Below are positions 1 through 64,000 of a stretch of DNA of 64,000 nucleotides, one piece after another; position 1 is the stretch's first letter; every line of letters begins with the position of its first letter. The DNA comes from an uncultured Verrucomicrobiae bacterium (GTDB lineage: Bacteria; Verrucomicrobiota; Verrucomicrobiia; Chthoniobacterales; JAFAMB01). The position numbers were made by a program, and so were the translations under genes. The stretch spans positions 32,001 to 96,000 of the forward strand of contig CAVXLD010000003.1 in the NCBI GenBank assembly GCA_963762565.1, read 5' to 3'. The notes below the pieces were generated by a model. That model was given only the letters and a program-made list of their open reading frames with translations. It ran no database searches and was not told the origin of the DNA.

Positions 1-183
1 CCGAGTGATAGCAGCTTGGCCTTCGTGACGATTTCCCATAGTGACGAATGCAAAACCTCGGGATTCGCCGCTCATGCGATCGGTTACAATGTGAACTTCA
101 GTGACGGTGCCGTGAGCTGAGAACAGATCACGCAGTGCGCTTTCGGTCGTGGAGACGGAGAGATTACCTACGTATAATTTCAT
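1..183 (-). CDS. RNA recognition motif (RRM) RNA-binding protein, runs off window edge
   Basis: Manual translation from ATG at 183: [49 protein letters not shown], with RNP2 (LYVGNL) and RNP1 (RGFAFV) motifs; not in ORF track. Confidence 0.9.
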
Positions 184-813
184 ATTAGTTTCGAAGGTAG
201 TCACAGAGCCGTTCCCGAGCGTCGGGTTTCGAACCAGCAACAAGGCTCACCCCATCGAAAATCCAACGGCAATCAACTGAGAACAATCGAGGGGTGTAAG
301 CTCGATCAGATTCAATAGATAGCAAGGAGCTTATTTCCAGAGGTTCTCTGGTTAAGGCCTCTTCGGAAGCGAAAGCGCTATTTCTTCTAACTCTTGGAGC
401 CGGGATTTTTTTGTTTTGATTGCCAACGTTTATCAAGGAGCTCCTGAAGCGGAGATGGCCTTTTAATGACCCAGGCGCGGCACGCGTCTTGAGCCAGCAA
501 ACTAGGTACGCCAAGCGACTCAAGGTTCTTGATCTTTCCTCTAGTACAAGACATCAAGCTCATGTGAGAATCGGGTTTGCTCGAAGAATCGGCGGACCTG
601 ATTTCTGCCGCTATTTCATAAGCTCTCGTTTCGAGGCTGATTTTTCTCGCGTTAAGTTCGGCCACCGCGCTGTCGGGGATTTCGATCATCAGGACAAAAC
701 GTGGCGAATCATGACGAAGACCACGTGAAAATTCAACCCGCATTAAAGTAGACATTCCTACTGCGAGGCTCGTCCAGCGTTGTCACTAGCGCAAGTGGTG
801 GTCGAAACCCTCG

Positions 814-1452
814 TTATCCGAGAAGCTTTTGACTCATCTGCACGAGTTCGGCCAAAGAAGTCGCACCCATTTTCTGCATGACGTGGGCCCGGTGTACCTT
901 CACTGTTTTTTCCGCGGTCCCGATTTCACTGGCGATCTGCTTGTTAAGCATTCCTCGTACAACCCGTCCCATTACTTCGCGCTCTCGCGGCGTGAGCGAT
1001 TCATATTGGCGGCGCAAATCCGCCAGCTTTGCCCGTCGCAAGCGCGCAGCCCGGTCAGAATCGATGGCTCGACGGACTGCGTCTAAGAGTTCCTGTTCCC
1101 GGAATGGCTTAGTCAAAAATTCAGCCGCGCCGGACTTCATGGCTTGAACCGTCATCGGGATGTCGCCGTGACCCGTGATGAAAATGATCGGAATTTCGGC
1201 ATCGGTTTTGAACAATCGGCGCTGCAGGTCGAGACCACTTAGATGCGGCAGACGGACATCGAGTATTAGACACGAAGGCACGTCCGGTCGATGACTTCGC
1301 AAGAATTCCTCCGCCGAACTGAAGCCTTGGACATCGAAACCAGCCGACCGGATCAAAAACTCAGTGGATCTGCGGAAAGAGTTGTCGTCGTCAACGACAA
1401 ACACGCTCGATGGATTTCCCGGCTCTTTCACGTTTAGCGTTGAGGATAGCAA
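814..1452 (-). CDS. FixJ/LuxR-family DNA-binding response regulator
   Basis: Receiver motifs [26 protein letters not shown]-terminal Lux[23 protein letters not shown]. Confidence 0.92.
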
Positions 1453-1507
1453 ATAGAAATCTTCGCTGTGGATCTTACCAAAAAGCTCCGCTGTTCGCTA
1501 TTGTCAA

Positions 1508-1948
1508 TTAGGCTTGATTAAGCGCTCGTTGGAGGGCGTTGAACAATGCATCTTCGCTGAAAGGCTTGGCCAGGAAATCCACCGCACCTCCGGCGATGGC
1601 TTCTGTCCGCTCGTCGTCGGTCGCACGGGCAGAGATAAAAATGATCGGAATGCGTTTGTTATCGCTCGTCAGAGTTCGTTGCAATTCCAAGCCATCAATT
1701 CCGGGCATCCGAAGGTCGAGGATTAGAACTAAGCACTTCGTCTCTTCGACCAGGCCTGAATCGAGAAACTGCTGAGCAGACAGAAAGGCTTCGGCCCTGA
1801 AACCAAAAGAGCGAACAAGGAATCGGGTCGAGCCTGCCATCGAGGGATCGTCGTCCACGATGCAAACCAGCGGGGCGGTGGATAAGTTGACACTACTGTT
1901 AGACACTTGATTGATTCTAGACTTCTTGAATTCTGCACGATAGCGCAT
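1508..1948 (-). CDS. Single-domain response regulator (receiver only); true start may be downstream
   Basis: IVDDD, LDLRMPG, FISA, FLAKPF; no output domain. Confidence 0.85.
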   Translation of the reverse strand: MRYRAEFKKSRINQVSNSSVNLSTAPLVCIVDDDPSMAGSTRFLVRSFGFRAEAFLSAQQFLDSGLVEETKCLVLILDLRMPGIDGLELQRTLTSDNKRIPIIFISARATDDERTEAIAGGAVDFLAKPFSEDALFNALQRALNQA

Positions 1949-1966
1949 CCGATAGCCTGTTGCCGG

Positions 1967-2000
1967 TTGGACCTTGGTCCCGGTCTATTGGACTTTGGTC
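1967..2000. promoter_or_regulatory. Tandem pair of GACCAAGGTCCAATAG-like motifs (candidate regulator binding sites)
   Basis: ttggaccttggtcc (1967-1980) and ctattggactttggtc (1985-2000); same motif at 5807-5823 and 6010-6026. Confidence 0.5.
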
Positions 2001-2008
2001 TTAGTTCT

Positions 2009-2075
2009 TAGTGTCCTGTCCCGTAAATGGCGTGCCTTTCGTCCGGCAGCTGTCGATTGGCCACGGCCCGGAGGG
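2009..2075. mobile_element. Truncated copy of the GTGT..ACAC MITE family
   Basis: tagtgtcctgtccc end plus ggccacggcccggaggg internal motif, shared with elements at 12469, 49868 and 55777. Confidence 0.55.
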
Positions 2076-2094
2076 ACGTTGCCTTGCGCGTCTT

Positions 2095-2222
2095 CAGCAT
2101 CTCCAACCCGCTACGCGGTGCTTTTCGGACTTGGCGCAGTACTCCAACACTCCCGCACTCCATCACTCAGCGTGGCCGGATTCGAGGACGAGGACGACGA
2201 CGAGGACGAGAACGAAGCGCCC
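2095..2222. repeat. Dispersed repeat family A, empty form lacking the inner module
   Basis: gtactccaacactccc..ggattcgaggacgaggacgacgacgaggacgagaacgaagcgcc; matches the reverse complement of 61462-61685 apart from the inner module. Confidence 0.8.
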
Positions 2223-2298
2223 GATGTAGGCTGACGCGAGAAATGATGTGGCCCACAGAAACCTCCTGGCATATCTTCTTGGGCCAGAAAAGCTTCGG

Positions 2299-3975
2299 AT
2301 GAAGGGGAGAGTCTCCATCGAGCGGATCGCGACGGCGCGGCAGCGCCTGGCGGAGCTGTCGGAGTTCGGTCCGCCTGGCAGCGAAAGTCAGGTACGAGAG
2401 GCCGTCGAGCTCCTTTTCAGTGTTCTCGATGAGCTGGAGACGGCTGCCAAAGGCGGCGAGCTCGAGCAAGAGACCGATAACGAAAGCCGGTTCAACACCT
2501 TGGCGGAGACGGCCTCAGACGGGATCATCTCTATCGATGACCAAAGCGCCATCCGGTACGTAAATCCCGCCGCCGGGCAAATGTTTGGCTACGAGCCAGC
2601 CGAAATGCTGGGCAAAAACCTTACCGTTCTCATGCCCGAGCGTTTCCGGCAGCTGCATCTGACCTCTTTTAGGAGGTATTTGGCCACGGGTCAAAGGCAC
2701 ATCCGTTGGAGAGCCGTTGAGCTGGTCGGCCTGCACAAGAGCGGTCGAGAATTCCCAATCGAGATCTCGTTTGGCGAGGACGCACGCGGAGACAAGCATT
2801 TCTTCACCGGCATCGTACGCGATCTTACGGACCGCAAGCGATCGGAGGAGGCCCTTCGGGTGAGCGAGCAGCGTTTGCAAGCCATCGTCGACAACACAAC
2901 TGCACTCGTTTTTATCAAGGATCTGGAACTCCGGTACGTTCTAGTCAACCGCGAATATGAACGCCTTTTTGGTATTGGACGCGATCAAATCCGAGGTAAA
3001 ACCGATTTTGACGTTCACCCGCATGATGTGGCCGAAACGCTCAGAGCAAACGACCGGCAGGTCATCGAAACCGGTGCACCCATGCAGTTTGAAGAGGTTG
3101 TGCCGTGGAAGGCAAGCGACCGTTACTATGTTGTCGTTAAATTTCTGCTGCGCGATCAAGCCAACGAGCCGTACGCGATTTGCGGCATTGCCACGGACAT
3201 CACGGAGCTAAAACAAGCGCAAGAAGACCTGCGCTCGAGAGAGGCTGAACTGACCCATGTGACGCGAATTATGACCATGGGCGAGATAACCAGCTCGATC
3301 GCGCATGAAATTAACCAGCCGCTTGGGGCAATCGTTAATTATGGAAATGCGTGCCTAAGACTTATCACGAGCGGGCCTGCTGACCTAACTGATATCGCCA
3401 CTGCCTTGTCGGAGATTGTAAATGATGCCAATCGAGCGAGTGCTATCATTGCCCAGATTCGGGCGCATTCGAAGAAGGCCCTTCCTGAGATGGTGGTGTT
3501 GGAGGTCAAGGACCTGGTGACTGAGATCTTGCCATTAGTTCGACACGAGTTAAATGCACGCCGGATAGTACTAAAAGCCGTTTTAGCCGACAATCTGGAC
3601 CCGGTCATGGGGGACCGGATCCAGCTGCAGCAGGTGTTATTAAATTTGGTGATAAATGGTATGGAGGCGATGCACCAAGTTCCAGAAGACTGCCGACATC
3701 TTTCTATCGAGGCGCAGTCCCATGTCTCGGAGGGCAAGGTGTTCATTCTGATCGCGGTGACGGACTCAGGTGTCGGCCTACCGGCGGAGGACCAACCGAA
3801 GCTTTTCGAAGCCTTTTACACAACAAAAGCAGAAGGCATGGGTATGGGGTTGGCCATCAGTCGTTCCATCGTGGAAGCGCATGGCGGACGACTATGGGCA
3901 ACGCCGAATGCCGATGTTGGTGCAACCTTCCAGTTCGTGTTGCCAGCGCAGAACCGTAGGGTGTCTCGGGTTTAA
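2299..3975 (+). CDS. PAS-PAS sensor histidine kinase (FixL/NodV-like)
   Basis: Two PAS/PAC repeats, H-box SIAHEINQPL, N-box QVLLNLVING, G-boxes DSGVG and GMGMGL; ORF track starts at 2248, ATG 2299 preferred. Confidence 0.9.
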   Translation: MKGRVSIERIATARQRLAELSEFGPPGSESQVREAVELLFSVLDELETAAKGGELEQETDNESRFNTLAETASDGIISIDDQSAIRYVNPAAGQMFGYEPAEMLGKNLTVLMPERFRQLHLTSFRRYLATGQRHIRWRAVELVGLHKSGREFPIEISFGEDARGDKHFFTGIVRDLTDRKRSEEALRVSEQRLQAIVDNTTALVFIKDLELRYVLVNREYERLFGIGRDQIRGKTDFDVHPHDVAETLRANDRQVIETGAPMQFEEVVPWKASDRYYVVVKFLLRDQANEPYAICGIATDITELKQAQEDLRSREAELTHVTRIMTMGEITSSIAHEINQPLGAIVNYGNACLRLITSGPADLTDIATALSEIVNDANRASAIIAQIRAHSKKALPEMVVLEVKDLVTEILPLVRHELNARRIVLKAVLADNLDPVMGDRIQLQQVLLNLVINGMEAMHQVPEDCRHLSIEAQSHVSEGKVFILIAVTDSGVGLPAEDQPKLFEAFYTTKAEGMGMGLAISRSIVEAHGGRLWATPNADVGATFQFVLPAQNRRVSRV

Positions 3976-4030
3976 AATCACCCAACACTCGGCCGGTTCT
4001 CGGCCTGATGACCCGGCAGCTGACTGCAGC

Positions 4031-4262
4031 GGCCATGAAATGGCCTAAGAGAATAACCCAGGCCTTCAGGCCTGGGTCACTTCATTTTAGCATCCGACCT
4101 GAAGGGGCGACCGAATCGGTGTGGTCATCACGCGTAGAAGTCGATACCGTTATGTCTGTATTCAAACTCTCGCCTGTCGGTCGCCCTTTCAGGGCGACCT
4201 CTCCGGTGCGGCTTCTCCCAGGCCTGAAGACCTGGGCTATTCTGTCAGGCCATTTCATGGCC
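4031..4262. repeat. REPIN-like long inverted-repeat element (family B)
   Basis: ggccatgaaatggcc..cccaggccttcaggcctggg mirrored by cccaggcctgaagacctggg..ggccatttcatggcc; lies between convergent genes. Confidence 0.8.
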
Positions 4263-4277
4263 AAAAAAGCCTCCTAC

Positions 4278-5720
4278 TCATGACTCCACGCACTGATTTA
4301 AAGCCGGTCGTTTCAAACCCATCTTTTCCATCCGGGCGAACAAAGTGGTGGGACTCACGCCCAAAAGCTCGGCGGCTCCACCGGCGCCCTTGATTTTCCA
4401 GCCAGCCTTCTGCATCACAGCAAGAAGGTTCTGGCGCTGGCGACGTTGCATTTCTATCTCAGTGAGGTATTCCGGTTCGGCCTGGTCTATATCCCTTGGC
4501 GCAACACACGTTGGATCGATTGAGGCACCAAACGCCGGGACATCAAACTCCAACAAACCGCCCCGGGCAGAAATGACGGCGCGTTCGATAACATTTCGCA
4601 GTTCTCGGATGTTGCCCGGCCAATCGTAAGCCAAGAGGGTTTCTATGCCCGGCCGGGTTAGTCTCGGCTTTGGACATCCGAGTTCTTTGAACAACGATTC
4701 GACGAAGTGCGTTGTCAAAAGGGGGATGTCTTCTTTGCGCTCCCTTAGGGCGGCAACTTTCAACGGGAAAACATTGAGACGGTAAAAGAGATCTTCGCGA
4801 AAACGGCCCTCGGTCACCTCTTTCTTTAAATCTCGATTAGTGGCCGCCACGATTCGCACATCGGCGTACCGGGTCTTCTCCTCGCCTACCCGTTCGTAAG
4901 ATTTCTCCTGCAGAACGCGCAAGAGTTTGCTCTGTAGTTGCAGGGGGATTTCGCCGACCTCGTCCAAGAACAGGGTTCCGCCCTCGGCGACCTCGAAGCG
5001 CCCAGCCCGATCTTTGATCGCGCCGGTGAACGCTCCCCTGGCATGGCCAAAGAATTCGCTTTCAAACAATTCCTTTGGGATTGAAGCGCAACTAACCCGA
5101 ACCAAGGGTTTGTCTCTCCGCCGGCTGCGCTCGTGAATAGCCTGAACGATGAGCTCTTTTCCGGTTCCGGTTTCGCCAAGAATCAAGACGGTCGAATCAA
5201 TGGGAGCGACCATGTCGATCTGCTTCATTAGGCGACGCAACGCTGCGCCCTTGCCTACTATTCCGGAAAAAGTGATTTCGTTGCGCAGTTCGTCTTCAGG
5301 GCAGGGCGGCTCTCGATTCGACTGAATTTTTGACGGCTCAATCTGACGACCCAGGTCGATCGCCTGGTCAATTGCTCTGAGCAAGTCTTCATCGCTGAAA
5401 GGCTTGGTCAGAAATTCGATGGCGCCCGCTTTCATAGCGCGCACACTCATTGGAATGTCGCCGTGACCAGTGACGAAAATAATCGGAATTTTAGCATCCC
5501 GGCGGACCAGTTCTTCTTGCAGATCAAGGCCGCTTATTCCCGGTAGTTGTACATCGACCACCAGGCAGCCGAGCGCCTCCACGGGCGGATTAGTCAAAAA
5601 CTCCTGCGCCGAGGAAAATGCCCGCACCTTCAGGCCCGCTGAGTGGAGCAGGAAGCTAACACTTTCCCGGATCGCCGATTCGTCATCGATTACACAGATT
5701 AGAGGACTGTTATCATTCAT
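4278..5720 (-). CDS. Sigma54-dependent response regulator (receiver-AAA+-Fis HTH)
   Basis: FixJ-like receiver, [31 protein letters not shown]-terminal HTH. Confidence 0.92.
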   Translation of the reverse strand: MNDNSPLICVIDDESAIRESVSFLLHSAGLKVRAFSSAQEFLTNPPVEALGCLVVDVQLPGISGLDLQEELVRRDAKIPIIFVTGHGDIPMSVRAMKAGAIEFLTKPFSDEDLLRAIDQAIDLGRQIEPSKIQSNREPPCPEDELRNEITFSGIVGKGAALRRLMKQIDMVAPIDSTVLILGETGTGKELIVQAIHERSRRRDKPLVRVSCASIPKELFESEFFGHARGAFTGAIKDRAGRFEVAEGGTLFLDEVGEIPLQLQSKLLRVLQEKSYERVGEEKTRYADVRIVAATNRDLKKEVTEGRFREDLFYRLNVFPLKVAALRERKEDIPLLTTHFVESLFKELGCPKPRLTRPGIETLLAYDWPGNIRELRNVIERAVISARGGLLEFDVPAFGASIDPTCVAPRDIDQAEPEYLTEIEMQRRQRQNLLAVMQKAGWKIKGAGGAAELLGVSPTTLFARMEKMGLKRPALNQCVES

Positions 5721-5806
5721 AGACTTAGCCTTTCAAAAGACGTGCGAACGCGGTTTCACGAGGTCTACTTTGCGTCATCAATCAGAGACCCGAACGGCGC
5801 TAAACT

Positions 5807-6026
5807 CTATTGGACCTTGGTCCCAGCGGGCTATGCCCTATGGCCCGGATTTGGCCTTCAACAAATGCTGGCGTCAAAATCGTGGGCGCTCGGCGATCCG
5901 ATAAGCCTGCTTTGGGAGGAGTGCCTGAGAAACGCTGGGATTGAATTCAGCGGTTGCTGCCACACCGAGATCCTTATACCGATGCTGAGCCACACGTCTT
6001 AGCGGTCCTGGACCAAGGTCCAATAG
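5807..6026. promoter_or_regulatory. Inverted pair of 17-bp GGACCAAGGTCCAATAG motifs in a divergent promoter region
   Basis: ctattggaccttggtcc (5807-5823) and ggaccaaggtccaatag (6010-6026) are exact reverse complements. Confidence 0.55.
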
Positions 6027-6229
6027 AATATGGCCCCCTCTGGGTCTTTGGTGGTGCGACAAAGAAGTCACCGTGAGGGCGGGCTATCGATTAGTAGCTG
6101 CGAACCGTTTACCAGCCTTCAGTGCGGTTCGACAGAGGGCAAATCGATGAAAGAAAATAACCTCTTGTTTGGATAATTGATGAATCAACTAAAGACCAGT
6201 ATAACCTGCAGGTCGCTGGAGTCGGTTCT

Positions 6230-9200
6230 GTGATTGAGCTCTCAACATATAGCCTCGAGCTGCTGCGGAATGATAAAGAGCTTAACCTTTATCGCGGCAG
6301 GAGCGAGCACGATGACTCTCGGATTCTGGTGCTTTCGCCGGCTGTAGAATATCCGGCGCCGGAAACTCTGAAACGGCTGGAGCACGAATATTCTCTCAGA
6401 GAAGAGCTGGAACCCGCTTGGGCTGCCCGGCCGCTTGCGATCACTCATCACTGGAACCGTACCGTGCTCGTCTTAGAGGATCCGGGCGGTGTACCTCTCG
6501 ATCAACTCCTCGGTCAACCATTGGAATTGGTTTTTGGGTTGCGCCTGGCGGTCGAGCTTTCAGACGTAATCGATCGCTTGCATCAGCGGGGCATCATCCA
6601 CAAGGATATTAAGCCAGCTAATGTCCTGGCTAATCCCCTCACGGGACGCTGCTGGCTGAAAGGTTTTGGTATTGCATCGCGGCTCCCACGCGAACGCCAA
6701 ACCGCCAAGCCTCCCGAGCTGGTGGCAGGAACGCTCGCCTACATGGCGCCCGAGCAGACTGGACGAATGAATCGTTCCACCGATCGCCGCAGCGATCTCT
6801 ATGCGTTCGGAGTGTCACTTTACGAAATGCTAACTGGCGCTCTTCCTTTCATGGCGTCTGACCCGATGGAATGGGTGCACTGTCACATCGCCAGAAAGCC
6901 GATCTCCCCCAGCGAGCGGCTCAACAGTGTCCCGGCGGCTGTCTCAGCCGTAGTCATGAAGTTGCTCGCCAAAACAGCCGAGGAGCGGTACCAGACAGCG
7001 GCGGGGGTTGAGGCTGATCTTCGACGCTGCCTGAGCGAACTGGAGGGATCGCAGCCTGTCCGCCATAGCCGCTCAAGTGGTGCTCCGTCCGAGATGCAGG
7101 GCTCATCTATGGCGACGGCGGATCCTCGCGATCCGTCTCTTCTGCGCGCGGGGATCCGACTTCGCCAGTTCGGGGAGGAAACGATACCAGTCGCTGAGGC
7201 TACGTCGGACAGGCAGCGCGCCCTCCCGGCTCCGGCAGCAGGAATGGAGGACGAGGACAGCCTGCCCGACGAAGCTTTACCTTCCTCGGTTGGGAGCTCT
7301 GTCACTGAGCGAAGTCGGGAGTACGAAGTGCCCTGTGAGATCCCTGAGTTCCCGCTTGGCGAGTATGACATACCGAATCAGCTGTTGATTCCTGAAAAAT
7401 TGTACGGACGAGCCCGAGAAATCAATATCTTGCTCGCCTCCTTCGGACGTGTGGTCGCTAGCGGTAGGCCTGAAATAGTACTCGTGTCCGGCTATTCAGG
7501 GATCGGCAAATCTTCGGTGGTCAACGAGCTTCACCAGGCACTGATTCCGCAGCGCGGCTTTTTCGCCTCGGGCAAGGTTGACCAGTACAAACGTGACATC
7601 CCTTACTCAACGCTAGCCCAGGCCTTCCAGGGCCTAGTCCGGTCACTTCTCGGTAGGAGCGACGCTGAGCTGAGTCGATGGAGTGATGCTTTTCGAGAAG
7701 CACTGGGCCAAAATGGACAGCTCATTGTAGACCTGATCCCCGAGTTAGCGCTCATCCTCGGTCTGCAGCCACCAGTCCCAGAACTTCCTGCTCAAGACGC
7801 ACAACGCCGGTTCCAGCTCGTATTCCGGCGATTCATTAGCGTCTTCGCCCGACCCGAGCACCCGTTGGCGCTATTTCTGGACGATTTGCAGTGGCTCGAC
7901 GGAGCCACTCTCGACCTGTTTGAGGACTTATCGACCCAATGGGACGTGCAACATTTGATGTTGATCGGCGCCTACCGAGACAACGAAGTAGATTCCGTCC
8001 ATCCGCTGATGCGCAAGCTCGAAGCAATCCGCCAAGCTGGAGCGACAGTGCACGAAATCATCCTCGCCCCGCTAGCCCGTGAGGATTTGGGACGATTGAT
8101 TGCGGATGCTCTTCACTGCGAACCGGAGCGTGCCACCCCGCTGGCGCAGCTCGTTCAGGAAAAGACTGCTGGCAATCCATTTTTCGTCATCCAGTTTATT
8201 CATGCGCTGGTGGAGGAGGCGTTGCTCACCTTCGAGCATGGCAGTGGTAGGTGGTCTTGGGACCTTAGTCACATTCACGATAAGGGTTACACCGATAATG
8301 TGGTGGACCTCATGATTGGAAAGGTGAATCGCTTGCCCGGCGAAACTCAGAAAGCCCTGCAAGAGTTTGCCTGCCTTGGAAACAGCGCCGAGATCAAAAC
8401 GCTTTCAGCCGTTTGCGCGACTTCGGAGGAGGAGCTCCACTCGAACTTGTGGGAGGCGGTGCGTCTCGAGTATATCAGGCGTTCCGAAGATTCCTATATT
8501 TTTGGCCACGACCGTGTACAGGAAGCGGCCTATTCACTGATCCCGGAAAAATTACGCGCTGAAGCCCATGTCCGAATAGGCAGGATACTCCGCGTGCTCA
8601 CCCCTGGAGATAAGCTGGAGGAAAGGATCTTTGAGATCGTCAACCAGTTCTACCGCGGCACCGCGCTGATTGTGACGCAAGGGGAGCGCGAGCAGGTTGC
8701 TGAGCTCAATCTTGTGGCGGGAAAGCGAGCCAAATCGGCAACTGCGTATGCCTCAGCTTTGCGATATCTCACGGCCGGGCGTACGCTGCTGGGGGAGAAC
8801 GCATGGGAAGAGTGCAACCAGCTCACGTTCCAGATCGAGCTCAATCATGCTGAGTGCGAGTATCTGACAGGGAAGTTGGCGTTAGCCGAAGAGCATCTCT
8901 CGGCGCTGTCGACTCGGGCACAGAGCATCTTCGAGTCTGCGGCCGTCAGCTGCATGCGGATCAATCTCTATACGACCCTGGACCAGAGCGACAGCGCCGT
9001 AGAGGTAGGGCTCGACTATCTACGGCGGGTTGACGACGAGTGGCCGGCTCATCCAACAGCGGATCACGTTCAGCAGGAGTATTCCCGTCTGTGGTTGGAG
9101 CTCGGTTCTCGCCCGATTGAGGCGATGCTCGATCTGCCGCTAATGAGCGACGCGGAAAAGTCCGCTACCATGGACGTCCTCACCGTGCTGACGATACCGG

Positions 9201-12097
9201 CCTTGTTCACGGATTTAAATCTTTGCCGACTTATCGTCGGTCGCATGGCGACACTCAGCCTGGAGCACGGCAACTGCGACGGATCTTGCCTTGCTTATGA
9301 GTGGTTGGGCGGCGTGCTGGGAACATATTTCGGAAAATACGAGGCTGGCTTCCGTTTCGGCAAGCTTGGCCTCAAGCTGGTCGAAAAGCATGGGCTGGAT
9401 CGTTTCAAGGCTCGTGTGTACGTCGTTTTTGCCGTTCACGTGGCCCATTGGACGCAACCCTTGCAGATCTCTCGCGACGCCCTGCGACGCGGGTTCCTGG
9501 CAGCGCGGGATGCCGGCGACCTGTCTTACGCGACCTATAGCTGCATTGACCTAATCACGAATCGTTTCGCCGCGGGAGATCCGCTCAGCGAAGTCGAGCG
9601 GGAGGCCGAGGATGGGCTCGAGTTTGCGCGCAAAGTGTGTTTCGGTCTCGCCATCGATTGCATTACCGGGCAGCTAAGGCTGATCCGGATGCTCCGAGGG
9701 CGGACGCCGGACTTCACTTCCTTCAATGACGTGGAATTCGATGAGGAGCGCTTTGCCCAACATCTGGAGAACAATCCCCAGCTGGCCATAGGCGCGTGCT
9801 ATTACTGGGTTCGCAAGCTGCAAGCTTGCGTGTACGCCGGCGATGGTGCGTCAGGCATTGTGGCCGCATCGAAGATTGCGTCGTTGCTTTGGACCGCACC
9901 GGCTCAATTCGAGCACGCCGAGTACCATTTCTACGGCGCTCTTGCCCGGGCAGCGCATTGCGACAAGGTCTTGGTGGAGGAACGGTCCGAGCATTTGGAG
10001 GCGCTGGCAGCTCATCACCAGCTCCTCACGACGTGGGCGGAGAATTGCCCTGAGAATTTCGAGAACCGCGCGGCCCTAGTGGGCGCCGAGATCGCTCGCA
10101 TCCAAGGCCGCGAGCTCGATGCTGAGCGTCTTTACGAACAGGCCATCCGCTCCTCCAATGCCAACGGGTTTGTCCAGAATGAAGCGCTCGCCAGCGAGCT
10201 TGCCGCGCGTTTCTACCTGGCACGCGGTTTCGATTTCGTCGCGCGTGCGTACTTGCGGAAAGCTCGGTACGACTATCTTCGCTGGGGTGCTGACGGAAAG
10301 GTGCGGCAGCTCGAAGAGTTATATCCGCACCTTAGGGGGGAAGAGCAAGCCTCGGGTCCAACGAGCACCATTGGCGCACCGGTCGAACACCTGGATCTGG
10401 CTACCGTGATCAAAGTCTCGCAAGCAGTGTCGGGCGAGATCGTCACGCACAAATTGATCGACACGCTAATGCGCACGGCCCTTGAGCACGCTGGTGCTGA
10501 ACGCGGCCTGTTAATTCTTTCGCGAGACGCTGAGCACCTCATCGAGGCGGAAGCCAGGACGAGCGGCGACACTGTCATAGTGAGGTTACGAGAAGCACCC
10601 GACCGCAACGCGTCCGCCGCGGTGGATGCGGGCGGGTGCATCGCAGAAGCTGAGCTGCCAGAATCGATCATTCATTATGTCGTGCGCGCCAGTGAGAGCG
10701 TGATTCTCGACGATGCCTTAGTCCAAAACCCGTTCTGGAACGATGACTACTTCCGTAAACACCAACTCCGCTCAGTTCTCTGTCTGCCGCTAATCAAACA
10801 GACCAAAGTGATCGGCGTGCTCTATCTAGAAAACAATCTGGCGCCGTACGTCTTCACACCAACCCGCATCGCGGTTTTGAAATTGCTCGCGTCCCAAGCC
10901 GCGATTTGCCTGGAGAACACCCGTCTTTACCGCGATCTAGGGGCACGTGAGGCAAGGATTCGGCGTTTAGTCGACGCTAATATTATCGGAATCTTCATCT
11001 GGAAGGTTGAAGGTCAGATTATTGAGGCAAATGAAGCGTTTCTCAACCTGGTGAACTACAGCCGTGAAGACCTCGTATCGGGTCGTCTGAGCTGGATTGA
11101 CATGACCCCCCCAGAGTGGCGCGACCTTACTGACCGCAACCTAACCCAGCTAAAGACGACTGGGACTATTCAACCATACGAGAAGGAATATTTCCGAAGC
11201 GACGGCAGCCGGGCACCGGTTCTAGTTGGCTCCGCCGTTTTCGAAGAAGAACAGAATGAGGGGGTTTCTTTTGTGGTCGATTTGAGCGAACGGAAGCGCA
11301 GCGAGGAGGCATTGCGGCGCCGCGAAACGGACCTGCGAGAGTCCCAGGCGGAGCTGGCTCACGTCTCCCGGGTGGTCACCATGGGAGAGTTGACCGCGTC
11401 GATCGCGCACGAAGTCAATCAGCCGCTGAGCGCAGCGCTTAATAATGCTGGCGCCTGTTTACGCTGGATGGCAGCCAATGAACCAGAGGAGGCGCGACAA
11501 TCTGCCTCGCTCGTGATCGGAAATGTGCGTCGAGCTGGCGAAATCATCGCTGGGATTCGTGCACTCGCCAAGAAGGCGCCGCCGCAAAAGGAACCACTCG
11601 AGATCAATGAAACGATTCGTGAAGTCTTCGCCTTGGTCCGCAACGCGCTGCACTCTAACAATGTGAGGCTACAGACTCAGCTCACGGACGATCTACCGCT
11701 GATCATCGGAGATAGGGTCCAATTGCAACAGGTCATTCTCAATTTACTGATCAATGCGATCGAAGCGATGGCTGAAATCGAAGAGGGTTCGCGAATATTG
11801 CGGGTGAGTTCGGAACGAACCATTGAACTCTCCGACAACTCGGAGCACGTATTAATCGCGGTCCGCGATTCGGGACCCGGACTCGATATGAACAGCCTTA
11901 ATCGTCTGTTCGATACCTTTTATACGACTAAACCTCAAGGCCTGGGCATGGGGTTGGGAATCAGCCGGTCGATTATCGAGGCTCACGGAGGACGCCTGTG
12001 GGCGGAGGCAAATGCGCCCAAAGGCGCTCTGTTTCAATTTACGTTACCGACTTTTGCCGAGGCGATTGAGCGGTCAGAGGTAAGCAGCGAGCAGTAA
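6230..12097 (+). CDS. Ser/Thr kinase-AAA ATPase-GAF-PAS-histidine kinase multidomain sensor
   Basis: HKDIKPAN, GTLAYMAPEQTG, Walker A GYSGIGKS, LDDLQW, GAF (LYLENN), PAS, H-box SIAHEVNQPL, HATPase GLGMGL. Confidence 0.93.
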   Translation: MIELSTYSLELLRNDKELNLYRGRSEHDDSRILVLSPAVEYPAPETLKRLEHEYSLREELEPAWAARPLAITHHWNRTVLVLEDPGGVPLDQLLGQPLELVFGLRLAVELSDVIDRLHQRGIIHKDIKPANVLANPLTGRCWLKGFGIASRLPRERQTAKPPELVAGTLAYMAPEQTGRMNRSTDRRSDLYAFGVSLYEMLTGALPFMASDPMEWVHCHIARKPISPSERLNSVPAAVSAVVMKLLAKTAEERYQTAAGVEADLRRCLSELEGSQPVRHSRSSGAPSEMQGSSMATADPRDPSLLRAGIRLRQFGEETIPVAEATSDRQRALPAPAAGMEDEDSLPDEALPSSVGSSVTERSREYEVPCEIPEFPLGEYDIPNQLLIPEKLYGRAREINILLASFGRVVASGRPEIVLVSGYSGIGKSSVVNELHQALIPQRGFFASGKVDQYKRDIPYSTLAQAFQGLVRSLLGRSDAELSRWSDAFREALGQNGQLIVDLIPELALILGLQPPVPELPAQDAQRRFQLVFRRFISVFARPEHPLALFLDDLQWLDGATLDLFEDLSTQWDVQHLMLIGAYRDNEVDSVHPLMRKLEAIRQAGATVHEIILAPLAREDLGRLIADALHCEPERATPLAQLVQEKTAGNPFFVIQFIHALVEEALLTFEHGSGRWSWDLSHIHDKGYTDNVVDLMIGKVNRLPGETQKALQEFACLGNSAEIKTLSAVCATSEEELHSNLWEAVRLEYIRRSEDSYIFGHDRVQEAAYSLIPEKLRAEAHVRIGRILRVLTPGDKLEERIFEIVNQFYRGTALIVTQGEREQVAELNLVAGKRAKSATAYASALRYLTAGRTLLGENAWEECNQLTFQIELNHAECEYLTGKLALAEEHLSALSTRAQSIFESAAVSCMRINLYTTLDQSDSAVEVGLDYLRRVDDEWPAHPTADHVQQEYSRLWLELGSRPIEAMLDLPLMSDAEKSATMDVLTVLTIPALFTDLNLCRLIVGRMATLSLEHGNCDGSCLAYEWLGGVLGTYFGKYEAGFRFGKLGLKLVEKHGLDRFKARVYVVFAVHVAHWTQPLQISRDALRRGFLAARDAGDLSYATYSCIDLITNRFAAGDPLSEVEREAEDGLEFARKVCFGLAIDCITGQLRLIRMLRGRTPDFTSFNDVEFDEERFAQHLENNPQLAIGACYYWVRKLQACVYAGDGASGIVAASKIASLLWTAPAQFEHAEYHFYGALARAAHCDKVLVEERSEHLEALAAHHQLLTTWAENCPENFENRAALVGAEIARIQGRELDAERLYEQAIRSSNANGFVQNEALASELAARFYLARGFDFVARAYLRKARYDYLRWGADGKVRQLEELYPHLRGEEQASGPTSTIGAPVEHLDLATVIKVSQAVSGEIVTHKLIDTLMRTALEHAGAERGLLILSRDAEHLIEAEARTSGDTVIVRLREAPDRNASAAVDAGGCIAEAELPESIIHYVVRASESVILDDALVQNPFWNDDYFRKHQLRSVLCLPLIKQTKVIGVLYLENNLAPYVFTPTRIAVLKLLASQAAICLENTRLYRDLGAREARIRRLVDANIIGIFIWKVEGQIIEANEAFLNLVNYSREDLVSGRLSWIDMTPPEWRDLTDRNLTQLKTTGTIQPYEKEYFRSDGSRAPVLVGSAVFEEEQNEGVSFVVDLSERKRSEEALRRRETDLRESQAELAHVSRVVTMGELTASIAHEVNQPLSAALNNAGACLRWMAANEPEEARQSASLVIGNVRRAGEIIAGIRALAKKAPPQKEPLEINETIREVFALVRNALHSNNVRLQTQLTDDLPLIIGDRVQLQQVILNLLINAIEAMAEIEEGSRILRVSSERTIELSDNSEHVLIAVRDSGPGLDMNSLNRLFDTFYTTKPQGLGMGLGISRSIIEAHGGRLWAEANAPKGALFQFTLPTFAEAIERSEVSSEQ
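7045..7338. repeat. Nested palindromic repeat cluster inserted in frame in the kinase gene
   Basis: gcctgtccgccatagc..ggcgacggcgga, gctacgtcggacaggc and gaggacgaggacagcctgcccgacgaagc..gaagtcgg, matching intergenic family A modules. Confidence 0.75.
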
Positions 12098-12178
12098 GAG
12101 GTAAGCAGTAAGCAGTAAGCGGTAAGCAGTAAGAGGTAAGCAGTAAGAGGTAAGCAGTAAATAGTAAGCAGTGAGCGG
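12080..12178. repeat. Heptamer tandem array (CAGTAAG-like), left arm
   Basis: About 13 degenerate units; includes the kinase stop codon; inverted relative to 12931-12983. Confidence 0.9.
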
Positions 12179-12184
12179 GTTTCT

Positions 12185-12914
12185 ATGAGTGAATCAGATG
12201 GAACGGTTCGGTCGTTGAGTAGAGGCTTCGTTAAGGATTATACAGATCTCCTTGCGTATCGGACGAGTTTTAAGCTGAGCAAAGAAATTTTTGAAGTGAC
12301 GAAGCAATTTCCTAAAGAAGAGATGTACTCTTTAACCGACCAGTTTCGCCGGGCTATAAGGTCGGTGGGAGCCAACATTGCAGACGCCTGGGGTAAACGA
12401 CGGTACGAGAAGCATTTCGTAAGTAAGCTTACCGACGCAGATGCCGAACGCTTAGAGGCGCAGCATAAGTGTACCGTCTCGCATATAATGGTGACATCGT
12501 TGCGATCAAAATGGGCCGCCGGCAAGGCGCGAGGAGGGCGCATATCTGGATCGATACGTAACCGACGAGCAACGCAGCCGCCGGCCCATTTTCATCGCAA
12601 CCCTCCGGGCCGTGGCCAGTTGGCTGTTTTTCCGCGTTGCTCGCTCCTCACGTATCAATTCAGATATGCTCGTCGTTCGCGCCTTGAAAAACAGCCAACT
12701 GACCGGCGGCGATGTCGCCATTATATGCGAGACGGTACACCAGCTCAGAACCTCTTATACCTGCGAATATCTTACTAACGATCAGGCCGAGAAAATGAAC
12801 GAAAGATTACTAGAAATCGGGCGCCTTTTAAATGGCATGATCGAAAGATCATCCGCTTTTGTCATTGGAGATGATCGCGTGCGGGAGGACCCTTCGATCG
12901 ACGAATTCTTTTAG
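12185..12914 (+). pseudogene. Four-helix-bundle protein (23S rRNA-IVS-like family), disrupted by a MITE
   Basis: FPKEEMYSLTDQFRRAIRSVGANIADAWGKRRYEKHFVSKLTDADAE continues in another frame as LRTSYTCEYL..EIGRLLNGMI; removing 274 bp (12469-12742) restores the frame. Confidence 0.85.
12469..12740. mobile_element. MITE with terminal inverted repeats and two internal hairpins
   Basis: gtgtaccgtctcgcatataatgg / ccattatatgcgagacggtacac TIRs; interior closely matches 55777-56068. Confidence 0.85.
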
Positions 12915-12930
12915 CTTAGAGACGTCGAGC

Positions 12931-12983
12931 GCTGCTTACTGCTTACCGCTTACCGCTTACTATTTACTGCTCACCGCTTACTA
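12931..12983. repeat. Heptamer tandem array (CTTACTG-like), right arm
   Basis: Reverse complement of the left arm, including the agtaaatagtaagc/gcttactatttact variant; ends next to ATG 12986. Confidence 0.9.
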
Positions 12984-12985
12984 AT

Positions 12986-13612
12986 ATGCCCCAGGCTGAG
13001 CCAACGGTTTTCATTGTCGATGATGACGCGCAGATGCGCGAGTCACTGAGGAACCTCATTCGGTCGGTTGGGCTGCGAGTTGAGCTGTTCGCATCGGCTC
13101 AAGAGTTTGTGCAAAGCCAGCATCCGGACGCGCCCAGTTGCCTGGTGCTCGATGTGCGTATGCCGGGGCTGAGCGGTCTCGACTTGCAGAAACAAGCTTC
13201 CGAGGCCGATCTGGAAATTCCCATCATTTTCATGACTGGGCACGGCGATATCCCGATGTCGGTACGTGCGATGAAGGCCGGAGCGGTTGAGTTCTTAACT
13301 AAGCCTTTTCGTGACCAGGATCTGCTCGACGCAATTCAGGAGGCGCTGGACCGAAGCCGGAAAGCTCGCGAGCAACAGGCGGTAACCGACGAGCTGCGCC
13401 GGCGTTTTGCATCGCTTACTCCGCGCGAGCGCGAAGTCATGGAAAGAGTGGTGGCAGGCCTGCTCAATAAGCAGATTGGAGCAGAACTCGGTACCAGCGA
13501 AACCACCGTCAAAATTCAACGCCATCAAGTGATGGAGAAGATGGGAGCCGGTTCGTTGCCCGAGCTGGTCAGGATGGCCGATAGACTCGGAATAATAGTA
13601 CGAAAGGCGTAG
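12986..13612 (+). CDS. FixJ/LuxR-family response regulator
   Basis: Receiver plus LuxR HTH; paralog of 814-1452. Confidence 0.92.
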   Translation: MPQAEPTVFIVDDDAQMRESLRNLIRSVGLRVELFASAQEFVQSQHPDAPSCLVLDVRMPGLSGLDLQKQASEADLEIPIIFMTGHGDIPMSVRAMKAGAVEFLTKPFRDQDLLDAIQEALDRSRKAREQQAVTDELRRRFASLTPREREVMERVVAGLLNKQIGAELGTSETTVKIQRHQVMEKMGAGSLPELVRMADRLGIIVRKA

Positions 13613-13743
13613 TCGCCTTTACCAAGGAAGAGTAGAAATTCTCGCTTTTTAACGTCACTGTGCTGCTGTCAGCCTGCATTGCGCACGGATCCCGGAAGGC
13701 AAGTTAGCAATCGAGGCTAACGATGTTTGAATAAACGCAGGCT

Positions 13744-14115
13744 ATGGCAAGTATTCCGCTTATTTCGATCGTGGACGATGACGACACCCTCAGAAGATCG
13801 CTCGACAACCTCATCCGATCAGCCGGCTTGCGCGCTCGGGGGTTCTGTTCGGCTGAAGCGTTCCTGAAATCAAATCAACTGGGTGAGACCGACTGTCTGC
13901 TGCTTGATGTATGCCTACCAGGAATGAGCGGACCAGAGCTCCAACGTCAGCTGGCTACGGCCAATTCCGACGTGCCGATCATTTTTATGACCGCGCATGA
14001 AAGTGGACATCAACGAACGCAAGCTCTCGCAGCGGGTGCAGTGGCGTTTTTGAATAAGCCCTTTGATGAGGAAGATCTACTTAACGCAATTGATAAAGCT
14101 TTGAAAAACATATGA
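13744..14115 (+). CDS. Single-domain response regulator
   Basis: IVDDD, LDVCLPG, FMTA, FLNKPF. Confidence 0.88.
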   Translation: MASIPLISIVDDDDTLRRSLDNLIRSAGLRARGFCSAEAFLKSNQLGETDCLLLDVCLPGMSGPELQRQLATANSDVPIIFMTAHESGHQRTQALAAGAVAFLNKPFDEEDLLNAIDKALKNI

Positions 14116-14171
14116 TGCCAAACAGTTAGGCTTGTTCGCGAGAAACTTGCGGCTGGCCGGAAAGGTTAACC

Positions 14172-15596
14172 ATGAACACGCATAATCCATTCGTCTGTGT
14201 AGTCGATGACGACGCTTTGATTCGGGAAAGCCTGTGGAATTTGTTCCGCTCGGCCGGACTGAGAGTACAGACATTTGCTTCGGCACAGGAGTTTCTGACC
14301 AGCCGGCGTTCGGAAAGTCCCAGCTGTATCGTGCTCGATGTACGAATGCCGGGAATAACTGGTCTTGAGCTGCAACGAGAACTTGGCGCCGATTCTCAGA
14401 TCCCCATTATATTCATGACGGGTCACGGCGACATTCCAACGAGTGTTCGTGCCATGAAGGCGGGAGCTTTTGAATTTCTTACTAAGCCCTGCAGCGATGT
14501 GGATCTGCTTCGTACCGTAAACCAGGCGATTCAGCGTGGGGCGCTAGTCGAAAAAGGGGAAACCGCTGAAGGCGGAACCTGCTCAGAAGAGAAGCCGGGC
14601 CAGGAAACGGATTTTTCGGAGATCGTGGGCGGGAGTCCAGCGTTGCGTAACGTGTTGCGCCAGGTCGCGATGGTTGCCGCGAGCAATGCGACCGTCTTGA
14701 TCTTGGGTGAAACTGGAACCGGGAAAGAGCTCATCACGCGCGCCATTCACCAACACAGCCTGCGGAGAGACAAGCCTCTGGTTCGGGTCAATTGCAGCTC
14801 AATACCAAAAGAATTGTTCGAAAGCGAGTTCTTCGGGCACGTCAGAGGTGCGTTTACTAGCGCGGTGAGAGACCGAATTGGGCGATTCGAGGCGGCCTGT
14901 GGTGGAACTCTGTTTCTAGACGAGGTTGGCGAAATTCCACTGGAACTACAAAGCAAATTGCTTCGTGTGCTGCAGGAGAAGTCTTACGAAAGGGTAGGAG
15001 ATACTACAAGCAGAACCGCGGATGTTCGAATCGTCGCCGCGACTAACCGGGATCTCAAAAAAGAGATCGAAGCCGGCCGCTTCCGGGAAGATCTTTATTA
15101 TCGATTGAATGTTTTTCCAATTAAAGTGGTACCGCTTCGGGACCGCAAAGACGATATTCCATTGCTCGCATCCCATTTTATTGAGACAGCAGTAAAAGAA
15201 CTCAAGTGTCCGAGACCGAGGTTGACTCAAGCCGGGATAGAGACGCTGCTCAACTACGATTGGCCGGGCAACATCCGCGAGTTATGTAATGTGATTCAAA
15301 GAGCTGCTATCTTTGCCCAAGGTGGTGCTTTGCAGTTTGATCTGCCAATGAGTAACACGTCGGCGGAACTAACCTCCCGGGAGCCGGCGAATGGCGGCAA
15401 CAGCGATGCCGGATACGTAACCGAAGCTGAAATACGCCGCCGCGAACGGGAGAATCTTTCCATTGTGCTCCACAAGACGGGCTGGAAAATCAAAGGTATC
15501 GGCGGAGCCGCCGAGCTTTTGGGGGTGAGTCCCACTACTCTGTCTGCCCGGATAGAAAAGATGGGTTTCAGACGGCCTAGCACAGCACACTCTTGA
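14172..15596 (+). CDS. Sigma54-dependent response regulator (GAFTSA variant)
   Basis: Receiver, [25 protein letters not shown]; paralog of 4278-5720. Confidence 0.92.
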
Positions 15597-15703
15597 AAAG
15601 CCTAGTCTTTGCTTAGCGGTGAACTAAGGCGAGTCTTTACGACCCGGACGTCTCTCGGCCAAATGATGCGGCAGCTGCGCGTGCGCGCAAACATAAGGCG
15701 AAG

Positions 15704-15897
15704 CCGTGGAGCGTTGCCTCGCTTGCGAGGCCGATGGTGAGCGGAGCTGACAGGGTAACGGTTGTACGTCGGCAGGCTGGGCTGTTGACCGCAATGAAGC
15801 GGGGCGCTGAGACATAAAGCGTTTGGTCGAAACCAGGCCTGCCTCGCGATTTCCCCCTGTTCATCATCGGCCTCGCAAGCGAGGCAGCGCTCCATGG
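15704..15897. repeat. Inverted-repeat element built on the GCCTCGCTTGCGAGGC palindrome
   Basis: ccgtggagcgttgcctcgcttgcgaggccgatg mirrored by catcggcctcgcaagcgaggcagcgctccatgg; same core as the family A inner module. Confidence 0.8.
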
Positions 15898-15927
15898 GGC
15901 AATGATCCGACAGCCGCCGGACGGTAC

Positions 15928-16115
15928 GCCTCCTACTCATGACTCGACGCACTCGTTTAATGCCGGTCGTTTCAAACCAATCTTTTGTATCCGGGCGAAC
16001 AAAGTGGTGGGACTCAGCCCCGGAAGCTCTGCGGCTCCGTCGGCGCCTTTGATTTTCCAGCCAGCCTTCTGCAGCACAGCGAAAAGGTTTTGGCCTTCGC
16101 GGCGTCGAATTTCTG
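15928..16115 (-). pseudogene. Duplicated 3' end (Fis HTH) of the sigma54 regulator at 4278
   Basis: QKAGWKIKGADGAAEL..LKRPALNECVES plus the downstream gcctcctac flank, near-identical to 4269-4460. Confidence 0.85.
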
Positions 16116-16432
16116 TCGAAATCGCTCCCCGGGGCAACGAAATCACGGGAGGGACAGTATCACCGGTACGAAAACCGGCCCGTTTCAAAAATCGTCCTGG
16201 ACCGGCAGGGCGCACGCGCCTCAAGGGAAAGGAGCAGATCCATTCCGCCCGTTGGTAATGCACCTGATGGACAGCAATTAGCAGCTGAAAATCGAGATTG
16301 GCACGCAACCTGTTCTATGGGTTTGGCAACTGCAACTTTAAGACGTTCAACTAACTAACCTTCATTGCTTCAGCAACTGTTCCCAAAGCCTCGTTCTCAC
16401 TTCGCAAACATCGCTATCAGGACGAACATAGT

Positions 16433-18772
16433 ATGAACAGCACACAAAAGCCGGTCGCAATTGTAACGGGAGCTTCCAGCGGAATCGGCCTCGGCCTTAC
16501 GCTGGCGCTCATCAAACAGAGCTACGATGTGGCGGGAACGTCTCTGAGTAACAGCAAGTCTAAGGAGCTGAAAGCGTCTTCTGAAGCATCCGCCCAACAA
16601 CTTGAGTGGAAGGACCGCATGTTCGTGGTGCACGCCTTGAAGGTCGGGCTGGCCGGTGTTCTCTCGCTATTTGTCGCCCAAGCTCTTCGTCTGCAATACC
16701 CCGAGTGGGCTCCGTTCACCGTGATGGTATTAATGATGGTGCATCCGCATCCTGGGTCGATCGCACTCAAGTCGCTCTTCCGGTTGGTCGGCACCCTGGC
16801 TGGCGCCAGCCTGGCTGTCTGGCTGGTGAGCGACTACTTATCTGCTCCCATCTTCTTTTTGAGTGTGACGTTCCTGGTTATGAGTTTGGCCAGTTACAAG
16901 GTGGGCCAGCTCGGCTCAGGGATGCCTCCTTATCTCTATTTCTTGATCGGGGTCACCCTGATTATCGTCGAAAGCAGCGCCCTAACCCAACCGGACCAGG
17001 CCTGGTTTATTGCACTTAGCCGCGTCGAAGAAACCTTTGTCGGAATCGGGGCTGTTTTAATTGTGAATTCATTGTTCCGGCCGCGGAGTCCGCGGCATGA
17101 ATTTCAGCAAGTCGCGCGCTCCGCGGTCGATCAACTTGAGCATCTAACCAATGCTGAGCTCCAAAACATCAAGGAAGGAATTGGTTTTAGTTCTGAAGTA
17201 ATGGAGGGGCAAACCGCCGTGCTGCGGAAGCTCCTGTCGCTGGACAGCCTTTTGCTAGCTGAACGACGTGAAAGCTTATACTTCAGAGCCAATACGGCTG
17301 TTCTTCAAAAAGTCCTAAATTCACTTCGAAACCTTTTCCAAGCCGTATCTATTCTGAGCCGATCGGGGCTTGACTGGAAAGTGCTAGACGGACGATTCCG
17401 GAACCAATTGGAAGCGGCCCAAGATTTATTGAAGCACGGCTTCGCGAACGTTGGGCGCACCTCGGATCCGTCTATCCTCGCGACTGCGTTCCAAACGTTG
17501 GATGACGAAATCAATCACTGGGGTCGAGCCGGTGAGCTTCAGGAGCTGCCGGCCGATCAACTAGCGGCTTATTTGCGTTGTTGGAATGCTTTTCGCCGCA
17601 TGCAGAATGAGTTGGTGAGCCTCTACGATTTGCCGAACCAGTTACAGCGCTCCGAGCCAGACACGGTGCTTCCATCTCATCCCTCTAGGACTCAGCGGAA
17701 AATCGATCGACGTCTGGTCATTGTTGGAGTCAAAGGAGGGCTGGTCACTGTCGTCAGCTTATTTTTAGTTGAATGGCTTCATCTGCCGGGAGGGAGCATT
17801 TTGCCAGTCGCCGCCTGGCTGGCAGTAATTTTTACCTCCTACCAAATCCCCTCCGGACGTCCAGGACATATCCGGGCGTTTCGCAACCTGCTGCTGATGG
17901 CTTTATACGGAATCGTGGCATTCCTTGGCTTACTCGTGCTGACACCTTTCCTGTCGAACTACTGGTTCATGAATCTAATCCTGTTCTGCATTCTGTTTGC
18001 CCATGGTTATTTCGCCTCGAAGACTTCCGGGCTGGCCTTCTGGATGTTAGGAACGATTTTCCTCGCTTTGGTTCTAGTCGCTCTCAATACGCAAAAGCCA
18101 GTTCTCTTCGCAGAGATTGTGGAGAGCTGCTTAGGGGTGATAACCGGCTTTACCGTGGGCGTGACCATAGCGCGGGTGTTATGGCCAAGATTGCCCCAGA
18201 AAGAGTTGAAAGAAGCTACCGTCCGATTTTGTGACGCTGCCAAATCGGCTTTGGCCGAGAACCCGGCTGAGTCAATGCGCAGTATCAATTCTACCCTGTC
18301 GGCTCTGCCATTGGACATCGCCCGAACAACGGCAGTACTCGGAGTCAACGGTTTTCTACGGCAAGAACAGGCGAAATGGACCCGGCTGATTCCCGTTTTG
18401 ATGTGCATATCGGCCCAACTGCCGCGTCTGACATCGATTCGGGGCAAGTTCATCGATTCCCAAGAATTAGGGTTCTATTTGGATGGTTTGCACCAGGATT
18501 TTAGAACCTGGATGGATGCTCTCGGCCGTTTTTTTCGCCAGCCAGACAGCCAGAAGGCTCTACCTTCTGTTCAAGGCCTAATTAACCACCTGAAGCAGAG
18601 GCTAGAAGGCCTGACCGTAACTGATCCATCGCATCCGTCTTCGAATAGTTCGGCGCCCGAAACCTTAATAGATGTGCATGAGTATTTGGTGACGGCGGAG
18701 CTCATGCGGCTGTGCGGTGACATCGCTTCAAGCCTCCGGTTAGCCGAGTACTCAGGAGACTACTTCCTCTAG
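16433..18772 (+). CDS. FUSC/AaeB-family efflux inner-membrane protein with an N-terminal SDR stub
   Basis: Two hydrophobic FUSC-like blocks (LQYPEWAPFTV..RLVGTLAG..RVEE); first ~50 aa are VAIVTGASSGIG Rossmann-like. Confidence 0.8.
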   Translation: MNSTQKPVAIVTGASSGIGLGLTLALIKQSYDVAGTSLSNSKSKELKASSEASAQQLEWKDRMFVVHALKVGLAGVLSLFVAQALRLQYPEWAPFTVMVLMMVHPHPGSIALKSLFRLVGTLAGASLAVWLVSDYLSAPIFFLSVTFLVMSLASYKVGQLGSGMPPYLYFLIGVTLIIVESSALTQPDQAWFIALSRVEETFVGIGAVLIVNSLFRPRSPRHEFQQVARSAVDQLEHLTNAELQNIKEGIGFSSEVMEGQTAVLRKLLSLDSLLLAERRESLYFRANTAVLQKVLNSLRNLFQAVSILSRSGLDWKVLDGRFRNQLEAAQDLLKHGFANVGRTSDPSILATAFQTLDDEINHWGRAGELQELPADQLAAYLRCWNAFRRMQNELVSLYDLPNQLQRSEPDTVLPSHPSRTQRKIDRRLVIVGVKGGLVTVVSLFLVEWLHLPGGSILPVAAWLAVIFTSYQIPSGRPGHIRAFRNLLLMALYGIVAFLGLLVLTPFLSNYWFMNLILFCILFAHGYFASKTSGLAFWMLGTIFLALVLVALNTQKPVLFAEIVESCLGVITGFTVGVTIARVLWPRLPQKELKEATVRFCDAAKSALAENPAESMRSINSTLSALPLDIARTTAVLGVNGFLRQEQAKWTRLIPVLMCISAQLPRLTSIRGKFIDSQELGFYLDGLHQDFRTWMDALGRFFRQPDSQKALPSVQGLINHLKQRLEGLTVTDPSHPSSNSSAPETLIDVHEYLVTAELMRLCGDIASSLRLAEYSGDYFL

Positions 18773-18855
18773 AGGTTATACTGAAAACTCCGACCAGATT
18801 TTATGATCTTACTTCCCACACACTATAAACAATTGAGTCGTAAATCTTACTGCTT

Positions 18856-19065
18856 ATGAACGTATCACATCCCGAGTTCAACATTCTCGGTTTTCTCGTC
18901 CCTTTGAGTTTGGTAGCCGGAGTCGTCGGCTTCGTGATAGCTTGGTTTATCGTTGCTATTCTAGAGCGTTTTCGACTCACTCGCTATTTCGGAAACATCT
19001 CGCTCTTCTTTATCGCGTTGAGCGTCCTGTTGGCTGGCTTAACAGATTGGTTGGTGAATCTATGA
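18856..19065 (+). CDS. DUF1656/AaeX-like small membrane protein
   Basis: 69-aa hydrophobic protein (PEFNILGFLVP) between FUSC and membrane-fusion genes. Confidence 0.7.
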   Translation: MNVSHPEFNILGFLVPLSLVAGVVGFVIAWFIVAILERFRLTRYFGNISLFFIALSVLLAGLTDWLVNL

Positions 19066-19964
19066 TTAAAAAGATATTGGCTTATGGCTTCACGGTGGCG
19101 ATTGCTGCGGCTGCCGGTTGGATCATTTGGACTGAATATCATCATTATACGGATGATCCCTGGACCCGAGATGGGCAAGTCCGCGCCAACGTGGTGGGCA
19201 TCGCCCCGCGGGTGCCCGGACCGATCATCCGGATTGCTGTGATTGATAATCAGCAGGTTAAGCGGGGAGATCTTCTTTTTGAGATTGATCCCGCGGATTA
19301 CAGTGCCGCCGTTGAGCAGGCTAAGGCACAGGTACTGGCTGCAGAGGCAGACTTAACGGAGAAGAAGCAGGAGCTAGACAGACAGACTGCGTTGTTTCAG
19401 AAGAAGGTAAATCCCTTGAAGGATTACCAGGACGCGCAGGATAATTGCGACACGGCGAAAGCTAATCTCGCTGCAGCGAAAGCGAATCTACTAACGGCTC
19501 AACTGAGACTTAGTTACACGAAGATTTATGCGACGGTGAACGGCGAGGTAACGAACCTGGATGTCAGCGAGGGCGCCTATGCATCGACGGGAGAGCAAAT
19601 TATGGCGCTGGTAGACAGGGATTCGTACTGGATCGCCGCGTATTTTAAGGAAACGCAACTCCGCCACATCTCTACTGGTGATACCGCGATAATCTCCCTG
19701 ATGGGGAATGAAGATCAACCTTTTACGGGCAGAGTTCGCAGCGTGGGTTGGGGCATCTTTGTGACGGACGGTTCGGCAGGTCAAGGCACAGCCTTGCTGC
19801 CCTCGGTCAGTCCTACAATCGACTGGGTCCGACTACCACAGAGGTTTCCAGTACGCATTCAGGTCGCCAATTCGGGGCGCACCGAGCTGCGAATGGGGCA
19901 GACTGCCTCGGTCACAATTTCGCACGGTGCACGGGCAGAAAATATGAGCATTACTGCCAACTAA
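19062..19964 (+). CDS. HlyD/AaeA-family membrane fusion protein
   Basis: PWTRDGQVRA, IAPRVPG, AYFKETQL, WVRLPQRFPVRI; ATG overlaps the upstream stop. Confidence 0.9.
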   Translation: MIKKILAYGFTVAIAAAAGWIIWTEYHHYTDDPWTRDGQVRANVVGIAPRVPGPIIRIAVIDNQQVKRGDLLFEIDPADYSAAVEQAKAQVLAAEADLTEKKQELDRQTALFQKKVNPLKDYQDAQDNCDTAKANLAAAKANLLTAQLRLSYTKIYATVNGEVTNLDVSEGAYASTGEQIMALVDRDSYWIAAYFKETQLRHISTGDTAIISLMGNEDQPFTGRVRSVGWGIFVTDGSAGQGTALLPSVSPTIDWVRLPQRFPVRIQVANSGRTELRMGQTASVTISHGARAENMSITAN

Positions 19965-19974
19965 ACTGATATCT

Positions 19975-20925
19975 ATGGAGACGACAACAGAACGCGACAA
20001 CCTTTGCTATACGAAGATACCCCTCACACATGGATCGGGTGTGATCCCCGCACTAGGTTTTGGCACACTGATTCCCGACCCCGCCGACACCGTGAAGGCG
20101 ACCATCGCCGCGCTGGAAGCAGGATTTCGTCAACTCGATACCGCAGACCGATACCGAAATGAAAAACAGGTAGGCGAGGGCATGCAGAAGGTGTTCAAGC
20201 AGGGGAAGATTAAACGAGAAGACGTGTTTGTTGCCGCGAAACTCTGGAACACCAACCACCGTCCGGAACGGGTCAGACCCGCTTTCGATGCGAGTCTAAA
20301 GCGACTCCAACTCGACTACGTCGACCTCTATTTACCCCACACTCCGTTTGCCTTTCAACCTGGAGAGGAGCAAGACCCGAGGGACGAGAACGGCAAAGTA
20401 ATTTATGATGATGGGGTGACGTTGGTGGATACCTGGCGAGCTTTGGAGAGTCTCGTCGACGAGGGCAGGTGCAGGGCCATCGGATTGTCGGACGTGAGTT
20501 TGGAACAGGTGAAAGAGATTTTTGAATCCGCGAGAGTAAAGCCTGCCGTTGTTCACGTAGAAGCCCATCCCTATCTCCCAGAATGGGAGTTGCTCGAGTT
20601 CTGCCAGCAGAATGGTATCGTGCTCCAAGCTTTTTCGGCCTTGGGTCATAGTTCAGAACCCAAGTTGGTAGACGATCCTGTCGTTACCTCAATCGCCAAG
20701 AGGGTGCACAAAACCCCTAGCCAAGTGCTACTCGCATGGGGGGTGCAACGCGGCACTGCCCTCCTTACCAAATCCAAAACCCCGAGCCGCATCAAGGAGA
20801 ACTTTGATATCTCCAGGCTTCCCGAAGACGCAATGAAAGAGATTAGTGAGGGAATCCAGACCCGGCAAAGATTTAACTCAGTCGTGGAGACGGGGGTGCC
20901 CGGGTATATTCCAAGAGGAAGATGA
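19975..20925 (+). CDS. Aldo/keto reductase (copy 1)
   Basis: IPALGFGT, D-Y-K-H tetrad (LDTADRY, KLWN, LPHTP), AIGLSD, RIKENF. Confidence 0.92.
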   Translation: METTTERDNLCYTKIPLTHGSGVIPALGFGTLIPDPADTVKATIAALEAGFRQLDTADRYRNEKQVGEGMQKVFKQGKIKREDVFVAAKLWNTNHRPERVRPAFDASLKRLQLDYVDLYLPHTPFAFQPGEEQDPRDENGKVIYDDGVTLVDTWRALESLVDEGRCRAIGLSDVSLEQVKEIFESARVKPAVVHVEAHPYLPEWELLEFCQQNGIVLQAFSALGHSSEPKLVDDPVVTSIAKRVHKTPSQVLLAWGVQRGTALLTKSKTPSRIKENFDISRLPEDAMKEISEGIQTRQRFNSVVETGVPGYIPRGR

Positions 20926-21081
20926 ATCATTCAGTCCCTCGGGGACAAAGGTTTCCCGTACGCATTCAGGTCGCCAATTCGGGGCGAACCGAGCTGCGAA
21001 TGGGTGAGACTGCCTCGGTGACAATTTCGCACGGTGCACGGGCAGAAAATGTGAGCGTTATTCCTTAACCAACTGAGACAT

Positions 21082-22032
21082 ATGGAAATGACAACAGAAC
21101 CCGACAACCTTCGCTATACGACGATACCCCTCGCGCATGGATCTGGTGCGATCCCCGCGTTAGGTTTTGGCACACTGATTCCCGACCCCGTCGAAACCAT
21201 AAAGGCGACCATAGCCGCCCTGGAAGCGGGATTTCGGCAACTCGACTCTGCAGAACGATACCGAAATGAAAAAGAGGTAGGCGAAGCCGTACAGGAGGTA
21301 TTCAAGGAGGGGAAGATTAAGCGAGAGGATGTGTTTATTGCCACGAAACTCTGGAACAGCAACCACCGCCCTAAACGGGTCAAACCGGCTTTCGATGGGA
21401 GTCTAAAGCGACTCCAACTCGACTACGTCGACCTTTATTTGATCCACACCCCGTTTGCCTTTCAACCGGGAGACGAGCAAGACCCGAGGGACGAGAATGG
21501 CAAAGTGATTTATGACGAAGGGATAACGTTGCTGGATACGTGGCGGGCGTTGGAGAGTCTGGTGGATGAGGGCAGGTGTAAGGCTATCGGTTTGTCGGAC
21601 GTGACTCTGGAACAGACCAAAGAGATTTTTGAGTCCGCCAGGATAAAGCCCGCCGTGGTTCACGTAGAATCGCATCCCTATCTCCCGCAGTGGGACCTGG
21701 TCGAGTTCTGCCAACAGAACGGTATCGTGTTCCAGGCTTTTGCGGCCTTAGGTCATAGTTCAGACCCCAGGTTGTTGGATGATCCTGTGATTACCTCCAT
21801 CGCCAAGAGAGTGAACAAGACCCCGGCCCAAGTGCTGCTCGCATGGGCGATACAACGCGGCACGGCCCTACTTACCACTTCCAAAACCCCGAGCCGCATC
21901 AAAGAGAACTTTGATATCTCCACGCTCCCTGAAGACGCGATGAAAGAGATTAGTGAAGGCATCACGACGCGGCAAAGATTTAACGCAGTCGTGGAGACCG
22001 GCGTCCCCGGGTTTATTCCAAGAGGAAGGTGA
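21082..22032 (+). CDS. Aldo/keto reductase (copy 2, tandem duplicate)
   Basis: Same length and motifs as copy 1; preceded by a duplicated tail of the HlyD gene. Confidence 0.92.
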   Translation: MEMTTEPDNLRYTTIPLAHGSGAIPALGFGTLIPDPVETIKATIAALEAGFRQLDSAERYRNEKEVGEAVQEVFKEGKIKREDVFIATKLWNSNHRPKRVKPAFDGSLKRLQLDYVDLYLIHTPFAFQPGDEQDPRDENGKVIYDEGITLLDTWRALESLVDEGRCKAIGLSDVTLEQTKEIFESARIKPAVVHVESHPYLPQWDLVEFCQQNGIVFQAFAALGHSSDPRLLDDPVITSIAKRVNKTPAQVLLAWAIQRGTALLTTSKTPSRIKENFDISTLPEDAMKEISEGITTRQRFNAVVETGVPGFIPRGR

Positions 22033-22034
22033 AC

Positions 22035-22445
22035 ATGAACGAACAGCAAGTAGAGCAGTCCATGCAAGAAGAGCAAATACGCGAAGCCCTGGACGGGCAC
22101 TGGCAGGCGTCGGCAGCCGGCGATGCCAACGCGGAACACGATATTTACGATGACGATGCCATCTGTGATTATCCGCAGTCAGGCGAGCGAATCCTCGGAC
22201 GAAGAAATTTGCAAGCCTTGCGAAGTCATCATCCCGGCAAGCCGTCAGGCTTTAACGTCCGGCGAATTATCGGAAACGGTGATCTCTGGATCACGGAATA
22301 CACCATCACGTACCAAGGGCGACCAGCGTACACCGTGAGTATTATGGAGTTCCGCAACGGAAAGGTCGTTCACGAGACACAATATTTTGCGGATCCCTTC
22401 GAAGCGCCGGCCTGGCGGAGCCAATGGGTTCAGCAGATTCAGTGA
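22035..22445 (+). CDS. SnoaL/NTF2-like protein
   Basis: YDDDAICDYPQSGERILGR..SIMEFRNGKVVHETQYF. Confidence 0.8.
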   Translation: MNEQQVEQSMQEEQIREALDGHWQASAAGDANAEHDIYDDDAICDYPQSGERILGRRNLQALRSHHPGKPSGFNVRRIIGNGDLWITEYTITYQGRPAYTVSIMEFRNGKVVHETQYFADPFEAPAWRSQWVQQIQ

Positions 22446-22460
22446 CGCGGCCGGCGTTTT

Positions 22461-22535
22461 GTCCTTCCGACTTCGCCGACTCCTTGGTTGTGGAGCGCGC
22501 CTCGCTTGCGAGGCCGGCTTTGAGCCCGTTCGCAA
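22461..22535. repeat. Partial family A inner module
   Basis: gtccttccgacttcgcc..ggttgtggagcgcgcctcgcttgcgaggccg. Confidence 0.75.
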
Positions 22536-22600
22536 TCAAGACGAGCCGGCATCAATTCGTCCAAGTCCGCATCATGTCCTGACAAGAAAGGTGGCCGTAT

Positions 22601-23185
22601 ATGCGATCAGACATTATTCCCGCAATCTTCCCCGACTATGAGCTTCCCGATCACGCCGCGAAGCGTCGGAAGCTCTCCGAAATACAAGGACAACATCCAA
22701 TGGTTCTCGTACTCAGCCGCGGAGGTTTCTGCCCCAAGGACCGCCGGTACGCTGAAGGGCTTCTTCAACTCAATCGTGAACTAGAGGTTGGCTATTGCCG
22801 GCTGGTCACGATCAGCACTGACAATATCACAGAGACGAATGAATATCGCACCGGAGTGGGTGCCCACTGGCCTTTCCTTTCTGACCCGGGGCGTAAAGTC
22901 CAGAAGGATCTCGACATCGCCGAGTACACCGATCCTCTTCACAATCCGATGATCCCATACGTCATTGTCCTCGAACCTGGCCTTGTCGTATACAAGATCT
23001 ACAACGGCTACTGGTTCTTCGGCCGGCCCACGATGGAAGATCTCCGCCAGGATTTACGAGCCGTTACCAAGAAATGCCGGCCGGACTGGGACATCACGGA
23101 GCCCGAATTCAAAGTGGCGTGGCAACAAGGCCGGAAGGAACTCTTCTATCCCTACGGCAAAACGTACGCCCAAAACCTTGGGTGA
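22601..23185 (+). CDS. Redoxin (AhpC/TSA-like) domain protein
   Basis: FPDYELPD, RGGFCPKD single-Cys motif, WPFLSDPG. Confidence 0.75.
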   Translation: MRSDIIPAIFPDYELPDHAAKRRKLSEIQGQHPMVLVLSRGGFCPKDRRYAEGLLQLNRELEVGYCRLVTISTDNITETNEYRTGVGAHWPFLSDPGRKVQKDLDIAEYTDPLHNPMIPYVIVLEPGLVVYKIYNGYWFFGRPTMEDLRQDLRAVTKKCRPDWDITEPEFKVAWQQGRKELFYPYGKTYAQNLG

Positions 23186-23302
23186 GCAGGACTAGGATTT
23201 CGGGTCTCGTATTTCCCGTTTCGGAATGCTCGATTCAGATCGGCACGGGGATGACGCGGGTGGAGCTGGGAACATAATAAGGAATGCACCTGACCTCTCT
23301 GA

Positions 23303-23395
23303 CTGTCCCGGAGGGACCGAGTGAAGGTAGCCTGGCATGAAATGCCTGGGGAACTGTGGCCAAAAGGGCCCCGTCCCGGAGGGTACGGTATGATC
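23303..23395. repeat. REP arm (family C), left of Y1 transposase
   Basis: gtcccggagggac..ggtagcctggcatgaaatgcctgg..ccgtcccggagggtacggtatgat; inverted copy at 23990-24077. Confidence 0.88.
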
Positions 23396-23400
23396 GGCGT

Positions 23401-23853
23401 CTAGTCCCAGAGGTATTTGTCATCGAGATTGCCGCCGTGGTTTTTGAGAAACGCTAAATATTCGTCTTTAAAAGTCCGGGTTCGGTGATGTTCAAGCTGC
23501 TGTTCGATGTATTGGATGGTTTCAGCTACCTGACGAATGCCAACGCTAAAGGCGCCGTAGCCTTGCTGCCAGGCAAAGTTTCGCAAGTGTGGAAACGTGT
23601 GATGTATCCAGCCGGCCGACCCTGTTTTTATTAATTTCATCGCTTTTGCAATTCCCATTGTGGTCGGCAGTGCAAGTAGAAGGTGGACATGATCCGCGAC
23701 ACCACCGATGCATTTTGGGAAAATTCCATTCTGTCTTGCGATGCCACCCATCTATGGCCAAAGGCGTTCCCTGAGATCTGGAACCAAGACCGGAGTGCGC
23801 TCTTTTGTGCTAAAGACACAATGGATGTTTAGACACGAGAAAGTGTTCGACAT
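23401..23853 (-). pseudogene. tnpA: IS200/IS605-type Y1 (HUH) transposase, REP-associated (RAYT-like), with an in-frame amber stop at codon 34
   Basis: MSNTFSCLNIHCVFSTKER..RLWP*MGGIA..DHVH..FAWQQGYGAFSV..YIEQQLEHH; TAG at 23752-23754. Confidence 0.88.
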
Positions 23854-23989
23854 CGGGAAGGGATTTAATCCAAATCCTGGAAGATGACAACAACAAATTA
23901 ATATGTGCTTATATTAGATCCGAATTCAAAACGCGTCATCAATTTCCGTGTGAGATAAGCGTAAATGCGGTTCCACCAGCGAGGACCCC

Positions 23990-24077
23990 ATCATACCGTC
24001 CCTCCGGGACGGATCGCTTCGGGGGCATCTTCCAGGCATTTCATGCCAGGCTACCTTCACGCGGTCCCTCCGGGACA
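23990..24077. repeat. REP arm (family C), right of Y1 transposase
   Basis: atcataccgtccctccgggacgg..ccaggcatttcatgccaggctacc..gtccctccgggac. Confidence 0.88.
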
Positions 24078-24102
24078 ATGCGGGCCCTGTCACAGACGCC
24101 CG

Positions 24103-25869
24103 CTATAAGTCGATTACCACGTCGCCTTTAGGTTGGGAGCAACAGATCAACACATTGCCTTGGGTGGGCGGCTCGAGAGGTTTAGGCTGGTAGTCGACTG
24201 TGCCCGAGATCAAGCCGCTTTCGCAAGTGTGGCAGACTCCTGTGCGGCACGCCCAGCGCACCGGCACGTCACAGGCTTCCGCGAAATCGAGAAGGCTAGA
24301 AAACTTTAGGTTCCAACACACATTGAGGCCGCTGCGCACAAACGAAACTCGTGGACCCGAACCCACAGGCCCCTCCGGGGGGTGTGGAGGTGCCTGCGAT
24401 TGATCGACGACACCGGGCGTTATCGATTTTCCCGGGCCGAAAATCTCCGTGTGCACCCGGTCGTCTGAAACGCCCCAGGCCACTAGTCCCTCTCTTAAAT
24501 CCCGCATAAACCCCGTAGGCCCGCACAGGTAAAAGTCCGCATCGGAGGGCGTACCCAGCTTTTCGAGCACTTCGACCGTGATTTGTCCTGTATAGTCGAA
24601 ATGTATGCCCAGACGATCTCCAGATCGGGGGCGACTGTATGCAATAAATCTTCTGCCGTTGGGTAATGCTTTGATCAGGTCGTGTGACTCCCCCGCAAAT
24701 GGGTGCTCATCGCCATTACGAGCGCCGAAAAGCCACCAGACTTCACGCGATGAGATTTCATGAGCCAGCGAATGCAGCATTGCCAATACTGGAGTTGCAC
24801 CAACACCCGCACTGACTAACACCACTGGCTTCGTGCCGGGTTGCAGCGTGAAATTCCCCCTCGGCGCAGCCACATCGAGCAAATCACCCAGCCTAACTTG
24901 ATTCTGCAAGTAGGTACTGGCGGCGCCGTTCACCTCCAGCTTGATACTCACCCGGTACTGGTCCCCACCGGGTAAATCCGAAAGCGAGTAGTTGCGCAAC
25001 AGAACTGGACTGTCGGGTTTCGGTTGTATGCGCAAGATAATAAACTGACCGGGCAGAGCGGCAACGAGCGGGCGATTATCAGCAGGAGTTAGGGTTAACG
25101 AAACTACGCTGGCGCTCTCCCGCTTGATACGAGAGACTTTTAGCTGCCGGAATCCCGGCCAGGAAGGCGGTGGGCCGCTCTCTGGCGTGAGCCCTGGGTT
25201 TGCCTGCTCCGGGGTCTCGCCTTTCTTGTTTTGCAGCATCGATTGAAATGAATCCTGCCATCCCTGGCTCAAGGCTCGGATGCGTAATGCACGCTCTAAT
25301 TGCTCGGAAGCATGATTCGGCAGATAAAGCAGTCCATCTATCTCGGCGACATTCATTCGCTCTGAGCCTTCCGCGACCTTTACAATTTCATCACCGGCTC
25401 CAACTTCACCTTCTTCCAGGACTCGAAGGTAAAAACCCGGCCGATGATGCGCCACCACCAGCGCTGCCATTTGCGGTTCGTCCAAGCGGATGCCGAGGCG
25501 ATAACAGGTAACCCGCGGTTGCGATACTTCGAATAATGCGGCGCCGATGCGATAACGGTCGCCAATGCAGACTTCAGCATCTGGCAAGCCTTCCACAGTG
25601 AAGTTTTCACCGAATTGTCCATACGAAAAGTCATGTCGGCTAAGTTGACGCTCCCAATAGCGGTAGGAATCGAGCTGGTAAACCATTACCGCGCGGTTCA
25701 CGCCCCCGTGGCCGGCCAGGTCTCCCTGGCCGTCACCATCGATATTCAGTTTTCGAACGATCACGCGACTAACCACTGGATTCTTCCAGATGCCGGTGCG
25801 GATGGTTTTACCGCGCCAGGTAATCTCGCGCGGAAGACCAACGTTAACGGATGTAAGCCGGGGTGCCAT
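24103..25869 (-). CDS. MOSC/3-alpha plus FAD/NAD-binding reductase plus 2Fe-2S ferredoxin fusion
   Basis: GQFGENFT, SQPRVTC (YiiM-like MOSC), RNYSLS, AGVGATP, YLCGP, CRTGVCHTC..C. Confidence 0.88.
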   Translation of the reverse strand: MAPRLTSVNVGLPREITWRGKTIRTGIWKNPVVSRVIVRKLNIDGDGQGDLAGHGGVNRAVMVYQLDSYRYWERQLSRHDFSYGQFGENFTVEGLPDAEVCIGDRYRIGAALFEVSQPRVTCYRLGIRLDEPQMAALVVAHHRPGFYLRVLEEGEVGAGDEIVKVAEGSERMNVAEIDGLLYLPNHASEQLERALRIRALSQGWQDSFQSMLQNKKGETPEQANPGLTPESGPPPSWPGFRQLKVSRIKRESASVVSLTLTPADNRPLVAALPGQFIILRIQPKPDSPVLLRNYSLSDLPGGDQYRVSIKLEVNGAASTYLQNQVRLGDLLDVAAPRGNFTLQPGTKPVVLVSAGVGATPVLAMLHSLAHEISSREVWWLFGARNGDEHPFAGESHDLIKALPNGRRFIAYSRPRSGDRLGIHFDYTGQITVEVLEKLGTPSDADFYLCGPTGFMRDLREGLVAWGVSDDRVHTEIFGPGKSITPGVVDQSQAPPHPPEGPVGSGPRVSFVRSGLNVCWNLKFSSLLDFAEACDVPVRWACRTGVCHTCESGLISGTVDYQPKPLEPPTQGNVLICCSQPKGDVVIDL

Positions 25870-26017
25870 TGGGTTATAGGTTATAGGTTGTAGGTTTTAA
25901 GTTGTAAGTTTTAGGTTGGGCGTTTTGCAGTTCCAAAGCTCGGGAACATTGAGGCGCACTCAAAGGCTGTAAGCGGAACTCACAACTTAAAACCTACAAC
26001 TTATAACTTATAACTTA
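25870..26017. repeat. Inverted heptamer tandem arms (GTTATAG / CTTATAA) around a ~60-bp spacer
   Basis: ggttataggttataggttgtaggttttaagttgtaag mirrored by ctcacaacttaaaacctacaacttataacttataactta. Confidence 0.85.
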
Positions 26018-27478
26018 TTGTTTGAGCCGCAGACCTTTCGGGACGAAGACGCGGTCCAGTCCGTCGAAAAAAAACTGAACCGCCAACGCTAGCAAAGCCG
26101 CGGGAATCGCGCCCTCCAAGATGGTCTTGGAATCATTCAGGTTAAGCCCGCTGATAATTGGTTCTCCCAGGCCGCCGGCGCCGATGAGGGCTGCCACGGT
26201 AGCCGCGCCGACGTCAATAATCGCACTGGTTTTTATCCCGGCCAGAATCGTGCGTGAGGCGAGCGGCAAAAAAACTTTCCAAAGTTGGGCATTCGGTTCT
26301 AGTCCCAGTCCGGCAGCGGATTCCCGGACCGCTGTCGGAATCTCCTGTAAACCGGTGGCGGTGTTCCGGACGATGGGCAAGAGGCTATACAAAAACAGAG
26401 CGAAAATCGCTGTTGTCGGGCTGATCCCGAAGAAGGGGAGCGGCACGAGCAACGCCAGCAAGGCAAGCGACGGGATGGTTTGGATCATTCCGATTGCGCC
26501 GAGAATGAAATCGCTGATTGGTCCTGGCCGACTCGCGCGGATGCCAAGCGGGATGCCGACAATAATCGCCAGCAACAACGAAGCCCCCACCAATTTCAGA
26601 TGCTGCCATGTCCAACCCGCGATTTTTTCGGCGAGCCCGCCGGTCACAGGTTCTGGTTTTTGGCCGAAGTAGAGCGCCGCGGCCAGCGCGTAGTTTTTTG
26701 TCCGTTCCGCTTGGGCATTCAAGCGCGTAATACGCGTTGTGTCCAGCGTGCCGGCAAGCTTCTCTAGCGCGGTCACAGCGCGAGGATCTGTGCCGAGCCG
26801 GTAGAGAAAAACGGCTTTGTACTGTGGGAAGAAATGAAGATCATCATCGAGCACAATGAGGTTGTTTTCTGCGATTCTGGCGTCGGTCGAGTAGGCGTCC
26901 TTGACGTCAATCGAGCCATTGGCCAACGCAGCGTAGCCGAGCGCGTGGTCGATCCCGCGGACGTTGCGCATCTGTAAGTCATAGCGAGCGCTGAGCGGCG
27001 CCCAGCCATCCTGGCGGTCGAGGAACTCGTGTGTCAGGCCGATGTTCAGCTCAGGATATTTGCGGAGGTCGCTGATCTTGCGGATGCCTAGTTTGCCCGC
27101 CCGATCTCGCTCCATGACCAACGCATAGGTGTTGTCGAAACCAAGCTCCCCGGTCATGCCAACACCCTTTCCCCGAAGCAGGCTACGCATTTCGTCTGTG
27201 CTCAGCGGTTGCTTTGTCTTCAAAATTTCCTCGTCGATTGTGCCGGTGTATTCGGGGTAGAGCGCAATTTCGGCTCCGAGCAACGCTTCCCATAAGATGA
27301 TCGTGCCGCCCATTCCCTGCTTGTGTTGGACAGTGAAGCCGGCGTTCTGCAAAGCAGTCTTGGCAATCTCAGCCAACACGTAGGACTCGGTAAATCTCTT
27401 TGAGCCGACTACAATCGTCTGGGGCTGGGCCGTCGAGCAGAAGACTAAAACCGCTAAAAGGATGTCCGGCGATTTCAT
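26015..27478 (-). CDS. Betaine-class ABC transporter, fused substrate-binding protein and permease (possible ergothioneine transporter)
   Basis: Signal peptide, VGSKRFTESY, YPEYTGT, FFPQY (OpuAC-like), then QTIPSLAL, EAA-like loop, GAGGLG. Confidence 0.85.
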   Translation of the reverse strand: MKSPDILLAVLVFCSTAQPQTIVVGSKRFTESYVLAEIAKTALQNAGFTVQHKQGMGGTIILWEALLGAEIALYPEYTGTIDEEILKTKQPLSTDEMRSLLRGKGVGMTGELGFDNTYALVMERDRAGKLGIRKISDLRKYPELNIGLTHEFLDRQDGWAPLSARYDLQMRNVRGIDHALGYAALANGSIDVKDAYSTDARIAENNLIVLDDDLHFFPQYKAVFLYRLGTDPRAVTALEKLAGTLDTTRITRLNAQAERTKNYALAAALYFGQKPEPVTGGLAEKIAGWTWQHLKLVGASLLLAIIVGIPLGIRASRPGPISDFILGAIGMIQTIPSLALLALLVPLPFFGISPTTAIFALFLYSLLPIVRNTATGLQEIPTAVRESAAGLGLEPNAQLWKVFLPLASRTILAGIKTSAIIDVGAATVAALIGAGGLGEPIISGLNLNDSKTILEGAIPAALLALAVQFFFDGLDRVFVPKGLRLKQ

Positions 27479-28209
27479 AGCTCCGCCAGACCGCGCTGCG
27501 CGTGTAGAAAGTCACGGACGAATTCCGAGGCTGGCCTGGTTCTCAAGTCGTCGAGCGTTCCCGATTGGACAACCCGGCCTTCGTTCAGCAACACGATGCG
27601 GCTCGCTAAAAAACCGGCCTCAGCCATATCATGAGTAACCATCATAATCGTTTGTTGCAGGCGCTTGAAAATTTCTTTCAACTCATCCTGCAGACGGGCG
27701 CGCACCATCGGATCAAGCGCGCCAAATGGTTCATCGAGCAGCAGTACCGATGGTTTCAGCATGAGTGCGCGCATGAGGCTCACCCGTTGACGCTGGCCTC
27801 CGGAAAGTTCGACTGGATAGCGCCGAAGCGCATCTTCGGGGAAATGAGTCAGCTCACAGAGTTCCCGCAGGCGGGGTTCCATGCGCTCCACCGGCTCTTT
27901 CAGATGCTTTGCCATTAGCAGTACGTTTTGTCGGGCTGTCAAATGAGCGAAGAGTCCTCCTTCCTGGATCACATACCCGATCCGCCGCCGCAAACGCAGA
28001 ATATTCGCCGGCGAAACCCGCTCGCCGCCAATCTCGATTGAGCCGCCGGTAGGCTCAAGCAACCCCATGATTAGTTTTAAAATAGTCGATTTGCCGCAGC
28101 CACTCGGACCGATCAGCATAGTGATATCGCCGGTCGGCACATCCAGATTTGTTTCATGAAGAACGACCGTCCTGCCGAAGGTCTTACTCACAGAACTGAG
28201 TTTGATCAT
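27475..28209 (-). CDS. ABC transporter ATP-binding subunit (OpuA/ProV-like)
   Basis: GPSGCGKS, GYVIQEGGLF, LSGGQRQR, LLDEPFGALD. Confidence 0.92.
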   Translation of the reverse strand: MIKLSSVSKTFGRTVVLHETNLDVPTGDITMLIGPSGCGKSTILKLIMGLLEPTGGSIEIGGERVSPANILRLRRRIGYVIQEGGLFAHLTARQNVLLMAKHLKEPVERMEPRLRELCELTHFPEDALRRYPVELSGGQRQRVSLMRALMLKPSVLLLDEPFGALDPMVRARLQDELKEIFKRLQQTIMMVTHDMAEAGFLASRIVLLNEGRVVQSGTLDDLRTRPASEFVRDFLHAQRGLAEL

Positions 28210-28221
28210 TTGCGAAGGCGA

Positions 28222-28320
28222 TTAACCACAAAGACACAAAGATCACAAAGTTAGGAAACGGCTAAATCTCGACTGCTCTGAAAGTCAGTCTTGGTGTCCT
28301 TTGCGTCTTTGTGGTGAATT
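28222..28320. repeat. Inverted nonamer tandem arms (CACAAAGA-type)
   Basis: ttaaccacaaagacacaaagatcacaaag mirrored by cttggtgtcctttgcgtctttgtggtgaa. Confidence 0.75.
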
Positions 28321-28334
28321 TTTCTGTTAATCAT

Positions 28335-29303
28335 TCAGCGGACTGTCAGGTACTGAACGCTGAACAGTCTCGCCGGGTCGGTCCAGAACCTTTTGACGGT
28401 CCATCCCGAACGGGCCGCAAGTTTGGCAAACTCCCGCACGGTGTATTTGTACGAGTATTCAGTGACAATGTGTTCTCCCTGCTCGAAGACAAAGGGTGTC
28501 CCGTTCAACTGTACCGTCTGATCGACCAAGCTGACCAGATGCATCTCGATTCTGCCAAATTCTTTGCTGTAAAACGCATAGTGCTGAAACTGGTCACTGC
28601 GAATCTCAGCATTAAATGAACGATTAATGCGGGTGAGCAGGTTTAGGTTGAATGAGGCTGTAATACCACGCGCGTCATTGTAAGCACGTTCAAGCGTGAG
28701 CCGGTCCTTTTTTAGATCTACGCCGATTAAGAGGCCGCCACCGACGCCGCAGAGGCTCGCAATCCGGCTGAGAAACTTCTCCGCTTCGGTAGGCTCAAGA
28801 TTGCCAATGGTTGAACCCGGAAAAAAAGCGACTGTCCGCTGCATTGCGTATGACGGCTTCGGTAACGTTAGTGCGCCGGTAAAGTCAGCACAGATCGGAG
28901 TTATGCGGAGTTCCGGATAAATGCGTGCAAGTCTGGCGGTTGATTGGAGTAAATGGTCCCGCGCAATATCGATTGGCACGTACGCGCCCGGTTCGTACAG
29001 GTGATCTAACAAAACTCGGGTTTTTGCACTGCTACCACTGCCAAGCTCAATCAAGCGACACTCCGGGCCGAACAGCGTGCAGATCTCGGCGACATTGTCT
29101 CGCAAGATCAGCATCTCAGTGCGGGTAGGGTAGTATTCGTCGAGGCAACAAATCTGATCAAAAAGCTCGCAACCGGTTTTGTCGTAGAAGAATTTTGACG
29201 GTATAGACTTCGGGTTTCGCGACAGGCCAAGAGAAAGCTCGTCGAAGAACCTGTCCGCTGAAGGTTCGAAGTCGTGCAAAGAAGGGGCGCTAAGGATTTT
29301 CAT
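28335..29303 (-). CDS. egtD: L-histidine N-alpha-trimethyltransferase
   Basis: KSIPSKFFYD, YYPTRTE, ELGSGSSAKT, FPGSTIGN, AYND, IVTEYSYKY; next to egtB. Confidence 0.93.
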   Translation of the reverse strand: MKILSAPSLHDFEPSADRFFDELSLGLSRNPKSIPSKFFYDKTGCELFDQICCLDEYYPTRTEMLILRDNVAEICTLFGPECRLIELGSGSSAKTRVLLDHLYEPGAYVPIDIARDHLLQSTARLARIYPELRITPICADFTGALTLPKPSYAMQRTVAFFPGSTIGNLEPTEAEKFLSRIASLCGVGGGLLIGVDLKKDRLTLERAYNDARGITASFNLNLLTRINRSFNAEIRSDQFQHYAFYSKEFGRIEMHLVSLVDQTVQLNGTPFVFEQGEHIVTEYSYKYTVREFAKLAARSGWTVKRFWTDPARLFSVQYLTVR

Positions 29304-29343
29304 CGCGAGAAGAGTTTCTTGAGGTGGCTATTTCGGTTCCAAG

Positions 29344-30723
29344 CTAAGCAACGCTTCTGGCGAGGCGGAGTCCCGTGAACTGCCAGCGTGCATTAGGCGG
29401 GAAAAAGTTACGGTACGTCTTGCGGATGTGTGACTGTGAGGTGGCGCACGACCCGCCCCGTAGGACGTACTGGTTACACATGAATTTGCCGTTGTATTCG
29501 CCAAGGGCGCCGGCCGTGGGAGCGTATCCTGGGTAGGGAGAGTAGGAACTACTTGTCCATTCCCAAACGTCGCCAAACATTTGGGCAAGCGGCTGGCGGG
29601 TGGCCGTCTCATCAAGCGGTTGCGGATGAAAGCGATTGGTTTCCGCAAAGTTTCCCGCATATGGCAAATCCGCCGCCGCTACCTCCCATTCAAATTCACT
29701 TGGCAAACGCGCTTTCGCCCAGCGCGCAAACGCGTCGGCTTCGAAATAGCTCACGTGACAGACTGGTTCGTCCGTATCCAGTTCACGCATACCAGCCAAT
29801 GTGAAAATCCACCAACTCTCGTCGCGTTTCTCCCAATAGAGCGGCGCCTCCCAGCGCTGCTCGTTCACGGTGTACCAGCCGAGCGAAAGCCAGAACTCAG
29901 GTCGCCGATAACCGCCATCCTCGATAAATTCGAGATACTCGCTGTTGGTAACTAGTCGCGGCATGAGCTGGAAAGCCTCCACAAATTGGCGATGACGTGG
30001 ACCTTCGTTATCGAAATGGAACCCAGCGCCTTGATAGCCAACCTCGTGAACTCCCGCCGGAAACGACAGCGGCGACATTGATGCGACTGGAGCGGATTTA
30101 GGCGTGCCGGAAAGTTCACGAAAAACCGGCCGGAGCGGGTTTTCGGAAAACACATGCTTGATATCCGTTAATATCAGCTCCTGATGTTGCTGTTCATGTT
30201 GAACACCCAGCCTGATAACCGGCGCGAATTTTTCTAAGACAGCTGGCTTTTCAAACACCGCCTCCATAAGGTCGTCAACCCGGCGACGATACTCCAGTGT
30301 CTCGCCCAAAGTCGGCCGGGAAATGAGACCACGTTTTGGCCGGCAGTGCATTTTGCCGGCTGAATTATAGTAAGAGTTGAACAGGTAGGCGTATTGCGCG
30401 TCCGGATTGTAATTCGGTAAAGCTGCTTTAAGAACGAAGGTTTCAAAGAACCAGCTCGTGTGCGCAAGGTGCCACTTTACCGGGCTCGCCTCAGGCATGG
30501 TTTGAACAACGCAATCCTCGGGCTCAAGGGTCTCGCGCAATTTTTCGCTGAACTCGCGGGTAAATCGGTACCGATCTCGGAGATCTTCTGTTCGGCCCAT
30601 TTCAGAGCCCGGCGTGGTAGCGACTCCAGTCCCGTTCGATGTTCCTGCCGGCGAGCGGAATTGGCTAGTCGTTTCAGGGTTGCTCGGTGGATCATCAGAT
30701 CGAACTATGTCTTGAAGCGGCAT
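29344..30723 (-). CDS. egtB: Ergothioneine sulfoxide synthase (type II-like); start uncertain
   Basis: [28 protein letters not shown] iron ligands, FGE-like domain [19 protein letters not shown]. Confidence 0.93.
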
Positions 30724-30938
30724 TTAATACCTCCATGCTTTAGGTTGGTTAACTGGGTTGTTTACGTTTCCGTCTGGCTGCTCCCTGCTAATCACTTTCT
30801 GTGCCAATCCTTCTTAGGCTTCAAAAATGACGGATAACGAGCGATGGCATCCTTTAAACCACGCCAGCGTGACACGCCAGCGTGAAGGACGAAATTCAGT
30901 CCGTCCGATTTTCCGTCCTAAGCAGACTGTTGAAAAAC

Positions 30939-31097
30939 GGCTCCGGAGGAGCCGGATCTTTATAGCTCAGGGCCCAACAAAAAAGGGGACCAGCTCCGTA
31001 GGAGCGAAATCTCATGGTACCATCTCAGATGCCGCTCCTGGCGGAGCTCTTCGCTTTTAGGTTGCCCTAACTATAAAGATTTTACTCCTACGGAGCA
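30939..31097. repeat. REPIN-like element (family D, GCTCCGTAGGAGC palindromes)
   Basis: ggctccggaggagcc..tttatag..gctccgtaggagc mirrored by gctcctggcggagc..ctataaagat..ctcctacggagc. Confidence 0.75.
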
Positions 31098-31229
31098 GTT
31101 CAGCGAGTCGCTGAGTGGTGGCAAGCTAAATGCTTAGGCGGTTCTCACCAATCACCAGGTTTAACAAATAACAGCCTTGTTGTGGTCAACAGATAACTGC
31201 CGTGGGTGAATCAAAGAAAGATCAATCTA

Positions 31230-31403
31230 ATGGCTAAGTCATGTGAACACTTGCAGTATTTAACGGCGGCGGATTTTCCGCCGCTAAAGACGCCTGTATC
31301 TTGCAAGGAATGCCTCGCTGAGGGGACGCACTTTGTGGCGTTGAGGGAATGCCGTCTCGCGACCGAAGGTTCCGACGCAGTGAAGGAGACTTATGGCAGC
31401 TAA
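31230..31403 (+). pseudogene. Truncated UBP-type zinc finger protein (5' stub)
   Basis: CEHL..CKECLAEGTHFVALRECR stops before the expected CGHVGCCD. Confidence 0.6.
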
Positions 31404-32829
31404 AGAGTATGACGTGATCGTCATTGGAGCTGGGTCGACCGGAGAGAATGTAGCAGACCGGGCAGTCAAAGGAGGCTTGCGGGCTGTCATTGTCGAGGCT
31501 GATCTCGTCGGGGGCGAATGTTCCTATTGGGCGTGCGTACCAAGTAAAGCGCTGCTGCGACCGCTCCAAGCCGTGACTGCCGCACAAAGCGTTGCTGGAG
31601 CCCGGGAGGCGATCACCGGGAGTTTGGACGTAGCCCAAATATTCGCTAGACGTGACTCCTTAACTGCTCACTGGAATGACAAAGGTCAGAGCGATTGGCT
31701 GCGCAACGCCAAGATCGATCTTGTCCGAGGACACGCTCGTCTAGACGGCGAGCGCAAGGTGATAGTAACTGAAAAGAATGGCTCCACCATCGAGTTAATT
31801 GCGCGCCATGCGGTCGCTGTCTGCACGGGAAGTGGCGCGGCAATTCCTGCGACTCCCGGATTGGCCGAAGCTAGGCCGTGGACAAGTCGGGAGGCAACCA
31901 GCGCCAGAGAAGCACCCAACCGGCTGGCGATCATTGGGGGCGGTGTGGTCGCATGCGAGATGGGGACAGCTTGGTCGCGTCTCGGGACTCAGGAGGTCAC
32001 GATCATCGAGCGCGGACCGCGGCTCATTCCAAACTCTGAACCGTTTGCCAGCGCTATCCTGCAGAGCGCCTTTGAGCGACGGGGCGTAACGGTTTTGACC
32101 GGAACAACCGTTCTTCGCGTTGAAGGGAATGTAGATGGGGATGTGGAGCTCTCCTTGGATAGTGGCAAAACCATTGTCGCCGATGAGATACTTGTGGCTA
32201 CGGGACGCCGGCCGAAGACTGACAATCTCGGGCTTGAGACGGTGGGCCTTGAACCTGGCTCGTGGCTAGAGGTGGATGATAGCATGCGCGTTCAGGCAGT
32301 CGCTGGAGGTTGGTTGTACGCTGCCGGAGACGTCAACCATCGCGCATTGCTCACCCACATGGGAAAATATCAGGCTCGGATCTGTGGCGACGCGATTGTG
32401 GCGCGCGCTGCGGGCAAGCTGAATGATTCTAACCCCGCGCCCTGGTCACGCCACGCGGCGACTGCCGACACCGTAGCTGTGCCCCAAGTCATCTTCACTG
32501 AACCGGAGGTTACCATTGTCGGACTAACCGAACAGCAAGCACGAGCTCGCGGCATGACCGTGCGTGCCGTCGACTACGAGATCGGCCGGGTCACCGGCGC
32601 GTCGCTTTACGCCGATGCCTACACCGGTCAGGCACGAATGGTTGTAGACACGGACCGCAACGTGATCGTTGGCATGACGTTAGTAGGGCCATCGGTGGCT
32701 GAACTGCTCCACGCGGCAACCATCGCGATTGTCGGAGCCGTCCCCCTTGATCGACTTTGGCATGCCGTGCCAGCTTATCCCACGATTAGTGAGATTTGGC
32801 TGCGGTTGCTGGAGACGTTTGGACTGTGA
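31393..32829 (+). CDS. Pyridine nucleotide-disulfide oxidoreductase (dihydrolipoamide dehydrogenase-like)
   Basis: GAGSTG, GGECSYWACVPSK, GGGVVA, ATGRRP, YAAGD, dimerization domain. Confidence 0.88.
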   Translation: MAAKEYDVIVIGAGSTGENVADRAVKGGLRAVIVEADLVGGECSYWACVPSKALLRPLQAVTAAQSVAGAREAITGSLDVAQIFARRDSLTAHWNDKGQSDWLRNAKIDLVRGHARLDGERKVIVTEKNGSTIELIARHAVAVCTGSGAAIPATPGLAEARPWTSREATSAREAPNRLAIIGGGVVACEMGTAWSRLGTQEVTIIERGPRLIPNSEPFASAILQSAFERRGVTVLTGTTVLRVEGNVDGDVELSLDSGKTIVADEILVATGRRPKTDNLGLETVGLEPGSWLEVDDSMRVQAVAGGWLYAAGDVNHRALLTHMGKYQARICGDAIVARAAGKLNDSNPAPWSRHAATADTVAVPQVIFTEPEVTIVGLTEQQARARGMTVRAVDYEIGRVTGASLYADAYTGQARMVVDTDRNVIVGMTLVGPSVAELLHAATIAIVGAVPLDRLWHAVPAYPTISEIWLRLLETFGL

Positions 32830-32855
32830 GCAATGCTCTCGACACCTTACCAGGA

Positions 32856-33045
32856 CTTCGTTCTCGTCCTCGTCGTCGTCCTTCCGACTTCGCCAACGTC
32901 CGGTTGTGGAGCGCGCCTCGCTTGCGAGGCCGACTTCGAGCGGTCGGCAACATAGAGCCCGGGCTACGGCGGACAGGCTGTCCTCGAATCCTGGCGAACG
33001 GAGTATTGGAGTAATGGAGTGTCGGAGTAATGCGCCAAGTCTGAA
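32856..33045. repeat. Family A repeat with inner module
   Basis: cttcgttctcgtcctcgtcgtcgtccttccgacttcgcc..gcctcgcttgcgaggc..ggacaggctgtcctcgaatcc. Confidence 0.85.
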
Positions 33046-33174
33046 TCGTGCCCGCTCTGATGATTGAAATGGGGACAGGTCATCTGCTCATGGAAAATTG
33101 ATGCGAAGAATACTTCAAGAGATCGACCTCTTTTATCAAAAGTTAGACAAGAAAGGATAGTCACTAAGCTCGTC

Positions 33175-34197
33175 ATGAATACGAAAATGAAAGTCGCTCA
33201 GATTGGCAAGCCAGGCGGGGATTTTGAGTTGGTGGAACGCGATATTCCCGAACCGGGTCCGGGCCAGGTGCGCGTAAAGGTAGAGGCTTGTGGGGTCTGC
33301 CACAGCGATATCTTTGTAAAAGAAGGACAGTGGCCCGGCCTGCAATATCCACGTGTCCCGGGCCACGAAATCGCCGGCCAGCTTGACGCTCTTGGACAGG
33401 GAGTCTCGACCTGGAAAATAGGCGATCGAGTGGGCGTCGGCTGGCACGGTGGCCATGATTTCGTATGCGATGAATGTCGACGCGGAGATTTCGCGATGTG
33501 CGTTAATCGAAAGGTGACAGGTATCGACTACGACGGGGGTTACGCCGAATACGTCGTCGTACCCGCAGAAACACTCGCAACGATTCCCGACCAATTACCG
33601 GCGGAAGAAGCCGGACCATTCATGTGCGCGGGTGTGACGGTCTTCAACGCTCTGCGCAACTCGGGCGCACGTCCCGGTGACGTCGTCGCGGTGCAAGGAA
33701 TCGGCGGTCTCGGGCATCTCGGTGTGCAGTACGCCCGCAAAATGGGATTTAAAACCGTTGCGCTCGGACGTGGCAAAGACATAGAACCGCTTGCGATAAA
33801 GCTCGGCGCACATCATTACATCGATTCGTCTGCCGTCGATACGGTGGCTGAACTGCAGAAGCTTGGCGGCGCGCGAGTGATTTTGGGAACGGCGCCAAGC
33901 GCGAAGGCAATCTCTGACGTAGTCGGTGGACTGGGTATAAATGGCAATCTCCTAATTCCGGCCGCGCCCAACGATCCGCTCACCGTTGGCATGTTTCCGT
34001 TGATAATGGGCCGCCGGCAAATCGCGGGCTGGTATGCCGGCACCGCCCGCGACTCTCAGGACACATTGGAATTCAGCGCACTGAGCGACGTACATCCCAT
34101 GATCGAGAAATTCCCTTTTAGCCGCGTGGCCGACGCTTACGAACACATGAAAGGCGGTAAGGTGCGCTTTCGCGCTGTTCTTATGATGGAGAGCTGA
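33175..34197 (+). CDS. Zinc-dependent alcohol dehydrogenase
   Basis: CGVCHSD, PGHE, CAGVTVF, GIGGLGH. Confidence 0.92.
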   Translation: MNTKMKVAQIGKPGGDFELVERDIPEPGPGQVRVKVEACGVCHSDIFVKEGQWPGLQYPRVPGHEIAGQLDALGQGVSTWKIGDRVGVGWHGGHDFVCDECRRGDFAMCVNRKVTGIDYDGGYAEYVVVPAETLATIPDQLPAEEAGPFMCAGVTVFNALRNSGARPGDVVAVQGIGGLGHLGVQYARKMGFKTVALGRGKDIEPLAIKLGAHHYIDSSAVDTVAELQKLGGARVILGTAPSAKAISDVVGGLGINGNLLIPAAPNDPLTVGMFPLIMGRRQIAGWYAGTARDSQDTLEFSALSDVHPMIEKFPFSRVADAYEHMKGGKVRFRAVLMMES

Positions 34198-34249
34198 GCC
34201 CAGGCAATCCGGCGCCTCGAGGAGCGGTTTTTCAGTTCGACAAGAAAGT

Positions 34250-34370
34250 TAACAAAACCTTGCCCAAGTGCTGCTCGCATGGGCGGTGCAAGGCGGCACG
34301 GCCCTTCTAACCACATCCAAAACTCCCAGTCGCATCAAGGAGAACTTTGATATCTCCGCGCTCCTGAAGC
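34250..34370 (+). pseudogene. 3' fragment of a third aldo/keto reductase copy
   Basis: cccaagtgctgctcgcatgggcg..cgcatcaaggagaactttgatatctcc matches ~21825-21921. Confidence 0.8.
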
Positions 34371-34572
34371 CATCGAAGAAGTAATCAAGGCGGCAAAGCA
34401 GAGCATCGCTAGCTTGCCGGCTGAAGAACTCGAAAAACTGTAGTCAATAGGCCATTCGCAAAGAACGCCAGCCAAGGATCGATCGACTCTTACTAACTAG
34501 AGCAATTTGTTATGAAGGAATTGCTCATTTAGCCGGGAAGTAAGCACCCAATCGGGACTGAGGCCGAGGCCA

Positions 34573-35406
34573 TCAAGTTGGGCAGTTAGAAATCGGTCTG
34601 TCAACGTACGGTGGCGGCTGAGATCCGGAATTCACTAATTCATTGGAAATCTGCATTTCGGTTAGAATCGCGTTGCCAAAAATCGTCGCAAACGACGTGT
34701 CTGCCGCGTCCCTCCCTTGCCCGATCCTGATAAAGCTCGACTGGGGCGACAGTCGAGTCGGATCCGCGAGAATCCAACGTCCGCCGAGAAACGCCTCAAA
34801 ATGAGCATGAAAGTCCGGCGGATTAAGTCCATACGCGTAAGCACTCACAAAACGCGCCGGGATTCCAAGCGCGCGACAAAGGGCGATTCCTAGATGGGCG
34901 AAGTCACGGCACACCCCCGCTCTTTGGGTGGCAGTATCAAAAGCGGACGTACTCGAGTTGGTCGTACCCTGCAGATATTCGACGTACTCATAGATCCAGT
35001 TGCAGATTCGGGTTAGTCGCTCAAAACCGGACTCGATGTTGGTAAACTCGCGCGTCGCGAAACGAGCGAGCAGGTCCGATTGGCAGAACCGACTCGGGTA
35101 CAGAAATAGGAGCGCTTCTAAGGGAAGTTCGTGCAACGGAGCGACATCCAGCCCTTTGTCTTCCAGCAATTCAGGTTCGATGGAAACCACCGCATTGTAA
35201 GCGAGTTCGAGGCGACCGTTCGTTACAGCGACGCGATGCAAGCGCTGCTCGCCGTTCAGTAGCTCCTTTGGTGCTCCCGTCCCTGTTACCCGGAGATCCT
35301 CTGTGATGACCCTTTGGAACGAATTGCGGACCGCCGTCACATTGAAAAGAAACGAGGCCGCACCGATAACCTGGTAGCCCAGACGGCAGGCAATTTGAAA
35401 TTCCAT
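34573..35406 (-). CDS. Transglutaminase-like family protein
   Basis: YPSRFCQSD, GVCRDFAH, DFHA, ADPT catalytic triad pattern. Confidence 0.88.
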   Translation of the reverse strand: MEFQIACRLGYQVIGAASFLFNVTAVRNSFQRVITEDLRVTGTGAPKELLNGEQRLHRVAVTNGRLELAYNAVVSIEPELLEDKGLDVAPLHELPLEALLFLYPSRFCQSDLLARFATREFTNIESGFERLTRICNWIYEYVEYLQGTTNSSTSAFDTATQRAGVCRDFAHLGIALCRALGIPARFVSAYAYGLNPPDFHAHFEAFLGGRWILADPTRLSPQSSFIRIGQGRDAADTSFATIFGNAILTEMQISNELVNSGSQPPPYVDRPISNCPT

Positions 35407-35543
35407 GATTTACTAAGATTGAGAGCTCTCCTTTTGGGGAGGTAGTGACCTCGGCGCGTAGGACCCGCGTAAAGGTGCTTCTGTCAGGGTAAGGCTAGGC
35501 CGAGTCTCGATCGGCGGCTTCACCCTCTTTCTTTTCGTGACCC

Positions 35544-35712
35544 ATGGCGGTATCCCCTGAGGACCGCACTATCAACCCGGACTTGGAGCGAATCATGGGC
35601 CAAGCGCATGAACGCGCAGACCATTGAGATCAAGGCTGGCCATCTCTCACTGATCTCGCACCCACGCGAGGTCGCTGATCTCATTCTCAAGGCCGGCGAA
35701 TCTGGAAGATAA
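35544..35712 (+). pseudogene. 3' fragment of an alpha/beta hydrolase, frameshifted
   Basis: AVSPEDRTINPDLERIM, then AKRMNAQTIEIKAGHLSLISHPREVADLIL in another frame. Confidence 0.7.
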
Positions 35713-35725
35713 AAATAGAAGCTCC

Positions 35726-36619
35726 CTAAGTCGATCTCTGGTCGCGCCCTCTGTAGGATAACTCCTTCTCCGCTCTCAGCCAGTCATCGCGTTCGTCGCC
35801 CGGCGTCTCACCCCGCTCTAAATAAAGTTCAAAGGCTCGACGCGCGATTTGTTCATGCGTAGGCGCTGGAGCATTCGCGTCGCCCGGGTCGATTCCTATG
35901 TTTTCCTCGACGGTAGATCCCTCAATGGCGAGGGGTCTGGGCGTGTCTGCAATGACGGTGCCATGCTCTTCTATCGGGCGAGTTTCATCTCCTTCCCCAG
36001 CAATCGGGGCGCCGCCGGTTTTCCCCATCCCCGATGCTATCGCTTCCGTAATGATGGCTGCCGGCGGTATCTCTCGGTCTTGAAATGAGGGCTTCTGCTC
36101 AGCCGGTTGTTCGACACTTGAGGTGTGCGCCCCTACCAGGTTCGGTTCGGTCGAGCCGGGGGTCTCGAATGCCTCAATCGGGCCCCTCCTCGTGCCGGTC
36201 TCGCTTCCTCCGTTTTCCATGAATTCTCGGAATCGGTTAAGGTCACTCTCAACTTCGCTAAAAGGAATGCCCAGCACATCCGCAGCCTTCTCGACAAATC
36301 CCTCCGGCTCATATTCCATCGTCAACGTGACCCGGGTTCGCGAAACCTCTAGCGCCTCAAAAGTGACCGCGCCCCTATTTGGCGTTCCGCCTACACTTTG
36401 CCATGCGATTCTTTCGTTGGGAACCTGCTCAGAAATTTCTGCTTCCCATTGCTTTTCTATGCCGCCAATCTTCGCTTTCCAAAAGAGCTGATTTGGTCGC
36501 ACTTCCCTGACTTCGTCTACACCCTCCATGAAGCGGGGGAACTCTTCAAAGTGGGTCCATTGATCATAGACCCTTTGTAGCGGTGCGTTTACTTCTATCG
36601 AGTGCGTGATTGTTCCCAT
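35726..36619 (-). CDS. SRPBCC (polyketide cyclase-like) protein with C-terminal DUF2934-like domain
   Basis: VYDQWTHFEEFPRFMEGV..DLNRFREFME; acidic linker; EQIARRAFELYLERG..DDWLRAEKEL. Confidence 0.8.
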   Translation of the reverse strand: MGTITHSIEVNAPLQRVYDQWTHFEEFPRFMEGVDEVREVRPNQLFWKAKIGGIEKQWEAEISEQVPNERIAWQSVGGTPNRGAVTFEALEVSRTRVTLTMEYEPEGFVEKAADVLGIPFSEVESDLNRFREFMENGGSETGTRRGPIEAFETPGSTEPNLVGAHTSSVEQPAEQKPSFQDREIPPAAIITEAIASGMGKTGGAPIAGEGDETRPIEEHGTVIADTPRPLAIEGSTVEENIGIDPGDANAPAPTHEQIARRAFELYLERGETPGDERDDWLRAEKELSYRGRDQRST

Positions 36620-36903
36620 AATTTTTAAGAGTTTGCAACTTTTGCTGTGATTATGATTCGTGCACAGCCTCAGCGATGGTCTGGCTTCTAAGGCATTCTT
36701 TTGCCAACTTGGTCCCGGCGCTCACTAAGTTTTGGGACCAGCTGTTTCAACCGGAGAAGCGAATCCTAACGTGCAGGGACCCGATTTAACCTAACAGCTC
36801 GAGCGAAGCGTCGCTGCCCTGGGACGTAGTTTAAGTCCGCCGCTTCGGGGAGAAGCGAAAAGGTTAGAGGCGAAAGCGAAACATTGATGATGGGGAAAAT
36901 CGG

Positions 36904-38118
36904 ATGGACCGGATGGAAACTCGGCAATCGAATCAGTCCGACTTCAAACGCAGTGAGCCGGCCGACAAGGAAACGAAGGCGGGTTTCGGGGCTGACGGAG
37001 ATCAGGATCACCAGGAGAAAAGCCCAAAATCGCGACGCGAAACGCGACGAATGTCGATCAAGTGGATTATCCTCGCTGTCCTTGTTCTGCTGGTCGCCAG
37101 TTATTTTGGGAATCGCTATTGGCAGTATGCGAGCACCCACGAATCCGCTGAGGACGCTTACACGACCAATCACATCCATCAGGTCAGCCCCAGGATCAAT
37201 GGCACCGTGCAGCGTGTCCTGGTTGACGACAATGTTCGAGTCAAGGCGGGACAGATTCTGGTCGAACTGGACCCGCGCGATTATGAGGTTAGCCTGAGAC
37301 AAGCTGAAGCAAATCTCAATTCGGCGGAGGCGGCCGTTGCGCAAGGGGAAGCTCAGCTACAGGTAGCGAAGGCAAACGTAGGTCAGACCCAAGGCAGTCT
37401 TGCAAGCGCACAAGCTAACGCCGACAACGCGAATGCCGACCAGAACCGGAATGCCGAACTACTGAAAAACCATGTGATTTCACCTCAGGATATGGATCAT
37501 GCGAATCAGGCCGCCCGCACCAGCAACGCCTCTTTAGATGCCGCAAAAAAGCAAGTCACTGGAGCGGAGGCACAGGTTGCCTTGGCCGACGCTCAGATCA
37601 AGGCTGCGCGCGCTCAGGTCCGGCAGGCGCAGGAAGAGGTCAATCAGGCATCACTTAATCTCTCCTATACAAAAATCGTGTCACCGACTAACGGTCGCGT
37701 CGCACAACGTACGGTCGAGAGCGGCAATCGAGTCCAACCGGGACAGGCTCTCATGGCCATCTCGGAATCTGATGTCTGGGTGGTCGCAAATCTCAAAGAA
37801 ACTCAAATGGAAAAAGTCCGCGTGGGCCAGCCGGTTGCGATTAGAATCGATGCCTTCCCGCACCAAGAATTCAGGGGTTGGGTGGATAGCGTCCAACCAG
37901 GAAGTGGAGCGACCTATGCTCTGCTGCCGCCGGACAATGCTACAGGAAACTTCATTAAAATTGTGCAGCGCGTTCCGGTGAAGATTGTCTTTGATCCAGC
38001 CAGCTTGGGTGAGTTTTCCGGGAGCATTGTTCCGGGACTATCTTGCGAGCCCTCCATCGCGTTGACGGAGCCGTCCCGCCCAATGCCCGAGGAAAAGCAG
38101 CCAGACATGAATCACTGA
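36904..38118 (+). CDS. EmrA-like membrane fusion protein
   Basis: TM anchor, VSPRING, ANLKETQ, LLPPDNATGNFIKIVQRVPVKI. Confidence 0.9.
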   Translation: MDRMETRQSNQSDFKRSEPADKETKAGFGADGDQDHQEKSPKSRRETRRMSIKWIILAVLVLLVASYFGNRYWQYASTHESAEDAYTTNHIHQVSPRINGTVQRVLVDDNVRVKAGQILVELDPRDYEVSLRQAEANLNSAEAAVAQGEAQLQVAKANVGQTQGSLASAQANADNANADQNRNAELLKNHVISPQDMDHANQAARTSNASLDAAKKQVTGAEAQVALADAQIKAARAQVRQAQEEVNQASLNLSYTKIVSPTNGRVAQRTVESGNRVQPGQALMAISESDVWVVANLKETQMEKVRVGQPVAIRIDAFPHQEFRGWVDSVQPGSGATYALLPPDNATGNFIKIVQRVPVKIVFDPASLGEFSGSIVPGLSCEPSIALTEPSRPMPEEKQPDMNH

Positions 38119-38246
38119 ATGCACCATGGTCGGCACCAAGGAGAAATTTGGCTGGTAAACCTGGACAGCGATTTTCGGTCCAAGCCAGGGGCTATTGATC
38201 GCGTTTGTGTCGGATCTTCTGTACCGAATTAACTCGCAAAATTGCC

Positions 38247-39806
38247 GTGCCGGATCCATCAGACCAAAGGGTAACTATTCGTACTTGGATCGCCGTTCTG
38301 GGCTCCATGCTAGGAGCCTTTATGGCAGTTCTCGATATCCAAATCACTAACGCCTCGTTGCGCGAAATTACTGGAGGTATTGCTGCGACATCAGTTGAAG
38401 CCTCATGGATTTCGACAAGTTACCTGATTGGAGAGATCGTTACCATACCGTTGACAGCGTGGTTAGCGCGAGTTTTCGGTTTACGCTGGTATCTGCTCGG
38501 CAACGTCGCACTTTTCCTGGTGTTCTCAGGACTCTGTGGCACCGCGACAGAGTTGACTCAGATGGTGATCTTTCGGGCGCTGCAAGGATTTACTGGGGGC
38601 GTGATGATTCCCGTTTCATTCACGGTGGCTAACACAATGTTGCCTCCGAATAAACGTCCGCTCGGCTTGGCGCTCTTTGGAATAACAGCGACGCTGGCGC
38701 CGGCGGTGGGTCCCTATATTGGTGGCCTACTGACGGATAATTTCGGATGGCAGATGGTATTTTATATTAATTTCCTTCCAGGCGCCGTGATGCTCGTCGC
38801 GATTGTCTATTCGATTGACGCGCAACCGCTCAATCTTAAGCTACTGCGACAGGGCGATTGGATTGGAATCGTCTGCATGGCCATTGGTCTCGGTTCCTTC
38901 ATTGCTTTTTTAGAAGAGGGCCAAAATCAAGACTGGTTTGGCAGTATCTTCATCCAACATTGCTTTGAACTGGCCGCGATTTTCATACCGCTCTTCCTGA
39001 TCATCGAGTTCGTTGTCAAAAGACCGGTTGTAAATCTTCGGTTGTTTCGCGATCGAAATCTGGCTTTTGCTAGTATCGTTAATTTCGTAATGGGAGCCGG
39101 GCTTTACGGTTCCGTTTTTCTGCTACCCCAGTACCTGGAACAAGTTCAGCAATACAGCGCTCGCCAAACCGGGGAGTACATGGTTTTAATCGGTCTACCG
39201 CAACTGCTAATCTTTCCATTTGTTCCGCGTCTGATGAAAATGATCGACTTAAGACTTATCGTTTTTTTCGGCGCCGCCATCTTTGGTGCAAGCTGCTTTC
39301 TTAACACTCACATGGCGCCTCAATTTGGTGGACCGCAATTCCAACTGGCTAACGTGATCAGAGCTTTAGGGCAGCCGTTTACAATCGTGCCTCTCTCTGC
39401 GATCGCAACGGCCGCCTTGGCGAGGGAGCAACAGGGTGATGGCTCTGCGCTTTTCAATATCGCTCGCAACCTTGGCGGAAGCGTCGGTACGGCCCTCCTA
39501 AGCACCATGATCACTCAGCGGGAGCAGTTTCACGATTTTCGGATCGGTGAACGGGTGACGATTTACAGCCTGGAGGTTCAGCGATTTCTCAACTCTCAGG
39601 CAGCACAGTTCACGAGGCAGGGCGGTGACCCTGTCTTAGCGATGAAGCGCGTTTACAAAACCCTGCAGAGCTCGGTACAGCTATCTTCTTTTGTCATGGC
39701 TTTCAGCGAATGTTTTTTAGTAGTGGGAATCGTCCTTCTCGCAGGATCGATGACAATTTGGTTGTGCCGGAAAACGAAATCAGCGGGCGAGGCACCAGCC
39801 GCGTAG
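38247..39806 (+). CDS. EmrB/QacA DHA2 MFS transporter
   Basis: GAFMAVLDIQITN, WISTSYL, FRALQG, APAVGPYIGG; GTG start preferred. Confidence 0.9.
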   Translation: MPDPSDQRVTIRTWIAVLGSMLGAFMAVLDIQITNASLREITGGIAATSVEASWISTSYLIGEIVTIPLTAWLARVFGLRWYLLGNVALFLVFSGLCGTATELTQMVIFRALQGFTGGVMIPVSFTVANTMLPPNKRPLGLALFGITATLAPAVGPYIGGLLTDNFGWQMVFYINFLPGAVMLVAIVYSIDAQPLNLKLLRQGDWIGIVCMAIGLGSFIAFLEEGQNQDWFGSIFIQHCFELAAIFIPLFLIIEFVVKRPVVNLRLFRDRNLAFASIVNFVMGAGLYGSVFLLPQYLEQVQQYSARQTGEYMVLIGLPQLLIFPFVPRLMKMIDLRLIVFFGAAIFGASCFLNTHMAPQFGGPQFQLANVIRALGQPFTIVPLSAIATAALAREQQGDGSALFNIARNLGGSVGTALLSTMITQREQFHDFRIGERVTIYSLEVQRFLNSQAAQFTRQGGDPVLAMKRVYKTLQSSVQLSSFVMAFSECFLVVGIVLLAGSMTIWLCRKTKSAGEAPAA

Positions 39807-40417
39807 GCGGAGCCAAATCAATTAACGCGTGGACCATTCGATGGTCCGACGCGACATGGCCGGGTTATTTGGTGGACTCTCTGTTTGGTAATGCGCGAAT
39901 TCACCAAACAACGGAGATCAACCTTTCCCATTCTCGCTAAATCTCGTTAATTCCCGGTTGATCGCATTGTTCACTGCGTTTTCGATGCCGTGTGAAGGGG
40001 AACCGACCAACTCAATCTTTTTGTACACCGGTTTCGCCTCTGCCGTCATGACCCCCGGTGTCGGCTTGCCCTAAACTGGCGCCCTCGGGGTGCGCATCAA
40101 CAATTGCTGGGTTGAAACGATCTGAACGATTAATTCGAAATAGGGAAAACCACATAAGCGCTGCGGATCGAACCTTTTTGGCCTGCGTCGCTGGGCAGCA
40201 GTGCCGGCCCGCAAAAGCGAACAACGGGGTCAGCGGGAGGCGATTCTCGCTGACCTCCGTATCACGTACGACAGCTTGAAAAGCCCGGTCCGCGCCGGTT
40301 CCACTCAATCTTCTCGACCTTTCCATCGCATCGGGTGCTCTGGCTCCAGTCGGGAACCGTAGAATTGCTTTCCGCGTCTAGATTACGACCTGCCGTCCTA
40401 TCAAAACGACGCTTGTC

Positions 40418-42067
40418 CTAAATCTGCGTCTTCTGCCGCAACCGAAGCCAACTGAACCCAAACGCTGGTAATTCTAAGCTGATCTCCGCCTTCTTTATTT
40501 TCTCATTCGGGCGCTCATCAAAGAGGTGAATGAAATGATCAAACGTTTTCTCCCAAAGCTTGATAACAACTTTAACCGAAGCGCCGGTTAGGTTATGGGC
40601 GGCGATGACCGCGTTCCCGTTTTCATCCTGACAACTGTGGGCAAAAATTTTAGTCGGTTCAGTCGTTTCCAGGACACGATAGGTTCCAGTACTGAATTCC
40701 GGGTATTCTTTACGGGTTCTAATCATCCGCTCTAAATAGTTCAATAGCGACTTGGGATCGCGCCGCTGAGCTTGCACATTAACTTTTCGATAGCTGAATG
40801 CGCCTTTGTCAATCACCGGACGGACGAGGCTCGCTGGATCTGCTGTGGAAAAGCCCGCATTCATGTCCGCTGTCCATTGCATTGGTGTCCGAACACTATT
40901 TCGTTCTGCTTGATTGAGATCTTCACCCATGCCGATCTCCTCGCCGTACCAAAGAATTGGCGTCCCCGGGACAGTGAAGATCAAACTATAAAGCAGTAGC
41001 TGCAGATCGAGGCGCCCACCGAGCATTGGCGCCAACCGGCGCCGAATGCCTCGTTGATAAATTTGCATGGTTGGCTTCGGACCAAAAGCGCGAAAACAAA
41101 TTTCGCGTTCCGACTGGCTCAAACGGCTAAGGTCCAGTTCATCATGATTTCTTACGAAATAAGCCCAGTGACTCAGGATCGGTATCTGAGGTAATTGGCG
41201 AAGAGCACGCTCGATCGGTTCCGGTGATTGCTCGGCGATAGCTAGAAAAAGATGGGGATTGACGAAGAAATTAATCACCATCGTCATTCGTTGACCCCGC
41301 TCGCCGAAATAGTTCAAAATCTGATCGGGAGCGACGTTCGCTTCTGCCACCAAAATTGCATCGCCGGTCTTCCAGCGAAGGAACTCGCGAAATTCTTCCA
41401 AGTAATCAAACGACTCATGTGGCTGCTTCTCCGCATCCGGTCCCTTGTACGCTATCACGAAAGGCGCAGCGTCCACGCGGAAGCCGGAGACGCCCAACGC
41501 CAGCCAAAAACCCATGACCTTCTTGATTTCGTCGCGCACCGTCGGGTTCCCTGTATTGAGATCGGGTTGATACGAATAAAACCGATGGAAATAGTAAGCC
41601 TTCGCCAGCTTGTCAAATTTCCAGACACCGGATTCCTTGCCCGGGAACGCAGCTTGGGCCGATGTATCGCCTGGGTCATCCTTTCGCCAAACATAGTAAC
41701 CGTAGTATTTAGGATCGTTACGACGAGCGGCTTGAAACCAAGGATGTTGGTCGGAGGTGTGGTTGACCACCAGATCGATGATCACGCGAATGCCGCGATC
41801 ATTCGCTTCACACATGAAAGCGGCGAAATCGCCAAGATCGCCCAAATGTGGATGAACCGACAGATAGTCGGTGATGTCGTATCCATTATCCCGATCCGGC
41901 GAGTTGTAGAATGGAAGTAACCAGATGCAGGTTACGCCCAAGCCAGCTAAATAACTTAACGCCTGTCGCAACCCAATAAAATCTCCGATACCATCGCCGT
42001 TGCCGTCGCGAAACGTGTCAACGTCGACGCAATAAATAACCGCATTTTTAAACCATCGATTCTCCAT
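40418..42067 (-). CDS. GH13 alpha-amylase family protein, trehalose synthase-like
   Basis: DGNGDGIGDF, DNGYD, LVVNHTS, GFRVDA, EAN, RNHDE, YGEEIGM, RTPMQW. Confidence 0.88.
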   Translation of the reverse strand: MENRWFKNAVIYCVDVDTFRDGNGDGIGDFIGLRQALSYLAGLGVTCIWLLPFYNSPDRDNGYDITDYLSVHPHLGDLGDFAAFMCEANDRGIRVIIDLVVNHTSDQHPWFQAARRNDPKYYGYYVWRKDDPGDTSAQAAFPGKESGVWKFDKLAKAYYFHRFYSYQPDLNTGNPTVRDEIKKVMGFWLALGVSGFRVDAAPFVIAYKGPDAEKQPHESFDYLEEFREFLRWKTGDAILVAEANVAPDQILNYFGERGQRMTMVINFFVNPHLFLAIAEQSPEPIERALRQLPQIPILSHWAYFVRNHDELDLSRLSQSEREICFRAFGPKPTMQIYQRGIRRRLAPMLGGRLDLQLLLYSLIFTVPGTPILWYGEEIGMGEDLNQAERNSVRTPMQWTADMNAGFSTADPASLVRPVIDKGAFSYRKVNVQAQRRDPKSLLNYLERMIRTRKEYPEFSTGTYRVLETTEPTKIFAHSCQDENGNAVIAAHNLTGASVKVVIKLWEKTFDHFIHLFDERPNEKIKKAEISLELPAFGFSWLRLRQKTQI

Positions 42068-42103
42068 GGAGACTCCTTTTGCGGATGAATTTCTAGCTGG
42101 TTT

Positions 42104-42225
42104 TTACCCCGAGGTAAGAAACATTCCGATGGTAGCGAGCGCCATGATAGCGGCCGCCGCCCAGCCAACCGCTCTTAAGTATACCGGAAGATGCAGCTTT
42201 TCGATGACCTTCGGTTGATTGGTTT
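42104..42225 (-). pseudogene. 3' fragment resembling the C-terminus of an NRAMP-type metal transporter
   Basis: NQPKVIEKLHLPVYLRAVGWAAAAIMALATIGMF; upstream sequence is not transporter-like. Confidence 0.45.
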
Positions 42226-42600
42226 TTTCGGATGCGGCAGAGACTGTAGCCATGCGTTTCGAGGCCATGGCTATGGTCCCGGGGTTTCGCTTGCGCCGCC
42301 GCGACTGTTCCATAAAATGGAAGTTCGCATTCCGGGCATGCAACGGATTTATCATAGGTTCCACCGTTAGATTGACCTTGATCCCAGTCGACTCTAACTC
42401 AATCGCATGGCGAGCGGCATAGCGTTGAGAGCCGTCTTGGACGCAGGGTAGAAGGGGGCCGAACATCGAGCGCCAGGGGAAGGCCGGGCCGTTAGAGATA
42501 TTCTGCAAGACAGCTGATCTGTCATCATGACGTTCACTTCGAGCGGGGATTTGACAAAGCTGGTATCGTCAGGGAGCCTGTTCGCCTGATTCACTCATCC

Positions 42601-43575
42601 GTTAGGGAAGGTAAGGAACTGATTTTAGCAACAAGACCGTACGCGGCCGATGAGCCAAGGAGGAGCTGGTGGTGTATTCTGTCCACGGGGAGCCTTTTAA
42701 TTGCTGCAATCGCCGGTACGCATTGGAACTTTGATGCGATAGGACAGATCGCCTGCAGCGTTCTCAGCGGTTTGTTGCTCCTGAGGCTTTTCGTGATCTA
42801 TCACGACCAGCAGCATCAGGCGATTTTGGCCAAGTCCGGGCTAGCCGACGCTTTGATGAGGATCTTTGGAATTCTCTCCCTTAGTCCGTCGAGCATTTGG
42901 ACCAGCTCCCACAATCATCATCACAATCACAACTCCAAGCTGCGTGGTTCCAATATCGGGTCTTTCCCAATAATGACTAAGGACCAGTTCTTGAAATCAT
43001 CGTGGGCTGTACGGACGCAATACCTATTTTTTCGTCACCCGTTCACGATCTTGTTCGGCTACATTTTTATTTTTCTTGGTGGAATGTGTGTTTTTCCACT
43101 ACTCCGCAAGCCGCGCGAACATTACGATTGTCTGATCGCGCTGGTGATCCATGTCGCCGTCGGGGTAACGCTTACGTTGATGTTTGGTTGGCAGGCGCTC
43201 CTGTTAACACAACTGGTCCCAGTTTTAATCGCCGGCGCGATCGGCTCCTACTTGTTTTACGCACAACACAATTTCCCAGACGTAGTGTTCAACGACGCGG
43301 CTGGCTGGACGTATCACAAAGCCGCCTTGCAGTCCTCCAGTTTTTTGCGAACCGGGCCAATTATGGGATGGTTTACCGCCAATATCGGTTATCACCATAT
43401 CCACCATTTGAACGCGCGCATTCCGTTCTACCGGTTGCCGGAAGTCCTGAGAAATGTACCCGAATTGCGGGTGGCCAAGACAACCTCGCTGCATCCGATG
43501 GAGATCTTTCGTTGTTTGCGTTTGAAGGTTTGGGATGTCGAGTCCCAGCGCATGATAGCGCTAGCAGAGATCTAG
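42601..43575 (+). CDS. Membrane fatty acid desaturase; lacks a canonical start codon at the likely N-terminus
   Basis: His boxes HDQQH, HNHHH, HHIHH; frame stays open upstream of 42772 through GKELILATRPYA. Confidence 0.75.
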   Translation, partial: VREGKELILATRPYAADEPRRSWWCILSTGSLLIAAIAGTHWNFDAIGQIACSVLSGLLLLRLFVIYHDQQHQAILAKSGLADALMRIFGILSLSPSSIWTSSHNHHHNHNSKLRGSNIGSFPIMTKDQFLKSSWAVRTQYLFFRHPFTILFGYIFIFLGGMCVFPLLRKPREHYDCLIALVIHVAVGVTLTLMFGWQALLLTQLVPVLIAGAIGSYLFYAQHNFPDVVFNDAAGWTYHKAALQSSSFLRTGPIMGWFTANIGYHHIHHLNARIPFYRLPEVLRNVPELRVAKTTSLHPMEIFRCLRLKVWDVESQRMIALAEI

Positions 43576-43605
43576 CAGCAGGGGACGTATCCAGCGCTCA
43601 CAACG

Positions 43606-43770
43606 CGCTTCGTTCTCGTCCTCGTCGTCGTCCTTCCGACTTCGCCAACGTCCTGATTGTGGAGCGCGCCTCGCTTGCGAGGCCGACTTCGAGCGGTTGG
43701 CAACATAGAGCTTAGGCTTCGTCGGACAGGCTGTCCTCGAATCCGGCCACGCGGAGTGATGGAGTGTGGG
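43606..43770. repeat. Family A repeat with inner module
   Basis: Near-identical to 32856-33000 and 61462-61620. Confidence 0.85.
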
Positions 43771-43787
43771 GGTGTTTTATTTCAGTC

Positions 43788-44069
43788 TTACGATAGCCAA
43801 GACTGGGAATGCTTTGCCTCGTATTTCTCCGCGTACTCCATTGCCTGCTTTAGGGCGTCACCCTCTTGAACGGAATCGAAAATCTTGGTCACCTTTTCCG
43901 CCTTAAAATCATCAGGCAAAATGTCTAATACCGCTGCATCGCCAACCATGAGCATGATTTGATACTTGGGCATATTACCGACGTGTCGATGTGAAAAAAG
44001 CCGTTCGCCGGTCTTGCCGCCTATGTACCAAAACGGATTGTTGATAATCTCTCTTATGTGCTTCGGCAT
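43788..44069 (-). CDS. Hypothetical protein
   Basis: ATG ORF of 93 aa; no recognised motif. Confidence 0.35.
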   Translation of the reverse strand: MPKHIREIINNPFWYIGGKTGERLFSHRHVGNMPKYQIMLMVGDAAVLDILPDDFKAEKVTKIFDSVQEGDALKQAMEYAEKYEAKHSQSWLS

Positions 44070-45312
44070 AAGTCATACCTTAATCAGCCTCCCTATCCAC
44101 TCCGTTATTTCGGCTTCTTCCTTCCCCAGGTGAAGTTTTAGAACGTCATCGGATCATCGACCGCTTTGAACGGTACTTGGTCTCCTACTTTAAGCGGAGA
44201 TTTGCCTGCACCAGAAATTGCGAATGAGTGTGTGTCGGGGTCTATGTCCGAAACAGGAGAAGCGTCGGCCTCCGCGCAAATGCCCCTAAGTATAAGCTCG
44301 ACGCGTCCTAGGTTGCCTGGCTTAAGATTGAGCGTTGCGCAATAGCCGTCGGCGTCTTCCTGAACGTTTATGACTGTGGCTAGTGAATTCATCATCAATA
44401 AAGGATCGATACAGTGACGGCGCTCAAGTTTTTTTTCGTCCACGAACTTCGAGGTACACGAGATTACAAAGGACCTGGTCAAGGCGACCGCTCGGCGTTC
44501 GGCACCTGAAAGATCGTCGTAATTTCGTTGATCATTTCTCGGGTCAGGCCCGGTATACGGCGCCTCAAGATTAGGGATCTCTCCGGCAGCTTCCCGGTTA
44601 GTTTCAGATACCGGCGACGCTTCTCCTTCTCCCTCTCGGACAGCATCGGTGGCGGCTCCAGATGTCTCGGCAGTTCCGACCGTTTCAGCGGGTACGGCCT
44701 CGACAGGTAACGTATCACCCCGCAAATTACCGTGCTCGGCTTGTTGTTGCAAATGGTCCACAAGAGCACTAGCGGCGTTATCTGGACCGGGATTAGGCGC
44801 CGGTGAATTTTTCACTTGCAAAGTGCGAAAAAAGTCTAGTTGCTGCCAGACCATGGATGATTTTGATTTGCCAGAGCAACCGGAAACCAACGAACCAAAA
44901 GGGCATAGATTGCACCCCCTCATCAAGGAATGAGTGGGCATACCGGGAAAGGCGTCCAGTCAGAAAACTGGGTAGAGCGAGGCATTCACAATCGCGCAGG
45001 GGGAGACACTAAAAGCCTTATGCCGCTCGTTAGAATGGATGTTTTAAAAGGTTCAACGCCTTTAGGGTATTTCGTCATTGATTCACCAGGGATAGATCAG
45101 GCATCGATTCTAGGTTACCTCACCGAAAGAGATAAAGAGCATATCTCCTACAAGCTTAGTTTGGGTGACTATCCACGGACACCAGGCTTACCGCCTGAAT
45201 TTCATTTTTTGTTCCGTGCTAATCCGCAGCCACTATTGCCACAGGATTTCGCGAAGCGTAGCCCTGACTTTTCGACAGAAAAAGGATGCCGGGTCTGGAT
45301 CACTAAGCTTCC

Positions 45313-45657
45313 CTAAATATCCCTAACGCCGCCCGAATCACCCATCTGCTCTAAAACACGGATCCCATCGCCGGAATGAGAAATGAAAAGTTCGTCTTTG
45401 GTTCTGGTCGCCGGATCGAAGCCTTCGATATGCACCTTCGGCGAATCCGCTAGTGGTCCTTTCCGCAATCCTCTTATCGCCGATGCGATACGCTGAAAAT
45501 TTGCCCAATCCGATACGCCGAAGTGAAGCATGCCACCGGTGGCGTGTAAGGCTGTACCTCCTGTACCGCCACCCTCCAGTATACTAATCACTTCTTCTGC
45601 GTCTCCTGCCGATCGCAGATCATTATAGAAAGCGTTTTTTTCTTCGATGATGGTCAT
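45313..45657 (-). CDS. Hypothetical protein
   Basis: ATG ORF of 114 aa with protein-like composition. Confidence 0.45.
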   Translation of the reverse strand: MTIIEEKNAFYNDLRSAGDAEEVISILEGGGTGGTALHATGGMLHFGVSDWANFQRIASAIRGLRKGPLADSPKVHIEGFDPATRTKDELFISHSGDGIRVLEQMGDSGGVRDI

Positions 45658-45982
45658 AGTTCAAGTCACTCCAGCAGCCTGATTATTGCGGTGGCACTTA
45701 TGTAGTCTATAACGTTTCGATGTTCTTTAATCCCTCTGTATGGCGGTCCCATTCTGCCGCTGAGCATGTATCGTATAAAGCGTAAACCTCGGTCATATTG
45801 TGTACTTCGTGTTCTGCCAAGAGTTCCAATAGCACACTCTTGTTCTTCTTCGGTCATAGCGCAGAGGATATCAGAGAAAAAGAGCCGAGAAAATCCCGAT
45901 CGGGCCGCGAGGTTCTGGGCGATCATGCCGCCGAAAAAAGGCACGCGAAAAATTGTGGCGTTTGCTTAGTCTTCAACCGTAT

Positions 45983-46348
45983 CTACAGCAAATTCGACGC
46001 GCTTTTGTCTACGCATTCGGGAGTGCACGCGGGCAGTGACAAGAGGTTATCGCTCAAAATGCCGTCTGCTTGGGTTTCGACGTATGCAGGTCTTCCGGTC
46101 GGCCTAACCACGTAGAGGTACACCTTCTGAGTCTTGAAGATCTTGAAAGTGTAGAATTCCTCGTTTCCGCCTTCGATTCTCCGTACAGCCGATCCCCGGC
46201 TAATTTTCCAGAGCGAATCATTGTTTCCTATGTGGGTGATATGCTCGAGAGTATTATGCTGACCAGTCCGTGATATCAGCACACTATTTACTTCATGTTC
46301 TTTAATCTCAAAAGATCCAGATTCTTGCACGTGTACGAATTGGGTCAT
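45983..46348 (-). CDS. DUF3892-like protein
   Basis: HITHIG..YVETQADGILSDNLLSLPAC signature. Confidence 0.7.
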   Translation of the reverse strand: MTQFVHVQESGSFEIKEHEVNSVLISRTGQHNTLEHITHIGNNDSLWKISRGSAVRRIEGGNEEFYTFKIFKTQKVYLYVVRPTGRPAYVETQADGILSDNLLSLPACTPECVDKSASNLL

Positions 46349-46580
46349 CGAAGAACTAAATTCGATTTAGCCTTCGCTTGGCAATACGTAGAATGACGTA
46401 TTGAGGCGCGGGGGACGCGCGAAAGCTTCAGTTTTAACGCTTTAATATCACCTCTTAAAGCGTCAACCCCATTCATATCCCAAAAATCTCTGAGGCTATC
46501 CACGGCCTTTTTTGCTAGGTTCCACTTTGATTAGTTCGAGGCCTGCTAGTCCAGCTAAGGCTTGCGACGGAATAAAGTTT

Positions 46581-47906
46581 ATGTCAGAGAGCGCGGTTTT
46601 CCTTGATACCAACGTTTTTATCCAGTGCAAGCTGCTCGAGGAGTTGCCATGGAACGAGATTAGTCCTCACAGCAGCATCAGGCTTATCGTGGCTAACGCT
46701 GTCTTCGACGAATTAGATAGGCTCAAGAGTGACGGCAACAGCCGAAGATCGAAACGAGCCAGGACGGCTTGCGCTCGCTTTCGCAAGATTTTGCGTCCCC
46801 TCGAAAGAATAGTGATCAAGCAAACCAATCCGAACGTAACACTGGAGTTGGCACCGGAAAATTGGGAAGACACGCAGGACTTTTCCGACATTGATCTGTC
46901 CCGTAGCGACCACCGGCTGGTAGCCGAGGCCTTAGCTTTTAGCAATGCAAATCGTGATACCGACGTAATGCTTCTAAGCCACGACCTTGGGCCGATAAGA
47001 ACCGCAACGAGGAAGGGTTTGGCTTGCCTGGAAACGCCCGAGTTGTGGTTGCTACCTTCGGAGAACGACGAAAGGGACAAAAAAATAGACTCCCTGACTC
47101 AAGAAAACCAGCGATTGCGAACACAGTTCGCCAGCATTGATTTATGGGCCGGAGATGATCCGAAGGTTGATCAGGAAAGCATTTGTCTCGACGTCCCGTG
47201 CTTCACTGTTTTGACCGGACCTCAGATTGAGGAATTGATTGGTGAGAGTACGAAGCGCTTTCCGAACGAAACGACCAAACTGGATCCTGGAACGCAGCAC
47301 GCTTACAAGCAAAGAATTGTAGGTTCTGGAGAATTTGCTGAGCACAACCGTAGATATTCAGAATGGCTGGATAGGCTCAGAAACTTCCTCAGTAACGTTC
47401 ATTTCGACTTCAACTTAAACCATCAAAAGAAGGTCGTCGGATTCACGCTGCACTCTAATGGAGTCCGACCAGCCGAGAATCTAAGAATCGAGCTTGAAGC
47501 TTTCGGTGACCTGCTCATCCAACAAGCCAGCTCTCCAGAGTCCGTCATCGAGGCTCCAAACCCTCCGAAGCTAGGAGCCAATCGACCACCGACCAATCAG
47601 TTTATCCGAAAGACGGCGCCTGCGGATGGACCGTTCATTTGCGAATCCACTGACCCAACCCCGACAAAACTCCTTCGATATTCTCGGATGCACTTCTTTC
47701 ATAATAGAGATCCGGAGAGACTCTTATTTGCTGTGCGGCCTTCTAGCGACCCGAGCTCTGGGGGTATGGTTCGATGCACAATTATCGGAGAAAATTTGCC
47801 GGAACGTCTGACAAAAGAAATAAAGGTATCGTTCAGCTATCACGATTCGGATTCTCGCGCCCCGGCTTTAGAATGCTTGAACCGCATGAAATGCTTGGAA
47901 TGGTGA
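46581..47906 (+). CDS. PIN-domain protein with coiled coil and uncharacterised C-terminal region
   Basis: VFLDTNVF, VFDELDRLK, SDHRLV, LLSHD acidic PIN motifs. Confidence 0.75.
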   Translation: MSESAVFLDTNVFIQCKLLEELPWNEISPHSSIRLIVANAVFDELDRLKSDGNSRRSKRARTACARFRKILRPLERIVIKQTNPNVTLELAPENWEDTQDFSDIDLSRSDHRLVAEALAFSNANRDTDVMLLSHDLGPIRTATRKGLACLETPELWLLPSENDERDKKIDSLTQENQRLRTQFASIDLWAGDDPKVDQESICLDVPCFTVLTGPQIEELIGESTKRFPNETTKLDPGTQHAYKQRIVGSGEFAEHNRRYSEWLDRLRNFLSNVHFDFNLNHQKKVVGFTLHSNGVRPAENLRIELEAFGDLLIQQASSPESVIEAPNPPKLGANRPPTNQFIRKTAPADGPFICESTDPTPTKLLRYSRMHFFHNRDPERLLFAVRPSSDPSSGGMVRCTIIGENLPERLTKEIKVSFSYHDSDSRAPALECLNRMKCLEW

Positions 47907-48032
47907 AACCCTTATTTTTGGCTTTCCCCGCTATCCGCATTTACTCCTTAATCAGCCTGCCATATGGCATTTACCAACGCAAGCACCGGCTGCAACCTCG
48001 CTCTTGAACGCTTCTAGAGCTACAGTTCGGGC

Positions 48033-48239
48033 CTATTTGCCCGATCTCACTCGCCTGGTGTGTCTCCCAATGAATTTTCGGCACATATCTTGAAAGTTCT
48101 TTTCTGCGTAAGCCTCGTTTACGACGATCTTCGATGCCTCTTCAACAACGTCCGATTTGCTTAGTGCGATCAAAACAGCTAAGTCGTCTCTCAGGTCATT
48201 GAGCGTATCCTCAATTTTATCAAGCTGGCTCTGGCTCAT
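48033..48239 (-). CDS. Hypothetical protein
   Basis: 68-aa ATG ORF, helical. Confidence 0.4.
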   Translation of the reverse strand: MSQSQLDKIEDTLNDLRDDLAVLIALSKSDVVEEASKIVVNEAYAEKNFQDMCRKFIGRHTRRVRSGK

Positions 48240-48285
48240 AAAACCAAATCATCTCACCTCGATCCGATCGAGGCAACGTAACCGT

Positions 48286-48470
48286 TTACTTTCTGCCTAT
48301 CGTGCGCCCCGTCATCCAAGCCCGAACTCCGTCAACGTTCGCGCATAATTCGGCGGCTAGCTCAGTCTTCGACATTCCGTAGCACATGCGCACGGCTTCG
48401 ACTTTGCGCATTAAAGCGGCGAACTGCTTTCGCTCTTCGTCACGACGACCCGGTCGCCGTATCCAGCCAG
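48286..48470 (-). pseudogene. Degenerate XRE-like helix-turn-helix gene
   Basis: Manual translation: LMRKVEAVRMCYGMSKTELAAELCANVDGVRAWMTGRTIGRK*. Confidence 0.45.
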
Positions 48471-49150
48471 GCCGTCAAAAAGAAAAAGCGGTCTGCCATC
48501 GCCGTCTGTTACTGCGTAGATGTCCATAATCTAATTCTTGGAATATTCTTCCTCTTGTGCCCCTTTTGCTTCTGTCTACAGTGAGCCCGCTTCCCGGCGC
48601 GATGTGGTTTAAGTCGTCCCATAATTATTTGTTCCTGTCTTCGTATCTATCCCACGCTTCAAGAAAAGGCTCATACACAGCCGCGGACGAATTTTGCAAA
48701 TTCACCAAAGACATGGGCGCGAATCGAACGAACTACCATCGAGCAATATCAGCAAATATGCAATAACAGCAATCAGCCTCGAGAGCGGGCTTTGCAATAA
48801 GCGCAATATATTGCAACATCATCTCTCAGTGTTGCTTGAAGTCTGAGTTTAGGTTACTGTCCACACCAATGAAAACTCACCGAATGCCAGTCACTACCGA
48901 ACCGAACCAAACCCGCGAATTCCGAGTAGCGCCCGCGTTATCGCCCTACGACCGATATTTGACCGTCGAAGCGCAAAGGCCGAGTGGCGAATGGGCAAAC
49001 GTGTTGTCGAATCTTGTTTGCAGGGACAGCGCCGAAGCCGAAGAAACAATTCGTATGATTCGCGAAGGCGAAGATCGGAACGACGCGAAAATGCGCTCAT
49101 AGTTAATTCTGTCGTGGGGGATTGTTTTGGCAAGGGCATTGCGGTCGCCG

Positions 49151-49615
49151 TTACTTCAGAATTCCCTTGAGGGTTTGCCCATCGGAATACTTGATGTCAG
49201 TTATTCTCCAACCTTGCGCGGTGTTCGATAGTAAGAACACGATTCTTTCGTTGGTATCGATGTTTTTGAAGGAGGCCGCAACTTCGGCCGAATCCTTCTT
49301 CTCGGAGACGAGTGCGACCGAGAAGTTTTTGATGTCAAAATCCTGTGCATGGTAAAGGGGATCAAAATCCAGTTTCCCGACTTCACCGTGAGATTCCGAT
49401 TGGTCTTTTAAAAACAGAGACAATAGACTTTTCTCAAAATAGATGCCCAACAGTTTCTTGCTGGCCGGGTATAGCAAGGGGTCGGCCTTCTCATTTTTAT
49501 GTGCGGCATAAAGCTCGGCCACCACTTTTTCCGGGGATATCGCTGCGGAACTGGTCTCCGTCCATAGTCCACAGAGAGTGGAGAGAAATAGGGTAACGAC
49601 AATGGACTGTCTCAT
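49151..49615 (-). CDS. Secreted DUF3828 (YbjP-like) protein
   Basis: Signal peptide, LDFDPLYHAQD, GWRITDIKY. Confidence 0.7.
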   Translation of the reverse strand: MRQSIVVTLFLSTLCGLWTETSSAAISPEKVVAELYAAHKNEKADPLLYPASKKLLGIYFEKSLLSLFLKDQSESHGEVGKLDFDPLYHAQDFDIKNFSVALVSEKKDSAEVAASFKNIDTNERIVFLLSNTAQGWRITDIKYSDGQTLKGILK

Positions 49616-49704
49616 GTTTCCTTTATGCCTACCAAAATAGGTTGCGAGTTGCGATCTATTTGTAGCTCGATCGGCAACCGAGAATAGATGCGAAAACGGA
49701 CAAT

Positions 49705-49845
49705 CTAACGCAGCCCCGAAATTCTCCGGGGTGAAATCGACGCAGATTTACGCAGATATTCTATCTGGGCTTCGGCCAAGCCCCGACTCCAATCTGCGTA
49801 CATCTATGTTAATTTCACCCCGGAGAATTTCGGGGCGGCGGTTAG
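49705..49845. repeat. Inverted-repeat element with ACGCAGAT nonamer units
   Basis: ctaac..gccccgaaattctccggggtgaaat..acgcagatttacgcagat mirrored by atctgcgt..atttcaccccggagaatttcggggc..gttag. Confidence 0.8.
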
Positions 49846-49867
49846 GTTTTCTTTGGAGTTTATTCGC

Positions 49868-49996
49868 GGCCAATTGGCTGTTTTTCCGCGTTGCTCGCTC
49901 GACCCTTATGAACCAGATATGGGCGCTTCGCTCGCGCCTTGGAAAACAGCCAACTGGCCGACGGCGAAAGCCACGTTATTTATGGGACAGGACACT
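49868..49996. mobile_element. Right half of GTGT..ACAC MITE
   Basis: ttggctgtttttccgcgttgctcgctc..aaacagccaactg..atgggacaggacactag. Confidence 0.8.
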
Positions 49997-50058
49997 AGCT
50001 TGATTATGACTGATCGTTCATTTATGACTGCTGAAGCGGAGGAGTGGGAGGCGCAGAC

Positions 50059-50757
50059 ATGCCAACAGACTTACCCGTTGCCGGTTCAGTAGCATTGGCG
50101 CCAGGCGTGGTGTCGGGAGAGGCCGGTCCTCCCGTTAGCGCCCTCATCGGCGTCGGGTTGCGTGCCTCCAAAGGGGGCGCCGTAGCGGTCGGCCTTATGG
50201 TCGACAAAGGCGCACCTCGCGTCCTGGTCTCCACGTTCCTCAAAACCAGCGCCGATGGCGACAGACTTTCATTGGAGCCCTACCGTGTCGCGTTCCAGAT
50301 GGCGGCTGCTTCGCAGGGAGCTTCGGCGGAGGCGGTTGCTGTTGTAGCGGAGGGGCGCAGACGGCAGGACGAGCTGGCGGCAAAGGTCCTCCAACACATC
50401 ATCGGTGAGCTGGAGAAAGCGGGGCGTCGGCCGATCGTTGCAGCATTGCTCGTCAATCGTAGCGGCTGGATCATCGACCTCCTCAAGTACAGTCTCGCCT
50501 TCGCGGAACATGTGCCGGTCGCAGAGGGCTTGGCTGTCCGCGAGGCGCTTCGTTTCGCCTTCCGCCGATGCGGGATCGACGCTGCCGAGCTGGACGAGAA
50601 GTCGCTCCCCGGAGTCGCGGCGGAGACGCTCGGCCTGTCGACGACGGAGATCGACTCGCACCTGAAGAGGCTGGGCGCGACCGCCGGAAAGCCGTGGCGG
50701 AAGGAGCAGAAGCTCGCCTGCCTGGCCGCGTGGGTCACGATTGTGGGGCGTCGTTGA
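50059..50757 (+). CDS. Hypothetical protein
   Basis: GC-rich coding-like ORF ending GKPWRKEQKLACLAAW. Confidence 0.65.
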   Translation: MPTDLPVAGSVALAPGVVSGEAGPPVSALIGVGLRASKGGAVAVGLMVDKGAPRVLVSTFLKTSADGDRLSLEPYRVAFQMAAASQGASAEAVAVVAEGRRRQDELAAKVLQHIIGELEKAGRRPIVAALLVNRSGWIIDLLKYSLAFAEHVPVAEGLAVREALRFAFRRCGIDAAELDEKSLPGVAAETLGLSTTEIDSHLKRLGATAGKPWRKEQKLACLAAWVTIVGRR

Positions 50758-50927
50758 TACAGAAGCGCGATCCGTTGAATGCGAGAGCTGCGACCGGGAG
50801 CAAGGCTAACAAGAGGAGCTTGAAAAGCTTCTTGAGTCCTTCCGAAGGGTGCTCGAGAGCGAAATTGTCAAAACCTAAGTGAATTCTGTATCGCTGTGAT
50901 AAATTTGTATTTGGTTGAAAGGGCCGC

Positions 50928-50962
50928 TTGACTTGTCGTTTACTGTTACTATTATCTTAACA
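50928..50962 (+). promoter_or_regulatory. Sigma70-like promoter overlapping a TGTTA-N9-TAACA palindrome (candidate Rrf2 operator)
   Basis: TTGACT 50928, TATTAT 50950, just upstream of ATG 50965. Confidence 0.4.
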
Positions 50963-50964
50963 AT

Positions 50965-51384
50965 ATGGCGACCAACACCCAGTTCTCTATTGCAGCCCAC
51001 ATCATGGCTTGCTTGGGGCGGGCAGAGGGTGAGGAAGTCAACTCGGCCGCCATTGCCGGAAGTGTGAACACTAGCGCCAGCTTCGTCCGGCGGATCCTGG
51101 CGAAGTTGTCCAAGGCGGGCTTGGTCACGACCGCCACGGGGAAAGGGGGGGCCTGTTGGCTCGCCCGGCGGGCCGGTGATATCTCTCTGCTCGAAATTTA
51201 TCGGGCCGTTGACGCACCAAAAGCTTTCGCCATCCATCAATACCCGGCCGAAAAAAGTTGCACTGTAAGTCGCAATATCAAATCGGCTATGGGCCGGGTT
51301 CTAAATGAGACCCAGCAAGCTCTGGAACAACGTTTGAGCCGGATCAGCCTGGCGCAGGTAATCGCGGATTTACGCAAAAAATAA
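50965..51384 (+). CDS. Rrf2-family transcriptional regulator
   Basis: TQFSIAAHI, IAGSVNTSASFVRRIL, GKGG, ISLLEIYRAV; lacks the full Fe-S Cys set. Confidence 0.9.
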   Translation: MATNTQFSIAAHIMACLGRAEGEEVNSAAIAGSVNTSASFVRRILAKLSKAGLVTTATGKGGACWLARRAGDISLLEIYRAVDAPKAFAIHQYPAEKSCTVSRNIKSAMGRVLNETQQALEQRLSRISLAQVIADLRKK

Positions 51385-51481
51385 TCGGACCGGGTCCAGG
51401 TCAGGCGCAACGGCCTTGGTCATTATTGTTACGGAAAAAGAAACAATTGACTCTAATCTAAACCCACAAAGAAAGAACCTC

Positions 51482-52228
51482 ATGAGTAAATTAAACGGAA
51501 AAATAGCTCTTATCACCGGCGGAACCACTGGCCTCGGCTTTGCCACTGCTGAGCGCTTTCTGAGCGAAGGAGCAGACGTCGTTATCACCGGCCGTCGAAA
51601 GGCTGAGCTCGATTCCGCCGTCAAACGCCTAGGCAAGAATGTCCTCGGTGTTCAAGGTGATGTCTCTAATCTTGCGGACCTAGATCGGCTCTACGCCACC
51701 ATCCAAAAAGAGAAAGGCCACCTCGATATCGTTTTCGCGAACGCCGGGGGAGGCAGTTTCGCTCCACTGGGCGCCATCACGGAGGAACATTTCGATCAGA
51801 TCTTCAACATCAACGTCAAAGGCCTGCTCTTTACCGTTCAGAAAGCGCTTCCGCTGTTGAAGGATGGGGGATCTATCATCCTGAACGCCTCGATCGCCGC
51901 CTCAATTGGCATGGAAGCCTTCAGCGTTTACAGCGCCACGAAAGCGGCCGTTCGTTCCTTTGCCCGCACCTGGACCACCGACTTAAAGCAGCGTAAAATT
52001 AGGGTTAACGCTATCAGCCCCGGCACGGTGCCGACTGAGGGATATAGAAGCCTGGGCAACGAAGAGCAAATCACGGAATTCGCTGCTCAGCAGGCGACCC
52101 TAATCCCGCTGGGACGTGTGGGTCAACCCGATGAAATCGCTAAAGCGGTTGTTTTCTTGGCTTCAGACGACAGCAGCTTTGTTGCCGGCGCCGAGCTGGT
52201 GGTAGATGGCGGAATGATCGCGGTCTAG
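51482..52228 (+). CDS. Short-chain dehydrogenase/reductase
   Basis: TGGTTGLG, ANAG, YSATK, VNAISPG, VDGG. Confidence 0.92.
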   Translation: MSKLNGKIALITGGTTGLGFATAERFLSEGADVVITGRRKAELDSAVKRLGKNVLGVQGDVSNLADLDRLYATIQKEKGHLDIVFANAGGGSFAPLGAITEEHFDQIFNINVKGLLFTVQKALPLLKDGGSIILNASIAASIGMEAFSVYSATKAAVRSFARTWTTDLKQRKIRVNAISPGTVPTEGYRSLGNEEQITEFAAQQATLIPLGRVGQPDEIAKAVVFLASDDSSFVAGAELVVDGGMIAV

Positions 52229-52834
52229 CTGGGCAATTGTTCGACGAGTCGTTGCCTTTGTCTTGATGCCCAACGTGCCAGCTTCTCTTTCTGATTATCA
52301 TGAGCAACAAGTGCGATCCTCTTCTGGTTAAGCAACGGTCGAGGTGAACTACCATTCATGTGATTAGGGACGCTACACCAGCCCGTGACAAGCACTCCGA
52401 GTCGGTCACATGCTCACTTGCCTTTCAGGCAATCGATGAACAGTAACGAGTGCCCTTCTAGTGCAAGCGCCTTCATTTCTTCTTGGGTTGGGCGATAGTC
52501 AAAACATTCTTGACCCAGAAGGTGGTCGCCAGCGTCAGCCTGTTTGAGCAGGAATCCATCTGTGAATTCGCGCCATAGATCGCTATTTTCATTCATTTGA
52601 TCAGTTACTAGACATCAAGATTGGAAGGGCTAGCGGTTCGCTGTCTCAATTGCTGTATTTTTTGTCTTAACCCAGCTTAGCGCACTCTGGTTGTATTGAC
52701 CCTAGGCAGGCTGTTGAGAGACCGGTTCTTTTGTCCCGGAGGGACAAACCGATGGTAGCCTGGCACGAAGTGCCTGGAATTACGGCAAATTATGACCCGT
52801 CCCGTAGAGAGCCTGAGGTGGTCTGCAAGTTTTT

Positions 52835-54109
52835 TTAGGAAGAGTTTTTCACCGCGGCGAGTGGAGAATCGCGTTTAGCGAGGGCGGTGAGATAAAGTTG
52901 TGGGTCGTAGGGTTGACGGGTTTTCCAGCAACGGAAAAGAATACGGATCCATTTGTAAGCCAGAGCACGCACCGCGGCATGATGGCCTTTACCTTTGGCC
53001 TTTTGTTGGTCATAAAAAACCTTGGCCCAATCACAGAAGCCCACCGAGTGGCTGGCAAACTCATGAAAAGATTGGCGCACAAATTTCGGACAAGCCCAGC
53101 GGAAATGAACCCGAGAGCTTTTGCCGCTGCGTTCAGTGACTGGAGCGATACCAAAGAAGCTCAGTGCCTCCAGTGGGCTAGTGAAACGGTCCCGGTCGGA
53201 GCCGAAAGCGCTGAGCAAACGCGGGCCCAGCGCCTCTCCGGCTCCTGGGAGATTGTTGAATAAAGTGCTGTCGGGATGCTGAGCAAAAAGCTGGGCAATT
53301 TCTTTTTCGTACAGGACAATATAAGGGGCCATTGCTTTGAGCTGCTGGGCTAACATGAGGGTGGTCAAAGTCCCTGCGTCAATGATGGCTTTATCCCGAG
53401 TCAGAGGTTGGCCGGTCTCCACGCGTTGGATGCGGGCTTGAATCTTTTGTTCACTCCGGCACTGATGGCCATAAAAGAATCTGCGCAGTTTGTGAGTGGA
53501 GGCCTTTTTGAGCGACTCGAAGTTGGGCCAGTTGAGCAAAAAATCCGCCGCTAAGACCGTGGTCAGATCGTTATCCAATACGGCCAGAGCCAGAGGAAAA
53601 AAGGCCTTTAGTTCGCTTTTGAGCTGATTGCTCAAAGCGCTGCGAGCATCGACGGCTTGGCGCCGCTTTTCACAAAGAAGCGCTAACTTACGGGTTTGCT
53701 CGTCGTCGGGCCGCCAGGGATGCAACTGCTGGTAGTGCAGACTAACAAATTGACAAAGTAGCTGCGCATCACTGGGATCATCCTTAGCGCCGCTAGGCCG
53801 AAAGGCTTTGCGGTAGTTGTCGAGCTGTTTTGGATTAATGGGGTAGAGCTCAAAACAGTCATAACCCATTAAGAAATGAATCAGTGCTCCCCGACTCTGT
53901 TCCAGGCAGATCAGGATTTTACCTTCAGAACCAAAGCGTTCTCGCAGTTCCAAGACCCAGTCGCTCAAAGCTTCCGGCTGGCTCTCAATGCTGCGACCCT
54001 CCAGCTTGGCTTCCTCGGCGGCCGCTCGCAGAGCGATATCATGTTTTTGATCTGCCCAGTCGATTCCGACAAAAGCACTAATGGTTTTTTGATTGCTAGT
54101 GCTAGACAT
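52835..54109 (-). CDS. IS110-family DEDD recombinase/transposase
   Basis: FVGIDW, CLEQSRG, KDDPSDA (DEDD); C-terminal LPGAG..GIAPVTERSGKS with conserved Ser, AVRALAYKW. Confidence 0.93.
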   Translation of the reverse strand: MSSTSNQKTISAFVGIDWADQKHDIALRAAAEEAKLEGRSIESQPEALSDWVLELRERFGSEGKILICLEQSRGALIHFLMGYDCFELYPINPKQLDNYRKAFRPSGAKDDPSDAQLLCQFVSLHYQQLHPWRPDDEQTRKLALLCEKRRQAVDARSALSNQLKSELKAFFPLALAVLDNDLTTVLAADFLLNWPNFESLKKASTHKLRRFFYGHQCRSEQKIQARIQRVETGQPLTRDKAIIDAGTLTTLMLAQQLKAMAPYIVLYEKEIAQLFAQHPDSTLFNNLPGAGEALGPRLLSAFGSDRDRFTSPLEALSFFGIAPVTERSGKSSRVHFRWACPKFVRQSFHEFASHSVGFCDWAKVFYDQQKAKGKGHHAAVRALAYKWIRILFRCWKTRQPYDPQLYLTALAKRDSPLAAVKNSS

Positions 54110-54149
54110 GGCTGGCTTTAAACTAAATTGATTACAACAAACACTGGCG

Positions 54150-54397
54150 ACGCCCAGAGTGACGACAAACCCTTATAGTGAGACGTAAATCGCACTTGGG
54201 CGAGTTCGTCACGGCCTGAGTATTGTTCTGCACTCCAGGCTGATCAGCCACCCGAAACTCTACGGGGATTCGTTACCGAAGGGGACGGTTATTCGTGGTG
54301 GCTGACGCGCCTTGGGCGAAGTTATTCACAATCTGGGCTCGCTCACGCTCCAAAGCTCTTTTTGGGGGCTTTGGCCCCAGATCGATGAATAACTTCG
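54150..54397 (-). ncRNA. Putative bridge RNA of the IS110 element
   Basis: 5' hairpin 54317-54397; target loop in stem 54244-54305 with guides ACCGTCCC and CCCGTAG; donor loop in stem 54159-54212 with CTATAAG. Confidence 0.8.
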
Positions 54398-54726
54398 GAC
54401 CACCTATAAGGGACGGTATGATCGAGTAACATCGATGGGGCGATGTCCGAGGGCCTCCAACCGCGAACTGAGACTTGCATTAAAGATCCGTCTCACGCCT
54501 AGCAATCGCCAATCATACCGTCCCTACAGGACGGATCCGCTTGGGGGACGCCTTCCCAGGCACTTCGTGCCAGGCTACCATCGATTTGTCCCTCCGGGAC
54601 AGAAGGGCCCCGTTTTCAATCCGGCAGCTGCCGGCAGCTGCCGGACTAGACTATAACCTTTCAGCCCCGACGTGCTCCGGGGTAAACGCTTCGCGACGCC
54701 TTCTAAGTCAACTGGGCAACAACTTG

Positions 54727-55731
54727 TCAGGCTACGAGGTTGTTTGGTTCGTCTTCTAAAATAGTAGTTAGACGAGGCGCTAATGGCCGTTTGTTAAGCT
54801 GCTTCTGGCTGTGACGTGATCTGTCGCGAATGCTGCGAGCCGCGATACGAATCTGATCACGCAGCCACAGATGTGCAGGCTCATTCGTTAGGCGTGGATG
54901 CCAGCTCATGAAGTAGGGAAACGCCTTTAGCTCGCGAGGAGGTTCGATCGTCCGTAGAGTCGATATCTGTTTGATCACGTTCGCCAAGGTGCGCGGGATG
55001 GTGAGCACCAGGTCCGTCTGTGCTATTGCGAGAACGGCAGGAATATAAAACGGAATTCTGAGTGCAACCTGGCGTTTTTGACTGAGTGCTTTGAGCGGCT
55101 GGTCGATCATTGCTTGATGACCATCACCGGTCAGAACCATCGCATGCGGTAGTTCTAAATATTGTTTCAGTGTAAGTCTGCGGCCCTTTATTCGTTGGCG
55201 GGCGCCGACGAGACAGACAAAGTCGAGGTTCAAAACGATCTCGTTTTCCAGCGCAGGCGGAACGTCTTCTGCGCAAAGAATCAGATCAATCCGGCCGGCC
55301 GCAACCTCTTCATAGGTTTGCGGTCCAACTGCGCTCAGGACTAATTCAGAGTCAGGCGCGTCTCTCCGTAGTCGCTCGAGCACATTGGGCAGCAGAATCG
55401 TCGAGCCGTGGTCTGTCATTGCTATTCGAAAGCGCTCGCGACTCCGTCCAGGGATAAATTCCTGGTCGGTCACGAGAGCATTCAGGCGACGCATGATCGC
55501 TTCGGTCTCGCGCAGTACCCGTTCACCTCTCGGTGTGCGTTCATAGGTGCCATCGGAACGAACCAGCAGAGGATCGCCAAAGGTTGCCCGCAGTCTGTTC
55601 AATGCGCGGCTCATCGCGGGCTGGCTTAAGAAAGCACGTTTTGCCGCGCGGCTGATGTGCCGCTCTTCTAACAATGGTTGGATCGTGCGCAGCAGATTCA
55701 GGTCAACATCTCGCAAATGCGTGTCACGCAT
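54727..55731 (-). CDS. LysR-family transcriptional regulator
   Basis: DLNLL..ISRAAKRAFLSQPAMSRALNRLR..DPLLVR; WLRDQI. Confidence 0.92.
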   Translation of the reverse strand: MRDTHLRDVDLNLLRTIQPLLEERHISRAAKRAFLSQPAMSRALNRLRATFGDPLLVRSDGTYERTPRGERVLRETEAIMRRLNALVTDQEFIPGRSRERFRIAMTDHGSTILLPNVLERLRRDAPDSELVLSAVGPQTYEEVAAGRIDLILCAEDVPPALENEIVLNLDFVCLVGARQRIKGRRLTLKQYLELPHAMVLTGDGHQAMIDQPLKALSQKRQVALRIPFYIPAVLAIAQTDLVLTIPRTLANVIKQISTLRTIEPPRELKAFPYFMSWHPRLTNEPAHLWLRDQIRIAARSIRDRSRHSQKQLNKRPLAPRLTTILEDEPNNLVA

Positions 55732-55776
55732 GCCTCATATTTTCACAATGCACAGGCCGAATGCAAGTGAGTCAAT

Positions 55777-56068
55777 AGTGTGCTGTCCCATAAATAACAT
55801 GGCTTTCGTTGCGATCAAAATGGGCCGCCGGCAAGGCGGTCCGAGCCGGACTGGCGGTAGAGGGCGCATATCTAGATTGATACGTAACCGACGAGCAACG
55901 CAGCCGCCGGCCCATTTTCATCGCAACCCTCCGGGCCGTGGCCAGTTGGCTGTTCTTCCGCGTTGCTCGCTCGACCCGTATGAACCAGATATGGGCACTT
56001 CGCTCGCGCCTTGAAAAACAGCCAACTGACCGACGGCGAAAGCCATGTTACTTATGGGACAGCACACT
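55777..56068. mobile_element. Full-length GTGT..ACAC MITE flanked by TA
   Basis: ta-gtgtgctgtcccataaataacatggctttcg / cgaaagccatgttacttatgggacagcacac-ta. Confidence 0.85.
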
Positions 56069-56111
56069 AGATTCGATCAAGAACAGAAAAGCAGATCGTT
56101 CCTCAGAAGCG

Positions 56112-56363
56112 TCAATCCAATGCGCCAGCATCTGTCAGTTCGCGGATCTTTTCTGGACTGAGTCCTTGAGGCCCTGCCTGCTCGGCTCCGGGCGCTGGCA
56201 GGACCCGTCCGAACTCAACGGCAACCGCGTTGAAAAGTACCTGAGCGAAGAAAGCGGGTGCGCCGGTGTTGACGTGATGAGATTCGGTGATCGCCTCAGC
56301 AATGGAGTTTTCCTGCTCGGTTGTGAGCGACAGGTTAGCTACGGTTACTGTATAGGTGGGCAT
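56112..56363 (-). pseudogene. Internally deleted tautomerase-superfamily (cis-CaaD-like) gene
   Basis: Pro-1 start MPTY, IAEAITESHHVNTGAPAFFAQVLF joined directly to VEFGRVLPAPG. Confidence 0.6.
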
Positions 56364-56660
56364 GGGGAGGGGTGGAGGGGCGGAGTGATGGAGTAATGGA
56401 GTGGTGGAGTGGTGCTCGAAACACTACCGCGATGTTTAAAACCCTTACAGAAACATGCAACAAACGGGCACGACAGGCATTCTGGAACGTGCGCAGAGAT
56501 TGAATTACTCCATCACTCCAATACTCCATTACTCCAATACTCCATTACTCCAATACTCCATTACTCCAATACTCCATTACTCCATTACTCCATTACTCCA
56601 TTACTCCATTACTCCATTACTCCCATTACTCCATTACTCCATTACTCCACACCCCTTCCG
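56364..56660. repeat. Inverted octamer tandem arms (GGAGTAAT / ATTACTCC)
   Basis: Short left arm 56364-56412; about 18 units at 56505-56650. Confidence 0.9.
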
Positions 56661-56661
56661 T

Positions 56662-57042
56662 TCAGACCGCGTACTGGGCGATGCCGTTACCGAAAGACCA
56701 ATTCTCTTTTTTGACTTCAATCAGATTAATGAAGACGTCTTCACGCCGAAGCCCAACCGCGGAGTACAGGCCGTCGGCGATCGCCTTGTAGAGCGCCTTT
56801 TTTTGTTCCGGGTTCCGTCCTTCATTCCAGGTGATCTGGATGATCACGAGGTTGTCGGTGCGATGGATATCGATGTAATCGGGGTCAAAAAGAAAGCTAT
56901 CGGCATCGTACTCACTAATGACCTGGAAACGGTCATCTTTGGGGACGCCGACCCCCACCAGCGCCTCATAGACGACCCGGCCTATTTTCTGCCGGTAGGC
57001 GGCATCCTTACCTTTGCGAACATCAATCCGAACTAGTGGCAT
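56662..57042 (-). CDS. Tautomerase family protein (MSAD/YusQ-like)
   Basis: Pro-1 MPLVRID, DRFQVI, EQKKALY, NWSFGNG. Confidence 0.88.
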   Translation of the reverse strand: MPLVRIDVRKGKDAAYRQKIGRVVYEALVGVGVPKDDRFQVISEYDADSFLFDPDYIDIHRTDNLVIIQITWNEGRNPEQKKALYKAIADGLYSAVGLRREDVFINLIEVKKENWSFGNGIAQYAV

Positions 57043-57064
57043 AGAACTTTCTTCCTCGTGTTTC

Positions 57065-57115
57065 TATACTTGCATATGCAAGTATATACCGATATTACTT
57101 GCATATGCTGGTAAT
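57065..57115. promoter_or_regulatory. Two palindromic operators (TTGCATATGCAA core), candidate MarR sites
   Basis: Perfect 22-bp tatacttgcatatgcaagtata (57065-57086) and attacttgcatatgctggtaat (57094-57115) between divergent genes. Confidence 0.7.
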
Positions 57116-57144
57116 CAGTCAAAAGATATTCCTATAAATCCACC

Positions 57145-57642
57145 ATGCCCAAGTCTAACCAGCCAAACTCTCAACACAGCCATTGCAATTGCACCGCGCT
57201 GCGAAAGGCTTCTCGCCGGATTTCCCAGCTTTACGATGTTGCCTTAGCGCCGAGCGGCCTGAAAACCACGCAAAGAGCGATCCTCGCCCAGATCCGCCGA
57301 AGCGAGCCAACCACCGTCGGTAATCTAGCCGAGGCGTTGATCATGGACGCCGGGGCGCTTGCGCACACGCTCAAACCATTAGAAAGAGACGGCCTGATCT
57401 CTATCGATGTCGATCCCGATGACCGGCGCAATCGGGTCGCCAAGCTTACATCGGCCGGCAACGCCCGCCTTTCTGAATCCGACAGGCTTTGGGAGAACGC
57501 ACAACGCGGCTTCGAAGTAGCTTTTGGCCGGGGAAAATCCGAAGCCTTGCGTGAGGCAATGCAATTCCTCGTCACCGGCGACTTTGTTCGCGCTTTCGAA
57601 AAAAGCATCGCCAAAGGCGCTGGGCAGTCGCGCATCCCATGA
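57145..57642 (+). CDS. MarR-family transcriptional regulator
   Basis: CNCTALRKASRRISQLYD, LKPLERDGLI, DRRNR..LT..G. Confidence 0.9.
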   Translation: MPKSNQPNSQHSHCNCTALRKASRRISQLYDVALAPSGLKTTQRAILAQIRRSEPTTVGNLAEALIMDAGALAHTLKPLERDGLISIDVDPDDRRNRVAKLTSAGNARLSESDRLWENAQRGFEVAFGRGKSEALREAMQFLVTGDFVRAFEKSIAKGAGQSRIP

Positions 57643-57657
57643 ACGCGCCACGCCTGT

Positions 57658-57748
57658 CGAGGACGAGGACGACGACGAGGACGAGAACGACTATCCGGGA
57701 GCCGCGACGCCACTCCTAGCTCCTAGCTCCTACCTCCTAGCTCCTCCT
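57658..57748. repeat. Family A fragment plus CTCCTAG heptamer array
   Basis: gaggacgaggacgacgacgaggacgagaacga; ctcctagctcctagctcctacctcctagctcct. Confidence 0.75.
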
Positions 57749-57878
57749 GAACACAACCTGACCCAGGACAGGCGCTGCTTCGCGCGTTCTAAGTCAATTA
57801 GGCAATCCCCGGCTGGCCGGAGAATTCGGATTATTCCTTTGGGCATTATCGAATCTTCCATAGAGCTATTTGACTGAG

Positions 57879-57920
57879 TAATTGCATATGCAAGTATTAT
57901 GTGATGAAAGCATATGCAAG
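57879..57920. promoter_or_regulatory. Second pair of GCATATGC operators upstream of panE
   Basis: ttgcatatgcaa 57882-57893; gcatatgcaag 57910-57920. Confidence 0.65.
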
Positions 57921-57978
57921 GATCTGGCCACCCGGTTTGATGGTCGAACTATTGCCGTGCTTAAACGCAGGAAAAACT

Positions 57979-58059
57979 ATGCCATTGGTTCGTATTGATT
58001 TTCGCAAGGGTAAAGATGTCGCTAAGCAACTCTTAATCACGAAAGTAGAGGTAGAATGA
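57979..58059 (+). pseudogene. 26-codon stub derived from the tautomerase N-terminus
   Basis: MPLVRIDFRKGKD versus MPLVRIDVRKGKD of 56662-57042; stop overlaps the panE ATG (ATGA). Confidence 0.75.
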
Positions 58060-58985
58060 TGCGTATTCTGGTTGTGGGCGCAGGATCAACGGGTGGATAT
58101 TTCGGAGGCCGGCTGGCAGAGGCCGGACGCGACGTAACCTTTCTAGTACGACCGAAGCGGGCTGAGCAGTTGCGATTGAACGGTCTTCAGATCATCAGCC
58201 CACACGGTGATGTCACGATCTGGCCGAACCTCGTCGTTGCCGGCGAAATCGCAGCGCCGTTCGATGCCGTATTAGTCGCAGTCAAGGGGTTCTCGCTGGA
58301 ATCAGCCCTTGACGATCTCGCCGGCGCCGTTGGGCCCGAGACGATGATCCTGCCAGTTCTCAATGGCATGAGGCATCTGAACGTACTCGCCGCTCGTTTC
58401 GGCAAGAATTCGGTGGTCGGGGGCGTCTGCAAGGTCGCAACCATTGTCGACGATCGAGGTCGGATTGTTCAACTCAGGAAACTCCAAGAGTTAACCTATG
58501 GAGAAATGAGCGGAGATCGATCATTGCGGACCGATCGACTCGACGAGGTTATGCAAGGGGCCGGATTCGATGCCAGACTGTCACGAACGATCGAGCGCGA
58601 AATGTGGGAGAAGTGGGTTCTCCTGGCTACCATCGGCGGTATCACTTGTTTAATGCGCGGTAATATCGGCGATATTGCGCGTGCGCCTGGCGGAACCGAC
58701 TTCTCGCTGCGGTTTCTCGATGAGGTAACGGCTGTCGTCACTGCCGTTGGCAAAAAGCCGAGCGATGTGTTTCTGACCGACACGCAAGCGCTATTGACGG
58801 AGAAAGAGTCAACGGTGACATCGTCGATGTACCGGGATCTGCAGAACGGCGCCCTGGTCGAAGCCGAGCAAATTATCGTTGACCTGGTGGCGCAGGCACG
58901 AGGGGCTCGGATTACCACACCGCTTCTTGACGCCGCGTTCGCCCATCTCTCGATCTATCAAAGCAGGATAACTAAGTCTTCTTAA
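58056..58985 (+). CDS. panE: 2-dehydropantoate 2-reductase family protein
   Basis: GAGSTGGYFG, AVKG, LNGM, MWEKW, SSMYRD..E. Confidence 0.85.
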   Translation: MMRILVVGAGSTGGYFGGRLAEAGRDVTFLVRPKRAEQLRLNGLQIISPHGDVTIWPNLVVAGEIAAPFDAVLVAVKGFSLESALDDLAGAVGPETMILPVLNGMRHLNVLAARFGKNSVVGGVCKVATIVDDRGRIVQLRKLQELTYGEMSGDRSLRTDRLDEVMQGAGFDARLSRTIEREMWEKWVLLATIGGITCLMRGNIGDIARAPGGTDFSLRFLDEVTAVVTAVGKKPSDVFLTDTQALLTEKESTVTSSMYRDLQNGALVEAEQIIVDLVAQARGARITTPLLDAAFAHLSIYQSRITKSS

Positions 58986-59028
58986 TGCAGAGCGTTTATC
59001 GCGAACTGCCTTAAGAAAACACCGGACA

Positions 59029-59538
59029 GTGTTGCTTTCGACCCAAGGCAATCCGCAGTCGCGGGGGAGCGCATCAAATGAGCGGCTAGGAGGCGGGGAC
59101 GGGGTGAGTGCAAATGTAGAATATCGAAAGGACGGGCTCTCGGCTATATGGAGAGATCTTACCGCGGAACCGGTTTGGAAGTACGAAGAACTACCTCCGC
59201 TACTATTACCTGACTTAACCGGCCTCGATTTATTCGAACTTGGTGACACAGAGCTCGCTCGGGCCCATTGGTTTTGGTCGCGCCGGCCCAAGCTGACGTT
59301 TCCTGAGCGCGCAGCGGTAATGATTGTGGCGTTGTGTGTGTTGATCTGTTTGTCCATTGCGTTGGTTTACTGGCATCACACTTCGGTACTCAAACGCGCT
59401 GTTGAGATGATTATTGTACTCTTCGAAGTAGCGGTTGAGATCTACGCAATCGGACATCGCCTCGAGTTTCTTCGTTGGCGACGCGAGTACGAGCGAAGCA
59501 TCGATCGACTCATCCGGACCCATCATGCGGGGATGTGA
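59029..59538 (+). CDS. Hypothetical membrane protein
   Basis: Two hydrophobic segments near the C-terminus; start uncertain. Confidence 0.5.
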   Translation: MLLSTQGNPQSRGSASNERLGGGDGVSANVEYRKDGLSAIWRDLTAEPVWKYEELPPLLLPDLTGLDLFELGDTELARAHWFWSRRPKLTFPERAAVMIVALCVLICLSIALVYWHHTSVLKRAVEMIIVLFEVAVEIYAIGHRLEFLRWRREYERSIDRLIRTHHAGM

Positions 59539-59587
59539 AAGGCCAATTTTTCTTATATGCATACAACGCATATAGGACATTCTAACA

Positions 59588-59953
59588 ATGCATGTAAGAA
59601 AGATTTGGGATGGCCGGGCTCAGGTCGAGGAGGTTGAAGCCGATGGTCCGAACGGCCATGTCGAAGATATGCAGTTAGCTTTGTATCGTCCTGAGACTCA
59701 CCAGTGGACCCTTAATTTCGCAAGCAGCGCCGACGGCATCTTGAGCGTGCCGGCAATCGGCGAGTTCAAGAACGGACGTGCCGAATTTTATGACTAAGAG
59801 ACGTTAAACGGCAGGGCCATTCTAGTTCGAATCGTCTGGTCCGATATCACTCCGAACTCCCATCGTTTTGAACAGTCATTCTCCGAGGACGGCGGCAAGA
59901 CTTGGGAGCCGAATTTTGTTGCCAATGTGACCAGGGACAACCCGAAAAGCTAA
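59588..59953 (+). pseudogene. 5'-truncated DUF1579-like beta-barrel gene with internal stop
   Basis: GEFKNGRAEFYD*ETLNGRAILVRIVWSDITPNSHRFEQSFSEDGGKTWE continues in frame past TAA 59795-59797. Confidence 0.65.
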
Positions 59954-60178
59954 TTCAGCTCCTCACTGGCGGACGAAGCTAAAGAAGGCACGCGCCGGAA
60001 TCTATCAAAACCGGCGCGTGCATATGAACTTGCCCTTATGGCGGGGCAAGGTACAGACAGAGGAAACAGATAGGCAAGGCGGCATTTTTGCTTTGGTGAA
60101 GATTTGCGGAATATGGACATTAGCCGCGTTCGATTCCACCTGACTTTGTTGCCTGAGAGTTCAGTAGTAGAATCGATC

Positions 60179-60403
60179 ATGGATAATCTTCAACCTGTGA
60201 GCTATGGGGCGGATTCGTCGCCAACCCATCAAGAGGTGATTGTTTCTCGCTTCGATTTTGAGGAAACCCTTGTACAGCTGAGACAGGCGATAGCCAACAC
60301 TGGTGTATGGCTGATTCAAGAGATCAATCCGCAGATGTTCCTTGCGCGCGCGGGCTACGCCATCCAACCCGTTCGCCAGCTTTTCTACTTTCATCCATGG
60401 TGA
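60179..60403 (+). pseudogene. 3'-truncated DUF302-like gene
   Basis: SRFDFEETLVQLRQAI..EINPQ..LFYFHP, cut where it meets the convergent ADH gene. Confidence 0.6.
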
Positions 60404-61403
60404 GGACCATGCGAAACCGAGCGTTTCCGGCTATCATCTTGGCGTAGGCCTCTGGCGCTTTCTCGAGCGGAACCGTTTCGATCATGGCGGAGACGCCGCT
60501 TAGAGCACTGAAACGAAGGGTTGCATCACCGGTTGCCGGATCACCAGTGAGAGCGCCTTCCAGCTTGCGGCTCCCAAATATTAGGTCCATGCTCGACACT
60601 TGAATCGGCTCTGGTCCGATGCCGACAACGATCGCGGTTCCATTTGGACGCAGTCCCTTGAAGGTTTGAGAAACGACCTTACCGCTGGAAGCTGTTATCA
60701 GGATAACCTGTGCGCCGCCGAGCGCCTGCAAAGCCGCAACGGGATCGGTAGCAGCGGTGTCGATATAGTGGTGAGCACCGAGCTTCTTGGCCCGGTCCGC
60801 CTTGTCGGCGCCGCGGGCAATTGCAACAACCTGAAACCCCATGTGGCGAGCGTATTGGACTCCTAGATGGCCCAAACCGCCGATGCCAAGCACCGCAACA
60901 ACATCGCCGACCTTTGCCCGGGCGTCTCGGAGAGCGCTGAACGTCGTAATGCCTGCACAAAGTAGGGGAGCAGCGGCAGCCGATGACAGATCGTCAGGGA
61001 TGGAGACCAGCCCGCTCGCTTTTGCGATCATCACTTCGGCGTATCCGCCGTCATGGTGGATCCCGGTAAATTCCTGATTTTTACAGTTCACCAGGTCGCC
61101 GTTGCGGCAGAACTCGCAATAACCGCAAGAGCCCGCCAGGAACCCAACCCCCACACGCTGGCCGACCGTCCAACCTTGAACACCGGACCCGAGCGCATCG
61201 ATCTTTCCTACGACCTCATGGCCGGGAACCCTCGGCCATTCGATGGCAAATAGTCCATCAACCGTACCGGCATCGGAGTGACAGACTCCGCAAGCTGCGA
61301 CCCGAATGCGAACCTGCCCCGGACCAGGATCTCTGAGTGGCTTGTTTGCCAGAGAGAATTTTCCGGGCTCTGTGACCTCGATCGCCTTATATGTTTCGTT
61401 CAT
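60324..61403 (-). CDS. Zinc-dependent alcohol dehydrogenase
   Basis: CGVCHSD, PGHE, CGYCEFC..C, GIGGLGH; start MNETYKA at 61403. Confidence 0.9.
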   Translation of the reverse strand: MNETYKAIEVTEPGKFSLANKPLRDPGPGQVRIRVAACGVCHSDAGTVDGLFAIEWPRVPGHEVVGKIDALGSGVQGWTVGQRVGVGFLAGSCGYCEFCRNGDLVNCKNQEFTGIHHDGGYAEVMIAKASGLVSIPDDLSSAAAAPLLCAGITTFSALRDARAKVGDVVAVLGIGGLGHLGVQYARHMGFQVVAIARGADKADRAKKLGAHHYIDTAATDPVAALQALGGAQVILITASSGKVVSQTFKGLRPNGTAIVVGIGPEPIQVSSMDLIFGSRKLEGALTGDPATGDATLRFSALSGVSAMIETVPLEKAPEAYAKMIAGNARFRMVLTMDESRKAGERVGWRSPRAQGTSAD

Positions 61404-61461
61404 AGTGCTTTCTGTTGTGCGAATGTTAGTTCTTGGGTGCCTAACTTGAGAGCACTCGCAA

Positions 61462-61685
61462 GGCGCTTCGTTCTCGTCCTCGCCCTTCCGACTTCGCCCA
61501 CGTCCCGGTTGTGGAGCGCGCCTCGCTTGCGAGGCCGACTTCCAGCGGTTGGCAACATAGACCATGGGCTTCGTCGGACAGGCTGTCCTCGAGTCCGGAC
61601 ACGCGGAGTGATGGAGTGTGGGAGTGTTGGAGTACTGCGCCAAGTCCGAAAAGCATCCGCCTTGGCGGATTGGAGATGCTGGAGG
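61462..61685. repeat. Family A repeat, longest copy
   Basis: ggcgcttcgttctcgtcc..inner module..ggagtgttggagtactgcgccaagtccgaaaagca. Confidence 0.85.
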
Positions 61686-62375
61686 TGCGAATGATTCCTT
61701 GCCGAAATTTGGCGGTTGTTGGTGGGTGGCTGTTCTCTAAGCAAACGGAGACCATTTGATCTTGTTCTGGGTCATTACAAAAAAAATCAGATACTACCCG
61801 TTCGTGCAAAAACGCGGACGCAAGGTTTTTGGTTGCTGCTACTGGACGAAATAAAACTCCCTCGTTCGAGGTATCGTCACGATTGTGGAAGGGATTATGT
61901 TACAGACGGGCGCGTCTTAAACATTGGATAAAGGTAAAACTCGCAGAGAATTTGTTTTAGATGTCCGAAGTGATTGCGCTGAAGAACCCCGGGCGTTCAA
62001 GCCCACTCGGGCGTTTCGTGTGGTCTCGTTAGCGGCCCATAGGCGTCAACTTAAGGGGCGTAGCAGCAGGCGGCGTGCACGCACCACCCCTTGCGGAGGG
62101 GAGCCGCATTAAAATGGTTCCGTCCTTGGACCGAGAAAAGGAATTATAGCGAGATGGGCCCAAACGCGTGGACTGCTGCGGCTCCCTGTGCGCGTGGAAC
62201 AACCTAGAGACGCTATCAACCCCAGCGTGTTGAGCGTGCGTTGGGTTCTGGGGCGTCGCATCTCATCGAACGCCATCCCAGCAAACGGTCTGTTTGCGCC
62301 GACATCCGATAGATCTTAAGACGCGGAATGCAACGCCCCTCCGGGCTGGGTCCTGGTGGCGTGCCAGCTGCTGCT

Positions 62376-62529
62376 ACTCCGCTTGGCCGGATTCGAGGAC
62401 AGCCTGTCCGACGAAGCCCACGTTCTATGTTGCCAAGCGCTCGAGGTCGGCCTCGCAAGCGAGGCGCGCTCCACAACCAGACGTTGGCGAAGTCGGAAGG
62501 ACGACGACTAGAACGAGAACGAAGCGCCT
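62376..62529. repeat. Family A repeat, opposite orientation
   Basis: ggattcgaggac-agcctgtccgacgaagc..gaagtcgga-aggacgacgac..gaacgaagcgcc. Confidence 0.85.
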
Positions 62530-62553
62530 TCAGCGCTGAACGCTAAGGAATTT

Positions 62554-63648
62554 CTAGGAGGGATAAGACGATTCTGGCTGACGCCGGATGCGCAGGGCCA
62601 AGCGAATTTCCCGGCGTAAGCGGGCCAACGCTTCGCGGGTGATCACAATATCATTTGCCCGATGCTCGGTCCATTCCCGTGCAGCGGCCTGCAACCTCTG
62701 GTAGCTCCCTCTGATATGCTCTGCGGTTCGTACGGAGAGGGCGCTGTTGGTCAGATGTTCTCGGAGTTTCCGTTCCGCTTCAGCGAGTTCGCTTAGAATG
62801 ATCTTCTCCGATGGGACGGTGCGAAGCTGCTTGACCAGGCCGATCTTGGAAAGGAGCCATATAATCCATTTGGTCGGGTCGATCTGCCACGACTTTACCC
62901 CGTTGCGGTAGTCGTGCTGAAACTCGTGATGGTAGTTGTGGTAGCCTTCTCCCAAAGTGATAATCGCCATCAGCCATGAGTCGCGGGCGCTGCATTTAGA
63001 CGAATACGGTTGCGAACCGAGGTAGTGACAGAGCGAATTAATACAAAAGGTACAATGCTGAAGAACAACCACACGTAGCACCCCTGCAACCAGCAGAGCT
63101 CCCAGCGCTGGTCTCCAGCCACCCCAGGCAAAAGCGATGGCGCAAGGGAAAACGAAGGCCGTCGCGAAAGCAATGATGTTGATGTGGCGATGCTGCCAGA
63201 GGAGAAGTGGATCTTTTTTCAAATCAGCGACGTTCTCCAAATCGGTTTCCGGTCTCAACTTGAACATCAGCCAACCCATGTGCGCCCAGAACAGGCCTCT
63301 CGAGATACTATAGAGGTCATCGTCGTGATCCACGTGCTTATGATGATTTCGATGTTCGGAAGACCACCAGAGGACAGAACTTTCAAACGCGCCAGCTCCG
63401 AAGACGACTATGAATAGACGCACAAGCCAATGTGCCCGAAAACTTAGATGCGAAAATAGGCGATGGTACCCTAAGGTGATAGAGAACCCGCATGCAAAAA
63501 GCATGAAGAAAAACAATACAACTTGGAATGCGTCGATTCCGAAGAAGTAGAGATAAACCGGTACCGCCGTGAGCGAAAGAAACAGGGTACTGATGAGGAA
63601 TGAACTAACGAGCCAATTAACTCTTTTGAAAGGAAACCGAGAAAACAT
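62554..63648 (-). CDS. Delta-9 acyl-CoA-type fatty acid desaturase
   Basis: GYHRLFSH, HRNHH, NSLCH, GEGYHNYHHEF, DPTKW. Confidence 0.92.
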   Translation of the reverse strand: MFSRFPFKRVNWLVSSFLISTLFLSLTAVPVYLYFFGIDAFQVVLFFFMLFACGFSITLGYHRLFSHLSFRAHWLVRLFIVVFGAGAFESSVLWWSSEHRNHHKHVDHDDDLYSISRGLFWAHMGWLMFKLRPETDLENVADLKKDPLLLWQHRHINIIAFATAFVFPCAIAFAWGGWRPALGALLVAGVLRVVVLQHCTFCINSLCHYLGSQPYSSKCSARDSWLMAIITLGEGYHNYHHEFQHDYRNGVKSWQIDPTKWIIWLLSKIGLVKQLRTVPSEKIILSELAEAERKLREHLTNSALSVRTAEHIRGSYQRLQAAAREWTEHRANDIVITREALARLRREIRLALRIRRQPESSYPS

Positions 63649-63669
63649 AGGGGGATCTGGAACATTGCC

Positions 63670-63960
63670 TCAACCTGGTAGGGCATCAAACGAGGATGTG
63701 CGTCGTACAGCATGTACGCTGAACTGATTCATGACCTCCTGAAAAATACGGGTTTTGCTTAAGCCGTGGTCGGGGCCGGCGAGACGCTCACATCCTGTAT
63801 CACTAATGATTAGAAGACTACCGCTGCACTTGTAGACAGTGAAAGTCCTCTCCTGGCCAGTTAAATCATCGATGCCGACTAATTCCCCCCACAGCGCCTG
63901 AGCAGAGTCGTTCATTTTATCGGAATCAATTTTTCCTGGTTTCATATAAAGAAACAGCAA
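63670..63960 (-). CDS. Hypothetical protein
   Basis: ORF only; start uncertain. Confidence 0.35.
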   Translation of the reverse strand: MLFLYMKPGKIDSDKMNDSAQALWGELVGIDDLTGQERTFTVYKCSGSLLIISDTGCERLAGPDHGLSKTRIFQEVMNQFSVHAVRRTSSFDALPG

Positions 63961-64000
63961 GCTGCGCTTAGAACCAACCAGCCACCGGCAATCAACTAAG

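Follow-up and report, generated by a model that had tools for sequence, protein, structure and literature searches.

The window analysed here is a 64,000-nucleotide stretch of G000, the genome of a soil bacterium (C3:32001-96000), and it contains two structures of one arm family. The first, at 23304-24078, is a 775-bp cassette in which an IS200-like Y1/HUH gene lies between inverted arms. The second, at 52731-54601, is a gene-less doublet of two facing arms, split by a 1,603-bp IS110 element. An initial annotation had described three tiers in this window, and all three are present: a Y1 gene flanked by arms, a doublet of arms alone, and an IS110 inside the doublet. Each is a known kind of mobile DNA, namely, a REPtron/TIRtron, a REPIN, and an IS110 in a REP. 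The features, in window positions, are as follows.

23304-23397, plus strand: left cassette arm, located by the arm profile; as single-stranded DNA it folds into three hairpins (z -2.0)
23401-23853, minus strand: IS200-like Y1/HUH transposase gene, a pseudogene by its nonsense codon; ORF of 150 codons plus stop
23752-23754, minus strand (CTA on the plus strand): in-frame TAG at codon 34, replacing a conserved Tyr/Phe
23854-23986, minus strand: AT-rich spacer of 133 nt from the right arm to the start codon, the presumed promoter region
23987-24078, minus strand: right cassette arm, an inverted copy of the left, located by the profile and the single-stranded DNA fold
52731-52805, plus strand: left arm of the doublet, cut in hairpin 3, with its remainder at 54411-54425
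52806-54408, minus strand: IS110-family element of 1,603 bp with one CT core counted, delimited by its junctions
52835-54109, minus strand: IS110 recombinase ORF, 424 aa (PF01548, 92.7 bits; PF02371, 41.6 bits)
54110-54408, minus strand: left non-coding end of the IS110, 299 nt, with a bridge-RNA-like fold (RNA fold z -5.6)
54409-54425, plus strand: target core AG (CT on the IS strand), then the remainder of left-arm hairpin 3, GGGACGGTATGATCG
54509-54601, minus strand: right arm of the doublet, located by the profile and the single-stranded DNA fold

A profile built from genomic arm copies recovered both cassette arms whole (E ~7e-22 each). Together with a Pfam PF01797 match, it confirmed the annotated HUH/Y1 transposase between inverted arms, which had been put at ~90 bp and are ~94 nt each. 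The left and right arms are 85% identical over the profile, and their outer 46 nt (23304-23349 versus 24032-24077) are 98% complementary. Both follow one plan of three hairpins. From the outside to the inside, these are hairpin 1, GTCCC-GNA-GGGAC; a GTAG tag with hairpin 2; some 20 bases of variable sequence; and hairpin 3, which in both cassette arms has the general form CCGTCCC-GNA-GGG(N)ACGG, followed by TATGAT. In the left arm, hairpin 1 is GTCCC-GGA-GGGAC, the GTAG tag leads into hairpin 2 (CCTGGCA-TGAAA-TGCCTGG), and the variable stretch of ~20 nt is followed by a bulged hairpin 3, CCGTCCC-GGA-GGGTACGG, and then TATGAT. The arms fold into these three hairpins as single-stranded DNA with z values of -2.0 to -3.4. 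The inner end of the left arm lies 3 nt from the stop codon of the Y1 gene. In the spacer on the other side of the gene, no sigma-70-like match was found on the gene strand of 23854-23986. A sigma-70 promoter and terminator scan of 23200-24200 found a single promoter-like site, on the strand opposite to the gene, and no terminators, a yield not above that of shuffled sequences.

Y1 protein, arm conservation, and genomic copies

With the TAG read as X, the Y1 protein matches PF01797 (Y1_Tnp) at E 1e-24 and 87.4 bits against a cut-off of 23, and its paralogues score 82-100 bits. It also passes the NCBIfam NF033573 IS200/IS605 transposase equivalog (64.4 bits, cut-off 55). The HUH motif is HVH and the Y-motif is YIEQQLEHH or YIERQLEHH, that is, Y---Q--HH. 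All 10 aligned sequences have H55-V-H57, Y115, and Q119, which we take to be the catalytic residues, as in IS608 TnpA. The closest solved structures are the IS200/IS605 TnpAs (ISDra2 2xm3 and IS608 2a6m, E 5e-7 to 7e-6), and E. coli TnpA-REP was absent from the solved-structure matches at E<=0.01. A classical RAYT was considered for this protein and ruled out, since the class-2 motif YI[HLR][QN]NP is absent and Y---Q--HH stands in its place. By its motif, the enzyme instead carries the subclass 1.2 signature of Quentin et al. (2018). The locus does share one RAYT trait, a gene lying between inverted REPs of which further copies occur across the genome. The protein's nearest relatives come from Verrucomicrobiae metagenome-assembled genomes (MAGs), and the clade reaches Acidobacteriota, Planctomycetota, Calditrichia, and others.

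Homologous transposases in other genomes do have these arms, a point on which the initial annotation could have failed. The arm profile matched at 45 of 80 homologous Y1 loci from several phyla, and at 16 of the 80 the hits bracket the gene, one upstream and one inverted downstream. Pairing was analysed in a MAFFT alignment of 62 arms taken from homologous loci and from this genome. The sequence of hairpins 1 and 3 is conserved, with 95% and 85% of cells paired, respectively. In hairpin 2, the sequence is free and the pairing is kept, with many compensatory changes across the 62 arms; double changes occur in 8 of the 14 RNAalifold pairs (for example, GC 28, AU 23, and GU 10 at one pair, and AU 25, CG 17, UA 5, and GC 5 at another). 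A hand-drawn register for hairpin 2 left only 48% of cells paired and was improved by a +1 slide, and the RNAalifold consensus was used instead. The tag before this middle hairpin is [A/G]TAG. Such a pattern is what would be expected of a shape-recognised hairpin with a conserved foot tag, and it matches that of the REPs with a GTAG tag (Di Nocera et al. 2013, PMC3733652).

There are five Y1 genes in the genome, three of the cassette type, including the window copy (copy 1), and two distant ones. The other four are the following.

C3:712443-712892: copy 2, intact Y1 paralogue with 83% protein and 82% DNA identity to the window copy
C7:408679-409128: copy 3, intact Y1 paralogue with 66% protein and 68% DNA identity to the window copy
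C9:102247-102681: distant Y1 gene, protein identity in the 39-40% range
C1:119014-119460: distant Y1 gene with an in-frame TAA, protein identity in the 39-40% range

A search for an intact transposase copy, proposed with the initial annotation, thus had two answers, the paralogues on C3 and C7, both with the same arms. The three gene cassettes share a common arm family, with units of 775, 775, and 763 bp and inner gaps of 589, 592, and 592 nt. Across the genome, 68 arm-profile matches make 21 inward-facing pairs and 26 unpaired arms, single or partial. The pairs comprise 3 around Y1 genes, 1 around the IS110, 16 without a gene, and 1 overlapping half-pair. The 16 gene-less doublets have spacers of 44 to 152 nt and total lengths of 199 to 340 bp, and they have the anatomy of REPINs: inverted units, a short spacer, no gene, and repetition in the genome. 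Every arm differs from every other, with identity to the gene-flanking arms ranging from 57% to 90%, and so nothing points to a recent burst. Some doublets, such as those at C3:953202, C14:131847, and C5:192379, have their spacer as well as their arms in common. The doublet at C12:2244-2534 retains a remnant of the 3' end of the gene in its spacer, and doublets can therefore derive from cassettes by internal deletion.

The gene in the window is interrupted by a single TAG at codon 34, as had been noted. The same column holds Tyr (6) or Phe (3) in 9 of 9 other aligned homologues, and the codon of the intact paralogue at this position is TAC. An ATG directly after the TAG (23749-23751) opens a 116-aa ORF without the conserved N-terminal strand. 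Because the 33 residues upstream of the TAG include five invariant positions, this downstream ORF alone is unlikely to be functional. Alleles were read from contigs of public soil runs aligned to 23250-24130, with depth and uncovered parts left out of the evidence; a check of reads had been suggested for the TAG. Two samples have contigs with the TAG: run X1, perhaps the source, with 0 differences over 506 nt, and run X4, a different sample of the same study, with 1 difference over 810 nt. In a contig of about fourfold depth from another study (run X6), C>G at 23752 gives TAC (Tyr); in addition, the cassette interior is attached there to the left flank in the opposite orientation. In a contig from a third study (run X5), 23743 is joined to 24001 by a 257-bp deletion that takes the 5' end of the gene along with the inner portion of the right arm. 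The related MAG L046 has a locus syntenic with the cassette, with a left flank 91-92% identical and in the same orientation; codon 34 of its gene is TAC, but 7 nt are deleted at codons 20-22. The TAG and TAC alleles, together with the deletions in L046 and run X5, therefore indicate change at the strain level and loss of the gene several times independently. The TAG is a recent nonsense change (Tyr to stop), and the window Y1 gene is best annotated as a pseudogene.

The interrupted doublet and the predicted IS110 guide

The profile and the junctions bore out the claim that arms of the cassette type, without the gene, form the element that the IS110 interrupts. The outer arms of this doublet (52728-52777 and 54556-54605) are 96% complementary over 50 nt, and its arms are 73-78% identical to the cassette arms. 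Subtracting the IS leaves 267 bp (1870 - 1603), which is the length of an uninterrupted, near-identical paralogue at C3:427529-427795 (267 bp). An empty orthologous site was not found in five same-genus genomes; the upstream gene was matched only in G004 (86%), and the remaining matches were to scattered arm copies and to short pieces of IS ends.

On the IS strand, the junctions read ATACCGTCC-CT/TATAGG... and ...CAGGCTCT-CT/ACGGGACGG, with the slash marking the boundary, and the occupied site is ATACCGTCC-CT-ACGGG. In a bridge RNA, the 5' side of the loop equals the top strand of the left target and the 3' side complements the right target, core included, as set out in PMC11208160. The left non-coding end of this IS110 has a stem-enclosed loop with ACCGTCCC (8 nt) on its 5' side, in the same sense as the left target, and CCCGTAG (7 nt) on its 3' side, the complement of CT-ACGGG. 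Another loop matches the ends of the IS. The two predicted guide segments fit the bridge-RNA rule for ACCGTCC-CT-ACGGG. An Rfam scan of the IS110 region gave zero matches to bridge-RNA families and, apart from Acido-Lenti-1, sub-threshold chance matches.

Two near-targets that had been pointed out, each with one right-side mismatch to the occupied site, are both real: ATACCGTCC-CT-CCGGG in hairpin 3 of the right cassette arm (23993-24008, plus strand) and ATACCGTCC-CT-ACAGG in hairpin 3 of the right doublet arm (from 54515, plus strand). Exact target 14-mers occur in the genome at the occupied site and at 2 unoccupied ones, one of them within an arm, where base composition predicts about 0.07. 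Sites with one mismatch lie within arms in 10 of 11 cases, the two near-targets among them.

There is one copy of this IS110 in the genome, and because it is single-copy, the statement that it targets the REPINs rests here on one insertion and the guide match. A genome of the same family and another genus, G020, has nine copies of a 77%-identical IS110, and 8 of the 9 touch an arm-profile match, so the possibility that IS copies sit outside this repeat family was not borne out there. Nine copies are not nine independent events, because two share 140 nt of flank and two others occupy the left and right arms of one doublet. The readable junctions in G020 are ...GTCC-CT/TATAGG... and ...CAGACCT-CT/CCGGGAC, most of them within hairpin 1, and the 7 readable right junctions are all CT-CCGGG, the complement of its own guide. 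The guide and target are CCCGGAG with CT-CCGGG in G020 and CCCGTAG with CT-ACGGG here; therefore, guide and target changed together. The IS110 tier, with its predicted guide, is well supported by the decoding and by the comparison with G020. A more distant IS110 in G017 (46% identical) was considered as support for targeting of this arm family and rejected: at the sites of its best 10 copies there was no arm-profile match, and the element lies in a different palindromic repeat. It supports the more general statement that IS110s use repeats.

Relation to the Acido-Lenti-1 motif

The plan of the arms is that of the Rfam orphan motif Acido-Lenti-1 (RF01687; PMC2864571) read on the opposite strand, with hairpin 2, CUA(C), a 12-nt linker, and hairpin 1. 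Unlike the window arms, the Rfam model is 46 nt long, lacks hairpin 3, and is filed as an sRNA gene ('Gene; sRNA'). It aligns to the window arms over its full 46 positions with 14.8 to 17.8 bits, under the 37-bit gathering cut-off. On arms beside homologous Y1 genes it gave 20 hits above the cut-off, in 9 of 20 loci searched. It is above the cut-off at 30 places in this genome, which represent a sister arm family, and 14 control genomes gave 0 hits. The window arms appear to be a diverged branch of Acido-Lenti-1.

Both distant Y1 genes of this genome have arms of the RF01687 type with the same three-hairpin plan. Upstream of the C9 gene, the motif scores 41.8 bits, and on the two sides of the C1 gene it scores 38.3 and 35.4 bits. 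Among 41 related genomes, which as kin are not independent, 23 have both the motif and a Y1 gene, 1 has only Y1, 6 have only the motif (1 to 11 hits), and 11 have neither. No published statement of a link between the motif and a transposase was found in the portions of the literature naming the motif that were available. For an Rfam family of 'unknown function', the context is that the window arms and bona fide Acido-Lenti-1 copies each bracket their own Y1 gene, and the value of the locus is that of a worked example and of such context for an orphan motif.

Mechanism, rival readings, and known systems

The best explanation of the locus as a whole, and one that we hold to be quite probable, is a cassette of the REPtron/TIRtron type, gene-less doublets mobilised by Y1, and an IS110 tuned to an arm loop. 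The Y1 enzyme would bind the tagged hairpin 2 on single-stranded DNA and cut and rejoin there or nearby, a step that would copy or move arm pairs. The 16 gene-less doublets would then be non-autonomous passengers of the enzyme, REPIN- or MITE-like. The role of the Y1 protein as mobiliser and the location of the cut are points that we infer by analogy with the biochemistry of IS608 TnpA and E. coli TnpA-REP. The window copy is dead, and any activity now would have to come from the two intact paralogues, which could act in trans. The conserved hairpin loop of the arms, GTCC-CT-NCGGGAC, serves as the landing site of the IS110, with a predicted bridge RNA tuned to the loop.

The window locus had also been proposed as the likely source of the REPINs, and this part was not supported. 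The locus is unlikely to be a present source because its gene has a nonsense codon, and it is also broken in L046 and run X5. Nor is the IS-bearing doublet specifically closest to it. The two doublet arms are 73/77% identical to the left arm of the window cassette, 75/84% to that of copy 2, and 77/74% to that of copy 3, and their hairpin-2 loop, CGAAG, is that of the right arm of copy 3, where the window locus has TGAAA. Assignment of the doublet to one Y1 copy was attempted and abandoned, with overall identity and loop type in disagreement. The loop type is not a stable marker, because L046 has CGAAG in both arms at the copy-1 locus, where this genome has TGAAA.

The arm-gene-arm unit might instead be an autonomous IS200/IS605 insertion sequence with the doublets as its MITEs, and not a host-kept RAYT-like gene. 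Several observations fit this: the pass of the NF033573 equivalog, IS200/IS605 TnpAs as the nearest solved structures, several copies per genome with a constant unit of 763 to 775 bp, the gene remnant in one doublet, relatives across many phyla, and 32 and 16 matches in G022 and G020, many of them fragments. However, the near-identical multiple copies of an IS200/IS605 element were not found; the three copies are old, with 82% and 68% nucleotide identity. Copy 1 is syntenic with L046 (flanks 91-92% identical) and copy 3 with G004, which speaks for vertical persistence in place. The symmetric arms, inverted repeats that are 85% alike, differ from the asymmetric IS200/IS605 ends without terminal inverted repeats. 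In the account of Quentin et al. (2018, PMC6006769), moreover, the Y---Q--HH subclass is low-copy and without IS properties. We consider an autonomous insertion sequence unlikely here.

A very improbable alternative is that the arms are small structured RNA genes, or terminators or regulators, beside a transposase by coincidence. Covariation in hairpin 2 could be read that way, as could the filing of the related motif by Rfam as 'Gene; sRNA', but the arms occur as inverted pairs, so that both strands carry them, and no terminator-like site was found at 23200-24200. Coincidence also accords poorly with homologous Y1 genes bracketed at fixed distances (16 of 80 loci, across phyla), with RF01687 hits beside the two other Y1 genes of the genome, on one side or on both, and with the co-occurrence of motif and gene in 23 of 41 related genomes, even though these kin are not independent. 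An intact gene, with the TAG either read through or an error of assembly or sequencing, is barely credible. Only one base separates TAC or TAT from TAG, and an ATG follows immediately, yet contigs of two samples (X1 and X4) carry the TAG, the gene's own terminator is likewise TAG, another of the genome's Y1 genes contains an in-frame TAA, and the locus is independently broken in L046 (7-nt deletion) and run X5 (257-bp deletion).

With the arms regarded as mobile-DNA ends, and we recommend that they be annotated as such and not as sRNA genes, we lean modestly toward a wider reading. The arms and Acido-Lenti-1 would form one deep superfamily, and the motif would be not an sRNA gene but the end recognised, as single-stranded DNA, by an IS200-derived (Y---Q--HH) lineage of transposases that spans phyla. 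This would be a second, independent REP/RAYT-like system, with several cognate enzyme-arm pairs per genome and cassettes flipping between arms. In this bacterial family, IS110s would adapt their bridge RNAs to any conserved loop that the arm hairpins offer, that of hairpin 3 here and that of hairpin 1 in G020.

In REPtrons and TIRtrons, a RAYT or TIRYT gene has REPs or long composite inverted repeats on its flanks, and a sharply defined Acidobacteria group is described among the systems of Di Nocera et al. (2013, PMC3733652). The window cassette resembles them, as there described, in its Y1/HUH gene between inverted arms, in a GTAG-tagged hairpin joined to other stem-loops, and in arms repeated as genomic dimers, with several cassettes per genome. 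It differs in its IS200-like Y---Q--HH enzyme and in arms that are a fixed three-hairpin unit of ~94 nt. With the REPIN-RAYT systems of Pseudomonas and E. coli (PMC3116915, PMC5581495) it shares gene-less inverted doublets in a genome-wide population and a flanked transposase gene at a fixed, syntenic place. Classical REPs in those accounts are ~20-25 nt long and number in the hundreds, and classical RAYTs are single-copy class-2 proteins, whereas here there are 94-nt arms, 16 doublets, and 3 + 2 copies of a class-1-like protein. The Y---Q--HH motif, a conserved C-terminal extension, and low copy number are as reported for TnpA-Y1 subclass 1.2 (PMC6006769); set against that description are the conserved hairpin arms, found here and at 45 of 80 related loci.

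The nesting of a tyrosine transposase, non-autonomous hairpin repeats, and an RNA-guided IS110 that would use the repeats as a safe landing site makes the locus a clear natural case of nested genomic parasitism outside Proteobacteria, in which guide and target are seen to change together between two genomes. The IS110 itself is like IS621 (PMC11208160), ISPpu9 (PMC12288879), and ISPpu10 (bioRxiv 10.64898/2026.03.19.712850) in its DEDD + Tnp_20 recombinase, CT core, and guide-loop layout and in a target inside a repeated palindrome, and unlike them, going by the parts of those reports that were available, it is single-copy here. The target of IS621 is the GTAG foot (PMC11208160), whereas here it is the loop of an accessory hairpin, GTCC-CT-NCGGGAC, in a three-hairpin arm.

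Doublets, arm arrays and the copied unit

The doublet at G000:C12:2244-2534, in the genome under study (G000), keeps a remnant of the 3' end of a Y1 gene in the spacer between its inverted arms, and its left arm contains two additional insertions. Three G000 arms have in common an extra hairpin-forming insert of ∼25 nt directly 5' of hairpin 2, which may be an even smaller nested repeat. The IS-bearing doublet of the window and a paralogue share ∼20 more bases on each side, and these flanks form an inverted repeat of each other. Such shared bases outside each arm indicate that the copied unit extends past the arms. Another doublet subfamily has a ∼25-nt flank in common on one side only (AACCTGATCCGATACCTGTCC type), representing either a portion of the copied unit or a preferred target. 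Head-to-tail arrays of half or whole arms adjoin a Y1 gene or an IS110 at three fetched loci, the largest reaching up to 24 units in a Desulfococcaceae contig (L052), and they show that head-to-tail amplification of the arms occurs as well.

Arms, flanks and arrays
G000:C1:1206615-1206727, arm with the ∼25-nt insert
G000:C3:798478-798595, arm with the same insert
G000:C12:2244-2394, arm with the same insert
Window 52707-52731 and 54602-54625, outer flanks of the IS-bearing doublet
G000:C3:427504-427820, paralogue with these flanks
L052 582-2830, tandem array, Desulfococcaceae contig
L014 2788-3203, tandem array, related genome G020
L093 684-936, tandem array

Other IS110 elements

In G020 (L025, G020:C2:163673-170186, ∼1460-5055), two related IS110 copies lie head to head within a single doublet, each in hairpin 1 of one arm, a layout resembling a composite transposon. 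A further, fragmentary IS110 recombinase gene (G000:C7:319674-320051 and 320247-320315; 42% identical over residues 285-406 only) lies ∼200 nt from a partial arm. An IS110 of the related genome G017 (46% identical) was inserted between ...ATTTTCG and CCCTACC... in all of its 10 best-matching copies (L016, L032-L040), within a long palindromic repeat of another kind (GGCTCAAACAAGTTCTCG type), and none of these 10 gave a match to the arm profile.

Cassette inversion and possible concerted change of arms

At the locus of the intact paralogue, copy 3 (G000:C7:407000-410900), the flanks align with the syntenic L003 (G004:C75) in one orientation, whereas the arm-gene-arm cassette aligns in the opposite one, indicating that the cassette was flipped between these two same-genus genomes. 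A similar flip of the window locus, with its joint at 23370/24012, was seen in one contig of the public soil run X6. Recombination between the arms could produce such flips; for the X6 contig, an assembly artefact is also possible.

The arms of the window locus were compared with those of L046, the orthologous locus of a related MAG.

Compared arms
L046 1000-1095 and 1659-1754
Window 23304-23397 and 23987-24078

The hairpin-2 loop is CGAAG in both L046 arms versus TGAAA in both window arms. The difference amounts to a compensatory change of a base pair, fixed in the left and the right arm alike, which suggests that the two undergo concerted evolution.

Acido-Lenti-1 arms and the distant Y1 genes

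The Rfam family Acido-Lenti-1 (RF01687) gave 30 matches above its cut-off (37 bits) in G000, many of them in inverted pairs spaced 190 to 260 bp apart, with the three-hairpin plan of the window arms.

Acido-Lenti-1 places, all outside the window
G000:C1:1191748-1191984, Rfam match
G000:C5:285762-286025, Rfam match
G000:C9:102120-102164, Rfam match
G000:C1:118882-119560, stretch with the Rfam matches beside the distant Y1 gene

A match lies upstream of the distant Y1 gene on C9, and matches lie at both sides of that on C1. Given this adjacency, G000 holds at least two enzyme-arm systems.

Follow-up and report, generated by a model that had tools for sequence, protein, structure and literature searches.

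An insertion sequence, very probably of the IS621 bridge-RNA type, in a REP hairpin of an uncultured Verrucomicrobiae bacterium

The element, its recombinase and its insertion site

We examined a window of 64,000 nucleotides (the whole stretch of DNA analysed here) from an uncultured Verrucomicrobiae bacterium and identified, on its minus strand, a recombinase gene between a long and a short non-coding end, inserted in a repeated palindrome. The features of the element and of its surroundings are as follows.

52806..54410, minus strand: whole insertion sequence including both CT cores, from the sequence reading and an uninterrupted paralogous repeat
52835..54109, minus strand: recombinase gene, an ORF of 424 aa with PF01548, PF02371 and NF033542
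54411..54419, minus strand: left target half ATACCGTCC, forming the REP hairpin's left arm, from the sequence and the paralogous repeat
52797..52805, minus strand: right target half ACGGGACGG, forming the REP hairpin's right arm, from the sequence and the paralogous repeat
54398..54405, minus strand: left arm AGGTGGTC of an 8 bp subterminal inverted repeat, with its partner GACCACCT at 52816-52823
54518..54534, plus strand: unoccupied neighbouring REP copy, inverted and some 110 bp upstream of the left end, its right half one base off the occupied site

The ends of the element were fixed by the uninterrupted paralogous repeat, since its flanks on either side nearly equal those of the element; it lies on the same contig (C3:427594, minus strand) and reads ATACCGTCC-CT-ATGGGACGG, with a single CT. 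At the left junction of the element, ATACCGTCC (54419-54411) is followed on the minus strand by CT (54410-54409) and TATAGG (54408-54403), and at the right junction CAGGCTCT (52815-52808) is followed by CT (52807-52806) and ACGGGACGG (52805-52797). The CT core is thus present at both ends, and the element consists of 1603 bp of unique sequence plus the duplicated CT. The left end (54408-54110, 299 nt) carries the RNA described below, and the right end (52834-52808, 27 nt) is 1 base longer than in the relatives. A subterminal inverted repeat of 6-9 bp, at the same place and with differing sequences, was found in 16 of 33 unique relatives. All the sequence strings that a first-pass annotation of the locus had listed were found on the minus strand where it had placed them.

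The predicted protein matched both domains of the IS110 family, the N-terminal DEDD RuvC-like domain over the whole profile (PF01548, E 2.5e-26, positions 1-155 of 155) and the C-terminal Tnp domain (PF02371, E 1.6e-10), and it passed the NCBIfam model NF033542, 'IS110 family RNA-guided transposase', with 156.5 bits against a cut-off of 140. The transposase chains of IS621 and ISCro4 were matched at E about 6e-07; when the protein is aligned with IS621 chain 8wt6_A (E 5.9e-07), S328-G329 falls on the Ser-Gly of IS621. The catalytic set of IS621 is given as D11, E60, D102, D105 and S241, with G242 conserved beside S241, in the excerpted IS621 report (PMC11208158). From the alignment, the putative DEDD residues are D17, E70, D111 and D114, with S328 as the putative nucleophile followed by G329. 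E70, D111, D114, S328 and G329 were invariant and D17 nearly invariant among 16 aligned relatives. The 424-aa enzyme of the first-pass annotation is thus borne out by the open ORF, the family domains and the retained catalytic positions; its description of the element as intact holds for the ORF and the RNA fold, and we do not extend it to activity.

The target palindrome is a true REP, as had been proposed, and lies beside RAYT-like genes: Y1-transposase genes of RAYT-like size were located about 150 bp from two REP copies. The rebuilt 20-mer target has one exact occurrence elsewhere in the genome and 27 occurrences when up to 3 mismatches are allowed, and two exact 14-mer target sites are unoccupied. 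Within the REP hairpin, the insertion point is the loop, and the two target guides of the RNA read both arms.

The bridge RNA and its guides

The left end folds, according to the prediction and the comparison with relatives, into a 5′ stem-loop and two loop modules which hold the guides.

54318..54396, minus strand: long 5′ stem-loop of the bridge RNA, from the predicted fold; conserved in Verrucomicrobiota-type relatives
54243..54306, minus strand: target-binding loop module, with stem 54306-54292 paired to 54256-54243 and inner hairpin 54280-54269
54153..54239, minus strand: donor-binding loop module, with stems 54239-54231/54161-54153 and 54226-54223/54168-54165 and inner hairpin 54210-54182
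54147..54151, minus strand: 3′ strand of the closing helix, pairing with 54310-54307 and enclosing both loop modules
54282..54289, minus strand: left target guide ACCGUCCC (DNA letters ACCGTCCC), identical to the left target plus core C
54260..54266, minus strand: right target guide CCCGUAG, reverse complement of CT + ACGGG
54258..54259, minus strand: target-loop handshake guide AG, complementary to the last two left-donor bases (CT)
54214..54220, minus strand: left donor guide CUCAGGC, identical to right-end bases 52817-52811
52811..52817, minus strand: left-donor bases CTCAGGC, to which the left donor guide corresponds
54172..54178, minus strand: right donor guide CUAUAAG, reverse complement of CT + TATAG
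54170..54171, minus strand: donor-loop handshake guide GG, complementary to the last two left-target bases (CC)

A covariance model of the RNA (R1) found a full-length match in 54 of 57 sources and scored the window at 123.3 bits (54139-54315). In the alignment made with this model, which was fitted to it and so favours the structure, 96.1% of the cells pair, compared with 69.0% in shuffles and 34-46% with slid partners, and compensatory changes on both sides were detected in 47 of the 50 pairs of the six helices. Without the model, RNAalifold gave these helices again for 11 close relatives; applied to a MAFFT alignment of 37 diverse sequences, it returned the stem of the target loop and its hairpin only, so that the donor loop of the diverse set rests on the model-based alignment. 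The conserved helix of the donor-loop inner hairpin pairs 54210-54200 with 54193-54182. For the 5′ stem-loop, a change from CUGGG/CCCAG to CCGGGG/CCCCGG was observed in the Verrucomicrobiota-type relatives. Projection of the structure onto the window from a MAFFT alignment (A3) misaligned the basal stem of the donor loop and was replaced by the projection from another alignment (A4). In the minimum-energy fold of the single sequence, the left donor guide (unpaired probability about 0.1) and portions of the other guides are buried, and the family structure has -45.4 kcal/mol compared with a minimum of -65.7, a gap of like size to that in the relatives L002 and L019. Searching Rfam gave no match to a bridge-RNA family, and the four weak matches to unrelated families were all below gathering scores.

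The layout with a target loop and a donor loop that the first-pass annotation had read from the sequence is in agreement with the covarying fold, the donor loop being closed by other helices than it had assumed. Its first stem, TCAGCCACC (54305-54297) with GGTGGCTGA (54252-54244), was recovered. For its second stem, the complementarity of GTGACGA (54212-54206) and TCGTCAC (54165-54159) is real, but we rejected the stem because it is lost in the nearest relative, L002, and conflicts with the conserved donor-loop helices. Three of the guides (left target, right target and right donor) had been correctly listed; the left donor guide CUCAGGC, which lies outside that second stem, had been missed. 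Inside the stem, the bases that follow GACGAAY agree with the right end at 3-5 positions only, and this candidate was rejected in favour of a conserved ACUCAGR segment.

The left target guide pairs with the bottom strand, as it is identical to the left target and core C. The guides on the right, for target and donor, include the whole CT, whereas the left target guide includes C only; the left donor guide has 7 paired bases and stops 3 bases short of the core. The second core base is missing from the left guides of many relatives too. Taken alone, each guide match within the window is unusual to a modest degree only: among 2000 dinucleotide-shuffled versions of the left end, the 8-mer of left flank and core occurred in 63, the right-target 7-mer in 459, the left-donor 7-mer in 172 and the right-donor 7-mer in 88, while all four together occurred in none. 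The strong evidence comes from the relatives, a set of 61 elements (60 loci and the window), of which 53 could be assigned a right flank, yielding 34 unique pairs of guide and flank. In these pairs, the right target guide agreed with the five flank bases that follow CT at 4.62 of 5 positions on average (5/5 in 22, 4/5 in 11 and 3/5 in 1), compared with 1.40 in mismatched pairs, of which 4 of 1100 reached 5/5. The longest run of the left target guide averaged 6.56 in 41 unique cognate pairs and 3.22 in 1602 mismatched ones. In L002, for example, the guide is UCCCGCAG and the flank CT-GCGGGA. At two positions the left donor guide varies, and there it tracks the right end across the relatives. 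As for the handshake guides, a concept from the IS621 work (PMC11208158, seen in excerpt), the first position in the donor loop complements the final left-target base in 36 of 38 unique relatives, and this complementarity was equalled in none of 10,000 permutations.

Covariation of the loops with the flanks in homologous copies, on which the first-pass annotation had made its guide reading depend, is thus what we found. Its assignment to IS110 is likewise upheld by the family domains, the catalytic residues and the left-end RNA with its target and donor loops around the CT core. Taking these results together, the element is very probably a complete insertion sequence of the IS110 family and IS110 group, of the IS621 type, with a left-end bridge RNA and located in a host REP.

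Proposed mechanism, mobility and alternative readings

The anatomy, the protein family membership and the covariation of the fold and of guides with flanks are established in this analysis; from the published IS621 work we infer how the element would move, including circle formation, transcription and activity of the window copy. The element would excise as a circle in which the right and left ends are joined at the shared CT, bringing a -35-like hexamer of the right end next to a -10-like hexamer of the left end.

52823..52828, minus strand: -35-like hexamer TTGCAG in the right end, 3/6 consensus; 17 nt from TATAGG after circle formation
54403..54408, minus strand: -10-like hexamer TATAGG with which the left end begins, 4/6 consensus, without the final T

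Transcription from the junction would then yield a bridge RNA of about 250 nt, comprising the 5′ stem-loop, a loop for target binding and one for donor binding. In the donor loop, CUCAGGC would pair with the left donor and CUAUAAG with CT and the right donor, and the handshake dinucleotides AG and GG beside the right-hand guides would match the opposite partner, as after strand exchange. The 424-aa DEDD/serine recombinase would exchange the strands at CT and thereby place the element in the REP hairpin loop.

Judged from its sequence, the predicted junction promoter of the window copy is weak, with 7 of 12 consensus bases; the geometry of two hexamers separated by 17 nt is kept. The junction hexamers of the relatives are TTGACA or TTGACG and mostly TATAGT. 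In the integrated state, no sigma-70-like site was found ahead of the RNA. Compared with L002, the -35-like hexamer has lost one base and the left donor has one base more. The element is single-copy in the 6.1-Mb genome, in which R1 also matches once.

Copies of the element 90-99% alike were found in three other soil studies; they have only the REP arms in common with the window, after which the flanks diverge. Since the contigs from these studies show no indel in the right end and some differ in the flanks outside the REP arms, copies at several sites have this right-end form in common. One contig from a foreign soil run (X6; depth 2.65, shorter side 29 letters) joins 52805 to 54409, skipping 1603 bases. 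We rejected this weak joint as a sign of excision because the paralogous repeat C3:427594 would map alike at 90% likeness. No circle junction was seen in the four sequencing runs, the sole joint being of the empty-site form and perhaps from the paralogue. Three soil metatranscriptome runs contain 5-8% of the sampled words. RNA contigs 90-95% alike in one run (X18) cover 52797-53038, 53319-54006 and 54326-54423, but neither 54042-54285 nor the two loops; as DNA carry-over is possible, this coverage speaks neither for nor against expression.

An alternative which we regard as unlikely, and yet the most serious of those considered, is that the element is of the same kind but the window copy is a stranded, immobile relic, whose drifted right end fails in circle transcription or donor recognition. 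The single copy, the one-base changes of the -35-like hexamer and the left donor relative to L002, and the 7-base left donor guide that stops short of the core would all fit a relic, as would the two exact 14-mer sites and the one-mismatch REP about 110 bp upstream of the left end that stay unoccupied. Against it, the ORF is open with all catalytic positions kept, the RNA matches its model at full length, and the right-end form is the one common to copies at several sites, without an indel in the three other soil studies.

It is very improbable that the left end is just a structured leader of the transposase mRNA, with the protein picking the target and the flank matches being side effects of the palindrome. 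Short matches do arise more easily because the target is palindromic (the right-target 7-mer in 459 of 2000 shuffles), and the RNA contigs do not reach the loops; but in relatives whose targets are not palindromic and differ widely, the match is retained at the same places in the loops and with the correct strand polarity, the handshake base covaries too, and the IS621 mechanism has been demonstrated by experiment (PMC11208160 and PMC11208158, as excerpted). That the guide matches arose by chance around misplaced element boundaries is hardly credible: single matches within the window do have chance rates of 3-23%, but the four together were absent from 2000 shuffles, the boundaries are fixed by the uninterrupted paralogous repeat, and guides and flanks covary in the relatives.

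Wider meaning and comparison with known systems

The RNA-guided IS110 class has been known since 2024. The present element adds no new principle, as RNA-guided IS110 recombination and REP targeting are already published, and the NCBI naming model already labels the window protein an RNA-guided transposase. What is described here is a natural bridge recombinase from an uncultured soil bacterium with its four guides, both handshake guides, fold, ends and target family mapped, together with about 50 relatives with differing guides and targets, a set useful for comparative work and as a source of an ortholog for testing. Our literature search found no paper joining bridge RNA with 'Verrucomicrobi-'.

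The soil clade with 424-aa enzymes is present in Verrucomicrobiota, Acidobacteriota and Planctomycetota genomes. We put forward, tentatively and with considerable doubt, that it has a distinct bridge sub-architecture, characterized by long right-hand guides (core + 5, for target and donor), left guides ending at or before the core, a closing helix, and a covarying 6-9 bp subterminal inverted repeat combined with a left-end RNA. If so, the inverted repeat with the left-end RNA would make the clade intermediate between the IS110 and IS1111 groups, and a higher natural specificity may also follow.

The closest known system is IS621 of Escherichia coli (IS110 group, structures 8WT6-8WT9), whose RNA-guided mechanism was demonstrated by experiment (PMC11208160, PMC11208158). 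As far as the excerpts of these reports describe it, IS621 shares with the window element the DEDD RuvC-like domain and the Tnp domain with Ser-Gly, a long left end encoding a bridge RNA in which a 5′ stem-loop precedes the target and donor loops, the CT core, the handshake guides, a promoter, predicted in the window element, whose halves meet at the circle junction, and the insertion in REPs, as well as the left guide being identical to the top strand and the right guide complementary. On the other hand, the IS621 protein has 326 aa compared with 424 aa here, and only the C-terminal half aligns (E 5.9e-07). The wild-type right-hand guides of IS621 pair 4 bases in the excerpted text, whereas here they pair the core and 5 bases on both sides. 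The left guides here do not pair with the whole core, although such full core pairing is a property stated for IS621 and not a criterion of the family, and in the window element a closing helix encloses both loops. Its inverted repeat of 8 bp also differs from the 2-3 bp that the excerpted literature reports for the IS110 group.

ISPpu10 and ISPpu9 of Pseudomonas putida (IS110 family) are, by their description in the excerpts of 10.64898/2026.03.19.712850 and PMC12288879, likewise bridge-RNA elements in a repeated intergenic palindrome with a stem-loop target. In the window element, by contrast, the insertion lies in the REP hairpin loop with both arms read by the target guides; for ISPpu10, the target hairpin itself is reported to add specificity (10.64898/2026.03.19.712850, in excerpt). 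The elements of the IS1111 group, with their seekRNA or bridge RNA in the right end, resemble the window element in the DEDD recombinase, in the RNA-guided choice of target and in their subterminal inverted repeats, given as 7-17 bp in the excerpted source and 8 bp long in the window. They have a short left end and a long, RNA-bearing right end, whereas the window element has the reverse arrangement, with the RNA in a left end of about 300 bp and a right end of about 28 bp.

Recombinase and predicted bridge RNA of the element

The IS110-type element lies on the minus strand of the window (52806-54410), and the 424-aa enzyme reported by the first-pass annotation was found as an ORF at 52835-54109. 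It passed the NCBIfam model NF033542 "IS110 family RNA-guided transposase" (156.5 bits, cut-off 140) and matched Pfam DEDD_Tnp_IS110 (E 2.5e-26) and Transposase_20 (E 1.6e-10). Among solved structures, its only relatives were the transposases of IS621 and ISCro4, which aligned with the C-terminal half at E about 6e-07 and placed S328-G329 on the IS621 Ser-Gly. E70, D111, D114, S328 and G329 were invariant in 16 aligned relatives and D17 nearly so; the account of IS621 in PMC11208158 names D11, E60, D102, D105 and S241, with G242 adjacent.

Recombinase ORF and helices of the predicted bridge RNA
52835-54109, minus: recombinase ORF, 424 aa
54310-54307 with 54151-54147, minus: closing helix
54306-54292 with 54256-54243, minus: target-loop stem
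54280-54277 with 54272-54269, minus: target-loop inner hairpin
54239-54231 with 54161-54153, minus: donor-loop basal stem, part one
54226-54223 with 54168-54165, minus: donor-loop basal stem, part two
54210-54200 with 54193-54182, minus: donor-loop inner hairpin

Scanning one genome per species, we identified 206 relatives among 229 candidate stretches and kept 80; they were 38-77% identical and mostly from metagenome-assembled Verrucomicrobiota, Acidobacteriota and Planctomycetota. A left-end profile located the two-loop part on the plus strand at 60 of the kept loci, the long 5′ hairpin being restricted to closer relatives.

The left end folded at -113.6 kcal/mol (z -5.6), which none of 100 shuffles equalled. 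From 11 close sequences, RNAalifold derived a structure of four elements: the closing helix; the target-loop stem, which is long and carries an inner hairpin; a donor-loop stem in two parts; and a further inner hairpin. The covariance model built from this alignment showed full-length matches in 54 of 57 sources (window 123.3 bits) and none in relatives L007, L041 and L060. In a 56-row alignment, which was fitted to the model and thus favours the structure, and in which two rows are weak reverse-strand matches, 96.1% of cells paired versus 69.0% when shuffled and 34-46% with slid partners; both-side changes were seen in 47 of 50 pairs.

All four guides sit in internal loops of this family structure. 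Its energy exceeds the minimum by about 20 kcal/mol, and the gap is of that size in relatives L002 and L019 too. The minimum-energy fold leaves the left donor guide mostly paired, since the guide (ACUCAGGC) and the 5′ arm of the basal stem of the donor loop (CCUGGAGUG; 54239-54214 region) are mutually complementary. Closer relatives showed complementarity of this kind in weaker form (UUGAGU with ACUCAG), and it may be a switch or a coincidence. The second stem of the first-pass annotation (54212-54206/54165-54159, GTGACGA/TCGTCAC) is a real complementarity, used in the single-sequence minimum-energy fold; as the donor-loop stem it was rejected, because the nearest relative, L002, has no counterpart and conserved helices are overlapped. 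We interpret it as a competing pairing.

Guides and their covariation with flanks

All sequence strings and coordinates of the first-pass annotation were present, including the stem 54305-54297/54252-54244, ACCGTCCC (54289-54282), CCCGTAG (54266-54260) and CTATAAG (54178-54172). Its guide set lacked the left donor guide.

Further guides of the window element
54220-54214, minus: left donor guide CUCAGGC, equal to right-end bases 52817-52811
54259-54258, minus: target-loop handshake guide AG, next to the right target guide and complementary to the final two bases of the left donor
54171-54170, minus: donor-loop handshake guide GG, next to the right donor guide and complementary to the final two bases of the left target

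Ends of relatives were located by conserved donor motifs (left, CTTATAG or CTTACAG; right, CTCAGR then CT, with a TTG motif upstream), which are independent of the target guides. The covariation of guide and target among homologues, which the first-pass annotation had proposed as a check, was found on both sides. The right target guide, from 53 of 61 elements with a right flank (34 unique pairs), matched the five bases after CT completely in 22 pairs, at four in 11 and at three in one, a mean of 4.62 versus 1.40 in 1100 mismatched pairs (4 reaching 5/5), a control that is made on related sequences and is not a probability. For the left target guide (48 elements with a left flank, 41 unique pairs), the longest identity run averaged 6.56 versus 3.22 in 1602 mismatched pairs, with runs of at least 7 in 24/41 and 55/1602, respectively. 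The window matches of 8 bases on the left and 7 on the right are typical of relatives; its second core base is unpaired by the left target guide, as in several of them.

The left donor guide lies directly 3′ of a conserved AACGAAU and reads, in relatives, ACUCAGA plus two variable bases that follow the right end, often via G-T or U-G pairs. In 36 of 38 unique cases, the first donor-loop handshake position complemented the final base of the left target (0 of 10000 permutations as good), and the second fitted in 19/38; the target-loop position fitted in 16/16 and never varies.

In the Verrucomicrobiae relatives L036, L022, L025, L040 and L072, the flanks are GTC/CGT triplet runs (e.g. CGTCGTCGTC-CT-CGTCGTCG) with no palindrome, and the guides match these runs.

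Target repeat and element ends

Ends, flanks and repeat features
54419-54411, minus: left flank ATACCGTCC, then CT (54410-54409), then TATAGG
52805-52797, minus: right flank ACGGGACGG, after the right end ...CAGGCTCT and CT (52807-52806)
54405-54398 with 52823-52816: 8-bp inverted repeat around the junction, AGGTGGTC with GACCACCT
23497-23838, minus: Y1-transposase (PF01797) match of RAYT-like size, one in-frame TAG, about 150 bp from a perfect REP hairpin copy
23996-24012, plus: that perfect copy of the element's REP hairpin

The joined flanks form a 20-mer found elsewhere in the 6.1-Mb genome once exactly, at 8 places with up to one mismatch and at 27 with up to three. The larger unit common to the copies is a hairpin, ACCGTCCC-nnn-GGGACGG, about 20 bases and a second hairpin. 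Because two palindrome copies, one within the window, each have a Y1-transposase gene of RAYT-like size about 150 bp away, the name host REP palindrome in the first-pass annotation is justified; the second pair is at C3:712536-712877 and C3:713032. An unoccupied, inverted copy lies at 54518-54534, and therefore the element occupies one unit of a doublet. The occupied unit (54419-52735, minus) and its neighbour (54514-54600, plus) form a REPIN-like inverted doublet of the two-hairpin unit, and a near-identical doublet is uninterrupted at C3:427594-427729.

Since the flanks of the uninterrupted copy C3:427594 are nearly those of the occupied site on both sides, the element is 1603 bp plus the duplicated CT. 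The window stretch was also present in soil metagenome runs from several studies. Contigs 90-99% alike in three runs cease to match at 54422-54423 and 52796-52797, just beyond the REP arms, with different sequence beyond them in two runs, consistent with insertion of these copies into other units of that REP family.

The predicted circle junction would place TTGCAG (52828-52823) 17 nt from TATAGG (54408-54403), a geometry kept in relatives (TTGACA or TTGACG, mostly TATAGT); no sigma-70-like site was found upstream of the RNA in the integrated state. Inverted repeats of 6-9 bp occupy the same place, with different sequences, in 16 of 33 unique relatives; subterminal repeats reported by Durrant et al. 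are 2-3 bp in the IS110 group and 7-17 bp in IS1111.

Integrity and comparison with known elements

The first-pass reading of a bridge-RNA IS110 element was right in substance. Apart from full core pairing by its left guides, the element has the defining features of the family, with a candidate junction promoter that is weak in this copy, and it may be active. Several points speak against full function: it is single-copy in the genome; its junction hexamers retain only 7/12 consensus bases; its right end is 1 base longer than in relatives and its left donor guide stops three bases short of the core; and the fold energetics favour the pairing that occupies this guide.

Elsewhere in the genome, four IS110 DEDD-domain matches with identical scores and 370-aa open frames (C1:471817, C3:319565, C4:142755 and C9:31301) appear to represent a distinct IS110-family element present in several copies, and two more matches are single (C3:841633, C12:256447).

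We found no paper pairing bridge RNA with Verrucomicrobia; Durrant et al. may already list the clade in their supplement. The handshake logic of the window and its relatives is that of IS621 as described in PMC11208158, where a promoter split across the circle junction is also reported; the predicted hexamer geometry agrees with it. In IS621 the left guides are stated to pair with the whole core, which those of the window element do not. IS110 elements have long been known to target REPs. Such targeting was reportedly described by Choi (2003) and Tobes (2006). Among such elements are ISPpu9 and ISPpu10, according to 10.64898/2026.03.19.712850 and PMC12288879.
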